This document shows positions 1 to 64,000 of a stretch of DNA of 64,000 nt, piece after piece. Source of the DNA: Acidobacteriota bacterium (GTDB lineage: Bacteria; Acidobacteriota; UBA890; WLXD01); contig CAXWPH010000014.1 in NCBI GenBank assembly GCA_963666055.2, positions 448,001 through 512,000 on the forward strand. Direction: 5' to 3'. Both the position numbers and the translations under genes were made by a program. Below the pieces are notes generated by a model. That model was not told where the DNA came from. It searched no databases and saw nothing but the letters and a program-made list of their open reading frames with translations. Positions within the stretch are counted from its first letter, which is position 1; every line of letters starts with the position of its first letter.

Positions 1-174
1 CGGGTTGTCGTCGGCAACAACGATCTGACCTTTGACTACGGCGTCATCGGCTACCCCAGCTACTTCCTGATCGACCAAGAAGGTCGGAAGGTCCGCAAGT
101 ACGTCGGCGCACTGCCCGACCTCCAAGAGCGCATCGGTGCCGACGTTCGCTTGCTGCTCGGAAACGTGCCTTGA
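1..174 (+). CDS. 3' end of a TlpA/thioredoxin-fold disulfide reductase (partial, starts before the window)
   Basis: Frame +1 reads RVVVGNNDLTFDYGVIGYPSYFLIDQEGRKVRKYVG...NVP*, the YGVxGxP-(S/T)xFLIDxxG cis-Pro motif of TlpA/ResA proteins. The redox-active motif lies outside the window. Confidence 0.75.
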   Translation, partial: RVVVGNNDLTFDYGVIGYPSYFLIDQEGRKVRKYVGALPDLQERIGADVRLLLGNVP

Positions 175-197
175 ATCACTATCAGACAGGAGGAGCC

Positions 198-1058
198 ATG
201 CGACGAATGATCACACGAGCCGTGGTGCTGCTGGTCAGCGTGAGCCTCTGGGCCATACCAGCGGTTCACGGACAGGAGCTCTCGGCGGAGGCCGGCCGCG
301 TCGTCGACTATCTGCTGCAGGATTGGCAACGCCAGTTCAGCTCGACGACGATTCCACACGCCATGCAGTTCATGGGAATGGACGTTGAAGACGACCTACG
401 GCTCGAGGTGGTGGCGCACCTACGCGACAACGATGGGCTGGCCCGCAACCTCCAGTGGTGGGGGGCCAACAACTACCTGTTCTCGAACCTCGAGAAGCGA
501 CTCGCCAAGTACTTGGTCCTCCTCCAGAAGCGCGCCGAGAAGCTGCCGACGGCCACCGAGGCCGCGCAGGCACTCGAGATTTCTGAGGCCGAGCTGCGTG
601 CCCGAATGGCGTTCATGGCGCAGTCCGGCTTCCTGGAGACGGCTGCCAACGACCTCGGCTTCGCACTAGCACCCGGGTTTCAACGGTGGGCCGGGCCTCT
701 TCAGCACAACTTCCATACCGTGCGGATCGACGGCAACGCGCCACTCGACGTTTGGTGAGCAATAGACTTCCTGCTGTTGGTCAACAGCGACGAGTACAAA
801 GACAAGCACATCACCCTAGAGGACTCCTGCGCGCACGGTTATCTGCCGATCAACGTCGAGATCGACGCCGCCGAGATCACCCACCTCATTCCGGACACGG
901 TGTGGGTTCAGCGGGGCGGTGGCTGAGCGGTCGACAATCTCTTCTGGTCAGAAGAGCACCTGAATGAGTGGTTGGATGAGAACCTGGAATACCGCGAGCT
1001 CAACCAGCAGCCGATTGGCGATTTCCTCGAGGAAATGAAGGCCGGCACGGCCGAGTAA
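198..1058 (+). CDS. Exported MerB-like (organomercurial lyase fold) protein with two predicted selenocysteines (UGA 756-758 and 924-926), 286 aa
   Basis: AGGAGG RBS before ATG198 and a signal peptide. Reading through the two TGAs gives W-U-AID, EDSCAHG, GGG-U-AVDNLFWS and LNEWLDEN, colinear with MerB WC96ALD99, SHC117, FC159CHVHFF and EDWASKH. Ends at TAA 1056-1058. Confidence 0.8.
759..788 (+). promoter_or_regulatory. Putative bacterial SECIS element for UGA 756-758
   Basis: Stem GCTGTT(773-778)/AACAGC(783-788) with a GGTC loop starting at position +21 after the UGA. Confidence 0.7.
927..956 (+). promoter_or_regulatory. Putative bacterial SECIS element for UGA 924-926
   Basis: Stem CTCTTCT(939-945)/AGAAGAG(950-956) with the same GGTC loop starting at position +20 after the UGA. 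Confidence 0.7.
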
Positions 1059-1490
1059 GGTCTCCTTCTGTCGGGCCTCACCCTGCTCGCCTTGGCGTCG
1101 TCCGCGCAGCGGTCGCCGAGGCTCAATCGGCGCGCAACGACCTCACCGCGTCAGCGTGTGGTCGGCCGAGTGCCGGACCGGCGATCGCCAGCAGATCGAT
1201 CTTGTCGGCGACCACGTCCTGGTTGGCGAAGGCCTCGTGCACATCGTCTCCCCCGATTGCGTTGACGGGTTCGCTCACGCATAGTCGCTATCATCAAACA
1301 CTTCAATCTTCTGGGACGATGGAGGCTGGTCGGACCCGGATCATGACGGCGTTTAGCTAGGTAGGCACCGAGGGCGAGCTGCTGGGCGGCGAACAGGACT
1401 AGTCGGCCGCCTTTCTGTCAATCTTGACGCCTTGTGCTGAGATGCACTCCGTGTGTCAGAGTGACCCGCGCCCAATCAGATCCTCGGTGG

Positions 1491-2642
1491 ATGCCGGCTG
1501 AGATGGACTTCTCGAGCGGATTTGGTAACTTCGAGGGCCGAGCCTGGCTCAACACGGCACACCAGGGTGCGCTTCCCCTCCGCGCCGCCGACGAGGTCCG
1601 TGAGGCCATCGAGTGGAAGCTCGCGCCGCGAAGTCTCACGCCGGAGCGTTTTCGAGGAGTGCCCGATCGGCTTCGCACCGCCATCGGTCGCCTGCTCCAT
1701 GCTCCGCCTGAAGAGATCATCCTCGCCAACAGCGCCTCGTACGGCCTGCACCTGGTCGCCCAAGCGTTCCCGTGGGAGGCCGGCGACGAGGTGCTGGTGA
1801 TGGCAGGCGACTTCCCCGCCGACATCCTCCCCTGGCTCGCCCTCGAACAACGGCAGGATGTGACCGTCCGTCGCATTCGCCCCGCGCACCGGGTCATCGA
1901 GCCGGAGGATCTCATCGCCGCACTAGGCCCAAGAACCCGCTTGTTGTGCACCACCTGGGTGCACTCCTTCTCCGGCTACACCATCGATCTGGCAGGCCTC
2001 GGGAAGATCTGCCGAGAGCACGGCATCATCTTTCTGCTCAACGTGTCTCAAGGCCTGGGCGCCGCGCCGCTGGATACGCGAACCGCTCCGATCGATGGGT
2101 TGGTGAGCGCCGGGCACAAATGGCTGTGCGGCCCATACGGCACGGGAATCTGTTGGCTCCGTCCCGACCTGCGCGAACGGCTCCGGCAGGTCAAGGCGTA
2201 TTGGCTCGCCATGCAGACGCAGGAAGAGCTCGGCGATGAAGTCGTCGACGTGGCCTTGAAAGAAGGTCTCGGCGCCCGCGCCTTCGATGTGTTCGGGACG
2301 GCGAACTTCTTCAACTTCAAGCCCGCCGCGGCAGCGGTCGAGCTGCTGCTGGAGCTCGGCGTCGAGCGAATTCGAGCGCACGACCAGGCGCTCGTATCGC
2401 GGCTCATTGCCGGACTCCCAGAGCCCTACGAGCTGCTGAGCCCGGCCGACGGGCCGCGCCGCTCGACCCTGGTCTTCATCTCGCACCGCGACCCGGGTCG
2501 GAACCGCGACGTGCATGCAGCGCTGGCCGCCGCAGGGGTGGACATCGCCTTTCGAAACGGCGCCCTGCGGGTTGCTCCGCATCTCTACAACACACCCGCC
2601 GATATCGACCGCGCACTCTCAGTTCTCGATTCGTTCGAATAA
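1491..2642 (+). CDS. Aminotransferase class V PLP-dependent enzyme (cysteine desulfurase/selenocysteine lyase-like fold)
   Basis: WLNTAHQG, SAGHKWLCGPYGTG (PLP lysine), LRVAPHLYNT. No C-terminal RxGxHC-type catalytic Cys loop is visible. Confidence 0.85.
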   Translation: MPAEMDFSSGFGNFEGRAWLNTAHQGALPLRAADEVREAIEWKLAPRSLTPERFRGVPDRLRTAIGRLLHAPPEEIILANSASYGLHLVAQAFPWEAGDEVLVMAGDFPADILPWLALEQRQDVTVRRIRPAHRVIEPEDLIAALGPRTRLLCTTWVHSFSGYTIDLAGLGKICREHGIIFLLNVSQGLGAAPLDTRTAPIDGLVSAGHKWLCGPYGTGICWLRPDLRERLRQVKAYWLAMQTQEELGDEVVDVALKEGLGARAFDVFGTANFFNFKPAAAAVELLLELGVERIRAHDQALVSRLIAGLPEPYELLSPADGPRRSTLVFISHRDPGRNRDVHAALAAAGVDIAFRNGALRVAPHLYNTPADIDRALSVLDSFE

Positions 2643-3154
2643 CTCACATTGAGCGACAGGTCGTTGGCCGGCCCGTCCGCCTCAGGGACCTTGGCGAGCC
2701 CGAAGTCGAGCACCTTGACCTTGCCATCGGGTGCGACCTGCGCGTTCGCCGGCTTCAGGTCACGATGGATGATGCCAGCCTCGTGAGCCGCTTCGAGCGC
2801 TAGGGGGATCTGCCGAGTGATGTCGAGCGCCTCGTCTACCACGATCCGGCCGGAGGCAGCAATCCGCTCGACTAGGCTGTGACCTTCGGCCACCTCCATG
2901 ACGATGAAACGCACCCCGTCAGACTCTTCGAACCCGTGGATGGTAGCGATGTTGGGGTGACTCAAGGAGGTAAGGAGCTTAGCTTCGCGCTCGAATCGAG
3001 CCAGAGGAACGGGGTCGTTCGCGATCTCTTCCGATAGCACCTTGATGGCAACATCACGGTCCAGCGTCGTATCGCGTGCCCGGTACACCTCGCCCATCCC
3101 GCCTGCGCCGAGCGGGGCGATGATCTCGTAGTGGCCGAGCGTCTTGCCGATCAT
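2585..3154 (-). pseudogene. Truncated Ser/Thr protein kinase (N-terminal part of the catalytic domain)
   Basis: LGAGGMGEVY, VAIKVL, HRDLKPAN and DFGLAK are present; similarity stops before the APE motif and the frame runs into the opposite gene. Confidence 0.85.
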
Positions 3155-3173
3155 CAAGAGCCGTCCGTCGGCA

Positions 3174-3450
3174 CTAGCCGTTCAGTGCCTCGAACCAATT
3201 GAGGACGACGTTGAGTCGTGTGCCGGGTGCCGCGCCCCCAGTCTCCTCACTACCAGCAGGCACCGTCACCAGGAGCTTCTGGCCATCGGCGGTGACATCG
3301 AAGTTGCTAGCGGCACGCATGACGATGTCCGAGACTTCGACAGGGTCGGATGCGGAAAACGACTCCTGGAGTTTTCCAACGCTCCACCCGGCCGTAATCG
3401 TGCCTACTTTTTCCTCGAAGCCGATCGCGGCACCATGTCCGTTCGCCGCG
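3174..3450 (-). pseudogene. C-terminal fragment of an acidobacterial kinase/beta-propeller protein
   Basis: NFDVTADGQKLLV...LNVVLNWFEAL is the typical C-terminus of these kinase-TolB-like proteins; no 5' part is attached. Confidence 0.65.
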
Positions 3451-3455
3451 CCTCG

Positions 3456-3928
3456 TACGCCGTCGCCAGGGTAGGAGCCACGATAGCGATGCGCGTCTCT
3501 GACTACTCGACCCAGGGCCGCCACGCTTTCTTTCGCCTTCACGAGAAGGGCGGAAAGTTCCACAAGGTCCCCGCGCACCACGTGGCGGCCGAGTACGTTG
3601 AGGAGTATGTAGCCGCCGCCGACGATCGCCGCGGGCCTCGCTTTCGTACCGCCCGCGGTCGCACACGTGCTCTCACAACCAACCCGATGAGCCAGAGCGA
3701 CGTTTGGCGCATGATCCGCCGCCGGGCCGAGACGCCGGTATAACCTCAGACATCGGCTGCTACTCTTGGCGGGGGACTGGCATTACCGCTTTCCTCGAGG
3801 CTGGTGGCGAGCTCGCCGTCGCACAGCAGCTCGCTGGCCATGAGTCGCCACGCACGACCAAGCTCTACGCCCGCCGGGCGGAGAAGATCAGCATCGGCGA
3901 GATCGAGCGGATTCGGCTCGGCAGCTGA
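3456..3928 (+). pseudogene. Tyrosine recombinase C-terminal half, frameshifted near 3730
   Basis: ARVGA, RLHEKGGK, then after a frame change GCYSWRGTGITAFL...AGHESPRTTKLY. HxxR has decayed to YxxR and the N-terminus is missing. Confidence 0.8.
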
Positions 3929-3993
3929 CTCTTTTCTGTCCCGTCTTGCCGGTGAAGAGCGGGCGGGTGTGGAAGACGTAGGGGGCAAAAGCA

Positions 3994-4770
3994 ATGATGG
4001 CCACGGGACAAATGGGGTGCCGGCCGTATCTCGAGCGTGTCTCGTTGGCCGAGAGCGACGAACCAGTCTTCCAGGAGCACCTGGCACGTTACCAGTTTGC
4101 GATGCACTTGGCAGACGGCAAGCTCGTGCTCGATGCGGCTTCGGGAACTGGATACGGGGCGGCGCTTCTGGCCCGCACGGCACGGTACGTGGTGGGCGTG
4201 GACATCGCTCGTGAAGCGGTAGTCGCGAGCCTACGCGATTTCTACAGCCCGAACCTGGGCTTCTTTCAGATGGATTGCAACCACCTGGGGTTCACGACGG
4301 CTGCCTTCGACCTTGTTTGCGCCTTCGAGATCATCGAGCACGTTGCAGGTCATCGCGAGATGATCCGGGAAATCGAACGCGTGCTGCGCCCCGGCGGAAG
4401 GTTTGTGGTATCCACCCCCAACCGCCGCCCGGAGGATCCTGTACCCCCTGCCAACCCACACCATGTCCAGGAGTTCTCGTCCAAGGAGCTAGCGGCCCTG
4501 CTCCGCGAGTTCTTCCCGCAGGTGGACCTGTACGGTCAGTGCGGAAGTCAGCGGGCGCATTCATGGAAACACGGAACGCCCCTCGAGCAACGGCTTGCCC
4601 GGCTCGATCCGCTGGGGATCCGGCGTCTGGTACCCAGCCCCCTGTATCGCGGCCTCCACCACCTGTTCCGAGTGCCCCTTCCCGAAGATCTCCGGCCATC
4701 CGACTATCCGATCACGCGTGAGGGATTGGAAACCGCGGACTTCGTGGTGGCCGTATGCGTGAGCGCTTGA
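3994..4770 (+). CDS. Class I SAM-dependent methyltransferase
   Basis: EHLARY, VLDAASGTGYG, FEIIEH, RVLRPGG, STPN, NPHHVQEF. Confidence 0.9.
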   Translation: MMATGQMGCRPYLERVSLAESDEPVFQEHLARYQFAMHLADGKLVLDAASGTGYGAALLARTARYVVGVDIAREAVVASLRDFYSPNLGFFQMDCNHLGFTTAAFDLVCAFEIIEHVAGHREMIREIERVLRPGGRFVVSTPNRRPEDPVPPANPHHVQEFSSKELAALLREFFPQVDLYGQCGSQRAHSWKHGTPLEQRLARLDPLGIRRLVPSPLYRGLHHLFRVPLPEDLRPSDYPITREGLETADFVVAVCVSA

Positions 4771-4823
4771 TGAGTGAAACGGAGAGCGCTTCAGCGGGGC
4801 GAGCGGTGTCCAGACTTGAAGCC

Positions 4824-4889
4824 ACCGGTATTACAGCCTTCCTCGAAGCCGGCGGAGAGCTCGCCGTCGCCCAGCAGCTCGCCGGCCAT
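4824..4889 (+). repeat. Diverged 66-bp direct repeat of the integrase segment 3776-3841 (TGITAFLEAGGELAVAQQLAGH)
   Basis: Same peptide, differing at synonymous positions. Confidence 0.85.
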
Positions 4890-5060
4890 AGCTGCTGGTT
4901 GGCGTTGAACACCACCGAGCTGCCATCGGGTGAGATCGCAACACCCAGGGTGGAAGTGCTCTCGAAAGCAGTCTCTGGTGGATAGTCGATGTAGAAGCGG
5001 CGAATGAGGGACTCTGGCGGCTCTGGCGCTGACGGGGTCGTGATCCAGACTCCGAAAGCC
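4890..5060 (-). pseudogene. Internal fragment of a kinase/beta-propeller protein
   Basis: IRRFYIDYPP...VAISPDGSSVVFNANQQL, the typical start of the PD40-like region. Confidence 0.55.
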
Positions 5061-5308
5061 CCCAGAAGGGGAGGCTTCTCAGGGCTCCTAAGAAGACATA
5101 CGACTGGTATCGGCAAAGCATGCCTCATATTCTTGGGCGGATGGACTCACTACGACCAGTACACCTTCAATCTCGATGAGGCCGGCGAGGCGGAGAGCCT
5201 GACGGTGCATCAGTCCAGCCAGCAACGACGAGCCCGCAAGCGAGGCTAGCAGGCCGTCGTGAAAGTGTGGTGGGCCTGGTTACGGCGAGTTGGGGCCACC
5301 TCGCGGAG

Positions 5309-7699
5309 CTACTCTGCGCGCAAAACTCCCGCTGGTTCCTGCAGCGCCGCGCGCGTCGCGGGGAGCCAGCCCACGCCAACGGAGACCGCCATGACTGCCA
5401 TGGCGGCAGCTGCGAAGCTCCCCACGTCGCGGGCGGGCACGTCGACCAGCGATGCCACCAACGCGCCGGCCGCCAGATAGGCACCGACCAGGCCGGCCGC
5501 CACGCCGACCAGCACGCCACGGAGTGGCTTGGTCAGCGCCTCTCGACGTAGCTTGCCGGGAGTCGCCCCCACGGCCGACCGGATTGCGATCTCCCGGCGC
5601 CTGGCCGCCAACGAGTGCGCCACAGTTCCGTACAGACCGGTGACCGCAAGGATCAGTCCAAGCGAGCCGAATGCGCTGGCGATGGCTGCATTCGTGCGCG
5701 ACTCCGCCAGGGCCCTGTCGACCAGCGCGACCAGCGGCTTGGGGTCATCGATAGGAATCAGCCTGTCGAGGCGAGAGAGAGCGTCGCGCAGGGCCGCCAT
5801 GGCCGGGTTCAAGCCCGGCTCTCGCGCCCGCAGCAGTACGCTGAGCTGCGGCCAATACAACTGGTCGAGTGGAACGTGGACGAACGGGACACCGGCTCCT
5901 GTAAGGGAGTTGTATCGGTAGTCCGCAACGACTCCAATAATGGTGCGCGAGCCTGCGTCCCAGGAGAGCCGGATCTGGCTCCCCACCGGGGTGCCTCCCA
6001 GAAGTCGTGCCAGCGTTTCGCCGATGACCGCCACCTGCTCGCCATCGCGCCTATCCGAGTCGGTGATTGCTCGGCCCGCCAGAAGCGGAACCTCTAGAAG
6101 CTCGAGGTAACCGGAAGACACTGACGCCAGGCGCGCGTCGATCACGTCGAAAGCGTCCGCCGGTGACGTGATCTCGACGTTGGTGCGAACCGGCTGCAGC
6201 AGTAGAGAGGAGCTAAGTGCGACAGCCTCGACGCCCGGATGTCGGGCGAGCGCGCTCAGCAGCTGCGCATACAACGCACCGCCGTTGCTGTCGTCATAGG
6301 TATTGCGATCGAGTGTGATGCTGGCGGTGGTGATTCCCGACGTCCTGAAGCCCGGATCGATGGCCGCCGCGTTCCAGGCGCTGCGTAGGAGCAAGCTCAT
6401 GGCGACAAGCAATATGGTTGAGCCTGCCACTTGAGCGGTCACCAAGGTGGCTGCGACCCGCGACTGCCTGAGCCCACCCATGCTTGCTTGCGTCGCGTCG
6501 ACATCGCGCAGCTCAACCAAGCCCACCAGCAGGCCCAGAAGCAGGCAACCGCACACGCCGGCAAAGGCCCCGAGCGCCGCAGCGCCACCGTCGAACGACA
6601 GGTCAACATGAGCCGGCACGGGTAGCGGCAGGCCCACGACGAGCGGCGCGACGATCCTCATGAACACAAGACCCAGAAAGGTCCCCGCTGCCCCCAAGAT
6701 GCCGACTTCGGCGGCGAGCCGGCGCGACAACTGAGCCCGACCGGCTCCCAGCGCCCGACGGATGGCCATCTCTTCAGCCCTTACCTGGCCTTGGGCGATC
6801 ATCATCGTCGACAGATTGGCCGCCGCTGTCGCGAGCACCAATAGAGCCAGGATCCCGAAACCACCGAGTACACGGGCAACCGTGCCGCGGTAGGCGGGCC
6901 AGATGCGCAGCTGGCGCGCCGGCAACATCTCCAGAGCCCAGGTGTTCGCAGCGTCGTCGGTGTCGGGGTGGTCCATGCGGTCGAATACCGGGCCAGCGCC
7001 CGTTTCTGGAACAACACCCTGGCGCAATCGTCCGATGGTCTGTAGCCAGTGCAGCGACGCGTCCTGCAAGAGCTCCTCGTCACTACCCCAGATCGCTGCT
7101 TCCGCTTCGATCGGTGCCCAGAAATCGGGATCCCAGGCGGGCCCGCGGAAACCCGCCGGCGCCACGCCGATCACGGTGAAGGAATTGCGATTGAGGCGCA
7201 CCGTCCGTCCAATGACATCCGGTCTGCCCTCGAACTGTTGTCGCCACAGTCGGTGGCTCAGCACAACCAGATCGCTCGCTCCTTCAGCTGGATCGAAGAA
7301 CCTCCCGACGGCTGGTTCAACGCCGAGCACTGAGAAGTAATTCCGTGTTACTAGCTCGCCTACTGTTTGAGATGGGTGATCAGCCTCACCGAGTGGCGCC
7401 CATATCCGAGAGAAAGCGGCGAGCTGTGCTCGGTTGATCAGCTCGTGCTGAAGCGACAACACTTCCTGATATGAGAGTTCACGAAAGGCGTTCCGCTCGC
7501 TCTGCGTCTCATAGAGGGTGAACAGACTCGCGGGGTTCTCGAAAGGAAGCCGCCGCATCAGCATCTGCTCCAGCGTCGCCGCACCCAGCCCAACGGCGGT
7601 GATCCCGAGGCCAAGCGTCACGGCGGCGGCCACGGTGGTCGCGGGTCGCCGTCGGAGGCTCCTCAGCGCTGCGCGGATCTCGGCTAACACAGCTGACAC
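5309..7699 (-). CDS. ADOP-type (duplicated MacB/FtsX) ABC transporter permease
   Basis: TLGLGI, VTRNYFSVLGV, EMAIRRALGAGR, QVA, REIAIRSAVGA; two MacB_PCD/FtsX halves. Start codon uncertain. Confidence 0.9.
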   Translation of the reverse strand: MSAVLAEIRAALRSLRRRPATTVAAAVTLGLGITAVGLGAATLEQMLMRRLPFENPASLFTLYETQSERNAFRELSYQEVLSLQHELINRAQLAAFSRIWAPLGEADHPSQTVGELVTRNYFSVLGVEPAVGRFFDPAEGASDLVVLSHRLWRQQFEGRPDVIGRTVRLNRNSFTVIGVAPAGFRGPAWDPDFWAPIEAEAAIWGSDEELLQDASLHWLQTIGRLRQGVVPETGAGPVFDRMDHPDTDDAANTWALEMLPARQLRIWPAYRGTVARVLGGFGILALLVLATAAANLSTMMIAQGQVRAEEMAIRRALGAGRAQLSRRLAAEVGILGAAGTFLGLVFMRIVAPLVVGLPLPVPAHVDLSFDGGAAALGAFAGVCGCLLLGLLVGLVELRDVDATQASMGGLRQSRVAATLVTAQVAGSTILLVAMSLLLRSAWNAAAIDPGFRTSGITTASITLDRNTYDDSNGGALYAQLLSALARHPGVEAVALSSSLLLQPVRTNVEITSPADAFDVIDARLASVSSGYLELLEVPLLAGRAITDSDRRDGEQVAVIGETLARLLGGTPVGSQIRLSWDAGSRTIIGVVADYRYNSLTGAGVPFVHVPLDQLYWPQLSVLLRAREPGLNPAMAALRDALSRLDRLIPIDDPKPLVALVDRALAESRTNAAIASAFGSLGLILAVTGLYGTVAHSLAARRREIAIRSAVGATPGKLRREALTKPLRGVLVGVAAGLVGAYLAAGALVASLVDVPARDVGSFAAAAMAVMAVSVGVGWLPATRAALQEPAGVLRAE

Positions 7700-7802
7700 A
7701 TCTGTTGGTTCGCTCGCTATAGGACGACGTGGGACCATGCCGCGGCCTGCTCTCCTGGCAGTCCGCTTACCGCAGCGGTGCTAGTGGCTATCGACGCGGA
7801 AC

Positions 7803-9767
7803 TCAGATCCGCGGGAACCAGCCGTGGCGCATTTGCATGAGCTCCCCGACGGCGCGGTGAGCCTCGTCGAAGGCGGTCTGGGTGAGGTCGATCCCCGAGG
7901 CATCCGTGTTGGCGATCGTGATCCGCCCGAACGGCTGACTGGCGACTTTCCAGGGCTCCTCGCCGGGAGCCCACTCCGGATCGAAGAGCGTGTTGGTCGC
8001 CAAGGCGTAGCCGTGCGGCCAGCGGTTCACGGTGATCGCCTCTATGTCGCGCGCCGGGTCGAAGCCCGCCGGCGATAGCACTCGCGCCATCTGCTCGCGA
8101 ATGCGCCGTTCGAAGTCCTCGAAGGATGTCTCCAGGAGCGCCTGTCGCACCGCGCGCATCTGCTCCCGAACCGGGGTGCCCGGTGGAATCGGCTCTCCAC
8201 GGCGTAGACCTCGAACCATCGGCTCCCAGGCGAGCACCCCGCCGGCAGAGTCCATCAAGACGACGATCGGGTCGGTGGGCGAGCGCGGTGGATCGTAGGT
8301 TCCCAGCGTGATCGATGCGCGAGGAATGATGTCGCTGTAGAACGAGCCCGGACACGAAATGCTGGAGACCCCCAGTTCCTCGAACGGCCTCCAGTCGCGC
8401 ACCAAGACGTTGGTTTTCATGTGCACGGCGCGTGCCGCGAGGCTCAGCGCTTCCTTTTGCTCGGTCGGGAGCTCGGGGCACAGATGCGGGATCATGGTGT
8501 GGTAGCAGGCCAGCACGCAGCCCTTGCCCCGCACCCGGTAGGCCTTCCCATCGCGCACGTAGGTGACCTCAGTCTCGCGGGGGTCCGAGCTCAGAAGCTC
8601 CCGTGGATCCCCGGCATGCCGTACCCCTACGGCGGCACTATTGAGCCGCAGGCGCACCGGCGAGCGCCGCTCGTCGAGCTTCGAGTAATCGGTTCGCCGC
8701 AACTCGAGGTCGGCCATCGACCCGGCCGGCAGGGTCGCCGGGATCAACGACCGCACGATCATCCGCGCAATGTCGGAGTTGCCGGCGGGAAAGTAGACAT
8801 CCGTCTTGCCGTGCTCGGGGAGCGCCGGCGACTCCGCCGGAATCGGGATCCCCAATCCCCGGAAACCCGGCAGGCCACGATAGAGCGCGAACCAGGCGCT
8901 CGAGGTATCGGCGCCCAGACACCAGACCCCACCCACCAGCGGCAGCACGTCTGGATGCACCTTGACGAGATCGAGCAGGTAATCGCGGTAGCTGATGCGT
9001 TGCAACCGCTGGATCTTGTCCTCCCTCGACAACCCCGGCAGATAGTCGCGCCGGTCGTTCCAGAGGCGCAGTAGGTCCCGGCGTACCGGCTCAGAGAGCG
9101 GCGTCTTGGCGAGGAACTCCTCGGTAGGTTGCCGGACACTGCCGCTGACCAGGACGTCCTTCCCGAAGCTCTCCTCGTGAAAGAACACGGCCGGCTCCAT
9201 CCCCAACGACCTGAACATCCCGCGATGCACGTTGTTGGTCGGATGGTCGAGCTCGACGCCGATGTCCTCGAGCATCTGCCGCGCCGGCAACGGGTAAAGC
9301 GCTGGTTGCACCATGTAATTCGTGCCGCCGGTGGCGAGCAGCACCTCGCCGTCGTGCTCGAACTCGTTGCGCTTGGCGTGGCCGCCGAAGTCGTCGTGGG
9401 TCTCGAGGATCAGGATGCGGGCGTCAGGGCTCGCCGCCTTGCGGAAGAAATACGCCGCAGCCAGACCACTGAGGCCGGCACCGACGACGATCAGATCGTA
9501 GGTCTCGCCGGTATCCTCGGCTCCATCAAACCTCATCCCGTCGCGGGCGGCATGCGCCGCTTCGAACGAGCCCGGATGGGAGCCGCGCATACCGGTGCGA
9601 GCCGGCGGGTAGTAGCCTGCCGCCTTCTCGGGTGCGTAGGTCTGTGTCATGCCAGCGGCGCGTAGTCTGGCCGGCAGCGCCAGCGCCCCGCCGACGGCAA
9701 CACTGACACCGTTGACGAAATCCCGTCGGGTGATATCGCGGTTCATTCCCAGGTCGCGGTCGCTCAT
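7803..9767 (-). CDS. Tat-exported FAD-dependent oxidoreductase, spermidine dehydrogenase (SpdH)-like
   Basis: TRRDFVNG Tat motif, YYPPARTGMRGSHPGSFE, VGAGLSG, DDFGGHAKRNEF, ITVNRWPHGYA. Confidence 0.85.
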   Translation of the reverse strand: MSDRDLGMNRDITRRDFVNGVSVAVGGALALPARLRAAGMTQTYAPEKAAGYYPPARTGMRGSHPGSFEAAHAARDGMRFDGAEDTGETYDLIVVGAGLSGLAAAYFFRKAASPDARILILETHDDFGGHAKRNEFEHDGEVLLATGGTNYMVQPALYPLPARQMLEDIGVELDHPTNNVHRGMFRSLGMEPAVFFHEESFGKDVLVSGSVRQPTEEFLAKTPLSEPVRRDLLRLWNDRRDYLPGLSREDKIQRLQRISYRDYLLDLVKVHPDVLPLVGGVWCLGADTSSAWFALYRGLPGFRGLGIPIPAESPALPEHGKTDVYFPAGNSDIARMIVRSLIPATLPAGSMADLELRRTDYSKLDERRSPVRLRLNSAAVGVRHAGDPRELLSSDPRETEVTYVRDGKAYRVRGKGCVLACYHTMIPHLCPELPTEQKEALSLAARAVHMKTNVLVRDWRPFEELGVSSISCPGSFYSDIIPRASITLGTYDPPRSPTDPIVVLMDSAGGVLAWEPMVRGLRRGEPIPPGTPVREQMRAVRQALLETSFEDFERRIREQMARVLSPAGFDPARDIEAITVNRWPHGYALATNTLFDPEWAPGEEPWKVASQPFGRITIANTDASGIDLTQTAFDEAHRAVGELMQMRHGWFPRI

Positions 9768-9968
9768 GGCTTACCTCAGGCGTGGGGTGCGATTTCGGTC
9801 ATGTGCCACTTGATGAATCCCGCGGGTCCGCCTTCTCTCCCATGACCTGCGCCAAGTGTTTGGGCTACTTCGTAACTCATTGAATCGGTGCTGGCAAGAG
9901 GTTATTGGAGCCGGCAAAGCGGAGCGTAGCCGGTCGTGAGGCTGGACTCGTGAACAGCTGAACAAGGG

Positions 9969-10610
9969 TCAGGCGATGTCGCGGCGGATCAACTCGATGT
10001 TCAGGTCACTTCGGATGTAGATCTCGATGAATTCGGGTAGCCACACGTCGTTCGCTATGAGCGTAAATCGCTCGACCAACCTGTGCTCAGGCCTGTCGGT
10101 GAGGTGAACGATACGCCATGTGTTCAGGGGTCTCGATTCGTCGCCACCAACCGCGTGTTCGACGTGAAACAGGGGCTGTCTCTCACCGGCGCGAAGAAGG
10201 TTCTTGTCGCGATCCGGAAGCTCTGCCGCTCCGATGAAAGTGACCTTCTGCTCCGTGGAATCGAGACGGACGTGTTCCAGGACCAGCCCGTACTCGGTAG
10301 GTTCGAGCCAAAGCCGCTGCTGCGACGATCTTACGAAGCACTCGGTTCCGTCGGCCGCCGAGCGCCCGCCCCAAGCGTGGGCGCTCCCATGCCGTACAAC
10401 GGAGGGAATATAGCGGTCGGGCCTCCATCCCTTCTGAACCTCCATGTCCCATAGCATGGTGCAGGTGAATAGGAGCGGTTCGCTCGTGCGGTAGCGCTCG
10501 GCGAGCACCCGGTTGACGTCGACCGGAGGCAGGTCGGACCGCGTATTGTTGGGATCGCTCCAGGCCCGCTCAAACTCGCCTTCATGATCAGACTTACTGA
10601 TCGAGTTCAT
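9969..10610 (-). CDS. Hypothetical protein
   Basis: Coherent 213-aa ORF with a GGAG RBS, co-oriented with its neighbours; no confident family. Confidence 0.65.
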   Translation of the reverse strand: MNSISKSDHEGEFERAWSDPNNTRSDLPPVDVNRVLAERYRTSEPLLFTCTMLWDMEVQKGWRPDRYIPSVVRHGSAHAWGGRSAADGTECFVRSSQQRLWLEPTEYGLVLEHVRLDSTEQKVTFIGAAELPDRDKNLLRAGERQPLFHVEHAVGGDESRPLNTWRIVHLTDRPEHRLVERFTLIANDVWLPEFIEIYIRSDLNIELIRRDIA

Positions 10611-10685
10611 CGTCGACTCCTGCAACTTTGTAGTGGCGCCCAACTATTAATTGTCTTGCGAAAGCCCGCCGCGCGAGAGTACGAC

Positions 10686-11567
10686 CTACTTCCGAAGGTA
10701 CGTGAAGTCTTTCAGAACCCTCGGCGCCTGGCGCCACGACGTATTCGGCTCGGCGACCCGCGCGGCAACGGAAACCGTGAGCGGTGCCTCGTCGAACGGG
10801 TACGGATCGATCACTAGCTGGCCGGCGCCCGCCGGGTTGAGCTCGATCGAAACTCGATCCTCCCAGCTTCGCCGCGGCACGTCTTCAAACACGATATGGT
10901 CCTCCCCGAGCCCTTTCGCTTCGCCCTCCAGCGGCGCGATGGCCGCAGCGCATATCGCCAGCGAGAAGGCGTCCAGAGTCTGTAGCAGGCGCGCATGGGG
11001 GTTTCGCTGTTCCGGCTCGAGTGCGGCGCTCCAGAAACTGTCCTCTTCGAGCCGACGCTGGAACGCTCCCTGCATCTCGCGCACGTCGGCCAGAAACCGG
11101 CGCGCCTCCGACTCCAGCTCCTTCGAATACAGCGCACGGCGGCCGCGCTGCAGGTGGTGGGTGAACTCCGGCGGCGGATCGGTATCGAACTGCACCGCGT
11201 AGAGCCAATAAGCATGATCGCTCATCAGCAGACTGGCATACGGATGCTGTTCGGCCAGCCGCGGAATGCCCAGCAGCCATCTTTCCATGCCCGCCACCGG
11301 GTCAGCGAGCACCTCGGCCAAGCCTTGCGGCAGCCCGTCTTCGGCGGAAAGCGGCGGGTCCGCCTCCCACTCCCACCAGCCGTTGTCGTGCTCAGCTACA
11401 GCGAGCACCACTTCCTGGCGCAGGCGCTCCGAGTCTTCCGACGCGGCGAAATCGCCGGGGCGCTTGAACTCCTCGTTGCCCCAATGCACCGCCATCGTCC
11501 CGGCCAGTTCCGCGTGCGCCGGCTGCGTGATCAACCATACCTCCGAGCCGCGTGTCGTCTTCAACAT
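10686..11567 (-). CDS. DUF3891 family protein
   Basis: LITQPAHAELAG, AVAEHDNGW, LLMSDH, DAFSLAIC, DPYPF. Confidence 0.8.
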   Translation of the reverse strand: MLKTTRGSEVWLITQPAHAELAGTMAVHWGNEEFKRPGDFAASEDSERLRQEVVLAVAEHDNGWWEWEADPPLSAEDGLPQGLAEVLADPVAGMERWLLGIPRLAEQHPYASLLMSDHAYWLYAVQFDTDPPPEFTHHLQRGRRALYSKELESEARRFLADVREMQGAFQRRLEEDSFWSAALEPEQRNPHARLLQTLDAFSLAICAAAIAPLEGEAKGLGEDHIVFEDVPRRSWEDRVSIELNPAGAGQLVIDPYPFDEAPLTVSVAARVAEPNTSWRQAPRVLKDFTYLRK

Positions 11568-11620
11568 GATTACTCCCTTTGACGCCTAACAGGCGGTCAG
11601 CACATCGGTCGTCCAGATCG

Positions 11621-12223
11621 TCACGCGGCGCCTGAGCGCACCATGGCCTCCAGAGCTATGCGCGGACAGATGTTGTCGTGGATGTAGTCGAGGAGGCTCG
11701 TGGCCACGCCGCGGATCCGTTTCTCCGTGGCCTCATCAAGGCAGTTGCCCTCTTCGTCGAAGACTTTCTGGACTCCGGCCACAGAGACCGGCCCCGGCAG
11801 GACGATGGCCCCAACGTGGGAGCAAATGCCGCGCAAGGCCTCGAGCGACTTGATGGCGCCGATCTGGCCAGCCGCTACCCCGAGCAGCGCAACGGGCTTG
11901 CCCGCCAGGACGGACGGGAATCCCAAGTTCTCGATCACCAGCTTGATGACGCTGCTGTAACCACCGTGGTACTCGGGCGTGGAGAGGATGACGCCGGTAG
12001 CCTGAGAGACGGCCTCACGCAAACTCTCGCCGGAGCCGTCTGTGTCCTCCCGTCCCGGAAAAGGAAGCGTCAGGGTGGATGGGTCGATTACCTCCACCGT
12101 GGCATCGTCGCGCCGGCGGATCTCAGCGGCGACCAAGTTGAGGGCCTTGCCAGTGTAGTTGCCGGGCCTCACGGTGCCGATCACCGCGACGATGCGGATC
12201 CCTGCTTTTGATCCCGTGCTCAT
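11621..12223 (-). CDS. NADPH-dependent FMN reductase
   Basis: GTVRPGNYT, TPEYHGGYSSVIKLVIE, GKPVALLG. Confidence 0.9.
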   Translation of the reverse strand: MSTGSKAGIRIVAVIGTVRPGNYTGKALNLVAAEIRRRDDATVEVIDPSTLTLPFPGREDTDGSGESLREAVSQATGVILSTPEYHGGYSSVIKLVIENLGFPSVLAGKPVALLGVAAGQIGAIKSLEALRGICSHVGAIVLPGPVSVAGVQKVFDEEGNCLDEATEKRIRGVATSLLDYIHDNICPRIALEAMVRSGAA

Positions 12224-12269
12224 GATCTGTCTCCTCCTTACAAGGTTTACCTCGCGGCGTGCACGTGCC

Positions 12270-12342
12270 GGGGCACACGTTCTGTTCTCATCTCGCGATG
12301 AGGGGAGCCCCGGCCAGGGCCGTTCAAGAGCTCGCCGGCACG
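12270..12342 (+). pseudogene. Tyrosine recombinase remnant
   Basis: HTFCSHLAMRGAPARAVQELAG matches the RHTF...LGH box II. Confidence 0.7.
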
Positions 12343-12377
12343 GCGCTGGCGTCTCGACCTAGAACTAGTGCTCCTGA

Positions 12378-12929
12378 TCATAAGTACGGTGACGTTGCAG
12401 GAGCGAGATGTGGGAGAAAATCAAGGAAGCGCGAGGTAGGCGATGTCTGGGGCCATCGTGGAGGAGCGCTGACGCGGAGTTCGCCCACATATCGGTCCTG
12501 CCCTCGGCTGGTTCCGGCATCGTCGACCAGCCTCATCCTGCCGTTCTCGAAGCCGCCATTGATGTATAGCGGTGCCCCGTCAACATCGATCCATGTTTGG
12601 TGCCACTTGCCGTTGGCAGCATCGTAGAAGTTGTAGCTAGAACCGCGATGACCCGTGCTCCCGCGCCAGCTTTCGTGCAGAGCACAGCCGCCCAGGACCT
12701 TGTCGATTCGATTGCTCCCGACTCGCTGTCCCTGCGGGTTGAAGACCTCCCAATCGCCGATCCAGAAATCGAACTGCCGATGTTCGGGCGTCGAGCACGG
12801 ACGCTGCTGCTGCTGCGGGCTGGCCGGCAAGGTGGCGTCGCGCTCAGGCTCGATGAGCGCTTGAGGATTCGCGGGGGCGGCCGCCAACAGTACGACGGCG
12901 GTGATCAGGGCAGTGTGTCGGATCTGCAT
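12378..12929 (-). pseudogene. Secreted DUF1579-like protein, 3'-truncated
   Basis: Signal peptide, C..PEHRQFDFWIGDWEV, KWHQTWID; similarity is lost after about 12520. Confidence 0.6.
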
Positions 12930-14773
12930 GATGATGCTCCCGGGGATGACGTGTGGGCGTCTTCGGTCGATCCTTCGAAGCCGCGCCAACTCCTGTCGAA
13001 TACGGCCTTCTGCTTGTCGTAATGCGGATCGTCCTCAATGGTCTTGAGCAGGCGCCAATACGATTTGTAGGTGGTGTAGTTCTCGAGCACATCGAGGATG
13101 AACCCCTCCTCGATGGCCTGGCGCATGCTATACAGATGAAAAGGGTGGAACTCGCCTGCGTCGTCCCTCCTGCCAAACAGCTCGAGGGTCTTCTCCTTCG
13201 GAGTGGCGGTGAAGGCGAAGAAGCTCATGTTGGGTGGGAAGCGCCGTCCCTCGGCAGCCTCGACCCATAGGCGCTGGCCGTCGTCTTCCTCTTCGCCCAG
13301 ATCAGCGCGGGCCGCCGCCTCGAGGCTATCGGCCGTGAAGACGCGCTTGATGGCCTCGGGGCTGTCGCCCGCCTGTGAGGAATGGGCTTCGTCGACAATC
13401 ACCGCGAACTGGCCACCGGGCACCTCTTGGGCGGGACCGAGTGCCTTGCCCTGCTTGGCGTCCTTGCGCGCCATCTCGCGAATCGCCTCCAGCATGGCAG
13501 GGAACTTCTGTAGCGTCGTCACGATGATGGTCTTGCCGGAGGCCACAGCTTCTCTCAGCTGGCGCGAGGTCGTATCGATGTTCTCCACCACCCCGAGGGT
13601 CTGCTCGAATTGGCGCACGCTGCGCTGTAGTTGACGGTCGAGAACCCGGCGATCGGTGATCACGAGGATGGAGTCGAAGACCCGGCGATCGTCGCGGTCG
13701 AAGAGGAGCGAGAGCTGGTGGGCAAGCCAGGCGATCGTAAAGCTCTTGCCGCTGCCCGCCGAGTGCTGGATGAGGTAGCGCTGCCCCGGGCCGCGGCGAC
13801 GCGCATCGGCCACCAGCTTGCGTACCGCCTCGAGTTGCTGGTAGCGGGGGAAGATAATGAATCGCTTGCCCGTCTTGCGGCCCTTGTCGTTCTCTTCCTC
13901 CACTTCGTGGATGAACTGGCGGATCAGGTCCAGCACGCTGTCGCGCGCCCAGATACGTTCCCACAGGTAGCGGGTGGCGTAGCCTTGCTCGGTGGGAGGC
14001 ACCGGAGGGTTGCCAGCGCCGCGGAATTTCCCCTGGTTGAAGGGCAGGAACAGGGTCTTCTCACCTCGCAACACCGTGGTGACGTAGACGAGATCGGGAT
14101 CAACGGCGAAATGGGCCAGGCAGCGCCCGTAGGTGAAGAGCGGCTCACGGGGGTCGCGGTCTTCTTGGTACTGCTCGATGGCGTCCTGGACATTCTGCCC
14201 GGTAAGCGGGTTCTTGAGCTCCGCAGTGAAGATCGGAATGCCGTTCAGAAACAGTCCCAGGTCGACGCTGGGCCCGGTCAGTTTCTTGTCCTCGTCGTCG
14301 CTGGTCGGCCGGTAATACAGCTGGCGCAGCACGGCAAAGAGGTTGGCGGCGTGTAGTCGTTGGAGCTCCTCGTTGAGCCCGCTCGGCGGCCGGAAGTAGG
14401 CGAGCTGGAACCTACAGCCCGAGTCCTTGATACCGTTGCGAAGCACATCGAGGGCGCCCCGCCGACCGATCTCGCGGGAGAGGCGCTTCAGGAAGCGGTC
14501 CCGCAAATCCGCCCCGTGGTGCTGCTCGAGCTTCTCCCACTCCTTCGGTTGGGTGGCGAGGATGAAGTTGAGGACGTCCACCGGGACGAGGCACAGCCCT
14601 GCTTCGTAGTCGCGGGACGAACGCTTGCGGTAACCGCCAGGCGCGTCCTCGCCGTAGGTGGGCGCCACCTCGCGCACGAGCGACGAATCGCCCACGCAGG
14701 CATCCGGCCCACGCTCGAGCAGCGCACACTCGATAGCGTCTTCGAAGGCGCGTTCCGAGATCTCGGGACTCAT
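12905..14773 (-). pseudogene. hsdR: Type I restriction subunit R, truncated (helicase C-terminal half missing)
   Basis: AELKNP, QHSAGSGKS, DEAHSSQ, FTATP. Ends after YDKQKA at about 600 aa, whereas the paralog at 56360-59360 continues for about 400 aa more. Confidence 0.85.
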
Positions 14774-16113
14774 GCGACTTTCACTCGAACGTCGATCTTG
14801 CCGGTGACTGCCGCGGAAATAAGGGAGGTGCGGAGTTCCGCGAGCCTCTCTATCGCGGTGCCAATTCGCGCGACCACCTTCTGCAGATGTTCAAGCTGAC
14901 AGTTCAAGCGATTCGCGAGCACTTGCTGTTCCGCAATCGGAGGAATAGGGACGGTCGCATTTCGCAGGTCCACGAGATGAATGTGAGGCAGCGCTGATCC
15001 GACCTTTGTTGACTGAAGTTGCTCTTGCACAGGGCAAGATTCAATAGCGAACCGCATGAAGTCAGAGGCAATGTTCTCGGTGCGGAGCTTCATCAGAGCG
15101 ACCGAAACGAAGATGCTGAACTCGTGGTCTGTGTCTACTACGCGCGGGATTCCCAGTGTCGCGCCGTCCTTTGTGAGGAGAATGTCACCCCTCTGCGGAT
15201 TCGCACGTTTCACGAATTCCCGGTGATCATCTTCTGAGATGTAGTTGAGGTCGTCGAACGATATTCCTTCCGCCCTACTAAGGTTCTTCACTGTTACGAA
15301 CGGCACGCCCACTTCCACATACCTGGGGGTGTGATGAACACCGTCAACAATTCGAGTACACAGGAACTTTGTTCGAGAGGTCCCCCAATGCGCTGGGATC
15401 TCGCCCAACCACTCGATACCGGAGTCCTTCATGGGGGCGCTCGGGTCGAGGCCCTTGGTGACGGCGTGGCTGATGAGGGCGTTGCGCTGCTCTTGGAGCA
15501 GCTTGATCAGCTCCTCCTTCTTCGCCACCAACACATCAATCTTCCCTGTCTCCCGAGTCAGGAACGCCACGATAGCTCGCTGTTCGTTGAGAGGCGGCAG
15601 CGCCGCCTCGCTGTTCGCGACCCGTTCGGGATTGGCGCGCGGCATCTTGGCGCCATACGTTGCTGCGTTGATCCAGGCAACGAACCCGCGACTCAGGAGT
15701 TGGTAACAGAGAAACTCCGGCTCTATCTCCGGCGAGGCCCTCAGAACCAGAAGTTCGGTTGAGCAGGTCCCCGAGGAGCGGGTCCGAACTACCTTTGCTA
15801 GATAAGGTCGGAGCTTGCCGAACAGCACATCGCCCTTGAGAAATCTGGCCGTTACGCTCTCGGCGATTTCGCGGCCCTTGGTTGCCAGGAGTCGCCCGGT
15901 GCCGGATTCAATGTGCTCGAGACCAACGTACGGAGTATCTGGCTCTGGAGCGTAGGCTCGCTCATCAGAAATCGGCGCCACGTACTTGAGTCTCTTCACG
16001 CGCCAGTGAGTGGGAACGTCTCCGATCCAAGCACAACCTGACGGCCTCATACTTGGGTACCCACTGATGGCATCACCAGACATCTCATGCCACTCGCTCT
16101 TTTGTTCAGACAT
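14770..16113 (-). CDS. hsdS: Type I restriction-modification specificity subunit
   Basis: Two TRDs, PPLNEQRAI, KDSGIEWLGEIP, LISAAVTGKIDV. Confidence 0.92.
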   Translation of the reverse strand: MSEQKSEWHEMSGDAISGYPSMRPSGCAWIGDVPTHWRVKRLKYVAPISDERAYAPEPDTPYVGLEHIESGTGRLLATKGREIAESVTARFLKGDVLFGKLRPYLAKVVRTRSSGTCSTELLVLRASPEIEPEFLCYQLLSRGFVAWINAATYGAKMPRANPERVANSEAALPPLNEQRAIVAFLTRETGKIDVLVAKKEELIKLLQEQRNALISHAVTKGLDPSAPMKDSGIEWLGEIPAHWGTSRTKFLCTRIVDGVHHTPRYVEVGVPFVTVKNLSRAEGISFDDLNYISEDDHREFVKRANPQRGDILLTKDGATLGIPRVVDTDHEFSIFVSVALMKLRTENIASDFMRFAIESCPVQEQLQSTKVGSALPHIHLVDLRNATVPIPPIAEQQVLANRLNCQLEHLQKVVARIGTAIERLAELRTSLISAAVTGKIDVRVKVA

Positions 16114-17089
16114 TTCTGTCCACTCCGCCAAGGCCGCGCGCCCCAAACTCGCCGTGCCCACGCGTCGTTTGCCACGGGCCTCCCCTGGGCCATGCTCGAG
16201 CGAAGTCGTCACCGTGCGCCAGGCTCTCTCGCAACGGCCCGAGGAACGCGATCACTCGCTCACCCACATCTGCGAAGGAGTCGGGGACTTCTAGTCTCAC
16301 AAAGGAATTCTGTCGAAACGCCTGCCACATCTGGGTGCGACGCTCGTCCTGATAGAACATGGGGCTTAACGCCTCGGGCACAGCGTCCCCCATCGGCGTC
16401 CCGCGCTGCCGGAAAGTCTCGTCGACTGCCGTCTGCAGCGTCTCCCCGTCGAAGTCGAACTGCTGCGAAAGAACGACCACATCCCAGAAGTCCTTCATGC
16501 GCGTGTTGCCCACACCGAGACTCACCATCGCCTCGAACTTCTCGGCGATCACGGTCTCGCGCGGATAGACCCAGACGCGCGGAGCGGCATGATCGAGCAG
16601 CGTCGGATACTCGGCCACCTCGCGGCCGGGGTGGATGGTGTCGCCGAAGCCGACATCGACCTGGAGCGGTATCCTCGCGTTGCCGAGTTGGAACACGAGC
16701 TTCACGCGCAGACCTGCGTCACCATGCTCACTGCGAATGTCTTCGATGCGAATCGTGGCCGGATCGAAGGTGAGGCCGTCCCGGGGATCCTCGATAGCGC
16801 AGATTGCTGCGATGGCCTCGCGGATGGCCTCGTGGTCAGCTGCCCCGGTGCCGAGGAGATCCACATCGCGGGTGGCCCGGAACTCGTCGCCGCCCCAGAT
16901 CAGAAAGAGAGCCGCGCCCTTCAATGTGAAGCGGTCGACCTCGCTGGAAACGCCGAGTCGATAGAGGAATCGCTCTGCCGCGTAGCGCTGCAGGACGAGG
17001 TCGAAGACCGCGTTGTTTGCGTCCGCCCAGTTCTTGAGCCGCTGGCGCACCGACGCGACGACATTCTTGATTTTATTCGCGTTTGTCAT
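16106..17089 (-). CDS. abiEii: AbiEii nucleotidyltransferase toxin (type IV TA)
   Basis: ERFLYRL, LKGA, RATRDVDL, VDVGFGD, AEKFEAM, NTRMKDFWD. Confidence 0.9.
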   Translation of the reverse strand: MTNANKIKNVVASVRQRLKNWADANNAVFDLVLQRYAAERFLYRLGVSSEVDRFTLKGAALFLIWGGDEFRATRDVDLLGTGAADHEAIREAIAAICAIEDPRDGLTFDPATIRIEDIRSEHGDAGLRVKLVFQLGNARIPLQVDVGFGDTIHPGREVAEYPTLLDHAAPRVWVYPRETVIAEKFEAMVSLGVGNTRMKDFWDVVVLSQQFDFDGETLQTAVDETFRQRGTPMGDAVPEALSPMFYQDERRTQMWQAFRQNSFVRLEVPDSFADVGERVIAFLGPLRESLAHGDDFARAWPRGGPWQTTRGHGEFGARGLGGVDRNV

Positions 17090-17706
17090 CGCGCCAGCGC
17101 CTCCAGGTACGGGGTGATGACGGATGTCGACTTGCTCGTGCGACAGACTTCGTCGGCTCGAGCGATCTCCGCCGGGGTGGCCTTGCGCTGGCGAATGGCA
17201 TCGCGCAGCGCTTCGATGGCTATGTCTTTGCCCACGAGGCGGAGCTTCCAGGGGTGGAAACAGTCGGCCACGGTGCGGGCAGGATTGGTTATGCGGGCGG
17301 GGACGCCTTCCAGCCGCACCTCCTCCACGCCGTATTGAAGTTGGGCGGCATTGAACCGAACGACCCGGACCGGCAGCTCTGGAATGTGAGGCGCCCGCGC
17401 CTTGCGGGCGATTCCGATCCAGACCTTGCGTGGAAGCTGGGTGCCGAGCTCGTGGTACCGCAGCGCCGTGAGGAGGCAGAGCACTGCCTCGGGTACGCGC
17501 GCGCTGACGGCAGCCAGGGAATAGTCCTCGGTGGGCTCGGCCTCGGCGAGGTGGTAGAGACCTCGAGAGATGCGCTCGACGACCCCAGCGGCGACGAGCT
17601 GCCGCAGCTCGGCCGGACCGATGCCGAGAAGCTCGAGATCCCGCGAGCGGAAGAAGGCTCCCAGATCAACCTGCTGGAGTTGGCTCAATGTGAGTTCGGG
17701 CTTCAT
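17086..17706 (-). CDS. abiEi: AbiEi antitoxin / transcriptional regulator
   Basis: ERISRGLY, CLLTALRYHEL, TNPARTVADCF; stop codon overlaps the abiEii start. Confidence 0.88.
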   Translation of the reverse strand: MKPELTLSQLQQVDLGAFFRSRDLELLGIGPAELRQLVAAGVVERISRGLYHLAEAEPTEDYSLAAVSARVPEAVLCLLTALRYHELGTQLPRKVWIGIARKARAPHIPELPVRVVRFNAAQLQYGVEEVRLEGVPARITNPARTVADCFHPWKLRLVGKDIAIEALRDAIRQRKATPAEIARADEVCRTSKSTSVITPYLEALAR

Positions 17707-17745
17707 AGTGCAGGGATTATGAAACTGAACACAAAAATGCGCAAG

Positions 17746-17786
17746 CGCCGACGTTTTCAGCGACCGAAAGGCCGGAAACGTCGGCG
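17746..17786. promoter_or_regulatory. 11-bp inverted repeat upstream of abiEi (possible operator or hairpin)
   Basis: CGCCGACGTTT-N19-AAACGTCGGCG. Confidence 0.45.
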
Positions 17787-17881
17787 AGAAGCGGAATTGT
17801 AAACGTTTCGAATGGGAAGTGTCTCGTGGACGCAGGCACCGGGAGCTAGGCGCCAAGCGGCAACACGTCCATCCCCGCGAT

Positions 17882-20077
17882 TTAGCAGAGCAGATCTTCG
17901 GAGGCGCTGCCGGTGATCTCAGCAAGCATCCGAACGATGTCCTTCTCGATCGCTCGGATATCGCCCTCGATGTCGGCCAGTTCACGCGGCGGCGTGTAGC
18001 GATAGAAGTAACGGTTGAAGTTGATCTCGTAGCCGACGATTCCGACTTCCCCGTCTTTCTCGTCGTACTTGCCAAGGCTTATCCACGCGTCCGGCACGTG
18101 TGGTTTCACCTCGCGTTCGAAGAACGCCTCGATGGCCTCGGACAGGGGCACACTCTCCGTGTCGCGCAGCTCGGGATCGGGCTCCAGCTCGCCGTCGCTA
18201 TTGTGGCAGGGGGGCGCCTCGGGGTCGCGTTCGGAAAGGGTCGCGAGGATCGCCTTCTTGATCGGGCTTGGCAGCTTGATCTGCGCGTCCTTGGCGGCGC
18301 TCACCAGCACTGCTTCAAACGCGTCGCGATCGTCCATACGCGCGCTCGGCAGTGCTGCGAGAAGCTGGCGGATCTCGCCCTGTTGCTCGCGGCCCGCCTC
18401 CTCCTCCTTCTCGCGGGCGGCAGTCTGCTTCTTCTTCGAAGTAGCGAGGTTCGCAAAGGCGCGCACGTCGTCAAGCCGGGCGATGCGCTCTGCACTGGCC
18501 TCGAAGTTGAGCCGCAGGGGGCGCTCGACCGTGATCTTGCGAAACCCGAAGTGTGGGGTCGGAAAGATCTTGCTGACCGTCACCTCGCGCGCCTTCTCCG
18601 GATCGCCATCCGGTGCGGGGATCGTTCGCACTGCGTCGTGCTCGAAGTCAGCGAAGATCTGGAGGATCTCCTGGGCGCGGTCGAAAGGGATGCGGCGGCG
18701 CTTGTCGCCCAGGCTCTTCCTCATCTTGCGCCAAAAGTACTCGGAGCTGGCGTCGATGAGGTGCACCTGGCCCTTGCGCTCCGGCACTTTGCGATTGCTC
18801 AGGATCCACACGTAGGTCGCAATGCCCGTGTTGTAGAAGAGCTGCTCGGGTAGCGCGACCAGCGCCTCGAGCCAGTCGTTCTCGAGAATGAAGCGGCGGA
18901 TCTCACTCTCGCCGCTACCCGCATCGCCGGCGAAGAGCGGCGACCCATTCATGATTATGGCTACGCGAGAGCCCCCCTGCTCAGGCTCTTTGGCGTGCGC
19001 GAGCATGTGGAGAAGGAAAAGGAGCTGTCCATCGCTGATGCGCGGTAGCCCCGGACCGAAGCGCCCGCTGATGTTCTCGTGCTCGGCGCGGACGGCATCC
19101 TGATCGCGCTTCCAATCCTTGCCGTAGGGCGGGTTCGCGATCAGGTAGTCAAAGCCAGGCTGATCTGCGTGACGATCGTTCGAGAGCACGCTTCCGTAAA
19201 GGATCTGTTCGGCGTCGCCACCGTCCTTGGACTTCATGTAGAGATCAGACTTGCAGACGGCGAAAGTCTCCGGATTTACCTCCTGACCAAAGAGATGGAT
19301 GTCGGCCGTGTCGTTGATCGCGCCTCGCTCGAACTCCACCTCAGCGCCATTGGCGCCGCTCTGCTCTTCCTTGCGAATCCCGGCGGTGATGTGCTCCTTC
19401 GCGATGGTGAGCATGCCGCCCGAGCCACAGCACGGGTCATAGACGGTCAGCGTCTTGTTGGGCGTGCGAAGTTGTTCTTCGTCGCCGGCGAGCAACAGAT
19501 CGACCATGAGGTGTACGACATCGCGGGGCGTGAAGTGCTCGCCCGGGTTCTCGTTGAGGGCTTCGTTGAACTTGCGGATGAGCTCTTCGAAGATTGTGCC
19601 CATGGTGGCGTTGTCGACGCCGCCCTGTGCAGGGTCAGGGTGCAGGTTCACCTTCGGATCGTTGAAGCGCTGCATGACCTGAAAGAGAAGCCCAGCCTCG
19701 TCGAGCTTGCTGATGGTGTTGTCGAAGTCAAACTTTTCGACGACTTCGCGCATGTTGGGGCTAAAGCCGGCAATGTACTTGCGCAGGTTGGCGGCGAGAT
19801 TGTCGTGATCGGCGAGTAGACGATCGAAATCGAAGCTCGAGGTGTTGTAGAACGCGAAACCCGAGGCTGTGCGGAGCAGGCCATCGCGATTCTCGAGCTC
19901 GTCCTTGTACTTCGCCTCAGTCTCGAGGACAGCCTGCTTACTCTCTGCAAGGACGGAGTCCAGGCGACGCAGGACGGTGAGGGGCAGAATCACGTCCTGG
20001 TACTTGCCTCGCTTGAACGTATCGCGGATTAGGTTTGCGACATCCCAGAGGAACGAGACGATTTTGGAGTGATTCAC
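17882..20077 (-). CDS. hsdM: Type I restriction-modification N6-adenine methyltransferase
   Basis: ILPLTVLRRLD, GEHFTPRD, YDPCCGSGGML, NPPY, GYEINFNRYFY. Confidence 0.95.
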   Translation of the reverse strand: MNHSKIVSFLWDVANLIRDTFKRGKYQDVILPLTVLRRLDSVLAESKQAVLETEAKYKDELENRDGLLRTASGFAFYNTSSFDFDRLLADHDNLAANLRKYIAGFSPNMREVVEKFDFDNTISKLDEAGLLFQVMQRFNDPKVNLHPDPAQGGVDNATMGTIFEELIRKFNEALNENPGEHFTPRDVVHLMVDLLLAGDEEQLRTPNKTLTVYDPCCGSGGMLTIAKEHITAGIRKEEQSGANGAEVEFERGAINDTADIHLFGQEVNPETFAVCKSDLYMKSKDGGDAEQILYGSVLSNDRHADQPGFDYLIANPPYGKDWKRDQDAVRAEHENISGRFGPGLPRISDGQLLFLLHMLAHAKEPEQGGSRVAIIMNGSPLFAGDAGSGESEIRRFILENDWLEALVALPEQLFYNTGIATYVWILSNRKVPERKGQVHLIDASSEYFWRKMRKSLGDKRRRIPFDRAQEILQIFADFEHDAVRTIPAPDGDPEKAREVTVSKIFPTPHFGFRKITVERPLRLNFEASAERIARLDDVRAFANLATSKKKQTAAREKEEEAGREQQGEIRQLLAALPSARMDDRDAFEAVLVSAAKDAQIKLPSPIKKAILATLSERDPEAPPCHNSDGELEPDPELRDTESVPLSEAIEAFFEREVKPHVPDAWISLGKYDEKDGEVGIVGYEINFNRYFYRYTPPRELADIEGDIRAIEKDIVRMLAEITGSASEDLLC

Positions 20078-20183
20078 CGTGGGGATCCTGCAGTGGACTC
20101 CTGCCGTCGAGGCAGGAGCGCTGCACGGAATAGTGACAGATCATGGTACCGGCCGCCGCGGGAACATCCGGTTGAATCAGGAT

Positions 20184-21209
20184 CTAGCGACCGACCGCAA
20201 GCACGATCTTTCCGAAGTGGCGGCTTTGCTCCATCGTTTCGTGCGCCTCGCTGACCTTGTCGAGCGGAAACACTTCGTGGATCAACGGCTCGATGGTGCG
20301 ATCCGCGAGCCGTGGCATCACGGCTTGGGTGAACTCGGCGACGATCCGCGCTTTCTCCTCGACGGGGCGCGAACGGAGCACTGACCCGATGATGCGCTGG
20401 CGCTTGACCATCATGCGCACCAGGTTGAGCTCGGCCTTGATGCCGCCCATCACCCCGATGATGATGAGGCTGCCACCCAGGGCCAGGGCTTTCATGTTGC
20501 CGGCCAGATATTTGGCGCCGATGTGATCGAGGATCAAGTCGGCGCCCTGGCCGTCGGTAAGCTCGCCGACGGCGGCGGCAAACTCTTGCGACGTATAGTC
20601 GATGGCCCGATGCGCTCCGAGCGCTTCGACGCGCTCGAGCTTGTGCGGCGAAGCGGTGACGAGAATCCTGGCATGCGGTGTGAGCAAGCGGCAAAGCTGG
20701 ATCGCTGCCGTGTTCACACCGCCGCCGCCACCGTGCAGCAGCGCGGTACGACCGTCTTCGAAGCCGCCGATCAGGAAGACATTGAGGAACGCGGTGATGT
20801 ACGTCTCGCACACACAAGCCGCTTCCTCGAAGCTCATGTTCTCGGGAATGGCGATCAGATGCTCGGCGTACGCGGCCGCGTATTCCGCGTACCCGCCACC
20901 GCCCACCAGGCACATCACCCGGTCGCCGAGCTTCCAGCCAGCGCCCTCGGCGCCATCCAGGCCCTCACCCGGCCCCTCACCTACCCCCTCGCCAAGCTGG
21001 GCGATCAACCCGGCCACCTCCAGCCCGAGGATCTCCGACTCGCCCGGCGGCGCCGGATAGTTGCCCTGGCGCTGGGTGATATCGGCGCGATTGACCGAGC
21101 TGGCGATCACCCTGATCAGCACCTGCCCGGGACCCAGAGCTGGCCGGTCGGTCTCGCCGACACGCAGCATATCGGCCCCACCGAATCCCTTGAGCAGGAC
21201 GGCCCTCAT
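20184..21209 (-). CDS. NAD(P)H-quinone oxidoreductase, PIG3 family
   Basis: VNRADITQRQGNYP, ILGLEVAG, GGGYAEY, GSVLRSR, HFGKIVL. Confidence 0.9.
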   Translation of the reverse strand: MRAVLLKGFGGADMLRVGETDRPALGPGQVLIRVIASSVNRADITQRQGNYPAPPGESEILGLEVAGLIAQLGEGVGEGPGEGLDGAEGAGWKLGDRVMCLVGGGGYAEYAAAYAEHLIAIPENMSFEEAACVCETYITAFLNVFLIGGFEDGRTALLHGGGGGVNTAAIQLCRLLTPHARILVTASPHKLERVEALGAHRAIDYTSQEFAAAVGELTDGQGADLILDHIGAKYLAGNMKALALGGSLIIIGVMGGIKAELNLVRMMVKRQRIIGSVLRSRPVEEKARIVAEFTQAVMPRLADRTIEPLIHEVFPLDKVSEAHETMEQSRHFGKIVLAVGR

Positions 21210-21234
21210 AGCGATTGCGGTGTGGTTGGCGGGG

Positions 21235-22299
21235 TCACTGGGCGACGCGGTTGGCTTCCAGACGCTGGTCCACGAGCATGACGATCTCGTCGACCGTGTC
21301 GGACTGGAGACCTTGCTGTTGGGCGATCTGGCGAACCAGGCAGTCCACCCGTTCGATGTGCTTGGCGCCGGCGAACAGCGCCCGCGCCGCCGAAGAGGGC
21401 TTGCGTAGCCCTTCGGCCGCCTTGGCGTATTTCTCGAAGGGCACCATGTCGGCATCCGCCGCGCCCAGGCTGCCACATAGCTGTCGAGTCCAATCGTAAG
21501 TCTGGCGCGACAGCCCCAGGTCGGCGTGCACCGCGTCGCGGATCGGGATCATGTCGTCGCGCCGGATACACCGGTAGTTGCCGGCCATCAACATCGGCCA
21601 CTTCGCCAGCGGCACGAAGATGGAGTCGTGCACTCGAAGCTTCACCGGCAACTCGATGGCGCCGTCGCCGGGGTCGTGACGGGTGGCAAGGATGCCGGCC
21701 TCGATGTTGCGGAGCATCTCGGTGTGCTCGTCGGCCTCGAACCGAGCACTCTTGAAATTGGTGGGTAGGCCCACCTGGAGAACGTTCTTCGGTTCGTCCG
21801 GTGGGCGAAACGCCTGCGGGTCGGGGCTGGCGAGTGTCACCAGCCCGGGCTCGAAGCCCTTCCAGACGCTGGCGTCGGTGTAGCACTGGATCAGCGGTGC
21901 TGTCTGCAGCCCCGGAATCCGCTCCAGGTACGGGAGCGGCGGCATGTTCATGATCGCCAGGCTCGGCACGTGTGCGGCGGCGACCCGCGCCATCAGCTCG
22001 CGAACGCCTGGTGCGCCGTATTGCGCCTCCTGCATGGCGAGTACCACCAGGTCGAACGCCTCGGGGTCGACATCACCCGGTGTACAGGCCGATAGCTCAC
22101 CGTCACACCCCTGTGAGGAGATCTCCACGGGAGTCTCGCGGCCACGGATCGGCAGGCGGACCATAGTCCCATCGCGGTTGATCAGCTCGGCGGTGGGTGC
22201 GGTACATACCAGCGTCACCGAGTGCCCGGCCAGCAGCGACTTCGTGCCGAACAAGGAACCGTAGGAAGCGCCCAGAATGAGTACGTTGTATTTCTCCAC
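21235..22299 (-). CDS. Ketopantoate-reductase-like protein typical of oxalate (frc/oxc) clusters
   Basis: ILGASYGSL, LAMQE, IMNMPPLPYL, SPDPQAFRPP, VPLAKW, VPFEKYA; adjacent to frc. Confidence 0.7.
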   Translation of the reverse strand: MEKYNVLILGASYGSLFGTKSLLAGHSVTLVCTAPTAELINRDGTMVRLPIRGRETPVEISSQGCDGELSACTPGDVDPEAFDLVVLAMQEAQYGAPGVRELMARVAAAHVPSLAIMNMPPLPYLERIPGLQTAPLIQCYTDASVWKGFEPGLVTLASPDPQAFRPPDEPKNVLQVGLPTNFKSARFEADEHTEMLRNIEAGILATRHDPGDGAIELPVKLRVHDSIFVPLAKWPMLMAGNYRCIRRDDMIPIRDAVHADLGLSRQTYDWTRQLCGSLGAADADMVPFEKYAKAAEGLRKPSSAARALFAGAKHIERVDCLVRQIAQQQGLQSDTVDEIVMLVDQRLEANRVAQ

Positions 22300-22331
22300 T
22301 GCATCTCCCAAACGGTGGCGCCGAGACTGCC

Positions 22332-23579
22332 TCAGATGGCGCCCTGCTGGCGCGCCGCCTCGATGTCGTCGTCATCGAGGCCAACGACAGTCTTGAGAAT
22401 CTCTTCCGTGTGTTCACCCAGTAGCGGCGAGCGGTCGACCTGGGTGGGCGAATCCGACAGCTTTATCGGGTTACCGACGGTCAGATACGGGCCGCGTTCC
22501 GGGTGGTCCACCTCGACGACGGTCCCGGTCTGCCGCAGCGACGGCTCAACCGCCAGCTCCTTCATGGACAGCACGGGGCCACACGGCACGTTCAGCGGAT
22601 TGAGCGTGTTCATGACCTCCATCTTGTCCTTGGTCATCGTCCACTTTTCAATTTCCGCGAACATCTCGTCGAGCTTGGGTAGGCGGGCGGCCGGGGTGTT
22701 CCACTCCGGATCCTCGAGCCACTCCTCTCGGCCGATCGCCTTGGCGAGCGCCGGGAACGCCGCCGCCTGGGTGATCAGATAGGTGTAGGCGTCGGGATCG
22801 GTCTCCCACCCCTTGCACTTGAGAATCCACCCCGGCTGGCCTCCGCCCGAGGCGTTGCCGGCGCGCGGCACGGCCTCGCCAAAGGTACCGCCCGGATACT
22901 GCGGATACTCCTCGAGCGGGCCATGCGCCAGGCGCTGCTGATCGCGCAGCTTCACGCGACACAGATTCAGCACGGCATCCTGCATGGCGCACGAGACCCG
23001 CTGTCCCCTGCCGCTCTTCTCCCGCTGCAACAGCGCCGCCAGGATGCCCGCCACAAGGTGTATGCCGGTGCCGGTGTCGCCGATCTGGGCGCCGGTTACC
23101 GTCGGCACGCGGTCGATCTCGCCGGTCGTCGACACTGCGCCACCGGTGCACTGGGCGACGTTCTCGTACACCTTGCAGTCTTCGAACGGACCGGGGCCGA
23201 ATCCCTTGACGGAGGCATAGATCATCCGCGGGTTGAGCGCCTGGATCGTCTCCCACGGAAAGCCCATACGATCGATCGCGCCGGGCGCGAAGTTCTCCAC
23301 CAGCACGTCGCATTTCTCGATCAGCTTGGCGAAGATCTTGTTGCCCGCTTCCGTTTTGGGGTTCAACGTGATGCTGCGCTTGTTGGCGTTCAGCATGGTG
23401 AAGTAGAGGCTGTCGACGTCCGGGATATCGCGCAGCTGGCCACGCGTCGCGTCGCCGGAGCCAGGCCGCTCCACCTTGATGACGTCGGCGCCGAGCCACG
23501 CCAGGATCTGCGTGCACGTCGGTCCTGACTGCACATGGGTCATATCGAGGATACGAACACCATCCAGAGCTCTTCCCAC
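22332..23579 (-). CDS. frc: Formyl-CoA transferase
   Basis: [57 protein letters not shown]. Confidence 0.93.
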
Positions 23580-23941
23580 AGCTAGCCTCGTCTTCGCCGG
23601 ATGTTTGGGGCCCGTGCGTCGGGTCGTGCGGCGAGCCTGCCGCTCGACCACGGCCACGTCAAGCACCGACGTTGAACAGCTGTTGTGCGCAGTGGACGAC
23701 CTCGTCGATCTCCTCGATCCAAGAAAGTACTGTCCTGGAAACCAGGCCGGTGAGCAGGCTCCCGTTGCAGCAGGCGATCGGTGCGGTCTGCCGGCGGCTC
23801 ACTCACGCCGCGCCAGCCGGGTCGCCCCGCAGATCGCGCTGCGCGCCGACTGAGCCGGCCAACGCCAGGCCCATTTGACTTCGGACCCGCGGGGTTCGAT
23901 GCTTGCGCGTCCAGTGTCGGGATCCCGAGGAGGCGACAAGG

Positions 23942-26409
23942 GTGGCAGGCTCGAGCCAGCAGCGTTCCCTCGTCGGCGCCGGCGCGCTCGCCACGGCGCT
24001 GTCGTTGCTGGGCGCGCTGACTCCCGCGTCCCAGGCCGCCGCGCAGGCGCTTCCGGTGGTTCGTATCGGCGTGGTGCTCGACGCGCCGACCGGCATCGAG
24101 GACATTGTCGATCTCATGCGCGCCGAGATCATCGCGCTGAACCGCCGTGACTTCGACCTACGCTTCCCGGAGGATAAGACCCTCGACGGTAACTGGACGG
24201 CGTCGGGGGCGGTGGCGGCGCTCGATCGGCTGCTGGCCGACCCCGAGGTCGACATCGTGCTCGCCATGGGGGTGCTGGCCGCCGGCGAGCTAGCTCGCCG
24301 GGAGGATTTCCCAAAGCCGGTCATCGCGCCGTTCGTGATCGATCAGGAGCTGCAGGGCTTCCACCCGCAGGTGAGGCGCCGACCGGACGGCCGCACGATC
24401 CGGGTGAGCGGCATCGACAACCTCAACTACCTGATTCCGCCGTGGAACACCGACCGTGACCTGTTCGAGCTGCGTCGCATCACTGGCTTCGACCGCGTTG
24501 CGCTGCTCATCGACGAGCGCTTGGTCGCCGGCTTCCCCGCACTACAGGAACATGTGCGGCTAGCGGCTGAGGCCGGCAACTACGATCTGCGGGTGGTTCC
24601 CGTGACCGACAATATCCCGGCCACGGTGGCGGCGATTCCGGATGACGTCCAGGCGGTCATGGTGGGCTTCATGGGGTACCTGTCGGCCGAACAGTTCGCC
24701 GCGCTGTCCGACGGCCTGATCTCGCGCCGGCTGCCGAGCTACGCGGTTTTCGGGCGCCCCGACGTGGAGCGCGGTTTGATGCTCGGGGTAGCGCCGGGGT
24801 CGGATTTTCAGCGCATCGGGCGACGGGTGGCAATCAACATCCAGCGAATCTTGCTGGGCGAGAACGCCAGCGAGCTGTCGATCGACCTGGCACAAAACAA
24901 CGACGTGACGTTCAACATGGCCACGGCGCGAGCAATCGGCTTCTCGCCCTCGTTCGAGCTGCTCACCGAGGCCACCGTGCTGTTCGAGGAGCGCCTCGAT
25001 CTGGCACGCGAGATCACGCTGGCGCAGGCGGTGCAAGAGGCGCTCGACGTCAATCTCAACCTGATGGCCTTCGACCGAGCCGTGGCGGCGGGCGAACAGC
25101 AGGTTCGCAGCGTACGGTCGAACCTGTTGCCGCAGCTCGACGTGACCCTCACCGGTGTGCAGATCGATGCCGATCGCGCCGAGGCGAGCTTCGGCACCCA
25201 GCGCCAGCGCACGTTGACCGGCGAGCTCGGTCTGACGCAGCTGATCTGTCGGACGCGCTGCGCACCCAGATCTCGGGACAGGAATACGGCCAGCAGGCGC
25301 TCGAGCACCAACGCGAGCAACTGCGGCTCGATGTGATCGCCGAGGCTGCCATAGCTTTTCTCGACGTACTCCGCGCCGGAACGGGCGAGGGCGTGCGCAA
25401 GCAGAACCTGTCGCTCACCCGCACCAACCTCGACCTGTCGCGGGTACGCCAGAGCATCGGCGCCGCCAACCCGGCCGAGGTGTTCCGCTGGGAAAGCCAG
25501 GTGGCCACGGAGCGCAGCCAGGTGATCAACGCCAGCGCCCTGCGTAACCAGGCCGAGATCGCCCTCAACCGCATTCTCAACCGGCCGCTCGAGGAGCGCT
25601 TCCGCGCCGTCGACCAGGGCATCGCTGCCAACCCATTGGAAAGCGACGAGTCGACGGCGCTGCGGGCGCAGCTCGACCCCTATCTCAACGACCAGACCAG
25701 CTTCAGCATCTTCCGTGACTTCATGGCCCTGGAGGCCCTGCGCGACTCCCCGGAGCTGGGCCAGCTCGACGCCTTCATCGCCGCCCAGCAGCGCGTGCTA
25801 CGCGGTGCCCGGCGGGCTTTCTGGGCGCCGACGGTCGGCCTGTCGGGGCAGCTGTCGCAGGTGCTCGGGCGAGGCGGCGCCGGTGATCCGTCGTCCAGCG
25901 GTGTCGAGCTGCCGTTCACCTTCCCGGTGCCGGGAAACAACAGCTGGAGCCTAGGTATCTCAGCGAGCCTGCCGCTGGTGACCGGCGGATTTCGTATCAG
26001 CGAGCGGCAGCGAGCCTTGTACGAGCTCGATCGACTCAACCTCGAGCGCCGTGCCACCTCCGAGCGCATCGAGCAGCGCGTTCGCTCGGCCATGCACGCT
26101 ACCCGCGCTTCGTTTGCCGCCCTCGAGCTAACCGAGCAAGCCGCCCTCGCCGCAGCCCGTAATTTCGAGCTCGTACAAGACGGCTACTCACAGGGGGTCG
26201 CCGACATTATCGATTTGCTCGACGCACAGAACGCCGCTCTGGTAGCCGACCTGGGCGCCGCCACCGCGGTCTACGACTACCTGATCGACTTGGTGAGCGT
26301 CGAGCGCGCGGTGGCCAAGTTCAACCTGTTCTCGAGCCAGCAAGAGGCGCGTGACTTCCTACGACGCTTGAACGATTTCTACGACCAGAGCACGGAGTCC
26401 AAACGATGA
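23942..26409 (+). CDS. TolC-family outer membrane protein with an N-terminal substrate-binding-like domain; frameshift near 25248
   Basis: ORFs 23903-25336 and 25333-26409 join if one base is restored at ATC TG TCG (LTQLI-x-SDALRTQ...LRLDVI). OEP repeats and IIDLLDAQ are present. Confidence 0.8.
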
Positions 26410-27506
26410 ACCGAACGCTCCTGACGGTGCTCACGACGCTATGCCTGGCCGGCTGCGCCACCGAGGAGCCGCCGCCCGAGGCGGTACTGCGACCGGTGCG
26501 CTCGCAGGCGGTCGAGCCGGCCGGGGCGGCCCGTGAGCGCATCTTCTCGGGCGTGGCCGTCGCGAGCATCGAATCGCAGCTCAGCTTCCGGGTGGGCGGC
26601 ACCGTGATACGCGTCGCTGTCGAGGTGGGCGACCGGGTACGGGCCGGTCAGATAATCGCCGAGCTCGACCCCAGCGACCTGCAGCTGGAGCTGGAGAGCT
26701 CCCAGGCTGCACTCGATCAGGCGCAGGCGAGCCGGCGCAACGCCGAAGCAAACTTCGAGCGCGCCCGTGAGCTGTACGAAAACAACAACGCCTCGCAGAA
26801 CGAGTATGATGCCGCACGGGCGCAGGCCGAATCGGCAACGGCCGGCGTAGATTCGGCGCAGAAACAGCTGCAGCTCGCAAGACTGCGGCTCGGCTACGCG
26901 ACGTTGCGGGCGTCGATTGCCGGGGCGATCGCCGCGGTCGACATCGACGCGAACGAGAACGTCAGTGCCGGCTCGGTAGTGGCGATGCTGACTTCCGGAT
27001 CACGGCCGGAGGTGCGCGTCGCCATTCCGGAGAACCTCATCAGTCGCGTCGAGCGCGGCAGCCGTGTGGACGTGGAGTTCGACGCGCTTCCCGGGCGCCG
27101 CCTCGCAGCCACGGTGACCGAGGTTGGAGTAGCTGCCTTGGGCACCGCGACCACCTTCCCGGTAACTGTGCGCCTCGACGTCGACGTACCGGAGGTGCGT
27201 TCGGGCATGGCCGCCGACGTGCGCTTCCGCTTTGGTGACGACGGCAGCGCTGACACACTCCTGGTACCCCTGGTGGCGGTGGGCGAGGATCGCCAGGGTC
27301 GGTTCGTGTTCGTGTTGCAGCCCAGCGGCGAGGGGCGTGGGGTGGTGCGGCGGCGGCCGGTAACCATCGGTGAGATTCGTGGCACCGGCGTGGAGGTCTT
27401 GTCGGGCCTGCGCGCTGGCGAGCGCATTGTTACCGCCGGCCTGCGGCGCATCACCGACGGCCAGGAAGTACGGCTCGCCGACACCCGACTCGGAGAGGCA
27501 GGGTAG
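26406..27506 (+). CDS. RND efflux periplasmic adaptor subunit
   Basis: Lipobox LAGC, LSFRVGG, VEVGDRV, TFPVTV, SGM, GLRAGERIV. Confidence 0.92.
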   Translation: MNRTLLTVLTTLCLAGCATEEPPPEAVLRPVRSQAVEPAGAARERIFSGVAVASIESQLSFRVGGTVIRVAVEVGDRVRAGQIIAELDPSDLQLELESSQAALDQAQASRRNAEANFERARELYENNNASQNEYDAARAQAESATAGVDSAQKQLQLARLRLGYATLRASIAGAIAAVDIDANENVSAGSVVAMLTSGSRPEVRVAIPENLISRVERGSRVDVEFDALPGRRLAATVTEVGVAALGTATTFPVTVRLDVDVPEVRSGMAADVRFRFGDDGSADTLLVPLVAVGEDRQGRFVFVLQPSGEGRGVVRRRPVTIGEIRGTGVEVLSGLRAGERIVTAGLRRITDGQEVRLADTRLGEAG

Positions 27507-27512
27507 AACGCC

Positions 27513-30500
27513 GTGGGACTCACCGCCTGGGCCATCGACAAGTCGCGCGTCACGCTAGTTACAGCGCTGGTGGTTGTCGGCGCTGGCTACCAAGCGTACG
27601 TGAACATGCCGCGCGCCGAAGACCCCGGTTTCATCATCCGCACCGCGCTGGTAATCACGCGCTTTCCGGGCGCCAGCCCGGAGCGCGTCGAGCAGCTAAT
27701 CACCGACAAGCTCGAGAAAGCGGTGCAGGAGATGCCCGAGCTCGACTACATCGTGAGCAACTCCAAGACCGGCGTGTCGGAGCTCATCGTCGAATTCAAG
27801 GAGAGCTACCGCAACATGCGGCCGATCTTCGACTCGCTGCGGCGCAAGATCGACTCGGCGCGCGGTGAGCTGCCCGACGGAGTCATCGGGCCGTTCGTCA
27901 ACGACGAGTTCGGCGACGTATTCGGAACCATCGTCACGATCACCGGGGAAGACTTCGAGTACGCCGAGCTCAAGCAGATCGCCGACGAGGTGCGCGACGA
28001 GCTGCTGCTCGCCACCGATGTGGCAAAGGTGGAAATCTACGGCGCCCAGGACGAGCGCATCTTCGTGGGGTACAACAACGCTCGCCTGTCGGAAATAGGC
28101 CTGTCGCCGGAACAGCTGCGCAATATTCTGGCGGCGCGCAACATCGTCTCACCGGGCGGCAACATCGACACCGGCGATGAGATCCTCGTGCTCGAGCCAT
28201 CGGGCAATTTCGAGACCATCGACGACCTGCGCCAGACAGTGATCAACCTCCCGGGCAGTCGCGACTTGCTGCTGCTGCGCGACGTGGCAGAGATCTACCG
28301 TGGCTACGTCGACCCGCCGGAGAGCAAGGTGCGCGTGTCCGGCGTGCAGGGTTTGGCACTGGCGATCTCGATGCGCGAGGGCGGCAACATCCTGCTGCTC
28401 GGCGAGGCCGTGCGCGCCAAGATCGACGAGCTGACAGCTTTCTACCCGATCGGTATCGACTTCGACTACGTGCAGTTTCAGGCCGCCGATGTTCAGACCC
28501 TGGTCGACGGTTTGATCGGCAATCTGCTGCAAGCCGTGGCGATCGTCGCTGCGATAATGCTGCTGTTCCTGGGCGTGCGCACCGGGCTGGTGGTGGCCAG
28601 CCTGATTCCGGCCGCCATCCTGACGTCGCTCACGCTGATGGGATTCTTCGCCATCGGCCTGGATCAGATGTCGATCGCGGCGCTGATCATCTCGCTTGGT
28701 CTGCTGGTCGACAACGCCATCGTCATGTCGGAGTCGATCATGGTGGCGATGGCCGAGGGTAAGCCTCGGGTGCGGGCAGCGGTGGATTCAGCCAACGAGC
28801 TGCGCATTCCGCTGCTTACCTCGTCGCTCACCACGGCGGCAGCCTTCCTGCCGATCTACCTGGCGGAGAACGCCACCGGCGAGTACACCGCGCCGCTGTT
28901 CAAGGTGGTGTCGATCACGCTGCTGTCATCGTGGCTCATCTCGATGACCTTGATTCCGCTGCTGTGCGTGCTCTTCCTTAAGGTCAAGCCGGTATCGCAG
29001 GGTGGCTCTGGAGGGATGTTCGACACGGCGTTCTATCGCTTCTACCGCCGCACGCTGGTGCTCGCAGTCGGCTGGCGCTGGGCGTCGCTGGCCGCTGTAG
29101 CGGTCGTCTTCGTCGCCACGATGAGCCTCTTCGGGCTGATCCCCAACATCTTCTTCCCACCGGGGTCGCGAGCCACGATGACCGTCGAGCTGGAGCTGCC
29201 CGCCGGCACGCCGATCGCCCGCACCGAGCAAATGGTGCAGCGCTTCGATGCGTTCATCGCCGAGGAGCTGGTCGCCGGTGCCGACCGTCCCGAAGGGGTG
29301 ACCAACTGGGCGTCGTTCATCGGACAGGGGGCGCCACGCTACGTGTTGCCGTATGCACCCGAACAGCCGAACCCGTCCTACGCCTACTTACTGGTCAACA
29401 CGACGTCCCGACCGGTGGTCGACGAGATCATGCCGCGTGTGGAGCGCTTCGGTGCCGATCACTTCCCCGACCTGAAGATCACGGCGCGGCCGATCCCGCT
29501 CGGGCCGCCTGCCTGGCCGCCGGTGGCGGTGCGGATCTCCGGCCGCGACAGCGAGGTGCTGTTCGACATCGTCGAACAGGTAAAGGGACGGCTGCATGAG
29601 GTTCGCGGCACAAAGCTCATCGACGACGACTGGGGTGCACGCTCCAAGAAGCTCGTCGTGCAGGTCGACCAGCCGCGGGCGTTGCGCGCCGGGGTGTCGA
29701 GTCGGGACATCGCCGTCTCGCTGCAGTCGTTTCTGAGCGGCATCGTGACCACGGAATACCGTGAGGGCGACAAGATCATCCCGGTCACGCTGCGCTCGGT
29801 GGCTGCCCAGCGCAACAACCTCGACCGGCTCGAGAGCCTCAACGTGTACTCGCAGAGCAGCGGGCTGTCGGTGCCGCTCAAGCAGGTCGCCGATGTGCGG
29901 CTCGAATGGCAGCCGAGCACCATCCGACGACGCTCGCGGCTGCGCACCGTGACGGTGGAAGCCGGGACCGAGCCCGGCGTAACGGCCGCCGACGTCAACG
30001 CGCAGCTGCGCCCCTGGCTCGACGAAATCAGCGCCGATTGGGGGCCCGGCTACTCCTGGGAGTTCGGCGGCGAGGAGGAAAACTCCGGCGATGCCAACGC
30101 CGCCATCGGCGCCAAGCTGCCCATCGCGGCGATGATCATCGTGCTGCTGCTGGTCGGGCAGTTCAACTCGGTGCGTAAACCACTGATCGTGCTCATCACG
30201 ATCCCCCTGGGTCTCATCGGTGTGGTGTTCGGCCTGCTAGCCACGCAGCTGTACTTCGGCTTCATGACCCTGCTCGGCATCATCTCGCTGTCGGGAATCG
30301 TCATCAACAACGCCATCGTGCTGATCGACCGTATCAACATCGAGATCGAGGACAATGGCCTGGAGCCCGCCGCGGCGATCATCGAGTCGGCCCAGCGGCG
30401 CTTGCGGCCAATCGTCATGACCACCTGCACCACGGTGGGTGGACTGCTGCCGCTGTACCTCGGCGGCGGTCCGATGTGGGAGCCGCTAGCGGTGGCCATC

Positions 30501-30599
30501 ATGGGCGGGCTGATCTTCGCCACCGTCCTGACGCTGGGTGTGGTGCCGATCCTCTACGCGGTGTTCTTCCGCGTGAGCTTCACCGACTACACGGTCTGA
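27513..30599 (+). CDS. RND efflux permease (AcrB/AcrD/AcrF family)
   Basis: [43 protein letters not shown]. Confidence 0.95.
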
Positions 30600-30600
30600 C

Positions 30601-30780
30601 GCTCGGCGGAATGTTCGTCGCGGTGGCCCTGATCCTCGCGGTCACCGGCCTGTACGGTGTGATCTCGTACTGGGTCACTCAGCAGACGCGGCAAATCGGC
30701 GTACGGATGGCCCTCGGCGCCCGCGGCGCGGACGTGATGCGCATGATCCTGGCGCGCACCGGGTTGATGATCGCTGCCTA
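30601..30780 (+). pseudogene. ADOP permease C-terminal fragment
   Basis: [32 protein letters not shown]. Confidence 0.75.
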
Positions 30781-30816
30781 CGAGGGCGGATCTCGGCCCG
30801 GAACGACGATCGCCCG

Positions 30817-33054
30817 CTACGGCCCGCACAGGCCGGCACCGAACGACCCGTCTCGGCGAGCGGCGCACGTGCGTTCGCCTCCCGCGACCGTTTCGACAAC
30901 AAAGCGATGGCGGTCGGCGAAGTCGTTGGCCATCCACTTCACGCCCGGCGGAGGCATCCAGATCGCACACCACACTGCTCGATTCCGGTCGTCGCGGGCG
31001 GCAGGAACATATCGGTTTACCGAAGCAACATGCGGACGGAGGCTTGCTGCCACGGTTACGAGACGGAGGCCGAAATTATCTTCCAAGACACCGTGGTGGC
31101 GGAAATCAGTCCAGGGCCCATCTATCCCGGTGCGCGACTGGATCTTAACGTAGGGGTTAATCCTCAGATCCATCACCGTAGAGATGTTCAGGCGATTGGC
31201 GTCGGGTAGGTCGCGAACCGTGTCTATCCAGCACGCCCGCGGATAATCGCGGACCGGCCGGCCGGTGGCCAGATCGTTGACGATTCCGCCCAGTCCATCG
31301 TCCGGTAACGAGGCGCTGTCGCCGATGCGTTCGAAGCGGAACTCTTCACGCTTGCCCGGCTTGTAGGTCCTCTTTCCAGGCTTGGCAGATGACGACGCGG
31401 ACTGGGCAAGCATCGCCAGTCGCGCGCTCAGGACGGGACCGACGGCAGGTCCCCAGAGAGTCGACGCGCCTTCGTAATGCTGTGCCTCGTACTCTTCTGG
31501 CGTGGCAACGTAGGAGATGTATTCGTTGGCCAGACCGACCGGCACCACCAGTGAATCGTCGACCTCGACTGCGGCTGCTACAGTCTTCAAGATACGGCGC
31601 CCCATTGTCATGGTGAACTCACCCGGCAGCGTGACGAGGGTGAGGTCACCGATTCGGTGGACGCCGAGCGGTACGTCCGATGGAACGTCGGTCTTGCCGA
31701 GCAGCAACTTCGTGAGGTCGCCACTCAGCGGCCAGGGGAGCGGAAGGGTCGCTTCGAAGGGTGGATGTTTGGATCCCTGGCGAAGCTTATTGTCCTTGTC
31801 GAGCCGCCCGGCCCGTTTGACTCCCTCTTTGAATCCGAGCTCGTACAGCGGACTGCGCCCGTCCTCGGCACCACCGACGAGCGCAGTGCCGGCGGCCGGC
31901 TCATCGGGTGTGCAGGGCTCGAGTGCGGGGAACGACCACGCGCTTGTTGCTGGAACACACACACCTCTGATCGAGGCCCGCACGAAACGCGATCGCAGTT
32001 CAGGGGCCAGCACCGTCCCTGCTCCGCCGCCGAGCACGCTCTCGAGCGCACCAGCCAGACGGCGGCCTAGATGGAGCGCCTCGCGACGATCTCGGCGATC
32101 CCATATCGGCGAGAGGTCGCCCTCGGGCCCGTTCACAAAGGCCACGACAGGCGCATGGCCAGCATCGCCGAGGCTCTGTTCGGCTAGCGTCGCCGCGGCG
32201 CCGAAGAGGTCGCCGTGATAAAGATCGAGGTCGGCGGGGAGGACGGTCGGGTGGACCGCATAGAAACCGAGAGCCCCGATCAGGCGGTCGCTGCCCACGT
32301 CCCAGAACTTGAGGACGCTGAGCCTGGGCGCCACGGCTCTGTAGGCGTCGACAGACGGGTACAGGTCGTTGGTCGGACCTATCGGGGCGTTGCTGTTCTC
32401 CGCGAGGATCTCGGCGCTGTCTCGATTCAGGAGGAACGCATCCAGACTTCGATTTCGGGCAACGCTGTAGACATCTCGAAAACCTACTTCGAGTTGCGCG
32501 GCAGTCGACAGGGCGTTTTGCCGCGCCTCTAGAACGGAAACGGCGATCCGGTTTGCGAGGAACTCAAACAGCCGTTCGTCGAACCCCGCCCACCGAGACG
32601 CCAAGTGGTTGTACACCGAAGCGGTGGCGAAGTTCCCGGGGCCGTGGTGGGTGTGGGTCGCGGCGAAGATGAAGTCACCGCGACCTATCGCAGGGCCCGG
32701 TTCGGCACCGATGATCTCCGCAACGCGATCACCGAGACCGGCGGGCATGAAGGGAAGTTCGGATACCGCGATTACCAGCCGATGGCCACGCTGGTCCTGG
32801 AGGTAGAACGTTCGCACGAAGAGCCGGGTCCAGAACCCACGCGCCGTTCTGGCGGAAACCGAATGTCCACCGGTCGAGATCCCCGGCGGCGGTGTGATGT
32901 CCACGCGCGAGGCGCCGGCAACGAGCTGGGCTACCGAGACCGGCTCTTGAGGCGCCGGCACATCGATGCGGAGCGGCCTCGCGAAGGTACTGCAGGCTGC
33001 TGTCGCGACGACTGCTGCGAGGAGAAGGACAACCCTGAACGATCGAAGTTTCAT
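30817..33054 (-). CDS. Neutral/alkaline ceramidase-family lipoprotein
   Basis: Lipobox [55 protein letters not shown]. Confidence 0.88.
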
Positions 33055-33132
33055 TCTTGCGCCTCCTCCGGTCGTCACCGACAACAGCAACCACGCGATT
33101 GCCGGACACTCGCGACGCGGTCACGGCGAGAG

Positions 33133-33145
33133 GGTACTGTCAAGT
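33133..33145 (+). repeat. Isolated copy of the IS6 terminal inverted repeat
   Basis: GGTACTGTCAAGT is identical to the first 13 bp of the IS6 end at 44018. Confidence 0.5.
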
Positions 33146-33350
33146 GAGGGGCGGCGAGGGCGCGTCCCGACTTAGTCGTGGAACTTTCTTGACGCGAGCG
33201 GCCTACGGAGCAGCGAACCTCGGCCCCGAGGGCTGACAACCGCCGTCGGACCAAGCGATGCGTCGCGCAATTGCTGACCGGCCATCCACAGACAGGAACT
33301 GCTACGATCGCGAGCTTCGATTCCTCGCGCCTCGAAAAGGGTCCGCCTCG

Positions 33351-34373
33351 ATGCCCGATAGCAACCGCGAAGTCCATCTTGTCGCCCGTCCCGAAGGTCT
33401 ACCCGAGCCCACCGACTTCAAGCTCGTCGAGCAGCCGATCCCCGAGCCAGGCGACGGCGAGCTCCTGGTGCGCAACATATATATGTCGGTCGACCCCTAC
33501 ATGCGCGGCCGAATGCGCGATGCCAAGTCGTACGTGCCACCGTTTCAAATCGGCGAAGTGCTGAGCGGCGGCGCGGTCGGACAGGTGGTGGAGTCGAACC
33601 ACCCCGACTACCAGACGGGCGACTTCGTGACCGGCATGGAGGGATGGCGCCAGTACTACAAGACCGACGGCACCGGCCAGCGCAAGATCGATCCCGCCGC
33701 CGCTCCGCTGTCGACCTATCTAGGGGTGCTCGGCATGCCCGGCATCACCGCCTACGTCGGCCTTCTCGATATCGGCAAGCCGAAAAAGGGCGAGACCCTG
33801 TTCGTCTCAGCGGCCGCCGGAGCGGTCGGCAGCCTGGTCGGACAACTGGGCAAGATCCAGGGTTGCCGGGTGGTCGGCAGCGCCGGCTCGCCAGAAAAGG
33901 TCGAGCTGTTGACGGGCGAGCTGGGGTTCGATGCCGCCTTCAGCTACAAAGGCGCCGACCTGCACAAGGAGCTGGCCGAGAGCTGCCCGGACGGCATCGA
34001 CGTCTACTTCGAAAACGTCGGCGGGCCGATGCTCGAGGCGGTGCTCGCGCACATGAACCCGTTCGGACGGATTCCAGTGTGCGGCATGATCGCCCACTAC
34101 AACGACGAAGAGCCGACGCCCGGGCCAAAGAATCTGTTCACCGTGATCTCCAAGCGGCTCTTGATGCAGGGCTTCATCTGTACGGACCGCCTCGATCGGC
34201 TCGGCGACTTCGCGCGCGACGTCGGCGGCTGGCTACACGAGGGCAAGGTCAAGTACCGCGAGACCATCGTCGAGGGCATCGATCACGCCGTCGAGGCGTT
34301 CATCGGCCTGCTGCGGGGGGAGAACATCGGCAAGATGCTGGTGCAGGTGGGAGACGACCCCAGGAAGGCGTAA
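33351..34373 (+). CDS. NADP-dependent oxidoreductase (CurA/PTGR-like)
   Basis: YMSVDPYMRGRM, LGMPGITAYVGL, AAAGAVGS, VYFENVGG, NIGKMLV. Confidence 0.92.
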   Translation: MPDSNREVHLVARPEGLPEPTDFKLVEQPIPEPGDGELLVRNIYMSVDPYMRGRMRDAKSYVPPFQIGEVLSGGAVGQVVESNHPDYQTGDFVTGMEGWRQYYKTDGTGQRKIDPAAAPLSTYLGVLGMPGITAYVGLLDIGKPKKGETLFVSAAAGAVGSLVGQLGKIQGCRVVGSAGSPEKVELLTGELGFDAAFSYKGADLHKELAESCPDGIDVYFENVGGPMLEAVLAHMNPFGRIPVCGMIAHYNDEEPTPGPKNLFTVISKRLLMQGFICTDRLDRLGDFARDVGGWLHEGKVKYRETIVEGIDHAVEAFIGLLRGENIGKMLVQVGDDPRKA

Positions 34374-34376
34374 TGC

Positions 34377-34766
34377 TCAACGTCCGGAACCCAGGAACGT
34401 GCCCCGACCGATAGCCACCAGGTCGCTATCGGCGGCGCGAACTTCCATGTCGGCGCGGCAGATCCGACGGCCGACCTTCACCACCCGACCGATCGCGACG
34501 AGGTCTCCCCGTAGGGCCGGCTTCAGGTAGTCGATGCGCAGATCGACGGTCGCGCCGCTCCCCTTGCCCGCCGCCATCACCACCGCGAACGCGCCCGCGA
34601 TGTCGGCCAGGGCGCAAATGATCCCGCCGTGGTACCAATCCGAGTCGTCCATCCTCAGGAAATCCTCTCGGAAAGGAAGACGTATCTCGATCAGACCCTC
34701 TTCCGCACGCACCAGCTCGGCGCCCAAGAACCGGGCGTAGGGTGACTGGTCGAGGCTGATCTCCAT
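34377..34766 (-). CDS. PaaI family thioesterase
   Basis: HGGIICALAD, TVDLRIDYLKP. Confidence 0.88.
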   Translation of the reverse strand: MEISLDQSPYARFLGAELVRAEEGLIEIRLPFREDFLRMDDSDWYHGGIICALADIAGAFAVVMAAGKGSGATVDLRIDYLKPALRGDLVAIGRVVKVGRRICRADMEVRAADSDLVAIGRGTFLGSGR

Positions 34767-34921
34767 GGCTGCATCGTCGGGAGTGAGCAACGATCGCTCG
34801 GCACGAGGGGAGCGAAGGTAACACGCTGCGTGTACGAAGTAGGAGGAGCCGATCTCCGCTGTAGCCTCTCGCCAAACGCCCGGCATTGTAGGCACGCGGC
34901 AGGACTCGAAATATGCTATCG

Positions 34922-34950
34922 ATATGTATGATACATATATGTAACATATA
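34922..34950. promoter_or_regulatory. Two overlapping AT-rich palindromes, probable PadR operator
   Basis: ATATGTAT-G-ATACATAT (34922-34938) and TATATGT-A-ACATATA (34936-34950), about 25 bp upstream of padR. Confidence 0.6.
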
Positions 34951-34973
34951 GATTCCACACACCGGGAAAGGGC

Positions 34974-35306
34974 ATGGTAAGGCCACTCACCGCACACGGC
35001 TTTCAGATTCTTCTGGCGCTGTCCGACGAGGATCGGCACGGCAACGGCATCGTGCGGCGGGTGTTGGAGGTCACCGAAGGCGCCGTGCGCCTTTGGCCGG
35101 TAACCCTGTATCGAACCCTCGATGAGCTGCGCCACGCCGACCTGGTAGAGGAGCTCAGCGGCAGCGGCCACCCGCAAGGCGAGAGTCGGCGCCGACGCTT
35201 CTATCGCCTCACCGACGCGGGTGCCGACCGGCTGGCGGCGGAGGCGGATCGGCTCGACCAGCTTGCCTCGGTAGCACGGCGTAATCTCGGACACCGCGGC
35301 GCATGA
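34974..35306 (+). CDS. PadR family transcriptional regulator
   Basis: ILLALSDEDRHGNGI, TLYRTL, RRRFYRLTDAG. Confidence 0.9.
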   Translation: MVRPLTAHGFQILLALSDEDRHGNGIVRRVLEVTEGAVRLWPVTLYRTLDELRHADLVEELSGSGHPQGESRRRRFYRLTDAGADRLAAEADRLDQLASVARRNLGHRGA

Positions 35307-37981
35307 GCAAGCCCTGGCCCTATCGCGCTCTGCTGCGCATGCTACCGCCCAGCTTTCGGGCTCGGCATCGTGCCGCCATCGACGAGGCGCTGGCCGCGGC
35401 GTGGAACGAGTCGGGTGCCGTCTCACCGGCCTGGAGGTTCTGGCTGCGCGCCAGCCTCGACCTGTCAACGGGCCTGCTGCCCGCTTGGATCAGCACCATG
35501 CAACGTAGGTTTCCCACGCGCCGGTCGGACCGACACGACGACGAGGCAACATCAATGGATGGATGGTTGCAGGACATTCGCTACGCCGCCCGTGGGTTGA
35601 TACGGGCCCCCGCTCTGACCCTCCTTTGTACCGCGGCGATCGGTCTCGGCATGGGTGCCAACACGGCCGTGTTCACGCTCGTCAACGAGATCCTGCTGCG
35701 GCCGCTTCCGGTGCGCGAGCCCGCGCAACTGGTCGACGTGCACCTCGACCAGCCCGGTGCCAACAGCTTCCTCGGCTTCTCGTTTCTGGAGTATGAAGAC
35801 TACCGCTCCCGCCGGAAATCGCTCGAGGGATTGGTGGCGCACAGTGGCATCGGGTTGCGTCTTGGCGACCAAGTCGGCGGCGACCGCATCCGTGGTCAGC
35901 TGAACTCTGCCGACTACTTCGAGGTGCTCGGCGTCACTCCGGCCCGCGGCCGCACGTTCACTGCCCGGGAGGCAGAGACCGAGGGCCGCGGCAACGTCGC
36001 CGTAGTCAGCCACGGGTTCTGGCAGCGACGCTTCGCCGGCTCCGACGACCTGCTCGGCAGCGATATCGAGCTCAACGGTATCGACTTTACCGTTGTGGGA
36101 ATCCTGCCAGCCGGGTTCACCGGGCGGTTCATTGGCTTCCCGTCGGAGGTGTGGCTACCACTGGCGATGATGGATCGGCTACGACCGGGCACCGAATTGC
36201 GCTCGCGCGCCGAGCAGGGGCTGGAGATATTCGGGCGTCTGCGCGCCGAGGATTCGATTGCCGCCGCCGCCGATGAGCTCAACGCCATCGCGGCGCAGCC
36301 GGAGCGCGAACATCCCGACATGAACCGTAACCGACGCGTTACGTTATCGGTCTTCAGCGGTCTCGACCAGAGCCTGGTAAGCCCGGTGATGGGGTTCCTT
36401 GGCATCCTCTTGGTGTTGTCGACGCTGGTGTTGCTGGCGGCGTGTCTCAATGTCGGCAACCTGCTGCTGGCACGCGGCCCCGCACGGCGCGCCGAGATCG
36501 CCACGCGAGTGGCCTTGGGCGCCACACCGGCACGGATGGTGCGGCAGATCCTCACTGAGACCCTGCTGCTGTTCGCGCTCGGTGCCGGCGCGGCCGTGCT
36601 GGTAGCGTTGCAGGTGAACGGGCTGCTGGGCGCCTTCATCGAGTCGCTTCCCGTAGGGCTCGGCTTCAGCCTGACGCTCGACGCTCGGGTACTGGCGATA
36701 ACCGGGGCCGTGGCGCTGATCACCGCGCTGGCAACCGGGCTCGGCCCCGCTCTGAAAGCGATCCGCGGCGGGCAGGCGGCGGTGCTGCGCACCTCGCGCA
36801 GCGGTGACTCGAATACCACTCGACTCCGCCAATTGTTCGTGGTGGGGCAGGTCGCGGTATCGGTTGTGTTGCTGATCACCGCCAGCTTGTTCCTGCGTGC
36901 TTTTCAGCGCGGGCAACAGCTCGATCCCGGGTTCTCGACGAACGGTCTGAGCATGGCCAGCGTGGGGCTGCCCCCAGAGAGTTATTCCGATGGCGAGGCG
37001 CGGGTGTTCTTTCAGGCGCTCGCCGCCGGTCTGGCCACCGAGCCCGATATCGCTGCGGTGGGGTTGACCGCCAACACACCGCTGGGGGTGGCGCGCAGCC
37101 CGATGGCGATGACCGTCCCCGGGCAGGAGCCGCCGCAGGGGCAGGACGCCTTCTTCATCGATGTACACGTGGTGAGCGCTGATTACTTCGACGCGGTGGG
37201 CATCGTCGTACAGGAGGGTAGCGCGCTGCGCGCCGTCGACGACGCTACCGGGGCTCCGGTGGCGGTCGTAAACGCTCGCATGGCGGCGCGCTTCTGGCCG
37301 CGCGGTGCAGTGGGCCAGCGCCTGATGATCGACGGCGGGGAGATCGAGATCATCGGCGTGGTCGGAGACACGCGCTACGTGATCCAGAGTGACACCGTCG
37401 ATCCGCTGGTGTACCTGCCATTCGCGCAGCACCCCGGCGGGCGCATGAGCCTGGTGCTCCGCAGCGACACGGCACCGGGCACCCTGCAGCGTCTGGTGGC
37501 CGAACATCTGGCGCGTGCTGACGCCACGCTGCAGGTCCCCACGGTGGGAAGGCTGTCGGAGTTGATCGAGATCTTCCTGCTGCCGCAACGACTGGCCAGC
37601 CGGGTGGCCGGGGCACTCGGCGCCTTGGGCTTCCTGCTCGCAGTTGCGGGTGTCTACGGCATCGTCTCCTACACCCTCGGTCAACGGCGGCGCGAGCTCG
37701 GCATCCGCATGGCGCTCGGCGGGCGTCCGGCCGACGTCCGGTCGCTGATGCTGAAGTTCGGGCTGCGGATCGTCGGCGCCGGCAGCGCCGCTGGCCTGGT
37801 CGTGTCGGCCCTGCTCGGCCCGTTACTGCGCGACTTCCTGGTCGGTGTGGCGCCGACCGACCCACTGACGATGCTCACCGTGGTCGCCTCGCTCGGTGCC
37901 TCCGCATTGCTGGCGGCCTACGTGCCGGCACGCCGTGCGGCCGCCATCGACCCGGCAACAGCGCTCCGCTACGACGTCTGA
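35303..37981 (+). CDS. ADOP-type ABC transporter permease
   Basis: LQDIRYAARGL, GANTAVFT, QVAVSVVLL, RELGIRMALGG, PARRAAAIDP; coupled to padR. Confidence 0.92.
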   Translation: MSKPWPYRALLRMLPPSFRARHRAAIDEALAAAWNESGAVSPAWRFWLRASLDLSTGLLPAWISTMQRRFPTRRSDRHDDEATSMDGWLQDIRYAARGLIRAPALTLLCTAAIGLGMGANTAVFTLVNEILLRPLPVREPAQLVDVHLDQPGANSFLGFSFLEYEDYRSRRKSLEGLVAHSGIGLRLGDQVGGDRIRGQLNSADYFEVLGVTPARGRTFTAREAETEGRGNVAVVSHGFWQRRFAGSDDLLGSDIELNGIDFTVVGILPAGFTGRFIGFPSEVWLPLAMMDRLRPGTELRSRAEQGLEIFGRLRAEDSIAAAADELNAIAAQPEREHPDMNRNRRVTLSVFSGLDQSLVSPVMGFLGILLVLSTLVLLAACLNVGNLLLARGPARRAEIATRVALGATPARMVRQILTETLLLFALGAGAAVLVALQVNGLLGAFIESLPVGLGFSLTLDARVLAITGAVALITALATGLGPALKAIRGGQAAVLRTSRSGDSNTTRLRQLFVVGQVAVSVVLLITASLFLRAFQRGQQLDPGFSTNGLSMASVGLPPESYSDGEARVFFQALAAGLATEPDIAAVGLTANTPLGVARSPMAMTVPGQEPPQGQDAFFIDVHVVSADYFDAVGIVVQEGSALRAVDDATGAPVAVVNARMAARFWPRGAVGQRLMIDGGEIEIIGVVGDTRYVIQSDTVDPLVYLPFAQHPGGRMSLVLRSDTAPGTLQRLVAEHLARADATLQVPTVGRLSELIEIFLLPQRLASRVAGALGALGFLLAVAGVYGIVSYTLGQRRRELGIRMALGGRPADVRSLMLKFGLRIVGAGSAAGLVVSALLGPLLRDFLVGVAPTDPLTMLTVVASLGASALLAAYVPARRAAAIDPATALRYDV

Positions 37982-38162
37982 CCCGCGCGCCGAACGCTTT
38001 GCCTGCTTGGCGCTGAGTCGCTTCTCGCCGGCGCCCGGTCGACATCGGCTTCCCGTAGGCGTACCACCACGGTCTGCTAGTACGCTATTTTGTCCGCGTA
38101 TCCGCAGGCTCAACCCCGCCGATACGCAGTGCCTCGCTCACACGAAACGGGTGAACCCTCAC

Positions 38163-40775
38163 ATGCTGAGAACCCTTGCACTCATCGCAGCCTTGCAGAT
38201 CGCCGCTCCGGCCCAAGAACTGGTTGTCGGCGCGCGCTACGACCCGAGTATTCCGACGCTCAAGGAAGCGGTCGGGCACGACTTTCGGGAGGAGATAACC
38301 CCACCCGACGAGATCGTTCTGTATATGGAGATACTCGCCGCATCCGCGCCGCAGCGCACACGTCTGATTCAGTATGCCGAGAGCTGGGAGGGACGTCCGC
38401 TGGTCGTCATGGTGATCGGCTCGGCGGAGCGCATGGCTCGGCTCGACGAGGTCAAGGCCGACCTGCGACGACTCGCCTACCCCGAAGGTCTCTCGGAGGC
38501 GGAGGCCACCGAGCTCATCGGTCGGCTACCTGTCGTGACGGCCCTCATGCACGGGGTGCATGGCAACGAGATCAGCTCCAACGGCGCCGCCATGGCCGAG
38601 GCCTACCACCTGCTCGCGGCGCAGGGAGACGCCACCGTCGACCTGATCCTGGCGGAGTCGCTGGTGCTCATCGATCCGGCCGAGAACCCGGACGGGCGTG
38701 CCCGATTCGTACAACAGAACACCATGGGCCAAGCTCGCTGGCCCGACCCGGCGCCCTTCTCAGCCGAGCACGACGAGCCCTGGCCGGGCGGGCGCGTGAA
38801 CCACTACCTGTTCGACCTCAACCGCGACCTGTTTATCCAGAGCCAGGCGGAGACGCGCGGCAAGGTGAAGCTGTTCCTCGACTTCTGGCCGCAGATCGTC
38901 GTCGACCTGCACGAGATGGGGGGCGACGCGACCTACTTTTTCCCGCCCACCGCACCCCCGTCCAACCCCTGGTACGGCGAGCGTCAGATCGCCCTGATGG
39001 ACGTGTTCGGTCGCGCCAACGCGACGGCGTTTGATCGGCGCGGCTTCGCCTATTTCAACCGCGACGTCTACGACCTGTTCTATCCGGGCTATGTCGACAT
39101 GTGGCCGATGGGCCACGGGGCGCTCGGCATGACCTACGAGCAGGCCTCGGCTCGGGCGCTCGTGTTGAAGCGTTCCGACGGCGATCTGCTGACCTACGGA
39201 GACGGCGTGCTGCACCACTTCACCGCGGCGATCACCAGCGCCGAGACCGCAGCACGCAACCGTGAGCGAATCCTGCGCGATTACCTGGAATTTCGACGCG
39301 AGGGGGTCGAGCTCGGCCAGCGGGGGCCGGCAGAGCTCGTACTGCACTCCGCCCACGACCCTGGGATGGCAGAGCGACTGGCGCGCATGCTGGTTAGAAA
39401 CGGGATCGAAGTGCGGGAAGCGACTGGTGCCGTCACGATCGGAGACCGCACGCTGTCAGCCGCCGGCACTTACATCGTGCCGATGGCGTAGCCGGCGCAT
39501 CGTTTCGCGCACAACCTGCTGGACGAGCACGTGCCGATGGACGAGGACTTCGTCCGCCGGCAGCTAGAGCTGCGCGAGGCGCGCAAGCGCGACGAGATCT
39601 ACGACCTGACAGCTTGGAGCCAGCCGCTGCTGTGGGACGTCGAGGTGCTCGAGGCGGAGGCGGCGACCGGAGCGGCCGGCAGCCTCATAAGCCCCGAGCC
39701 AGCCGCGACCGTAGCCGACACAACGCTGCCTCCTGCGCAGGTCGGATACCTGATTCCGTGGGGCACCAGCGGTGCAGCGACGGTCGCCGAGGCGCTCCGC
39801 GAGGGTATCCGCGTGCGCTCGGGCGGCGGTGAGTTCACCCTCGGGGACCGACAGTACGCCGTCGGCACAGCGATCGTCCGCACGGCGGAGAACGGGCCGG
39901 ATCTGAGGGAGCGGCTGGGTCGAATCGCCGCGACCCACCGGGCCGAGGTCGTTGCCATCGACGACTCCTATGTACGCGACGGCATGTCGCTCGGAAGCCG
40001 GCGCGTCTCGGCGCTGCGGGATCCGCGCGTCATGCTGGTCTACGACGCGCCGGGAAGATCCTACTCGGTTGGCTGGGCCCGGTACGTGCTCGAGCGCCGC
40101 TACGGTGTGCGCACCACCGCGGTGCGCGCTTCGAGCCTCGGGCGGGCGGCGCTCAGCGACTTCGACGTCATCGTCTTTCCCAGCGGAGACTATGAAGGCT
40201 CCGTCGATTCCGGGATGCTCGACGCGATCCGCCGATGGATGCGAGAAGGCGGAACCGTCATCACGCTGGCCGAGTCGACGCGCTGGGCATCGCGCTCGGG
40301 TCTGCTGGCAACCACCGCGGAGCGGCGCGGCGGCCGCGCCGAGGACGATGACCCCGACGCAGGCGAACCACCCGAGCAACCGATCGAGTACCTGGAAGAG
40401 ATCGTGCCCGAGGACGAGTCGCCAGAATCCGTCCCGGGCGCCATCCTACGCGTGGTGCTCGACACCGAGCACTGGCTGGCCGCCGGTACCGATGGTGAGA
40501 TCAGCGTGCTCGTCGAGGGAACGCGTGTGTTCCGCCCCGTCAAGCTGGGCGACGGAACCAACGTCGGTCGCTACGGTGAGCTCGACAACCTGGTGCTGAG
40601 CGGCATCGTCTGGGACGAGGGCCGTCCGCAGCTCGCCAGCAAGGCCTTCCTGATCCACCAGCCGGTCGGGCGAGGCCAGATCGTCGCCTTCGCGGAGGAT
40701 CCCAACTACCGGGCATACACCGAGGCAACCCAGCTGCTGTTCATCAACGCCGTGCTGCTGGGGCCGGGACGGTAG
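38163..40775 (+). pseudogene. M14 zinc carboxypeptidase family protein interrupted by an in-frame TAG at 39489-39491
   Basis: HGNE, NPDG, DLNRD, DLHEMG. Both ORF pieces share a frame, and the TAG sits at the Gln of the VPMAQP motif. Confidence 0.8.
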
Positions 40776-40902
40776 ACCTACCAGAGCACGCGATTCCAAC
40801 CTGGATCGTGATGTCGCGATCAAGGTTCCCTTCGACGGGAGTTTGGAGACACCCTCTGGCTGCGGTCGCGAACACGGAGCGGGACACCCCGAGACACAAA
40901 CA

Positions 40903-42273
40903 ATGAGCACCAAGGCAATAGGAGCCCTCGTCCTCACCATGGCGGTCGCCGGCGTCGGCCTCGAGGCCGGTGAGAACGACTGGCCACAGTGGCGCGGCGT
41001 CGACCGTCTTGGGCACTGGAATGACACCGGCATCGTCGACACGCTCCCCGCCGAGCTTCGGGTCACATGGCGTGTACCGATCAACGCAGGCTACGCTGGG
41101 CCCTCGGTTGCCGACGGACGGGTCTTCGTCACGGATTGGGCTGAAGACCCCGAGTCGCGAACGATGGACGGCACCGAACGCTTGCTCGCGCTGGACGAGC
41201 AGACGGGGGAAATCCTCTGGACGCACGCGTGGCAGACCAGCTACCGGATGCTGATGGCGTCCTATGCGATCGGGCCGCGGGCCACGCCCACCATCGACGG
41301 CGACCGTGTCTATGTCCTCGGCGCCACCGGTAGGCTCTTCTGCCTGGACGTCGAGACCGGCGCGGTCCGGTGGCACATCAGCTACGCCGACGATTACGGG
41401 ACCAGCATCCCAACCTGGGGCACCACCAGCGCGCCCCTCGTCGACGGCGACATCTTGATCGCGGTGGTCGGCGCAGAACCAGATGGCATGGTTATGGCGT
41501 TCGATAAGCACACGGGTGCAGAGCGCTGGCGCGCTGTCCGGGTTAGCGGCGAAATGGGCTACAGCCAACCGGTGATTTACCAAGCGGGTGGTGTCCGTCA
41601 GTTGATCGTCTGGCATGCCTCCGCGCTCGTCTCGCTGGACCCAGACACCGGCGCGATTTACTGGGAGCAGCCGATCGAGGCCGGCGCCGGCATGGCGGTC
41701 GCGACCCCGGTCAAGGCCGGCGACTATCTCCTGGTCTCCCAGCTCCACAACGGCTCGACGATGATGCGGCTGAGCTCGGATCGACCGGCGGCGACGGTGT
41801 TGTGGCAAGGACAGAGTCGCAACCTGGACCGGCCCGAGGGGCTCCATACGACGATCAGCAGTCCGATCATCATCGGCGACTACTTCTATGGTTTGGGGGT
41901 CAACGGCGAGCTCCGTGGTCTCGACGCCCGGACCGGCGAGCGGGTGTGGGAAGACCTCACGATGAACGCCAACGAGCGTCAGCAGTGGGGAGTAATCCGG
42001 TGGGGTACGGCCTTCATGGTGCGACAGGGCGATCGCTACTTCATCAACAGCGACGAGGGGAACCTGATCATCGCGCGGTTCACGCCGCAGGGCGACCAGG
42101 AGCTCAGCCGGACGCGGCTGATCGAGCCGACTACCAGCGCCGGTATCGGTGTCAGGCGGCGCTACGACCGCCTCGTCAACTGGTCGCACCCCGCCTACGC
42201 GAACCGCCATATCGTGCACCGCAACGACCGCGAGATTCTCCGCGCCTCGCTGGCGGCGGCCGACTACGACTAA
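40903..42273 (+). CDS. PQQ-binding-like beta-propeller (BamB-like) protein
   Basis: Signal peptide, DWPQWRG, GYAGPSVADGRVF, GPRATP, WSHPAYAN. Confidence 0.88.
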   Translation: MSTKAIGALVLTMAVAGVGLEAGENDWPQWRGVDRLGHWNDTGIVDTLPAELRVTWRVPINAGYAGPSVADGRVFVTDWAEDPESRTMDGTERLLALDEQTGEILWTHAWQTSYRMLMASYAIGPRATPTIDGDRVYVLGATGRLFCLDVETGAVRWHISYADDYGTSIPTWGTTSAPLVDGDILIAVVGAEPDGMVMAFDKHTGAERWRAVRVSGEMGYSQPVIYQAGGVRQLIVWHASALVSLDPDTGAIYWEQPIEAGAGMAVATPVKAGDYLLVSQLHNGSTMMRLSSDRPAATVLWQGQSRNLDRPEGLHTTISSPIIIGDYFYGLGVNGELRGLDARTGERVWEDLTMNANERQQWGVIRWGTAFMVRQGDRYFINSDEGNLIIARFTPQGDQELSRTRLIEPTTSAGIGVRRRYDRLVNWSHPAYANRHIVHRNDREILRASLAAADYD

Positions 42274-42346
42274 TGGGCGCCGCCGTGAGTCACTCGAACA
42301 GTCTGCGGCGGACCAGCGACAACCGCGTTCGTCCCGTCGCAAGACC

Positions 42347-42607
42347 CTATCTGGCCACCAGCGCCGTGGGTGGCGAGACCCGACCGATCTGGTCAGGATC
42401 GGTCGGGTCGGGCAATTCCCACCCGGTGACCAGCTGGTCCGGCTGTGGAAACGGCAGCGGGCGCAGCATGACGCCGTAGACGAGGCTGAAGATCGCGGTG
42501 GTGGCGCCAATGCCGAACGCGAGCGTCAGGACGGCCACGGCCGTGAAGCCGGGGGTGTTCCTATGACTGCGGGCAGCGTAGCGAACGTCTTGGAGGAGTG
42601 CGCCCAT
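42347..42607 (-). pseudogene. ADOP permease N-terminal fragment
   Basis: [11 protein letters not shown]...[34 protein letters not shown], then the similarity is lost. Confidence 0.8.
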
Positions 42608-42706
42608 AGGAGAAATCGCTCCCTTCGGAGATTCGTGTGCACCTGGAAGGGTGGCCGGCGGCCGCAGGCGCGCTGGGATCAGCGGGAAGGACACCTCGAT
42701 ACCGAG

Positions 42707-42742
42707 TTGATTATTAGCCAAGGCTAAATTAGCCTTGGCTAA
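42707..42742 (+). promoter_or_regulatory. Sigma70-like promoter overlapped by a perfect 29-bp palindromic operator
   Basis: TTGATT(42707)-N17-TAGCCT(42730); TTAGCCAAGGCTAA-A-TTAGCCTTGGCTAA at 42714-42742. Confidence 0.7.
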
Positions 42743-42770
42743 CTTTTCGATCATCTCCTCGGACCAACCC

Positions 42771-43922
42771 ATGGAAAGCATGCGAGCCCAATCCACAACC
42801 ATCGGACTGCTCTTGGTAACCGGCACGTTGCTCTTGGCCGCACCGGCCGAGGCCATTCCGTACTTTGCCCGCAAGTACGACGTGGGCTGTGACAGCTGCC
42901 ATTCCGTCGTGCCGAAGCTGAACACAACTGGGCTGGCGTTCCGGGCGAACGGTTACTCGCTCCCCGGATTCACCGCCCGACAGACGCTGGCGGTGGCGGC
43001 CTGGGTGAGCGGGCGCTACGAGAATCGCCCCGACGCCGATACCAGCGGCACTGTTTTCGACAAGGTCGAGCTCATCAGCGGTGGTCGGCTAGGTAGTCGC
43101 GTCAGTTACTTTGCCGAATGGCGCGCGGTGAGTCTCGGCCTGCAGGACGGAGGTGGCCTCTCGGACCGATCCGGCCGGTTCGAGGATCTGTTCGTCGGCT
43201 TCGACCTCTCCGACAGCCTAACGCTCACCGCCGGACAGTTTCGGCACTTCAACCAATTCGACGCCTCGCTCAGGTTATCGGCATCGACCCCGCTCGCCCT
43301 CGGCGGCAGCATCAGCGGGGAGCGGCAACCCGGCGACACCGACCGCCAGGCCTCCCTGCGGAGGTTCTCGCCGGCCGGCCGCTCGCCGTCGGCAATGCTC
43401 ACCTACCACGCCCCGACCGGCGGTGGCAGCAACAGCGCTGACGGCTGGTATGCGCACGCCGCCGTACCGTTCCCGGGGGAGTTCTCAATTCCGTTGACCG
43501 CCGAGGCACGGGATCGCGCCAGCTTCGAGTTCGACACCCGCGCCAAGGGAGTCGTGTTGGAGAGCTACTACCGGCATGGTCTGTCATCAATCGGCGGCCA
43601 CGCCTACCTCGGCCGCGACAGCAAGCTGTACACCGGCTTATTCAGCCTCGATCCGGGGCGGTGGAATACGACCTTTGCCATCGGCTCCGGCGTCGTGGAC
43701 GGGGTATCCGACCATCGCCTCAGCTGGTGGACCGAGTACCAGCCAGCGGCCGGATTCAACCTGGGTTACCGACTCGACGATTCCAGCTTCGGCACGGCTG
43801 CGCACCACCTCTATGCCGATTACCAGATCTTCTCGAAGCGCGGCGTATTGTGGTTCCTGGTCGAGCAGCGTTTTCGCGACGGCGCCGATCGCACGATCCT
43901 AGCGCTCAACGGAGTATTCTGA
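42771..43922 (+). CDS. Cyc2-like fused monoheme cytochrome c / outer-membrane beta-barrel
   Basis: Signal peptide, [14 protein letters not shown]...PKLN..G..F..NGY, amphipathic beta-strands, C-terminal Phe. Confidence 0.72.
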
Positions 43923-44017
43923 TCTCGCTGGTCTTCGTGTCGCAGGGTGCGAGCGCTCAGTGATTCGACCATATGGGCTCGGTCCCACCGCCGGACGAGA
44001 TCTTGAGCTCCCGATCC

Positions 44018-44821
44018 GGTACTGTCAAGTTAAGGACGCGACGCTCGGATTCGGGCAAGCTGCGGCCTGGAGCCGGGTTACCTCAGGCGGTGACGACCTC
44101 GCCCCAGGTCACAAAGGCGCGAGTCCGAAGCACCCGGTAGTTCGCAGATCGTAATCGGTGCCGGCTAAGGTTGAAGAGACTCCGGACTGCACCGTGCACG
44201 GACAGAAACCGCTGAGCTTGAGCCGCGGACTTGAACTTGCGCATCTGCCTCTCTCTTTGCCGGGTCGGCTGATGCGAGATCTCTGCTCGGTTATTCGCGT
44301 AGCGCGCCGTGACATGCTCCACCGAGGGCATCACATTCCTGTGTGCGGCCCCATAGCTTCCGAGCTTGTCGGTGATCAACCATCGAGGTTCGCTCCCCTG
44401 CCCTTTCAACAGCTTCTTGAAGAAACGTCTGGCAGCGTAGGCGTTGCGATGTCGTTGGACCAGAATGTCAATCACGTCACCATCTTGATCAACAGCGCGC
44501 CACAGATAGTGCCGCTTGCCGCGGATGCTGACGAAGACCTCGTCCAAGAACCAGGTGTCCCCGAGTCGACCTTGCCTCCGACGAAGCTTCGCTGCGTACT
44601 TGGGCCCGAACTTTGTGCACCAATACCGGATCGCCTCGTAGGAGACGATCACGCCGCGCTCGGCCAACAGGTCCTCAACATCTCGGAGGCTCAGGCCAAA
44701 GCGATGATACAGCCACACGGCGTGGCTGATGATCTCCGGAGGAAACCGGTGTCGACGGTAGCTATGCGGGATGGTGTTCATCGCCGAACTCTGCCAGCCT
44801 GCCGGTTAACTTGACAGTACC
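44018..44821 (-). mobile_element. IS6 family insertion sequence
   Basis: Perfect 16-bp terminal IRs GGTACTGTCAAGTTAA / TTAACTTGACAGTACC; no flanking direct repeat. Confidence 0.93.
44083..44781 (-). CDS. IS6 family DDE transposase
   Basis: HRFPPEII, WFLDEVF, YLWRAVD, ITDK, NNRAEISH. Confidence 0.95.
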   Translation of the reverse strand: MNTIPHSYRRHRFPPEIISHAVWLYHRFGLSLRDVEDLLAERGVIVSYEAIRYWCTKFGPKYAAKLRRRQGRLGDTWFLDEVFVSIRGKRHYLWRAVDQDGDVIDILVQRHRNAYAARRFFKKLLKGQGSEPRWLITDKLGSYGAAHRNVMPSVEHVTARYANNRAEISHQPTRQRERQMRKFKSAAQAQRFLSVHGAVRSLFNLSRHRLRSANYRVLRTRAFVTWGEVVTA

Positions 44822-44901
44822 CCTTCCAGGTACGTCCCACCAAGAAAACTCCCTTTGGATCGGGCCCGAGTGGGCTCTGGCTGTAAGCTATTGAATCTAA
44901 A

Positions 44902-44954
44902 GAGCCAGCGCGCGGATTCGAACCGCGGACCTGCTGATTACGAATCAGTTGCTC
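44902..44954 (-). pseudogene. tRNA-Thr(CGT) 3' fragment (att-site relic)
   Basis: Minus strand GAGCAACTGA-TTCGTAA-TCAGCAGGTCCGCGGTTCGAATCCGCGCGCTGGCTC; the 5' acceptor strand and D arm are absent. Confidence 0.8.
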
Positions 44955-45054
44955 CGATCGCACTATGGGGCCGCCTTCATCCGACCGATCTGGGGTGTAC
45001 GAACGGTCAATCGGTGTCGATCGTTAGATGGCTGTTAGATATCGACCCCAGACA

Positions 45055-45111
45055 CAGAAAGCCCCGGTGACGAGCACGGGGAAAAATCGCTACGCCACCA
45101 GGGCTTTTCTG
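45055..45111. terminator. Possible terminator/inverted repeat 3' of the tRNA-fMet fragment
   Basis: CAGAAAGCCCCGGTG ... CACCAGGGCTTTTCTG, imperfect IR with a large loop. Confidence 0.35.
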
Positions 45112-45113
45112 AA

Positions 45114-45156
45114 GTAGCGGGGGCAGGATTCGAACCTACGACCTTCGGGTTATGAG
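45114..45156 (-). pseudogene. Initiator tRNA-Met(CAT) 3' fragment; probable att end of the adjacent integrated element
   Basis: Minus strand CTCATAACCCGAAGGTCGTAGGTTCGAATCCTGCCCCCGCTAC; similarity begins at the anticodon loop, about 160 bp from the integrase stop. Confidence 0.82.
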
Positions 45157-45315
45157 TCTGTTTGGGGCGTTTGCGGCTCATTCCTTCTCGTTCGAGATAA
45201 GTTGATAACCTTCGTGTTGTCAGCAGGTTACAGGTTACCTGTCTTCCATCTGATTCCCGCTGATTCTTGCCGCTTCGGCTCCGTCCGTGGCATTTCGCGG
45301 CATGACCAGGGCCAC

Positions 45316-46497
45316 TCAGGCACCTCCTTCGAGGACATCGGACCGGCGACGCTTCGTCGCGCGGATCGCCTCTTGCAAGCGTCCCATTGCGCGGTCGCTG
45401 GTCTCTTCGAAGCAGTGCCCGTAGACATCGAGCGTGAAGGAGGCACTTGCGTGGCCGAGCTGGCGGCTCACGTATTTGATGCTCTCGCCATTGTCGATCA
45501 GCAGCGACGCGAAGGTGTGCCGCAGGGAGTGCAGGCCGATCGAGTTCCGTAGGCCGGCACGCTCCCGCAGCTTCGCCCAGACGCGGGTGTTCCAGTTGTC
45601 GGGGTCGACCGGGGTGCCCTTCGGTGTGCGGAACACGTAATCGTTGGAGCCGGCGCTGTCCGTGTCGCGCAGATGCTCAAGAGCGGCGAGCACGTCTCGT
45701 GGTGCGTCGACGGTGCGGGCGCTGCCGCTTGTCTTGGGCGTAGACACCTCGCCCGCCGACAGTGCGCGGCGCACGTGGATCCGGCCACCGTTGCCGTTGT
45801 TGCCAGCTTCGATGTCACGGTGTTTGAGCGCGAGTATTTCACCGCGGCGTAGCCCACAGTACAGCGCTAGATGAACCGCGGCCGATTCCTCGGGCGTTGC
45901 GCACGCCTCGAGCAGCGCGGCCATTTCTTCGTGCTGCAGGAAGTCACGACGGGACGCGCGGCGGTCGGCCCGGTCGACCTGCATCCGCTTGATGCCGAGC
46001 ATGGGATCGTGCTTGAGGAAGCCCTGCGCTGGCTCCTGCGCCCACGTCAGGACTTGCCGGAGCAGACCAAGCAGATTGTTGAGCGTCTTCTTGCTCATCT
46101 CACCTTCACCGACCTTCGCGGCCAGTTCCTTCCGCCACGCGGCGACCGCGGTCGGTGTGAGCCTGTCGGAAGGGCAGTCGCCAAACGCGTCAATGAAGTG
46201 CTTCTCGACAATGTTGCGATAGGTCCGGGCCGTGCTCGGCTTCATGCGGTCGCCAGTGGCAAGGCGAACGTCGAGCTCGTCGGAGAGCCACGTCTTGAAG
46301 ACTTTCTTCATCGGCGCCGGCTGAACCTTGCGGAAGGTTCCGTCTCGGAGCTGGCCGCACGTCTTGTCGAGGAAAGCCTCAGCGTCCTTCTTGCGGCGAA
46401 ACGTCTTCGTGCGGTGATCGCCTTCAGGGGTTCGATATCGGCAGTCATAGCGCTTGGTGCCGTCTCGCAGGATGCGCGTGCGGATGATTCCTCTCAT
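45316..46497 (-). CDS. int: Tyrosine recombinase / phage integrase
   Basis: GLRRGEILAL, PKT, HSLRHTFAS, QLGH, TLDVYGH; all catalytic residues present. Confidence 0.95.
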   Translation of the reverse strand: MRGIIRTRILRDGTKRYDCRYRTPEGDHRTKTFRRKKDAEAFLDKTCGQLRDGTFRKVQPAPMKKVFKTWLSDELDVRLATGDRMKPSTARTYRNIVEKHFIDAFGDCPSDRLTPTAVAAWRKELAAKVGEGEMSKKTLNNLLGLLRQVLTWAQEPAQGFLKHDPMLGIKRMQVDRADRRASRRDFLQHEEMAALLEACATPEESAAVHLALYCGLRRGEILALKHRDIEAGNNGNGGRIHVRRALSAGEVSTPKTSGSARTVDAPRDVLAALEHLRDTDSAGSNDYVFRTPKGTPVDPDNWNTRVWAKLRERAGLRNSIGLHSLRHTFASLLIDNGESIKYVSRQLGHASASFTLDVYGHCFEETSDRAMGRLQEAIRATKRRRSDVLEGGA

Positions 46498-47168
46498 TTC
46501 GCGCCTCCCCTGCGCTTCTGGGTCTTGATGTTCGGATTGCCGGTGGCTCGACGCACGCGGCGCTGGTGCTCCTCCGCGTAGTCGCGCCTGCGGTCGCGCG
46601 CGAAGTTGCGGTGCCGGCAGGTGGGTTCGTGGTAGAGCTGTCGCTTGTCTCGGGGCAGAAACCACGCCACGCACACGTCGTACCTGCACCGGCGCAGTTG
46701 AGGCCACCACTGAATAATTAGGTCGGACGCCGCAGCCAAGAGAAGGGCTTCGACTGGAGCGCCTTCGTACCAGCGCCGTAGCGTCCCGTCCTCTTGACGC
46801 TCTAGCGCCCATCCAACGCGGCGGTCGACGGGCTCGCCCCTAGCCCACACAGTTTCAGATACGGACCACCTCTTGTCAGTCGCCAGCTGCTCCATGCCTC
46901 GCTTCAATGTGGCCTGGAACCGGGCCAGCACTTTGTCCCGCCAGACTTCTCCTTCGCTTGGCGCGGTGAGAACGTCGTTCGAATCTGCGGTTGGACCCAA
47001 TAGATAGCGCTCGACATCGGTGCAGAGATCGAGCATCTCTCCGCGGCGAAGTGTCGTTATCCGCCCATCACCGCCAAAGGCGATTTCCTGTTGCAGGAAG
47101 TCCAACAGCCACCTAATTCCCTTCGGGTCGGCCTCGTTCACGTCGATAAACCTCGCAGGGCTGTACAC
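46494..47168 (-). CDS. Protein with a C-terminal CGNR-like zinc finger, coupled to int
   Basis: LRRCRYDVCVAWF...YHEPTCR; its TGA overlaps the integrase ATG. Confidence 0.6.
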   Translation of the reverse strand: MYSPARFIDVNEADPKGIRWLLDFLQQEIAFGGDGRITTLRRGEMLDLCTDVERYLLGPTADSNDVLTAPSEGEVWRDKVLARFQATLKRGMEQLATDKRWSVSETVWARGEPVDRRVGWALERQEDGTLRRWYEGAPVEALLLAAASDLIIQWWPQLRRCRYDVCVAWFLPRDKRQLYHEPTCRHRNFARDRRRDYAEEHQRRVRRATGNPNIKTQKRRGGAK

Positions 47169-47317
47169 GGCAACACAACTAGCATCTTATACATATATAT
47201 CTGTTGACGTAATGTAATTTAGTTCGTCAACGCATCAATCTATTATTTGTTGCCGTGCCTCTATAATAAATAGGCGCGAGAGAGAATCTGTGAACCCAGA
47301 CCTGAGGGAACAGCGGA

Positions 47318-47551
47318 ATGACTCGCATCGAATTCGAGCGACGGCGCCGAGGGTGGACCCAGACAACACTCGGCTATCACGCCCGCATGACGCAGAGCGA
47401 TGTGTCGCGGATCGAATGTCGACGATTCCACCCCACACGGCTCTACCTTGGGCGGATTTCTCATGCGCTCGGAATACCGGCCGATGAGCTTCTTGACGAG
47501 GTGAAGGAGGACAGCACGACCGCAGCGAGGGTGGGCCATGCCGCTCCCTGA
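47318..47551 (+). CDS. XRE-family HTH (Cro-like) regulator
   Basis: RRRRGWTQTTLG...MTQSDVSRIE...ISHALGI. Confidence 0.85.
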   Translation: MTRIEFERRRRGWTQTTLGYHARMTQSDVSRIECRRFHPTRLYLGRISHALGIPADELLDEVKEDSTTAARVGHAAP

Positions 47552-47741
47552 GCCTCTTCTCGACGTCGCGGCAGTGAGCGATCTGCTGGGCGTGCCGAGG
47601 TCGTGGATCTACGCGGCTGTCGAACACGATCCGCCACGTCTTCCGTATTACCGGGTGGGGAGATACATCAAATTTCGGGCCAGCGAGATCGAAATGTGGA
47701 TACGAGCCCGAGGACGGGGGAACGACCATGGACGCGCATGA
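47538..47741 (+). CDS. Excisionase-like HTH_17 DNA-binding protein
   Basis: LLDVAAVSDLLGVPRSWIY...LPYYRVGRYIKFRASEIEMW. Confidence 0.85.
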   Translation: MPLPEPLLDVAAVSDLLGVPRSWIYAAVEHDPPRLPYYRVGRYIKFRASEIEMWIRARGRGNDHGRA

Positions 47742-47949
47742 CGCCTCGCCGCTGCAGCGCCCTCATCGAAGCAGCGGAGCGCGCTTGACGCGCCGGAGGT
47801 ACCAGGCGTGCGGCGCGGTGAACGTCACGGTGGGCCCCGAGTCCCGGCCGTTGTTCGCCCTGCTGCGGTGCCACGCGTGCGGGCGGGCCACCTGGGCCCA
47901 GCCTGCGTGGCCACCGCGGTGGTGGGACCCGTCGGGTGAGGGAACGTGA
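47728..47949 (+). CDS. Small hypothetical protein (CxxC)
   Basis: Overlaps both neighbours in the operon; contains RCHACGR. Confidence 0.45.
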   Translation: MDAHDASPLQRPHRSSGARLTRRRYQACGAVNVTVGPESRPLFALLRCHACGRATWAQPAWPPRWWDPSGEGT

Positions 47950-50156
47950 GCGTCCGGAACGTGAGCGTCGAGGTCGACGTCGCCAGTGTCGCCGAGGTTT
48001 TCGGCGAGTTCACCGACGAGCAACGGTGGGTCTGCTGGCGGGCGGAAGATCGCGGAGGCAGGCCGACCAAGGTCCCCTACCAGCCGGACGGGCGCCGGGC
48101 GTCTTCGACCGATCCCACGACGTGGTCGACCCTCGACGACGCGGTCCAGGCACATGTCCGCGAAGGGTACTCCGGTATCGGCATCGTGCTCGGGCGCGGG
48201 CTCGGAGGGGTTGATCTCGACGCGTGCCGCAACCCGGAGACGGGTGAGATCGCTGGGTGGGCGCGGGGGGGCATTCAGGAGTTTCACAGCTACACCGAGA
48301 TCAGCCCCAGTGGTACGGGGGTCAAGATCCTCGCGCTGGGTGCACCGGCCGCGTTGCCGGCCTCGGTGCTGCCGATGCCCGGCGAACCGATCGACGGCAA
48401 ACGTCCAGCGCTGGAGGCGTACGTCTCGGGCCGCTACTTCGCGCTCACGGGCAATGCCGTCAACGGCGGTGGCATCGCGGACGCCGGCGAGGCCTGGGGC
48501 CGCCTGAGCGCCAAGCTGGCAGAGCACGCCGTGCGCAACGGCGGGGGCGCCCGCCGGGAGCGCGAACCCACCGGCTCAACAGAAATCCCCGAGGAGCTGT
48601 GGCCCGCCCTGGAGGACGAGACCACCGCAGCCGGCCGGCTCTGGCGAGGTGAAAAGGACGGAGGGGACAAGTCCGGATCCGGGCTGGACGCGAGCCTCGC
48701 AGCAACGCTCGGCGCGATGGGGTTCCCCGACAAGGCCATCGAGGCCGCGCTGAGGAGCTACCGGCACGGGCAGGTTTCGGCGACCCAGGACGACCGGCAG
48801 GTGGCGCGCCTGCTGGGGATCGCCGCCCGGGCACGTGGAGAGCGGTCCGAGGATCACGGGCTCAGCCACGACGGCCTGGCGCTGGAGCTGGGTGACGCTT
48901 GGCCCGACGCCCGCTACGTGGCCGCGTGGGGGCGATGGCTGTTCTGGGATGGGGCTCGCTGGGCGCCGGACAAGACCCTGCTGCATATGACGCGATGCCG
49001 TGACTTCTTGCGACACAAGGCCGAGCGCAAGGCCAAGGGCGACAAGCTCCGGAGCGCCCACACCATCGCTCAGGTGATCGGGCTCGCGCGCAGCAACGCC
49101 AACCAGGCAGCCGACGTCGGTCAGTGGGACCGCGACCAGATGCTGCTCGGCACGCCGGGCGGCACCGTCGACCTGCGTACTGGCGAGCTGCGAGACCCGC
49201 GACCAGACGACTACATCACGAAGGTGACCGCCGTCGAGCCCGCGCCACCCGGGACGCCGACGCCCATATGGGACACGTTCCTCCGCCGCATCATGGCGGA
49301 GGACACGGACCTGATCGGGTACTTGCGGCGGTTCGCCGGTTATGCGCTCACCGGCAGCATCGAGGAGCATGCTTTCGTCTTCGGCTACGGGACCGGCGCC
49401 AACGGCAAGGGCGTGTTCACCGGGACAGTACAAGGCGTCCTCGGCGACTACGCCAACACTGTGCCGACCGAGATGCTGATGGTGACGCGAAACGAGCGCC
49501 ACCCGACTGAGCTGGCGCGGCTTGGGGGTGTGCGCCTTGCGATCGGTTCCGAGACAGAGGTCGGCAGGACCTGGGCCCAGGGGCGTATCAAGTCGCTCAC
49601 CGGCGGCGACCGGATCGCGGCGCGGTTCATGCGGCAGGACTTCTCCGAGTTTGACCCGACGTTCAAACTGTTCATCGTTGGCAACCACAAGCCGTTCCTG
49701 CGCGGCGTGGACGAGGCCATCCGACGCCGGCTTCACCTTGTGCCGTTCATTGTCAAGATCCCGGCCGCCGAGCGGGACCCGAAGCTGTCCGAGAAGCTCC
49801 GCGCCGAGTGGCCGGGGATCCTACGCTGGGCAATCGACGGCTGCCTCGAATGGCAGGAACGGGGGCTTGATCCACCGGGGGCTGTTTTGGCGGCGACCGA
49901 CGAGTATCTCGCCGGCGAGGACACTGTGGGCCGTTGGCTGGAGGAGCGCGTCACGGAGAATCCCCAGCGCTGGGCATCGTCCGCAGATCTCTACGAGAGC
50001 TGGCGACAGTGGACCGAGACCGCCGGCGAGTTCTTGATTTCTAAGAAACGCCTCAGCCAGCAGCTACAGGATCGCGGCTTCGAGCCCCTCACGCGCTCCA
50101 ACCAGCGCGGATATCGCGGGCTGATGCCAGAGCCCGGGGGAGGGCCAGAATCATGA
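47946..50156 (+). CDS. NrS-1-like primase-polymerase fused to a D5/P4-family SF3 helicase
   Basis: WVCW, TKVPY, VDLD, YTEISPSGTG, EAY..GRYFALTG; D5_N WLFWDGARW; Walker A GTGANGKG; KSLTGGD; GNHKP. Confidence 0.88.
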   Translation: MSVRNVSVEVDVASVAEVFGEFTDEQRWVCWRAEDRGGRPTKVPYQPDGRRASSTDPTTWSTLDDAVQAHVREGYSGIGIVLGRGLGGVDLDACRNPETGEIAGWARGGIQEFHSYTEISPSGTGVKILALGAPAALPASVLPMPGEPIDGKRPALEAYVSGRYFALTGNAVNGGGIADAGEAWGRLSAKLAEHAVRNGGGARREREPTGSTEIPEELWPALEDETTAAGRLWRGEKDGGDKSGSGLDASLAATLGAMGFPDKAIEAALRSYRHGQVSATQDDRQVARLLGIAARARGERSEDHGLSHDGLALELGDAWPDARYVAAWGRWLFWDGARWAPDKTLLHMTRCRDFLRHKAERKAKGDKLRSAHTIAQVIGLARSNANQAADVGQWDRDQMLLGTPGGTVDLRTGELRDPRPDDYITKVTAVEPAPPGTPTPIWDTFLRRIMAEDTDLIGYLRRFAGYALTGSIEEHAFVFGYGTGANGKGVFTGTVQGVLGDYANTVPTEMLMVTRNERHPTELARLGGVRLAIGSETEVGRTWAQGRIKSLTGGDRIAARFMRQDFSEFDPTFKLFIVGNHKPFLRGVDEAIRRRLHLVPFIVKIPAAERDPKLSEKLRAEWPGILRWAIDGCLEWQERGLDPPGAVLAATDEYLAGEDTVGRWLEERVTENPQRWASSADLYESWRQWTETAGEFLISKKRLSQQLQDRGFEPLTRSNQRGYRGLMPEPGGGPES

Positions 50157-50157
50157 G

Positions 50158-50300
50158 CGTACGCGTCGTACGGGTGCGCCGGTTTCGGACGCATGCCCGA
50201 GAATACCTATCGTACGGGTGCCCCCTTTTTGGACGTATAGCTATCCGGCATAACGCGCGCGCGCGTTACGTCCTATATAGGGGGACGTGTACGACGCGTA
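50158..50300. repeat. ori-like repeat region downstream of primase 1
   Basis: TCGTACGGGTGC twice, IR TACGCGTCGTAC/GTACGACGCGTA, palindromes TAACGCGCGCGCGCGTTA and CCTATATAGG. Confidence 0.6.
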
Positions 50301-50448
50301 TCGGCCGGGTCGGTGCTCATACGGGCGTTACGGCGGCCGCTCCCGCCCCTCCTTCCTCGCATTCTTCCGCGTACGGCTCGACCCGCGCGCCGGGCTCGTC
50401 GAGCATCTGCGAGCCGCGGCATTCCGTGGCATGGAAGCTTGAAAGCCG

Positions 50449-51018
50449 TTGAATGATAGGGACTTACAAGAGCAAGTTAGGGTGACAGCCCGAAGGTCAA
50501 GCGAGGCATCCGGGGGGCAAGCTCGGCCGTTTCGAGAACTCGACACCGATGGCACCGAGTCGGCCCGTGCTGTCAGCACCGCGCTCGAGGCCGTACAGGA
50601 GCGTCCAGACCGGGACCCGAAGACGGGGCAATTCGTAAAAGGCAATCAGGTAGCCGGGCGCTCGAGATGGCCGGCACGCTCGGAGGCGTTTTGGTCCGAG
50701 GTCTCCGCCGCGAAACGTGAACTCGCCGAGCGGGTGCTCACCGACCTAGGCGCGGACGATGGCGCCGCGGCGGAGACGCTCGTCGGCGTCGCTGACGGGT
50801 ACGCCGAAGCTCGGGTCCTACGACACGCGATGTTTCTTCGTTTGATCGAGCTGGGCGGACCGGTGACCACGAAAGGCAAAGCCCGCGCTCTGTTCTCGTC
50901 GTACCTACAAGCGCTCGATCGCGAGACGCGGCTGGCGCAAACGCTCGGCCTCGAGCGCAGGGCGAAGGCTGTCTCGCTGGCCGATGCGATCAATGATCGC
51001 CAAAAGGCGGGAACGTAG
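50449..51018 (+). CDS. Hypothetical protein, possible terminase small subunit
   Basis: RDPKTGQFVKGN motif, helical, directly upstream of terL; start uncertain. Confidence 0.5.
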   Translation: MNDRDLQEQVRVTARRSSEASGGQARPFRELDTDGTESARAVSTALEAVQERPDRDPKTGQFVKGNQVAGRSRWPARSEAFWSEVSAAKRELAERVLTDLGADDGAAAETLVGVADGYAEARVLRHAMFLRLIELGGPVTTKGKARALFSSYLQALDRETRLAQTLGLERRAKAVSLADAINDRQKAGT

Positions 51019-51022
51019 GCGG

Positions 51023-52624
51023 ATGAGCGGTGCACAAGAGTACACGCCGCGTGAGTTCCGGTCCTTGTGGCCGGAGTTCGACGCCGACTCATGGGCACCG
51101 TGGGCCTCGGTCGAGGACGCCATGTTTGGCGTCGAGCCGGAGGACACCGAACTGGTGCGGCGCATCACCGGCCGCGAGCGCGTGCCATCCGACCCCGTCA
51201 AAGAGTTCTGGGCAATCGTCGGCCGCGGTGGGGGCAAGTCGCGCTTCTGTGCTCGGCTCGCTGTCTACTTCGCCTGCGGACGCGCCTACAGGCGCGTCCC
51301 TGGCGAGCGGATCTTCATCGGCATCTTCGCGCCTGATCGAAAGCAGGCGGGCGTCATGTTCCGCTACGTGCTCGGCTTACTGCGCGCCGTGCCGGCTCTC
51401 GAGCGCATGGTTCGCCGCTCCCTGCGCGAGAGCGTCGATCTTGACAATGGCGTCACCATCGAAGTCATCACCGCCTCCAAGGCGGCGCCGCGCGGCCGCT
51501 CTTACGCATTGGCAATCGTCGAAGAGGCCGCGTTCTTGCCCGCTGACGACGCTACCGACCCAGACAAGGAACTGCTGCGTGCGCTACGGCCCGCTCTCGC
51601 TCGCGTGCCGGGGTCGGTGCTTGCGGTTGTATCGAGCCCCTACGCACGCCGGGGCGAGCTGTGGCGGACCTGGAAGGAGCGCTTCGGCAAGGACGACTCC
51701 GATTCCGTGCTCGTTGTGCAGGCCGATACGCTGACGCTGAATCCGGCTTTCGACGAGCGGGAGATCGAGCGCGCATACGCCGAAGACCCCGTTGCGGCTT
51801 CTGCGGAGTACGGTGCCCAGTTTCGAACCAACGTCTCAGGCTTCATCTCGCGTGAGGCTGTCGAGGGCTGCACGGTGCCCGGCCGGCGTGAGCTGCCACC
51901 GGTGCAGGGGGTCAGCTACACCGGTTTCGTTGACTTTGCGGGTGGCTCCGGGCAGGACTCCGCTACGTTGGCGATCACGCACCTCGAGTTCCGCGAAGAG
52001 CGCAGCATGGGCGTCCTCGACTTGGTGCGAGAGGTCCGGCCGCCGTTCTCTCCGGAGCAGGTGTGTCGCGACTTCGCCGGCGATCTGAAGCGCTACCGGG
52101 TCACCCGCGCGACAGCCGATCGCTACGCTGCCGACTTCGCGACAGAGGCGATGAGACGGCAGGGGATCGACCTCAAGGCGGCAGACAAGGCGAAGACCGA
52201 TCTGTACCGTGAGTTCTTGCCCGCACTCAACAGTGGCGGCATCGAGCTGCTAGATCTGCCGCGACTAGCAGCCCAGCTCGGTGGCCTCGAGAGGCGTGTG
52301 GCCCGTGGTGGCCGCGACAGCATAGATCATGCTCCCGGCGGCCACGATGACGTCGCCAACGCTGTCGCCGGTGCGCTGGTTGCGATAGCGGAAGGGAAGC
52401 GCCGGCGCTGGGGCATCGTCCTGAGCGCAAGAGAGACCGCCGCGACGGGTTGCGCCGATACGAGCTCGCTCGCCGAGCGCGCACGACAACTCGGCGTCAG
52501 TGGCAGTTGGGATGAAATGTTCCGCGCCGTGGCACGTGCCCACGGGGGCGAGCAACAGCAGGCCGGAAGCTCGGCAGAAGAAGAATTCATCCCCGGCGGA
52601 CCGCAGCGCATCGGGATGCTCTGA
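51023..52624 (+). CDS. terL: Terminase large subunit
   Basis: Walker A GRGGGKS, Walker B AIVEEAAF, motif III SSP, nuclease VDFAGGSGQDS and HDDVANA. Confidence 0.82.
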   Translation: MSGAQEYTPREFRSLWPEFDADSWAPWASVEDAMFGVEPEDTELVRRITGRERVPSDPVKEFWAIVGRGGGKSRFCARLAVYFACGRAYRRVPGERIFIGIFAPDRKQAGVMFRYVLGLLRAVPALERMVRRSLRESVDLDNGVTIEVITASKAAPRGRSYALAIVEEAAFLPADDATDPDKELLRALRPALARVPGSVLAVVSSPYARRGELWRTWKERFGKDDSDSVLVVQADTLTLNPAFDEREIERAYAEDPVAASAEYGAQFRTNVSGFISREAVEGCTVPGRRELPPVQGVSYTGFVDFAGGSGQDSATLAITHLEFREERSMGVLDLVREVRPPFSPEQVCRDFAGDLKRYRVTRATADRYAADFATEAMRRQGIDLKAADKAKTDLYREFLPALNSGGIELLDLPRLAAQLGGLERRVARGGRDSIDHAPGGHDDVANAVAGALVAIAEGKRRRWGIVLSARETAATGCADTSSLAERARQLGVSGSWDEMFRAVARAHGGEQQQAGSSAEEEFIPGGPQRIGML

Positions 52625-52625
52625 A

Positions 52626-52994
52626 ATGACGAAGGCGCATGCAACGCTGTCGGCCAGCATAGGCTCACCGGCGAAGAAGTCGCCGCACGTGTTGAAAGCG
52701 GCGTTGAAGGGCATTCTGTCGCGACCCACGCGCTGGCACCTGCGCCGGGTCGGCAAGTTCCCGGAGCCGATCAAGGCGACTGCCGAGCGCTCCCTGCACT
52801 GGGCCACAGACATCAACGCCTGGATGGATGACCCGCGGGAGTGGGGCGCGGAAACACGGGCGGGGGACTTCGTGAGTCGCCCTCGTCGCGGCGGATGGTT
52901 GGTAACTTGCCCGTGCTGCGGGGCGAACGAGGGGGCGGAGTTCGCGGACATTTGGGCAGGCGCAGAACTGAGCTCTTCTGCGAGGACGCAATGA
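52626..52994 (+). CDS. Hypothetical protein (CPCC motif)
   Basis: Lies between terL and primase 2; ATGA overlap with the next gene. Confidence 0.55.
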   Translation: MTKAHATLSASIGSPAKKSPHVLKAALKGILSRPTRWHLRRVGKFPEPIKATAERSLHWATDINAWMDDPREWGAETRAGDFVSRPRRGGWLVTCPCCGANEGAEFADIWAGAELSSSARTQ

Positions 52995-55366
52995 GCTTCA
53001 CGTGCGTCGACGTCGCTCGGGCCGCGGGATTGGAGAAGGGCCGTCGCGTCGGCGCGGAGAGGTTGTTCCGGTGTTGCCAGCATGACGACACTCGGCCCTC
53101 TCTGTCGATCAATGAGCGCAAGAACCGGTGGATTTGCGGGCCGTGTGAGGCTGGTGGCGGGGCCTGGAAACTGGCGGCGTTCCTTGGCGGCTTCGATCCG
53201 GACGACAAGCAGGCCGTACTCTCGTGGCTCCGCGACCACGATCTGCTTGATGGCGAGCGGGTCTCGTCGAAGTTCGTTGCCACTCACGACTACACGGACC
53301 ACGCCGGTGAGCTACTGTTCCAGGTCGTGCGCCTGCGGCCCAAGTCCTTCCGACAACGGCGTCCGGACGGCAACGGCGGGTGGGTGTGGAACGTCGACGG
53401 TGTGCGCCGCGTGTTGTACCGGCTGCCCGAGCTTGGCACGGCCACGGTCGTGCACATCAACGAGGGAGAAAAGGACGCCGACGCACTTCACGGCATCGGT
53501 CTCTCGGCCACATGTAACCCCGGGGGTGCGGGGAAGTGGCGGGACGAGTACACGGAGTCCTTCACTGCCGAGCACCAGGTCGTTGTCTTGCCGGACAACG
53601 ACGACGCCGGTCGCCGGCACGCCGAGACGGTGGCCGCATCACTGCACGGTCAGGTCGCGTCGGTGAAGGTGCTCCAGCTGCCGGACCTAGCTCCCAAGGG
53701 GGATGTCACGGACTTCATCAACGCGTGCAGGGACGCGGAGGAAGCTGCCGAGCGGCTTGCCACCATAGCGAATGGGGCGGATCAATGGGAGCCGCAGGCT
53801 GCCGACGAACCGACTGTGGAGGACCGCTGCACAACCATCGAGATCCGGCCCGACCTGACTGGCGTAACCGATGAGGCCATCGACGCGATAGCCGCGCAGC
53901 CGAGCCTCGGAGTCTACGTCCGCGGCCGCCAACTCGTGCGCGTCGCGCGGGACGGGTCTCCGCCGGAGTGCTGGCTGGAGCGATGGCCCGGGTCTCCGGT
54001 GATCGTTCCCATGGCGAGCGCACAGGTACTCGACGTCCTCGACCGAGCCGCCGCGTGGGTGAAGTTCGACGGCCGCCGCAAGGAGTATGTTGCCGCGATA
54101 CCGCCATCGTGGGTCGCGCAGCAGGTGGGTGCAAGGCTGGAGTGGCCGCTGCCGTACCTGGAGGCGGTTACCGAGACGCCGACCATCCGGTCTGACGGGT
54201 CGATCCTGGAGACGCCGGGGTGGGACCAGGCGTCCCGTCTCCTATACGAGCCGATCCCGGGAGCAGCGACGTGGCCGCCGGTGCCGGAGCAACCGACTGG
54301 GGAGGACGTACGCCGTGGCATCGCGATGCTGCGGGACCCATTGGAAGACTTCCCTTTCAAAGCGGAATCGGACGGTGCGGCCGCCATCGCGGTCATTCTG
54401 ACTCTGTTGGCGCGGCACCTCATTCACGGGCCGGTTCCGTTGATGGCCATTCGGGCGCCGACGCCGGCGACCGGCAAAACGCTGTTGGCCGACGTTATCG
54501 GGATCATGGGCACAGGGCGTGTCCCGCCCGTTATGACGATGACCTTCGAGTCGGAGGAGCTGCGGAAGCGGGTTACCTCCCTTGCGGTCGAGGGTGCTGC
54601 GCTAATCCTCCTCGACAACGTGTCGGGCACCCTTGGGTCCGACACCCTAGCCGCCGCGCTGACGGCGACCGACTGGGAAGACCGCATCCTCGGGACGAAC
54701 ACGGTTGTCCGCGTGCCGCTGCGCGTGGTGTGGATGGTGACCGGCAACAATCTCGGCTTTCGTCGCACGCTCGGACGGCGTGTGATCCCGATCGACCTGG
54801 ACGCGGGGGTGGAGCAGCCGGAGGACCGGGTCGGATTCCGCCACGCGGACCTGAGGGGGCACGTCCGCGAGCGCCGGCCGCACCTGGTGACCGCGGCCCT
54901 GACGATCCTGCGAGCGTTTCACCTAGCAGGTCGGCCGGCGCACGGGGGACCACGCATGGGCAGCTTCGAGGCCTGGGATGACCTGATCCGATCCGCGGTC
55001 ATCTGGGCCAGCTTGGCCGACCCTGCGTCCGCGGATCCGGAGCACGGACGGGGGCGAGTACGGTCGCAAGCGGATGACGATACGGAGACGCTGCGGCTGC
55101 TGCTGCGCGCGTTGGCCGACGCCTTTCCCCGCGGCGACTTTACGGCCGCGGACGTGGTGACCCGCTCGCGCAGTGACGAGGATCTAGCCGCTGCGCTGGA
55201 CGTAGCGGCTGCGCCGAGACGTGGTGGGAAGCCGACCGGCCGATCGTTGGGGTACGCGTTCCGGAATGCAGTTGACCGACCGGTCGGAGGCCTCGTGCTG
55301 CGCCGGTGGATGCAAGGGCGATCTGGGGTTGTCTGGCTGGTCGAGAGCCCGGAGGAGACGCGGTGA
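52991..55366 (+). CDS. Zn-finger/TOPRIM primase fused to a P-loop (SF3-like) ATPase
   Basis: CCQHDDTRPSL...CGPC, EGEKDAD, NPGGAGKW, PDNDDAG, PATGKT, LLDNV, TGNN. Confidence 0.85.
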   Translation: MSFTCVDVARAAGLEKGRRVGAERLFRCCQHDDTRPSLSINERKNRWICGPCEAGGGAWKLAAFLGGFDPDDKQAVLSWLRDHDLLDGERVSSKFVATHDYTDHAGELLFQVVRLRPKSFRQRRPDGNGGWVWNVDGVRRVLYRLPELGTATVVHINEGEKDADALHGIGLSATCNPGGAGKWRDEYTESFTAEHQVVVLPDNDDAGRRHAETVAASLHGQVASVKVLQLPDLAPKGDVTDFINACRDAEEAAERLATIANGADQWEPQAADEPTVEDRCTTIEIRPDLTGVTDEAIDAIAAQPSLGVYVRGRQLVRVARDGSPPECWLERWPGSPVIVPMASAQVLDVLDRAAAWVKFDGRRKEYVAAIPPSWVAQQVGARLEWPLPYLEAVTETPTIRSDGSILETPGWDQASRLLYEPIPGAATWPPVPEQPTGEDVRRGIAMLRDPLEDFPFKAESDGAAAIAVILTLLARHLIHGPVPLMAIRAPTPATGKTLLADVIGIMGTGRVPPVMTMTFESEELRKRVTSLAVEGAALILLDNVSGTLGSDTLAAALTATDWEDRILGTNTVVRVPLRVVWMVTGNNLGFRRTLGRRVIPIDLDAGVEQPEDRVGFRHADLRGHVRERRPHLVTAALTILRAFHLAGRPAHGGPRMGSFEAWDDLIRSAVIWASLADPASADPEHGRGRVRSQADDDTETLRLLLRALADAFPRGDFTAADVVTRSRSDEDLAAALDVAAAPRRGGKPTGRSLGYAFRNAVDRPVGGLVLRRWMQGRSGVVWLVESPEETR

Positions 55367-55487
55367 TGACGTTGATCGCGGTGATGGATCCTCCGTACGC
55401 GCGGGGAAGTGGCGGCTGCAGGGCGGTTTCCGGTGTGCGAATCGGGGTCCTGGGGCGGTATCCATCGCCACCATCGCCGCCATCACC
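55362..55487. repeat. Opposed 9-bp-period iterons downstream of primase 2 (ori-like)
   Basis: GGTGATGAC GTTGATCGC GGTGATGG ... CCATCGCCA CCATCGCCG CCATCACC. Confidence 0.62.
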
Positions 55488-55513
55488 ACCGGCAGCGGCC
55501 TGCTGACGGGACA

Positions 55514-55602
55514 GGCCACGACGACGTCGCCAATGCGGTCGCCGGGGCGCTGGCAGCGGTGGCGAGGGAACGTCGACCACGCTGGGGCGTTGCCTGAGCG
55601 CA
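55514..55602 (+). pseudogene. Diverged second copy of the terL nuclease end
   Basis: GHDDVANAVAGALAAVARERRPRWG versus GHDDVANAVAGALVAIAEGKRRRWG at about 52340-52428. Confidence 0.8.
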
Positions 55603-55723
55603 GAGGAGGAAGAAAGTCGTTCACGTCGCCAGCCGCGCTCGTCTTGTTGACATTGCCGGCTTGGAACCGGACACGGAGGTCCAGCCCCCTCCGGGGCCGC
55701 CGGGTTGGCGTGAACAGGTTCAA

Positions 55724-55781
55724 TTAGGTTCAGGACCTAGTGGGCTTCGGCCCGTGGGGGTTCAAGTCCATCCTTGGGAAC
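55724..55781 (+). pseudogene. Degenerate tRNA-Leu(CAG) 3' fragment (att relic)
   Basis: TTAGG-TTCAGGA-CCTAG anticodon arm, long variable arm GGGCTTCGGCCC, GGGGGTTCAAGTCC T arm; no 5' half. Confidence 0.7.
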
Positions 55782-56048
55782 TTCGGTTTAACCTCTTATA
55801 AAATAAGAAGATACCAAGGGTAATGGGGCATTTCGTTTTCGGTTCCCTCTCGCCACTTTAGCGGCGAAAGTTAACAAACAGTTAACAAAACGGTCGCGAA
55901 TGCGTCGGCAGCGGCAGTAATGGGTGCCGGTTGCCGACGAGGAGACATCGTACGCTCGATGCAGTGGGCCGACACAGCATAGCAAGTTCCTTATCAAGCT
56001 TGCCGACTCTCTCGGCATCATCAAAGAACCACCAGGCTAGATCATGGA

Positions 56049-56261
56049 TCATGCCCGCGAACTTTCGCCGCCATGCGTACAACATCTGCGGGCTCACCCC
56101 CATCTTCCGGCAGATCTAGCACACCGGCGTCCCCGCGACCGCGCGTACGCGATCTGCCCCGTCCGTGTACTTCTTCTTCTTCATCGGTCCTCCCTGTTCG
56201 AGGACCACGTTACTCCGATTCCGTCAACCTCCAGCTGGACCAGTTCTCGGGGTTTGGGTCA
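56049..56261 (-). mobile_element. IS3-family left end and degenerate orfA
   Basis: Begins TGACCC; GGAGG RBS; MKKKKYTD...ICRKMGVSPQMLYAWRRKFAGM with indels and a stop. Confidence 0.7.
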
Positions 56262-56359
56262 CGACTCAGGCTGCAGTCATGTCGCCCAGCCTCACTCTGC
56301 ACCCCGGCGCGCCTTCCTCACTTCTATCTGGCGCCCGCAGCCCACATATCCCCGTACCC

Positions 56360-59300
56360 CTACGCAGCTTCGTAGGTGATCGAGAAGATCGTGTCCGTCA
56401 GCCACCGGCGGAACGACTCGTTGTCGCTGAACTGCTTGAACAGCTCCGTGTCGTCTTTCAGCAACGCCGTCATCACCCGCCGGAGCGCCTTGTCGTGCTC
56501 GATCCGCGCGTTCTGCTTGTCGGAGTTCTGCTTGGCGTTCTGGTAAGCACTGTCGGCCGCCACGCGGTTCGGGATGTCCTCCGTGATAAGTCGGTGGACG
56601 CGGTCGCCATCGGTCCAGGGGATGTTCCCGAACTGGTCGTTGAAGGTCTTGAGGATGTTCGAGAGGCGGTCGAGCTCGGGTTCCGGCCTGTGACCAGCGC
56701 CGGTACCCGGGACCGGCTCGATCTCGGCCTCCTCGTCCGCCAGTTGGACCTGTCTCGCTGCCTTCTTCTCGACCCGGTAGCTGTCCATGTCGATGAGCTC
56801 AAGAATGCCTTGGGACAGATCCTCTTGCACCGGTGCGGGGAGCTTCGGCACCAGGAAGTTCAGGAAGATAGAGAGCTTCTCCCACTCGGCGTTCGTGTAA
56901 GGCAGGATCGAGGCCAGAAAGCCGTACACGCGCCCGAACGCCTTGGCCGTGCCCTTGAAGTCCACCTGCTCGTCCTCGTCCAACTGCTCCTTGTAGACCG
57001 CTACGCAGGCGTCGAGGATGGGGTCGAGCCGGTCGCGGTCGGCCCCTTCCAGGTAGAGCGTCACGAGCTGGTCGATCTGCGCGTTGGCATACACCTGATA
57101 ACCGTCGAGCGCCGCCTTGAGGTCGTGCAGCTTGTTGGGGTCGGTCTCCTCGCTGAGGATCGTCGTGCGGTAGTAATCAGCGAACGCCTCTTGGATGGCG
57201 TCGGCATCGTTCATGAAGTCGAGGACGAACACGTCGTGTTTCTTCGGGTGCGCCCTGTTGAGACGCGACAGCGTCTGCACCGCCTTGATCCCGGACAAGA
57301 TCTTGTCCACGTACATCGTGTGCAACAGCGGCTCGTCGTACCCGGTCTGGAACTTGTCGGCACAAATGAGGAACCGATAAGGGTCGTGCTGGATCTCGTC
57401 GGCGATCCGCCCGGAGGGGAAGCCGTTCAGGGATGCCTCACTGACCTGCGCCCCGCCATACTCGTGCTCGCCTGAGAACGCGACGATGGCCTGATGCGGA
57501 CTCTTGCGCTCCACGAGGTACTGCCGGATCGCGTGGTAGTACTGGATTGCGCGCTGGATGCCGCTTGTCACCACCATCGCGCGTGCGTTGCCACCGATCT
57601 TGTTGAGCGCCAGCACCTGTTCGTGAAAGTGGTCCACCATGATCTCGGCCTTGAGCTGGATGGCATGCTCATGGCTCTCGACATAGCGGCGCAGCTTCTT
57701 CCGGGCGCGCTTGTTGTCGAATTCTGGATCACCCTCGATCTTCTTGATGAGCTTGTAGTAGCTCTCGACCGGCGTGTAGTGCTGCAGCACGTCCAGGATG
57801 AAGCCCTCCTGGATCGCCTGCTTCATGGTGTAGCTGTGGAAGGAGCGGTGCTTGCTCTGCCCGCCCGCGCCGTACGCCTCGCCGAAGATCTCCAGCGTCT
57901 TGTTCTTGGGCGTGGCGGTGAAGGCAAAGTAGCTCGCGTTCGGCAGGAGCTTCCGCGCCGCCATGATGCGGTTGATCCTGTCCTCGGTGGTCTCCTCCTC
58001 CTGCTCGGCGCCCGCCTCCGAAAGCGCCATATGGACCGCCGCTGCGGTCTTGCCGCCCTGGCTCGAATGCGCCTCGTCGATAAGGATGGCGAAGCGCCGG
58101 CCCCGCTGCTCGTTGCCGATCTCATCGAGGATGAACGGGAACTTCTGCACCGTCGAGATGATGATCTTCTTGCCGCTCTCGATAAACGCGCGGAGATTTG
58201 CCGAGCGTTTGGCATGCCCGACGGTGGCCCCGACTTGGGCGAACTGCTTGATCGTGTCGCGGATCTGCTGGTCGAGGATGCGTCGGTCCGTGACCACGAT
58301 GATGGAGTCGAACACCTCCGCGTCGTCTTTACGTAGCCCGATCAACTGGTGCGCAAGCCAGGCGATGGAGTTGGACTTGCCGCTACCGGCCGAATGCTGG
58401 ATGAGATACTGCTTCCCTGCGCCGTGCTGGCAAGTATCGGCCAAGAGTCGACGCACCACGTCGAGCTGGTGGTAGCGTGGCCAGATCTGCACCCTCCTCT
58501 TCTTGCCTGTCTTGTCATCCTTGGTCTGGACGATCTGGGCGTAGTTTTCCAGGATGTTGGTCAGGCTGTCGCGGGTGAGCAGGCGCTTCCAGAGGTAGTC
58601 GGTCTTAATCCCGTTCGGGTTCGGCGGGTTGCCAGCGCCGTCGTTCCAACCCCGGTCGAACGGCAGGAACCAGGACTTCTTGCCGGCGAGATGTGTACAG
58701 AAGCGCACCTCGTTGTCGTCCACAGCGAAGTGGGCCACGCAGCGGCCGAGCTCGAACAGCTTCTCGCGCGGGTCGCGGTCACGCTTGTACTGCTGCACGG
58801 CATCCTGGACTGTCTGCTTGGTGAGGCTATTCTTCAGCTCGAACGTGGCGACCGGCAGGCCGTTGATGAACAGGCCGAGGTCGAGCGCGAGCTGGGTCTC
58901 ATCGCGGCTGTAGCGGAGCTGGCGCGTGACCGAGAAGCGGTTCTGTGCGTAGCGTTCAGCGGCGAGAGGGTTATCGGTAGACGGGGTGCCATGGAACAGG
59001 TCCAGGTCATGCGCCCCGTGCTTTGAGGCCGTGGCGCAGCACGTCGATGGTGCCGCGCTTGCTGATCTCGCCTTGGAGGCGCGCCAGGAACTTCCGGCGC
59101 GCTGGCCCGTCGTCTTCCAGGTGCAGCCCCTCGAACGCATCCGGTTGCGTTGCCACGAGGAACGCCCGCAGCTGCGCCGGATCGACCGTGTACTCCCGGT
59201 CGTACTCGTTGGGGTGGCCGCAGATCCATCCGGCCCCACCCGAAGGGGCGGCGTCTTCACCTTCCAAACCTGCCTGCGCCAACGCGGCATCGCAGGCACT

Positions 59301-59360
59301 GCCGGTCAAGGCGGTGCAGATCAACCGTTCGAGTCCGCGTTCGCTAGTGTCGGTTGTCAC
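56360..59360 (-). CDS. hsdR: Type I restriction subunit R (frameshift near 59023)
   Basis: TDTSERGLE start, FELKN, QHSAGSGKS, DEAH, TATP, KFQTGYDEP, QTLSRLNR; one extra A joins the two ORFs. Confidence 0.88.
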
Positions 59361-60848
59361 ACTGCGGCCTTCTCGGGGGTGGCGAGACCTTCGGTGGGCT
59401 CTTGCTCGCCGTTGATGAGGGCTTCAGCCTCGTCGAGGGACTCGGGCTCCTCGGCCTCATCCGGTAGCCGGGATGCCGCCTCCCGAACGTCGAGCTTGCC
59501 GGTGACAACGTCGGCGATGAGGCGGGTGCGATATTCCCGGAGAAGGCTAGTCTCGTGCTCTGCGCGGGCAGCTGCCCGGTCGATGTCGGCAGTTAGTTCG
59601 GAAACCGCACGGAGAAGTTCCTCCTGCTTCCCCAACCGACGGAAACAAAATCGGAAAGGCACGCAACGTGCTGCTGTTAGTGGAGGCGAGGTTCGTGGTC
59701 TGTTTCGCGGTGAGTTGGAAGTAACTGCGTCCGAGCTGCGAAGCCATGAGGCCCACCAAGAACTCAGGCAGCACGTCCTTCTGCTGACAACGAACCGCGA
59801 ACACGTGGTTCTGGTGTAAGCATTCCGCTACTTCGCCACCCCAAACGCAGCCACGCCCGAGCTTGTCGATGTCGCCCCCTTCGGTCATCAAGACATCCCC
59901 CGCCTGAAGGGTGGAACGCTGCGCTGCAGCAGGTGGAACATCCAGTTGCTTGACGTGCTGAAGATCAAGACGACCACTCTGGACGTTCGCTACTCTGAGA
60001 TACGGGTAGGATTCAGTATCACTGCCTCGATAGTTCTTCCCCAGCGTCAGCCCCGTCTGAACAGCGGCTACATCCTTAAGCCTGGTGACTTCCCAATGCT
60101 CCGGCACCTCCCCCAGCCACTCGACGCCGGAGGGCTTGTAGGCCGGGTAAGGCTGGCCGGTTCGGACGTCGATCTGGCCTGTGACGGCCTGGTGGATGAG
60201 GGCCTGCTTCTGCTCTTGTAGCAGCGTGATCAGCTTCTGCTTGGCGCGGATATAGTGCTGGATGCGCCGGTCGGCGTAGTCGAGATAGCGGACGATGGCG
60301 GCTTGCTCGGGGAGGGGTGGAAAAGCAACAGGCTCGCCTAGGTAAGAAGACGAGTCGAGGTTCTGTATCCCCGTCGTTTGCTTGATCGAGCGAACGTTGA
60401 GTCGGATGGCGTAAAGGTGCGAGTGCAGGTACGTCAGGTAGCTTGAGTCACAATGAGCGGAAACCAGCATCAGGGCGACGAAGTTCGAGCACACCGCCTC
60501 AACATCGTGGTCATATAAAATCACTACGCCTACCGGCTGCAGGTTGCCTCCACCAGACTTCTCCAAGAGCAGGTCGCCTTGCTTCAACAAGCGACGGTTT
60601 CGCTCGTTCGGCGCTATTGCTCGAAGCGTGGGGTTCTCCAGTTTTACGCGCAAACGGACCCGATCAAAGTCTGCGACACGTACGCAAGGCAGGTCCTCGC
60701 GGCCGTTTGGATCATTTCCCCAGATCCCGTTGATACACCCGTGAACGGAGGTCCCCAACCGCCGCACATCCCAGTGCTCTGGAACCGCCCCCAGCCACTG
60801 CACGCCGGAGTCCTTCATTGAGGGATAGGGCTTGAGGTCAGCGATCAC
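59357..60848 (-). CDS. hsdS: Type I specificity subunit (frameshift near 59631)
   Basis: KDSGVQWLG, PPLPEQAAI, two TRDs, LIADVVTGKLDVR after a shift in a G4 run. Confidence 0.88.
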
Positions 60849-62950
60849 GCTTCGGCCTCTCCGTTACCCATCTGCTTCTCGAAAGCTTGACGCACGAGGC
60901 CCATCACGTAGGGCACCTCGTCCAGCGTGCTCAAGCCCACCTCCGCGTCGCCGTTGCCCCATCGGCCGATGTTCGTCACGTCCTTGGCCAAGCCTCTGGG
61001 ATCGTGTAGCTCGTGGAAGTGCAGGTTGAGCGAAAGGCGTAGGCGGCTCTTTTGCGGCACCACGTCCACGAAGTTGGTCTCGGCCTTGTAGGCGACGTAG
61101 AGCTTCAGCATCTCTTCGCTGACGCAAGGGTCGAGCGTCAAGACCTCCTTACGGAACATCTCGAATAGCGGCCGCATAGGACTGTCCGCGGCGAGATACA
61201 GGTGGTCGTCCAGGGTGTAGCCGGGGAGGCGTTCCACCTTCGGGCGGTATGTCTCCAGTACCTCGGGCGACAGCGCGGGGGGCGCCCAGACTTGCGTGGC
61301 CTGCTCCGCGAGCCGCCTTGCCCGCCTCCGGATGGCGCCTTCGTTCCAGGTGTCCAAGGCACCGAGACCCTCGTTGAGCCGAAGCGGGCTCTCTTTGAAG
61401 CCGCCTTGCATGTCGCGCTTGTCCCCGAACTTCCGGTCGCTGTACTCGGCGTTGTAGCCAGTGAGCGTGAGGTTGCCAAGGGTATGCAGCCAGGTCTCTT
61501 GCAGGCGCTGCCACTCCGGGCCGAGTGCCTCACGCCACGTTGCCGAGAGGTTCTCGTTCTGCGGCAGGATGTGCTCGATGGTGTACTCGTGCACCGGCAC
61601 GCGCTCCTTGCGGCCATAGTTTTCCAGACGGCGCAGCCAGTAGCTCCGACTCCGGAAGTTGTAGAGGTCGCGCGCGGACAGCTCGCGCTTGAACTCCCCG
61701 TCGAGCGGAAAGCGTCGGTAGGACGGCAGAGCGAGGAAGTGCGCCTGGATGCTCTCGATGTAGCGGTCCTTCTGGAGCACACGTCCGAAGGTGGCGAAGG
61801 TCTTGTTGAGCGAGTTGGTGGGAATGGCACACACTGCCCGGCGGAACACGTAGGCTTCGACCAGCCGCACGGCCCGGACGAAGTCTTCCTTCCGGAGCCG
61901 GCCCTGCGCGTAGTCGTCGTATAGCTCCAGGAGGAATGGAAAGGCCACCTCCACCTTCAGCTCGCGGAGATCCTGGAACGCTGGCGCGAGGTCCTTTTCA
62001 GGCTCCTTGCCGAGCGCCATCGCGCAGTAATAATCAGCGTAGGCGTGGATGTCGCCGACCAGGGCGTCCACGCCGGCTGCTGCTACATCGGGCGAGTGTG
62101 CGTGGCCCTTGAAGGCTTCGTAGACGGCCTTGATGTTCGGGATCTCGCCGGTCTTGAGCGTCAAGTAGTGACGCATGAAGCGGTCGAAGTGCTTGCCGTA
62201 GTGCTCCTGCCCAAAGGCGACCTCCATCGGCCGCCAGTGCTCCTCGTAGAGGCTCGTCTGCTGGGCAGTGTCCAGACCCATCAGGATGAAGTTGCGGATC
62301 AGGTCAGCCTGACTCAGCGCGCGGCCAGTCGAGTTCATGCTCTCGAAGATGAGCTGCGGGTTGTCCTGATCGCGGCTGAGGGCGATGTCCACGATCATGA
62401 GCTTTGCGAGCCCCTTGCACAGCGGCGCAAAGTCGGCGCCAACCGCCTGCACCCGCTTCTCGAAGAAGGCGAAGTTCTCCATGATGCGGAGCGAGGGGTC
62501 GGCCGGCTGCGGTTTCTGCTGCATCAGGGCGAGCAGGCTCTGCTTGTCCGTCTGGGTGAGGAGGAGCTTGAAGCCGCGCTCTCCCTCTTCCAGCGGGTTG
62601 AGCAGATAGTAGCTGCGTAGCTTCTTCGCCGAGAAACCGTCCACGGGCTCCCCGTTACCCACGCGCTTCGCTAGAGCTTCGAGAATGAGCATCACGGTCG
62701 TCAGGCGCTGCTGACCGTCGATGACGAGCAACACCGACTGGCTGGAGACCTGATAGAGCCCCTCTTCGATGTAGACAATGGAGCCGACGAAGTGGGCCGC
62801 GATATCCTCGTCTCTCCCCGTCCGCAGGATGTCGTCCCAGAGCTGACGGCACTCGCTCTCCGTCCAGCTATAGGTGCGCTGGTAGATGGGGATGACGAAC
62901 TGTGGTGACTTCTTGAGGAAGTCGAGGAACTTGACTTCGGTGGCCTTCAT
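60845..62950 (-). CDS. GmrSD-like DUF262 + DUF1524 (HNH) nuclease with a C-terminal DUF5655-like domain
   Basis: IPIYQRTYSW, IDGQQRLTT, FESMNSTG, TIEHILPQ, LGNLTL. Confidence 0.88.
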   Translation of the reverse strand: MKATEVKFLDFLKKSPQFVIPIYQRTYSWTESECRQLWDDILRTGRDEDIAAHFVGSIVYIEEGLYQVSSQSVLLVIDGQQRLTTVMLILEALAKRVGNGEPVDGFSAKKLRSYYLLNPLEEGERGFKLLLTQTDKQSLLALMQQKPQPADPSLRIMENFAFFEKRVQAVGADFAPLCKGLAKLMIVDIALSRDQDNPQLIFESMNSTGRALSQADLIRNFILMGLDTAQQTSLYEEHWRPMEVAFGQEHYGKHFDRFMRHYLTLKTGEIPNIKAVYEAFKGHAHSPDVAAAGVDALVGDIHAYADYYCAMALGKEPEKDLAPAFQDLRELKVEVAFPFLLELYDDYAQGRLRKEDFVRAVRLVEAYVFRRAVCAIPTNSLNKTFATFGRVLQKDRYIESIQAHFLALPSYRRFPLDGEFKRELSARDLYNFRSRSYWLRRLENYGRKERVPVHEYTIEHILPQNENLSATWREALGPEWQRLQETWLHTLGNLTLTGYNAEYSDRKFGDKRDMQGGFKESPLRLNEGLGALDTWNEGAIRRRARRLAEQATQVWAPPALSPEVLETYRPKVERLPGYTLDDHLYLAADSPMRPLFEMFRKEVLTLDPCVSEEMLKLYVAYKAETNFVDVVPQKSRLRLSLNLHFHELHDPRGLAKDVTNIGRWGNGDAEVGLSTLDEVPYVMGLVRQAFEKQMGNGEAEA

Positions 62951-64000
62951 CGGGCATTTCCCCCAATGATTTCCTCCAACAGGCCGTCCGTTTCCTGCTC
63001 CAGCGCCAGGATGTCGGCGCGGATCTCCTTGAGCGAACGCATCGGCGTCGGCTTGTAGAAGTAACGGGTAAAGCTGATCTCGTAGCCAATCTTCACGCTG
63101 CCCGGGACGTACCAGGCGTCGGCCGCGTAAGAGAGTACCTCGCGGCGCAGGAACGCCTCGACGCCGCCCTGCTCCAGTAGCGGCACCTGCTCGGTGTCCC
63201 GCAGATCGGTGTCCGGCTCGTACTCGACCACGCACTGCTTCTTGCTGATGGTCACCTCGAACAGGCCGACCAGTGGGTTGGGTTCAACGCCTCGCTTGTG
63301 GATCTTCTTGATGACGGGCGGTGCACTCTCGTCCCGCTCGGCGGTCTCCTTGAGGGCCTTGATCTCCTTTGCCGCGTAGGCTCGGTCGGGGTCGGTCCCC
63401 GTGAGCCGGAGGGGTCGCTCGACCTTCACCTTCCGGTACCCGAAGGCGGCGTTCGGGAAAATCTTGGACTGCTCGGTCTCCTCGAAGGCCAGGAACGCGT
63501 CGCAGATGCAGGTGATGTCCTCCTCGGACAGCTCGCAGTTCTTCTTGCCCAGGTTCTTGCGCAGCGGCTTGAACCACTGCGTGGCGTCGATGAGCTGGAC
63601 CTTGCCGCGTCGATGGGCAGGTTTTCGGTTCGTCAGCACCCAGATGTAGGTGGCGATGCCGGTGTTGTAGAACATGTTCAGCGGCAACGCGACGATCGCC
63701 TCCAGCCAGTCCTTCTCGATGATCCAGCGGCGGATGTTGCTCTCTCCCTGCCCGGCGTTGCCCGTGAACAGGGAGCTGCCGTTGTGGACCTCGGCAATAC
63801 GGCTCCCCAGCGGCGTGCCGTGCTTCATCTTCGAGAGCATGTTCGCCAGAAACAGCATCTGACCGTCGCTGGAGCGGGTGATGAGCGAGTACTCGGCATC
63901 ACCGTCGTGTTGGATCAGAAAGCGCGGGTCCTTGATGCCCGCCTTGCCGCCCAGGCGCTCCAGGTCACTCTTGTAGCTCTTGCCGTAGGGCGGGTTGGAA
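62947..64000 (-). CDS. hsdM: Type I methyltransferase subunit (5' part outside the window)
   Basis: SNPPYGK at the window edge, SDGQMLFL, FYNTGIATY, GYEISFTRYFY. Confidence 0.93.
   Translation of the reverse strand, partial: SNPPYGKSYKSDLERLGGKAGIKDPRFLIQHDGDAEYSLITRSSDGQMLFLANMLSKMKHGTPLGSRIAEVHNGSSLFTGNAGQGESNIRRWIIEKDWLEAIVALPLNMFYNTGIATYIWVLTNRKPAHRRGKVQLIDATQWFKPLRKNLGKKNCELSEEDITCICDAFLAFEETEQSKIFPNAAFGYRKVKVERPLRLTGTDPDRAYAAKEIKALKETAERDESAPPVIKKIHKRGVEPNPLVGLFEVTISKKQCVVEYEPDTDLRDTEQVPLLEQGGVEAFLRREVLSYAADAWYVPGSVKIGYEISFTRYFYKPTPMRSLKEIRADILALEQETDGLLEEIIGGNAR

Follow-up and report, generated by a model that had tools for sequence, protein, structure and literature searches.

Positions 198–1058 (+ strand) of the window, here meaning the whole 64,000-nucleotide stretch of Acidobacteriota DNA that was analysed, hold a single ORF whose product is probably a MerB-fold protein with two SECIS-directed selenocysteines; this protein is predicted to be exported, likely binds or cleaves organometals, and may be recycled by a TlpA-like partner. 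The ORF contains two in-frame TGA codons (756–758 and 924–926), each followed by a short hairpin, and the comparisons below make it very probable that SelB binds both hairpins and that both codons are read through with insertion of Sec. The features of the locus are as follows.

1–174, +: 3′ end of the upstream TlpA/redoxin gene (Redoxin E = 8e-15), with its WCAPC motif upstream of the window
188–193, +: Shine-Dalgarno-like AGGAGG ahead of the ATG at 198 (from the sequence)
198–1058, +: MerB-fold ORF of 286 aa, with two TGA codons predicted to be read through and a TAA stop
198–272, +: signal-peptide-like N-terminus, residues 1–25, basic, then hydrophobic, with a small-residue end (by eye and hydropathy)
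756–758, +: UGA1, predicted Sec187, MerB Cys96 equivalent (profile alignment)
765–767, +: Asp190, MerB Asp99 equivalent (alignment)
772–789, +: putative SECIS hairpin 1, 7 bp, GGUC loop 779–782 (+21)
828–830, +: Cys211, equivalent of the MerB structural Cys117 (alignment)
924–926, +: UGA2, predicted Sec243, MerB Cys159 equivalent (profile alignment)
939–956, +: putative SECIS hairpin 2, 7 bp, GGUC loop 946–949 (+20)

The sequences around the two codons are WUAxD (site 1) and GGGU (site 2). A consensus scan found neither a sigma-70 promoter nor a + strand terminator.

Structure and stability of the hairpins

Hairpin 1 (TGCTGTT-GGTC-AACAGCG) and hairpin 2 (CTCTTCT-GGTC-AGAAGAG) have unlike stems and share a GGUC loop at nearly equal distances from the UGA, and they lie in different codon phases, all as the preliminary description of this DNA had claimed. 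The 6 bp it gave for stem 1 are present, and the stem is counted here as 7 bp with the inclusion of one U-G pair. In loop, stem and spacing both hairpins agree with the bacterial SECIS consensus, which in the available text of PMC13188914 is a 3–9 nt apical loop on a 4–16 bp stem, with G in the first two loop positions (G[G/U]), 16–37 nt from UGA to loop, and a minimum free energy (MFE) of ≤ −7.5 kcal/mol; the corresponding loop bases appear as G23/U24 in the accessible part of PMC8659212. The loops are of 4 nt (GGUC) on 7 bp and start at +21 and +20, and the context is also that of the consensus, with Sec machinery in the genome and the UGAs at Cys columns. The MFE is −9.9 and −7.9 kcal/mol for the UGA plus ~40 nt and −7.3 and −7.2 kcal/mol in 30-nt windows, such that agreement with the −7.5 threshold depends on the window chosen.

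Folding of both regions, which had been proposed as a check, returns the 7-bp stems but gives stabilities no better than those of shuffled sequences, with no excess for either hairpin (z = −0.05, 0.93, −0.77, 0.47). In a 60-nt window at site 2 the minimum-energy fold differs from hairpin 2, and an Rfam scan of positions 600–1200 gave no match at E≤10. The weak z-scores favour a reading in which the two codons are genuine stops, the gene being dead or split, or else code for Trp, and in which the hairpins are a by-product of protein conservation.

Conservation and covariation

Homologs were drawn from three loci in GTDB genomes (titled Acidobacteriota), from eight of the 401 genomes examined in this phylum, the source genome among them, and from 22 metagenome loci. 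With duplicate records of one genome, copies lacking the site and two deletion variants excluded, the hairpin alignments contain 23 rows at site 1 and 24 at site 2. The site is TGA in all 23 and all 24 rows, the GGUC loop is invariant in both alignments, and both UGAs are retained, at Cys columns, in homologs down to ~50% protein identity.

Pairing is maintained in 98.4% of cells in hairpin 1 and 100% in hairpin 2. The column beside the closing pair of hairpin 1 is U-A in 11, G-C in six and C-G in one of 18 distinct rows, and the closing pair of hairpin 2 is U-A in 15 and C-G in four of 19. Two-sided changes, sought in homologs as the preliminary description had suggested, are thus present in both hairpins (7/18 and 4/19 distinct rows). 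In each hairpin the covariation is confined to a single column, and since the sequences are related it may reflect few events. For hairpin 1, none of 500 shuffles scored as high and slid controls contained no two-sided change at all. The compensatory swaps in hairpin 1 alter the protein (LLVN to LVVT or LLVS), and the U-A to C-G swap in hairpin 2 replaces Trp with Arg and is matched by a Ser codon change from TCA to TCG. At positions where pairing requires it, infrequent codons are retained (TCA is 5% of Ser codons and TTG 12% of Leu codons genome-wide). In four public metagenome runs, the contigs of other organisms that match at ≥85% identity cluster chiefly on the regions of the two hairpins, as expected for constraint at the nucleotide level. 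The earlier proposal of selection on RNA structure is therefore borne out, with compensatory pairs present even at amino-acid cost, and the hairpins offer a clear natural example of a SECIS stem being preserved while the encoded residues change.

Not all copies are intact. The closing pair of hairpin 1 is broken in one homolog (L091), in which the Asp is also changed, and several other copies are broken or deleted; the broken ones (L005, L011, L012 and L084), together with a database entry (P0004) with W at both sites, favour the reading of the UGAs as stops or Trp codons. Retention of the UGAs to ~50% identity at Cys columns speaks against stops or Trp, the amino-acid-altering compensatory changes speak against a by-product of protein conservation, and that reading as a whole is extremely improbable. 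Since homologs keep the pairing through such changes, both hairpins are very likely real, conserved bacterial SECIS elements of an ordinary type.

In two further loci (L101:1598 and L104:811) UGA1 is joined directly to the sequence after UGA2 and the intervening segment is missing. In a close relative of these (L102) the same 12-nt word opens both sites, which suggests that the junctions arose either by deletion between short repeats or by assembly collapse. U-A-V-D likewise follows both UGAs.

Selenocysteine machinery and other selenoproteins

The genome contains selB, selA and selD, each scoring over curated cut-offs, and two tRNA-Sec genes, and its ordinary genes do end in TGA; the tRNA-Sec genes and the TGA stops further oppose a Trp or stop reading of the two UGAs. 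SelD is a Cys form and has, fused at its N-terminus, a region resembling pyridine-nucleotide oxidoreductases. The selenoproteome is rich, with at least 23 family-supported Sec sites beyond the di-Sec gene. Candidates were taken from a coding-score scan (NCBIfam was searched with 38 of them and Pfam with 15 of the 38), and the 23 sites kept are those at which the context of the UGA is that of a known selenoprotein family: FdhA, PrdB-like, ArsM, DsrE, OsmC, AhpD, Rdx, Grx, Prx/TlpA-like, deiodinase-like, DUF3179 and rhodanese. A general SECIS model (stem ≥6, G[GU] in the first two loop positions, loop at +17 to +25) matches 22 of these 23 sites, a set partly chosen by a hairpin filter, compared with 49 of 1,823 true stops (2.7%); the unfiltered candidate list includes one more likely Prx-like site, which fails this model.

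Several other features of the genome were recorded. Segments are repeated between C14 and C15 and between C7 and C10, with two copies of the Sec DsrE gene and of several tRNA clusters; either the DNA is duplicated or the assembly mixes strains. ARAGORN calls a tRNA-Pyl(CUA) at C5:65608–65685 (− strand); no pylS scores over the cut-off in the genome, and the call resembles a standard tRNA in variant or degenerate form. In the N-terminal part of two membrane Ser/Thr kinases with HRDIKPAN and DFG motifs (G000:C15:+:977056, L058/L117; G000:C14:-:293056, L050), an in-frame TGA belongs to a U-P-[ED]-TG motif and is followed by a SECIS-like hairpin. The TGA motif is present in 12 of 25 loci from same-order genomes, and in 11 of the 12 there is a G[GU] hairpin of 6–9 bp whose stem differs between loci; no in-frame Cys form was seen. 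This kinase family, absent from the selenoprotein table in the available text of the 2026 review (PMC13188914), is a candidate for either a new selenoprotein family or regulated read-through.

Distribution of the GGUC pattern

The preliminary description had also proposed UGA-N12–14-stem-GGUC-stem as a lineage-specific pattern with which to mine the selenoproteome. A GGTC loop at +18 to +22 with a stem of at least 5 pairs follows 35 of 135,924 genomic TGA triplets and none of 1,823 likely true TGA stops, rates that are only indicative because the pattern was defined after the two sites were seen. Only the UGA1 and UGA2 sites among the 35 have positive coding scores on both sides, the other 33 lying in non-coding frames. 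The pattern is common to both sites of the di-Sec gene, and GGUC loops at +22 follow the UGA in the kinase family of same-order relatives (L130, L131 and L135), which favours a lineage-specific signature. Against it, none of the 23 other Sec sites in the genome has the strict pattern: the FdhA loop is GUC at +20, the Prx/TlpA-like sites likewise differ, and loops elsewhere are CGUGU, AGUU, GGA and CGGGU. SelD, also named for this comparison, cannot serve since it is a Cys form here. Moreover, the loop is that of Escherichia coli fdhF (UGA-N18-GGUC, stem GGUUGCA/UGCACC, loop at +19). A lineage-specific GGUC signature is thus very unlikely, and its use as a mining tool is rejected on the 0/23 matches and the 33 of 35 in non-coding frames. 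What the two hairpins and the 23 other sites share is only the general stem with a G(G/U) loop, which is the consensus already published (PMC13188914, PMC8659212).

Fold and catalytic residues

MerB models match the protein weakly and under cut-off (PF03243, 19.8 vs 27; NF033555, 18.5 vs 200), and a 64-sequence profile of the family matches MerB2 (5C17) at E=3.6e-12 and also MerB (3F2G). In the profile alignment Sec187, Asp190, Cys211 and Sec243 fall on MerB Cys96, Asp99, Cys117 and Cys159, the residues named as the MerB signature in the accessible parts of PMC8261052 and PMC10114901. An AlphaFold model of the 286-aa protein (pLDDT 93) gives only MerB structures at E≤0.001 in Foldseek, the top 11 matches all being MerB, and a VIA structural comparison with MerB gives a Z of 11.1 and an rmsd of 2.2 over 118 residues, at 16–21% sequence identity. 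Residues 1–20 have low pLDDT in this model. Close homologs have leaders of similar type, family members occur both with and without leaders, and on these N-terminal features we regard export as probable.

The site 1 column is Cys in 37 of 43 homologs spanning it, and the Asp190 column is D in 32 and E in five of 43; the site 2 column is Cys in 12 of 23 spanning homologs, with eight gapped. Among 105 database representatives (50% clustering), 57 stop just before one of the Sec sites, 34 at query residue 186 (one spuriously) and 23 at residue 242, and full-length representatives mostly have Cys at the Sec columns. These end points and Cys columns indicate a broad family with Cys/Cys forms (P0002 is a natural example) and likely also Cys/Sec and Sec/Sec forms, the last two being predicted from truncated entries. 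Named members of the family are labelled 'hypothetical protein'.

Gene neighbourhood and possible function

The di-Sec gene is preceded, in order, by genes for an ECF sigma factor (Sigma70_r2/r4), a zf-HC2 anti-sigma factor and the TlpA protein. A TlpA motif is situated just upstream or fused at 18 of 29 loci; the 11 others comprise eight with too little upstream DNA, two gene fragments and one real miss. In a distant family of the phylum (L009/L110:9696–10706) the TlpA domain and the di-Sec MerB-like protein form a single in-frame fusion. Most neighbourhoods contain ECF/anti-sigma or BlaI/BlaR-type regulators and not mer genes, and in three same-family genomes canonical merB and merR adjoin the gene or lie within ~5 kb of it. 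No MerA scores over the cut-off in the source genome (best 395 vs 454 bits), and a search of that genome for PF03243 returned no match, as did its positive control.

Two further neighbours were noted. A class V aminotransferase gene (window 1434–2642, + strand) lies 375 nt downstream and is cysteine desulfurase/Sec lyase-like with all scores below cut-offs; it was not seen beside annotated homologs. In two relatives (L003:1199–1810 and L004:1145–1771) a gene upstream of the ECF sigma gene encodes a small exported protein, conserved and bearing an MPC motif; this protein appears heavy-metal-associated-like by eye and has no Pfam hit.

In the proposed mechanism SelB would recognise both hairpins, with UGA1 and UGA2 decoded as Sec187 and Sec243. 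By analogy with MerB, the two selenocysteines would coordinate R-M+ (an organomercurial or other soft metal) and Asp190 would act as proton donor to the carbon. TlpA would then reset the oxidised Se-Se pair or the metal set free, in place of a handover to a cytoplasmic MerA. The organometal substrate and the TlpA recycling, both drawn from this analogy, fall slightly short of an even chance. The likely role of the protein is that of an organometal lyase, or else a metal trap, which would act outside the cytoplasm and be recycled by TlpA. That an exported di-Sec lyase, with both metal ligands Se and a dedicated TlpA reset, might work in the cell envelope without MerA, demethylating methylmercury or related organometals there, seems unlikely.

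The same SECIS elements and Sec insertion could instead serve a selenol/diselenide redox enzyme, a metal chaperone or an envelope sensor built on a MerB scaffold, with TlpA reducing the diselenide. The tight TlpA linkage or fusion, the ECF/anti-sigma or BlaR-type envelope-stress regulators and the lack of a MerA over cut-off in the source genome are each in keeping with such a role. Hg-Se bonds are very tight and would hinder lyase turnover, which points the same way. The retained catalytic Asp (D or E at the spanning homologs given above) and the merB/merR neighbours in three genomes tell against a non-lyase role, which we consider possible though doubtful. HgSe end products are described in the available text of PMC10114901.

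A MerB-fold site with two Se ligands offers a ready test of the part Sec plays at a mercury-binding site. Surveys of methylmercury demethylation screen full-length gene calls for Cys96/Asp99/Cys159 (accessible part of PMC8261052), and would miss such a route because Cys96 and Cys159 are required and gene callers split the gene into three pieces; if organomercurials are indeed cleaved outside the cytoplasm, surveys of microbial methylmercury demethylation undercount this capacity.

Comparison with known systems

The hairpins resemble the E. coli fdhF SECIS in lying within the ORF just 3′ of the UGA and in having a 7-bp upper stem with the identical GGUC; they differ in that there are two elements per gene, no bulged U is seen in the upper stem, and the stem sequences are unrelated.

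The protein resembles MerB (EC 4.99.1.2; PDB 3F0O and 1S6L; MerB2 5C17) in its predicted fold, with a winged helix and a catalytic domain, and in its Asp99 and Cys117 equivalents. Unlike MerB, it has UGA at both the Cys96 and Cys159 positions, is distant in sequence, is probably exported, and is encoded in a genome without MerA over cut-off.

SaoL (NF040728) is a cytosolic protein of ~213 aa with one Sec in a CU motif, encoded in the nine-gene SAO operon of anaerobes (available text of Haft and Gwadz, bioRxiv 10.1101/2022.07.06.499078). As far as that text describes SaoL, the present protein resembles it in having a MerB fold, a Sec at the Cys159-equivalent site and truncation by gene callers; it differs in having two Sec (WUAxD and GGGU) rather than one in a CU motif, in its TlpA partner, and in an N-terminus with both a signal-peptide-like leader and an additional helical region. 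Site 1 is U where Cys is expected in SaoL, and site 2 is GGGU without a CU motif. The SaoL HMM scores 13.2 bits on the di-Sec protein against a cut-off of 140, its best E-value among the 64 alignment members is 6.6e-10, and by E-values no other named MerB-type model claims any of the 64. The flanking genes (ECF sigma, anti-sigma, TlpA and class V aminotransferase) are not those of an SAO operon, and a genome-wide search for SaoB gave no match, as did its positive control. By the features compared, the protein is likened to both MerB and SaoL yet is a member of neither.

SaoL is the only MerB-like selenoprotein family in Table 1 of the 2026 review, as available (PMC13188914), and likewise in the accessible part of PMC9312934; a term search of the available text of the deep-Sep paper (PMC12013277) gave no mention of MerB. 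A literature search, subscription papers and supplements aside, brought up no two-Sec MerB, its sole yield being the SaoL preprint and reviews in which SaoL is listed. The present locus supports a selenoprotein family absent from the 2026 inventory as available (PMC13188914), and what is probably new here is a di-Sec, TlpA-linked and probably exported MerB-fold gene, whose hairpins are themselves ordinary.

Follow-up and report, generated by a model that had tools for sequence, protein, structure and literature searches.

The window analyzed here, a 64,000-nucleotide stretch of DNA from an Acidobacteriota bacterium, contains a 10.7-kb island (45,113–55,782) comprising an integrase gene, a Zn-finger-like gene, xre, xis, a primase-helicase gene, iterons, a small-terminase-like (TerS-like) gene, and an intact large terminase gene (terL). 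IS6, host genes, and a type I restriction-modification (RM) locus flank the island, with type I RM and GmrSD genes lying directly downstream. The left end is an att site (45113–45156, minus strand) formed by the 3′ half of a tRNA-fMet(CAT) from the anticodon loop; it is 82.9% identical over 111 nt to the tRNA-Met at G000:C14:334305, with 42 of 44 positions matching in the att core, and the same boundary is repeated in G005, a genome of another genus, beside a 98%-identical integrase (G005:C2). The island's intact tyrosine integrase (393 aa; 45316–46497, minus strand) matches PF00589 Phage_integrase (5.8e-21) and phrog_1 (8e-69) and shows a dN/dS of 0.09 against the G005 copy. Next on the minus strand is a gene for a putative regulator of 215–224 aa (46494–47141, alternative start 47168), whose Cys/His-rich tail looks on visual inspection like a CGNR finger and which has no Pfam or PHROG match; the slot is variable, G005:C2 and one contig of run X9 having different genes there.

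The remaining genes lie on the plus strand. An Xre/Cro-like helix-turn-helix regulator (47318–47551; HTH_31, 8e-7; phrog_3) is followed by an excisionase/AlpA-like protein (xis, 47538–47741; HTH_17, 5e-9; phrog_66); the Phage_AlpA profile itself reached an E value of only 0.05 with the island regulators. An uncertain 73-aa ORF (47728–47949), missed by the gene caller used and lacking a family match, overlaps both of its neighbors, the second of which encodes primase-helicase 1 (47946–50156). This protein combines an N-terminal primase with a D5/SF3 helicase (D5_N, 2e-25; DUF5906; phrog_1829, 1e-122; phrog_13901). Immediately downstream, 50155–50448 is by its position a putative origin, with four CGTACG sites and direct and inverted repeats (D7, I7) at 50155–50300.

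The product of the following gene (50449–51018, conserved from about 50524, 62 homologs) is a putative small terminase. It has no Pfam or PHROG family match; its predicted model is helical (pLDDT 86), a search of BFVD placed TerS proteins in the top rows at non-significant scores, and Atlas linked it at 0.92 to Terminase_4 clusters, while among PDB representatives its fold retrieved nothing beyond generic helical hairpins (highest Z 8.7). A predicted complex with TerL scored 0.42 versus 0.00 for the best control, with at least 93% of contacts agreeing between runs and a partner pLDDT of at least 64. Of 157 solved pairs, 116 reached the score mark applied, as did 2 of 215 mismatched pairs; because only 18 solved pairs, together with both mismatched ones, fall at or below 0.60, a score of 0.42 argues only weakly for the complex.

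The adjoining terL (51023–52624) encodes an intact protein of 533 aa that matches phrog_2 (3.5e-26)/Terminase_6N and, by profile, T4 gp17 (8.6e-5). Walker A and B, SSP, and nuclease (D304/D366/D442) motifs are all present. The gene is a mosaic, with a crossover near nt 900–1000 at the ATPase/nuclease boundary, and its C-terminal extension of about 80 aa matched only unnamed viral clusters (0.90–0.91). The closest TerL of an isolated phage is less than 30% identical. Comparison with two sisters in the same genome gave dN/dS values of 0.14–0.17, and six of seven other pairs gave 0.04–0.23, the seventh being identical; terL is kept under purifying selection, with dN/dS of 0.04–0.25 in pairs not near dS saturation.

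Six-frame translations of window positions 43,901–64,000, searched with four profiles built for this analysis, yielded no portal or capsid match, and a Pfam/PHROG scan of 10 island proteins detected no portal, capsid, or tail family. The lysis module and the portal, capsid, and tail genes of an intact prophage are not present in the island, confirming the earlier note, which had described a diverging set of apparently intact genes with no portal, capsid, or tail gene among them. Every gene that it named is in place and open, although three of its assignments are weaker: the Zn-finger and TerS candidates have no family match, the latter having indirect support from the BFVD, Atlas, and complex results, and the origin is putative, being read from the repeats. 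The note also overlooked a second AlpA-primase-origin module with a duplicated terL tail, which occupies one third of the island interval (52,626–55,597).

This second module begins one base past the terL stop with an AlpA-like regulator gene (52626–52994, plus strand), which is identical in G005:C4 and whose product shares 51% identity over 53 aa with an HTH_17 protein encoded in the C6 sister element. The intact primase-helicase 2 (791 aa; 52991–55366, plus strand; Toprim_2; phrog_29234, 6e-68) has a Zn finger, a Toprim domain, and a helicase; it is 99% identical in G005, and its cluster sits ahead of terS-terL in the relatives L010, L020, and L036. Sequence and k-mer counts point to a second putative origin with GGTGATG/CATCACC-type repeats (55367–55513), followed by a second terL 3′ end (55514–55597, plus strand) that runs from the GHDD nuclease motif through the final 27 codons. 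The latter is 79% identical to 52340–52429 and corresponds to the C6 sister terL's own 3′ end; 55514–55782 is 95% identical to G000:C6:328780–329048. The island closes with a degenerate tRNA-Leu(CAG) 3′ fragment, a relic att site (55725–55782, plus strand; 79% identity to tRNA-Leu(CAG)), which L002 and L231, each with another integrase, likewise have after the terL tail. As a partner for the left att site, this fragment was rejected: it mismatches the Met core and trails a terL tail beside three different integrases. A 3.17-kb cassette targeting the GHDD motif of terL was likewise not adopted, because a deletion in a second homologous terL yields the same repeat. Most simply, the right third of the island is what remains of another family member after loss of its integrase and terS-terL. 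Searches of 26 genomes of the class (hits in G000 and G005 only) and of IMG/VR returned no intact ancestor of the module. G005 holds the left half of the island at 92–97% identity and the right half at 95% (overall range 89–97%), with a best flank match over 1 kb of 70%; as judged from such sequence comparison, the modules are shown to have been exchanged recently between genera.

No partner for the tRNA-fMet half was found on the right side of the island, so this copy lacks a matching pair of repeats at its ends. Its precise excision is doubtful; replication and packaging in place would stay possible. Logan contigs of six runs contained no excised circle or att junction, which is no evidence either way because contigs drop rare forms. 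A resident helper phage was not found: in the 95.7%-complete genome that carries the island, the portal profiles phrog_146, phrog_145, and phrog_12 matched nothing, nor did the capsid profile phrog_264; phrog_146 and phrog_264 matched no control genome either. The phrog_10 and phrog_2 matches in this genome are a capsid fragment next to IS elements and a broken terL standing alone, both fragments without virion genes nearby.

To place the island in a family, TerL relatives were collected with 10 kb on each side. Of the GTDB loci, 56 extend 5 kb or more beyond terL; a portal gene was present in two of these, a capsid gene in one, and both in none; an integrase lay within 10 kb of terL in 45, with a median integrase–terL gap of 4.4 kb. 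Of the 87 loci that were 12 kb or longer, 31 had a tRNA-type direct repeat spanning terL, which measured 43–59 bp in 23 cases and 16–29 bp in 8; most such repeats were 100% identical. The elements so bounded, a set that is biased toward small elements and cannot hold a full prophage because only 10 kb was fetched on each side, span 9.7–18.1 kb (median 15.0). All 31 carry an integrase, 29 the TerS family, and 27 a recognized replication gene, compared with a portal in none and a capsid gene in one; 15 have no recognized structural gene. Four phyla contain complete att-bounded elements that lack a portal and conserve the catalytic residues. All 30 aligned att-bounded TerL copies retain R157, E168, D304, D366, and D442, and 28 of them retain K72. 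The arrangement int-primase-terS-terL without portal or capsid therefore recurs. A routine presence of portal and capsid genes after terL in close homologs, which the earlier note held would count against its reading, was not observed in GTDB, but among IMG/VR relatives 17 of 29 loci do have a portal.

The accessory genes of att-bounded relatives (tape measure in 6 of 31, baseplate hub in 4, protease-like in 3, scaffold in 1) are of the kinds used by satellites for virion remodeling. A Sid-like scaffold was considered for a helical protein of about 240 aa encoded beside terL in relatives (cluster c20, with a good predicted structure), but P4 Sid ranked only 21st (E 0.76). Seven clusters of this ~240-aa type have no detectable mutual kinship, except for c73 and c92 (37% probability).

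Among described satellites, cf-PICIs carry an HK97-type TerL, in contrast to the phrog_2/Terminase_6N match of the island TerL, and P4-like elements are characterized by sid, delta, psu, and alpha without a terminase. The island differs from the latter in having a terminase and in showing no PHROG or Pfam match to any of these four genes among its proteins. It shares with PICIs, as outlined in the SatelliteFinder paper, an integrase, AlpA/Xre regulators, a primase-replicase with an adjacent putative origin, a size of roughly 10–15 kb, and the lack of holin and major tail genes (PMC10085698); the TerS-like protein is a candidate for the small terminase of that set. PICIs take their virions from a helper, as the island presumably would. 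However, PICIs use the helper's TerL, whereas the island has its own; capsid-morphogenesis genes, frequent in PICIs, were absent from the window ORFs; and attL/attR direct repeats are missing for this copy, though present in 31 of the 87 family loci. According to the same description, tape-measure and baseplate genes, which many relatives of the island have, are forbidden in the PICI model, and an own TerL is a component specific to cf-PICIs (PMC10085698). Because terL is not among the forbidden components given there, SatelliteFinder might return a partial PICI call for the island.

The cf-PICI EcCIEDL933 is similar in its int-alpA-rep order followed by its own terS (TerS-like here) and terL, but the major capsid, protease, portal, head-tail connector, and HNH genes of cf-PICIs are all missing from the window. 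Moreover, cf-PICI TerLs are described as clean clades apart from phages (10.1101/2022.09.08.507074), whereas those of the island family are interleaved with phage TerLs: ten phage-like TerLs fall at three places in the tree, kept apart by starred branches, and four of them sit within the window TerL's own 100/100 clade. EPIPs of Mycolicibacterium are satellites of about 11 kb that use helper virion parts and carry terS, and their tape-measure gene parallels the tape-measure-bearing relatives of the island; they differ in their serine integrase, head-tail adaptor, and stopper, and no large terminase is listed for them (PMC12822802). The window has no tape measure, adaptor, or stopper. Marine VEIMEs share the integrase, AlpA, primase/helicase, and small size, and their packaging as concatemers is also proposed for the island; in the account drawn on here, they are reported with small terminases, the large terminase being presumed helper-derived (PMC9618062). 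Finally, the tailed phages L090, L111, L117, and L122 (also L109–L125 and L126) have TerLs 40–52% identical to that of the island, but a phrog_146 portal follows their terL, with capsid genes where the contig extends, and no int-AlpA module lies near it.

We consider it probable that the island belongs to an apparently undescribed family of PICI-like satellites that bring a whole packaging motor and borrow heads. The earlier note had proposed just such an element outside the known classes; recurrence supports this reading, while head borrowing is drawn from analogy with PICIs. By that analogy, helper infection would lift repression of the island, Int and Xis would excise it, and the primase-helicase would replicate it from the repeat tract; TerS would then mark island DNA, and TerL would cut it and dock on the helper portal in competition with the helper's motor. 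Since this copy has no size-redirecting gene, full-size heads would be filled with multimers or flanking DNA. As helper, we predict a tailed phage whose TerL is related, for example IMG/VR L090, L111, or L122 (51–52% TerL identity, phrog_146 portal). A broader and distinctly more tentative view is that these elements form a large undescribed satellite class in Alphaproteobacteria, Acidobacteriota, and other phyla, trading TerL with true phages, whose own TerLs fall within the satellite tree, and retargeted to new helpers by swaps of TerL halves; here, the ATPase half would go with TerS and DNA recognition, and the nuclease/C-terminal half would serve as the portal address.

Rather unlikely is a role of TerS-TerL mainly in anti-phage defense by portal jamming, or in gene transfer of neighboring host DNA, with the island moving by other means. 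Restriction systems adjoin not only the island but also L231/L232, L237, L240, L057, and L083, and the window copy retains an intact motor despite its broken att pair and has no capsid-size gene, all of which would suit such a device. Nevertheless, the motor has kept both its ATPase and its nuclease active site, and an integrase, a primase, and a putative origin almost always accompany it within att repeats, so that self-packaging fits better than a decoy; conjugation genes were not seen among the elements scanned. Interference and self-packaging are compatible with each other.

Slightly less likely still, these elements could be decayed prophages from which all that lay beyond terL was lost on repeated occasions, with head and tail leftovers as debris and no particle transfer. 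A single deletion from portal to lysis genes in a temperate phage would give the same gene order, and the interleaved phage TerLs, the differing assortment of head and tail genes among members, the missing partner att of the window copy, and the broken copies common in the host family (among them several split or stop-bearing relatives from G002, G011, and G012) also speak for it. At the family level, this account is largely contradicted: 54 of 56 GTDB loci lack the portal, the neighbor of terL in phages, but keep tail genes that lie farther away, and the mostly perfect att repeats and short integrase–terL gap speak against decay. Portal-less sisters with a dS near 1 keep an unchanged gene order at a dN/dS of 0.12–0.18. 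Near-identical modules also occur in different genera and at different tRNAs; for example, L047 and L049 share a 99%-identical 6.1-kb terL block at the tRNA-Lys and tRNA-Thr of one genome, and four Sphingomonadaceae elements of 11.7–12.4 kb with a common gene order occupy three tRNA types, a pattern that points to movement in the absence of a portal. Heads supplied by a complementary defective element (capsid and portal without terminase) rather than a complete phage are improbable: the family does include intermediates (a portal but no observed capsid gene in L012, L102, L107, and L108; protease-capsid-tape measure without portal in L101 and L103), but the genome that carries the island holds only the capsid fragment beside IS elements, and a phage would still be required for tails and lysis.

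Described satellites either redirect the helper terminase (PICI, P4, PLE) or build a whole head (cf-PICI). A satellite with a full motor and neither portal nor capsid would stand between these two types, and it implies a TerL that works on the portal of another genome. As terL is counted as a prophage hallmark, such elements have probably been catalogued as broken prophages. Natural TerL chimeras, together with culturable carriers such as those of the Shinella (L056), Sphingobium (L060, L079), and Roseomonas (L030) elements, offer a way to test what governs TerS-TerL-portal specificity. Members of the family often lie beside restriction systems and may thus spread them.

The capsid-less element with its own large terminase gene is a real feature of the window. 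Its left boundary is formed by half a tRNA-fMet, the 3' part starting at the anticodon loop (45,113-45,156, minus strand), followed on the same strand by the integrase gene (46,497-45,316) and a gene for a putative Zn-finger protein of 215-224 aa (47,141 or 47,168 to 46,494). Diverging from these on the plus strand are xre (47,318-47,551), xis (47,538-47,741), a primase-helicase gene (47,946-50,156), a TerS-like ORF ending at 51,018, and terL (51,023-52,624). All of these genes, named in the earlier note, are open and lie where it placed them; Pfam and PHROG matches support its labels for the integrase, the two HTH proteins (Xre and Xis), the primase-helicase and TerL (phrog_2, 3.5e-26), whereas the Zn-finger and TerS-like proteins matched neither database. 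TerL has both Walker motifs (A at 67, B at 165), SSP at 204 and the nuclease aspartates 304, 366 and 442; in a profile comparison it matches T4 gp17 (8.6e-5). The gene list was correct as given but overlooked a second module, also on the plus strand: an AlpA-like ORF (52,626-52,994) beginning one base past the terL stop, an intact gene for a 791-aa Zn-finger/Toprim/helicase protein (52,991-55,366), a tract of repeats, a duplicate of the final 27 terL codons (55,514-55,597; 79% identical to 52,340-52,429), and a degenerate tRNA-Leu 3' fragment (55,725-55,782). The reported absence of portal and capsid genes held when window positions 43,901-64,000 were searched in six frames, using four profiles made from the loci collected for this analysis. 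No intact tRNA-Met was found to the right of the element on contig C14, leaving this copy without a matching att pair; precise excision is probably not possible.

The left flank holds a tRNA-Thr fragment and an IS6-family transposase gene (44,018-44,821; 83-85% copies on several contigs). Orphan 3' fragments of tRNA-Met, -Thr and -Leu occur on many contigs throughout the genome (in the window also at 44,899-44,954), and a tandem Met+Thr block is the same on C10, C14 and C15. On the right, the region from 56,360 to the window's end at 64,000, and on to contig position 516,645, holds a type I RM locus into which a GmrSD/DUF5655 gene is inserted, then a MerR-like gene and, adjoining a tRNA-Glu, a serine-recombinase-like gene that is split. 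The region is probably an island of its own at the tRNA-Glu that borders on the element; a related genome, G002, has the RM genes at 95-98% in a different place. Elsewhere in the source genome, L245 (C8:21800-23950) is an orphan terS-terL pair that belongs to a different family and contains an internal stop, and L246 (C10:28300-30000) combines a fragment of a capsid gene with a small HTH/TerS-like ORF, adjoining IS elements. The sequence at C5:65608-65685, which ARAGORN calls tRNA-Pyl(CTA), matches a tRNA-Arg of the related genome G005 with 87% identity and adjoins a tRNA-Met fragment; it is thus probably a degenerate tRNA-Arg copy rather than a sign of pyrrolysine use.

The ORF ending at 51,018 is probably a small terminase. 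The protein has 62 homologs, and in 29 of the 31 complete elements a member of its family stands immediately before terL. Its structure model is helical (pLDDT 86); small terminases took ranks 1, 3 and 4 in a BFVD search, none significant (E 0.33 or worse), and an Atlas search gave 0.92 to clusters in which 56% and 11% of the members carry Terminase_4. The predicted TerS-TerL complex scored 0.42 against 0.00 for the best control, a weak pass on the tool's calibration.

TerL has at least 6,585 homologs. Loci were fetched for the best 80 of 241 GTDB matches, 42 IMG/VR matches and the best 80 of 430 metagenome matches, and their genes were called by a custom script and clustered. Three sets of genes were scanned against PHROG: representatives of 137 of the 239 listed clusters that span several loci; 139 of the 140 singletons of at least 180 aa that lie downstream on the plus strand, within 8.5 kb; and, inside att-bounded elements, the 104 other genes that reach 130 aa. 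Among the best 80 GTDB loci, 21 with less than 5 kb downstream and three lacking a TerL call were left out; in the 56 kept, a portal gene occurred in two, a capsid gene in one and both in none, with an integrase within 10 kb in 45. The portal-less, capsid-less layout therefore recurs, and the GTDB homologs do not routinely carry the portal and capsid genes that the earlier note held would speak against its reading; in IMG/VR, however, 17 of 29 usable loci have a portal. The metagenome set (from the best 80 of 430) gave one portal in nine loci, that one duplicating L122. The choice of loci is biased to those that closely match a satellite-rich alignment. Intermediate forms have a portal but no capsid seen (L012, L102, L107, L108), protease, capsid and tape measure without portal (L101, L103), or a capsid alone (L055).

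In 31 of the 87 loci that are 12 kb or longer, terL is flanked on both sides by a tRNA-type direct repeat, representing about 12 tRNA kinds in all and enclosing 9.7-18.1 kb. These elements carry an integrase (31/31), the TerS family (29/31) and a recognised replication gene (27/31), a capsid gene in one and a portal in none. Some also have genes for a tape measure (six), for baseplate hub or tail-fibre-like proteins (four each), for protease-like or neck proteins (three each) or for a scaffold (one); 15 of the 31 lack any recognised structural gene. Because the flanks were 10 kb, this set cannot contain a full prophage, and the 56-locus GTDB count is the fairer test. By record title, the hosts are 22 Pseudomonadota, six Acidobacteriota, one Nitrospirota, one Eisenbacteria and one unknown. 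Usually directly after terL lie unannotated helical proteins of 200-260 aa (L038:5547-6281; clusters c18, c20, c73, c92) with a long hairpin, P4 Sid-like in size though without a significant fold match; they are possible capsid-size adaptors. In L028:12284-20174 and L132:11625-14119, proteins of 438, 631 and 2190 aa downstream of terL have a composition that, we presume, recalls podovirus ejection proteins; PHROG and Pfam scans gave no match for the 438-aa protein.

Contig C6 of the source genome holds two further portal-less int-regulator-helicase-terS-terL elements, with TerLs 85% and 70% identical to the window's, and a match is present in 7 of 41 related genomes, the source included. G005, of another genus, whose best match of more than 1 kb to the window's 18-kb left flank is 70%, carries two related elements. 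That on its contig C2 has att, int, xis, primase 1 and origin 1 in common with the window at 92-97%; that on C4 differs in integrase and helicase and matches at 95% over 4.2 kb (terL 3' half, AlpA, primase 2, origin 2, terL tail, Leu fragment). Over roughly its first 900 nt, window terL is 53-69% identical to the G005 copies but 79-96% identical to its C6 sister; beyond nt 1000, its identity to the G005 copies is 98-100%. This places a crossover at the ATPase/nuclease boundary, and TerS goes with the ATPase half. Single contigs span the cassette between the two terL tails, with 7-19 differences, in three sequencing runs (X1, X4, X5) from two studies, one possibly the source. Since second-type primases stand immediately upstream of terS-terL in L010, L020 and L036, the cassette would most simply be a remnant of a second family member. 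Downstream of the C2 element (L233/L248; G005:C2:1200-12900) lie SNF2-helicase, 694-aa and 978-aa genes, which we take to resemble a DUF499/DUF1156 defence system.

The earlier view that the element fits none of the classes PICI, cf-PICI and P4 is supported: it would work like a PICI but departs from that picture in having its own TerL (PMC10085698), and it lacks the capsid, portal, protease and connectors of cf-PICIs (10.1101/2022.09.08.507074; PMC10085698). EPIPs list terS and a tape measure and no TerL (PMC12822802), and the TerL serving VEIMEs is presumed to be the helper's (PMC9618062). A literature search that took in few subscription papers found no TerL-positive satellite described as lacking portal and capsid; the papers' supplements could list some. 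Virus Rctr16k (L242, KX853514), a 16.7-kb partial record with an integrase, a replication gene and a distant terminase (25%), has neither portal nor capsid annotated and may be another element of this sort.

In lambda, one published account has TerS anchoring TerL at the packaging site and a C-terminal domain of TerL docking on the portal (PMC9026076). Where TerL is kept intact but no portal is encoded, the portal has to be provided in trans, and the best reading is a satellite that would load its own DNA with its own motor into helper proheads: a helper phage would infect the cell, the element would be excised and replicated, and its TerS-TerL would pump its DNA into those proheads. No helper was found, TerL being less than 30% identical to those of isolated phages, and a search for a resident helper in the source genome yielded fragments only. 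That the motor is kept for interference, or to move flanking DNA, is unlikely. Prophage decay, raised earlier as an alternative, is a shade less likely still. For terL, dN/dS is 0.14 and 0.17 against the two C6 sisters; six further pairs without portal, several of them with dS near 1, give 0.04-0.23, and against the G005 ATPase half it is 0.32-0.36 at near-saturated dS. A complementary defective partner is very improbable, the genome search having given only fragments.

An IQ-TREE phylogeny (LG+G4) of 49 chosen TerLs, accompanied by a 100-row FastTree tree, places the window TerL in a 100/100 clade of 16. The other members are the two sister elements, eight genome loci from Acidobacteriota (one portal-bearing), an IMG/VR contig in which no portal was detected and, nested inside, four IMG/VR phages that carry portals and are candidate helpers for the proposed satellite. 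From these neighbours, the host of the window is likely an Acidobacteriota. The ten phage-like TerLs in the tree require three changes, so that either TerL would have passed between phages and elements of this kind, or the elements would have had several origins. What the analysis adds is the family census, the nesting of phage TerLs in the clade, and the cross-genus swap of TerL domains.
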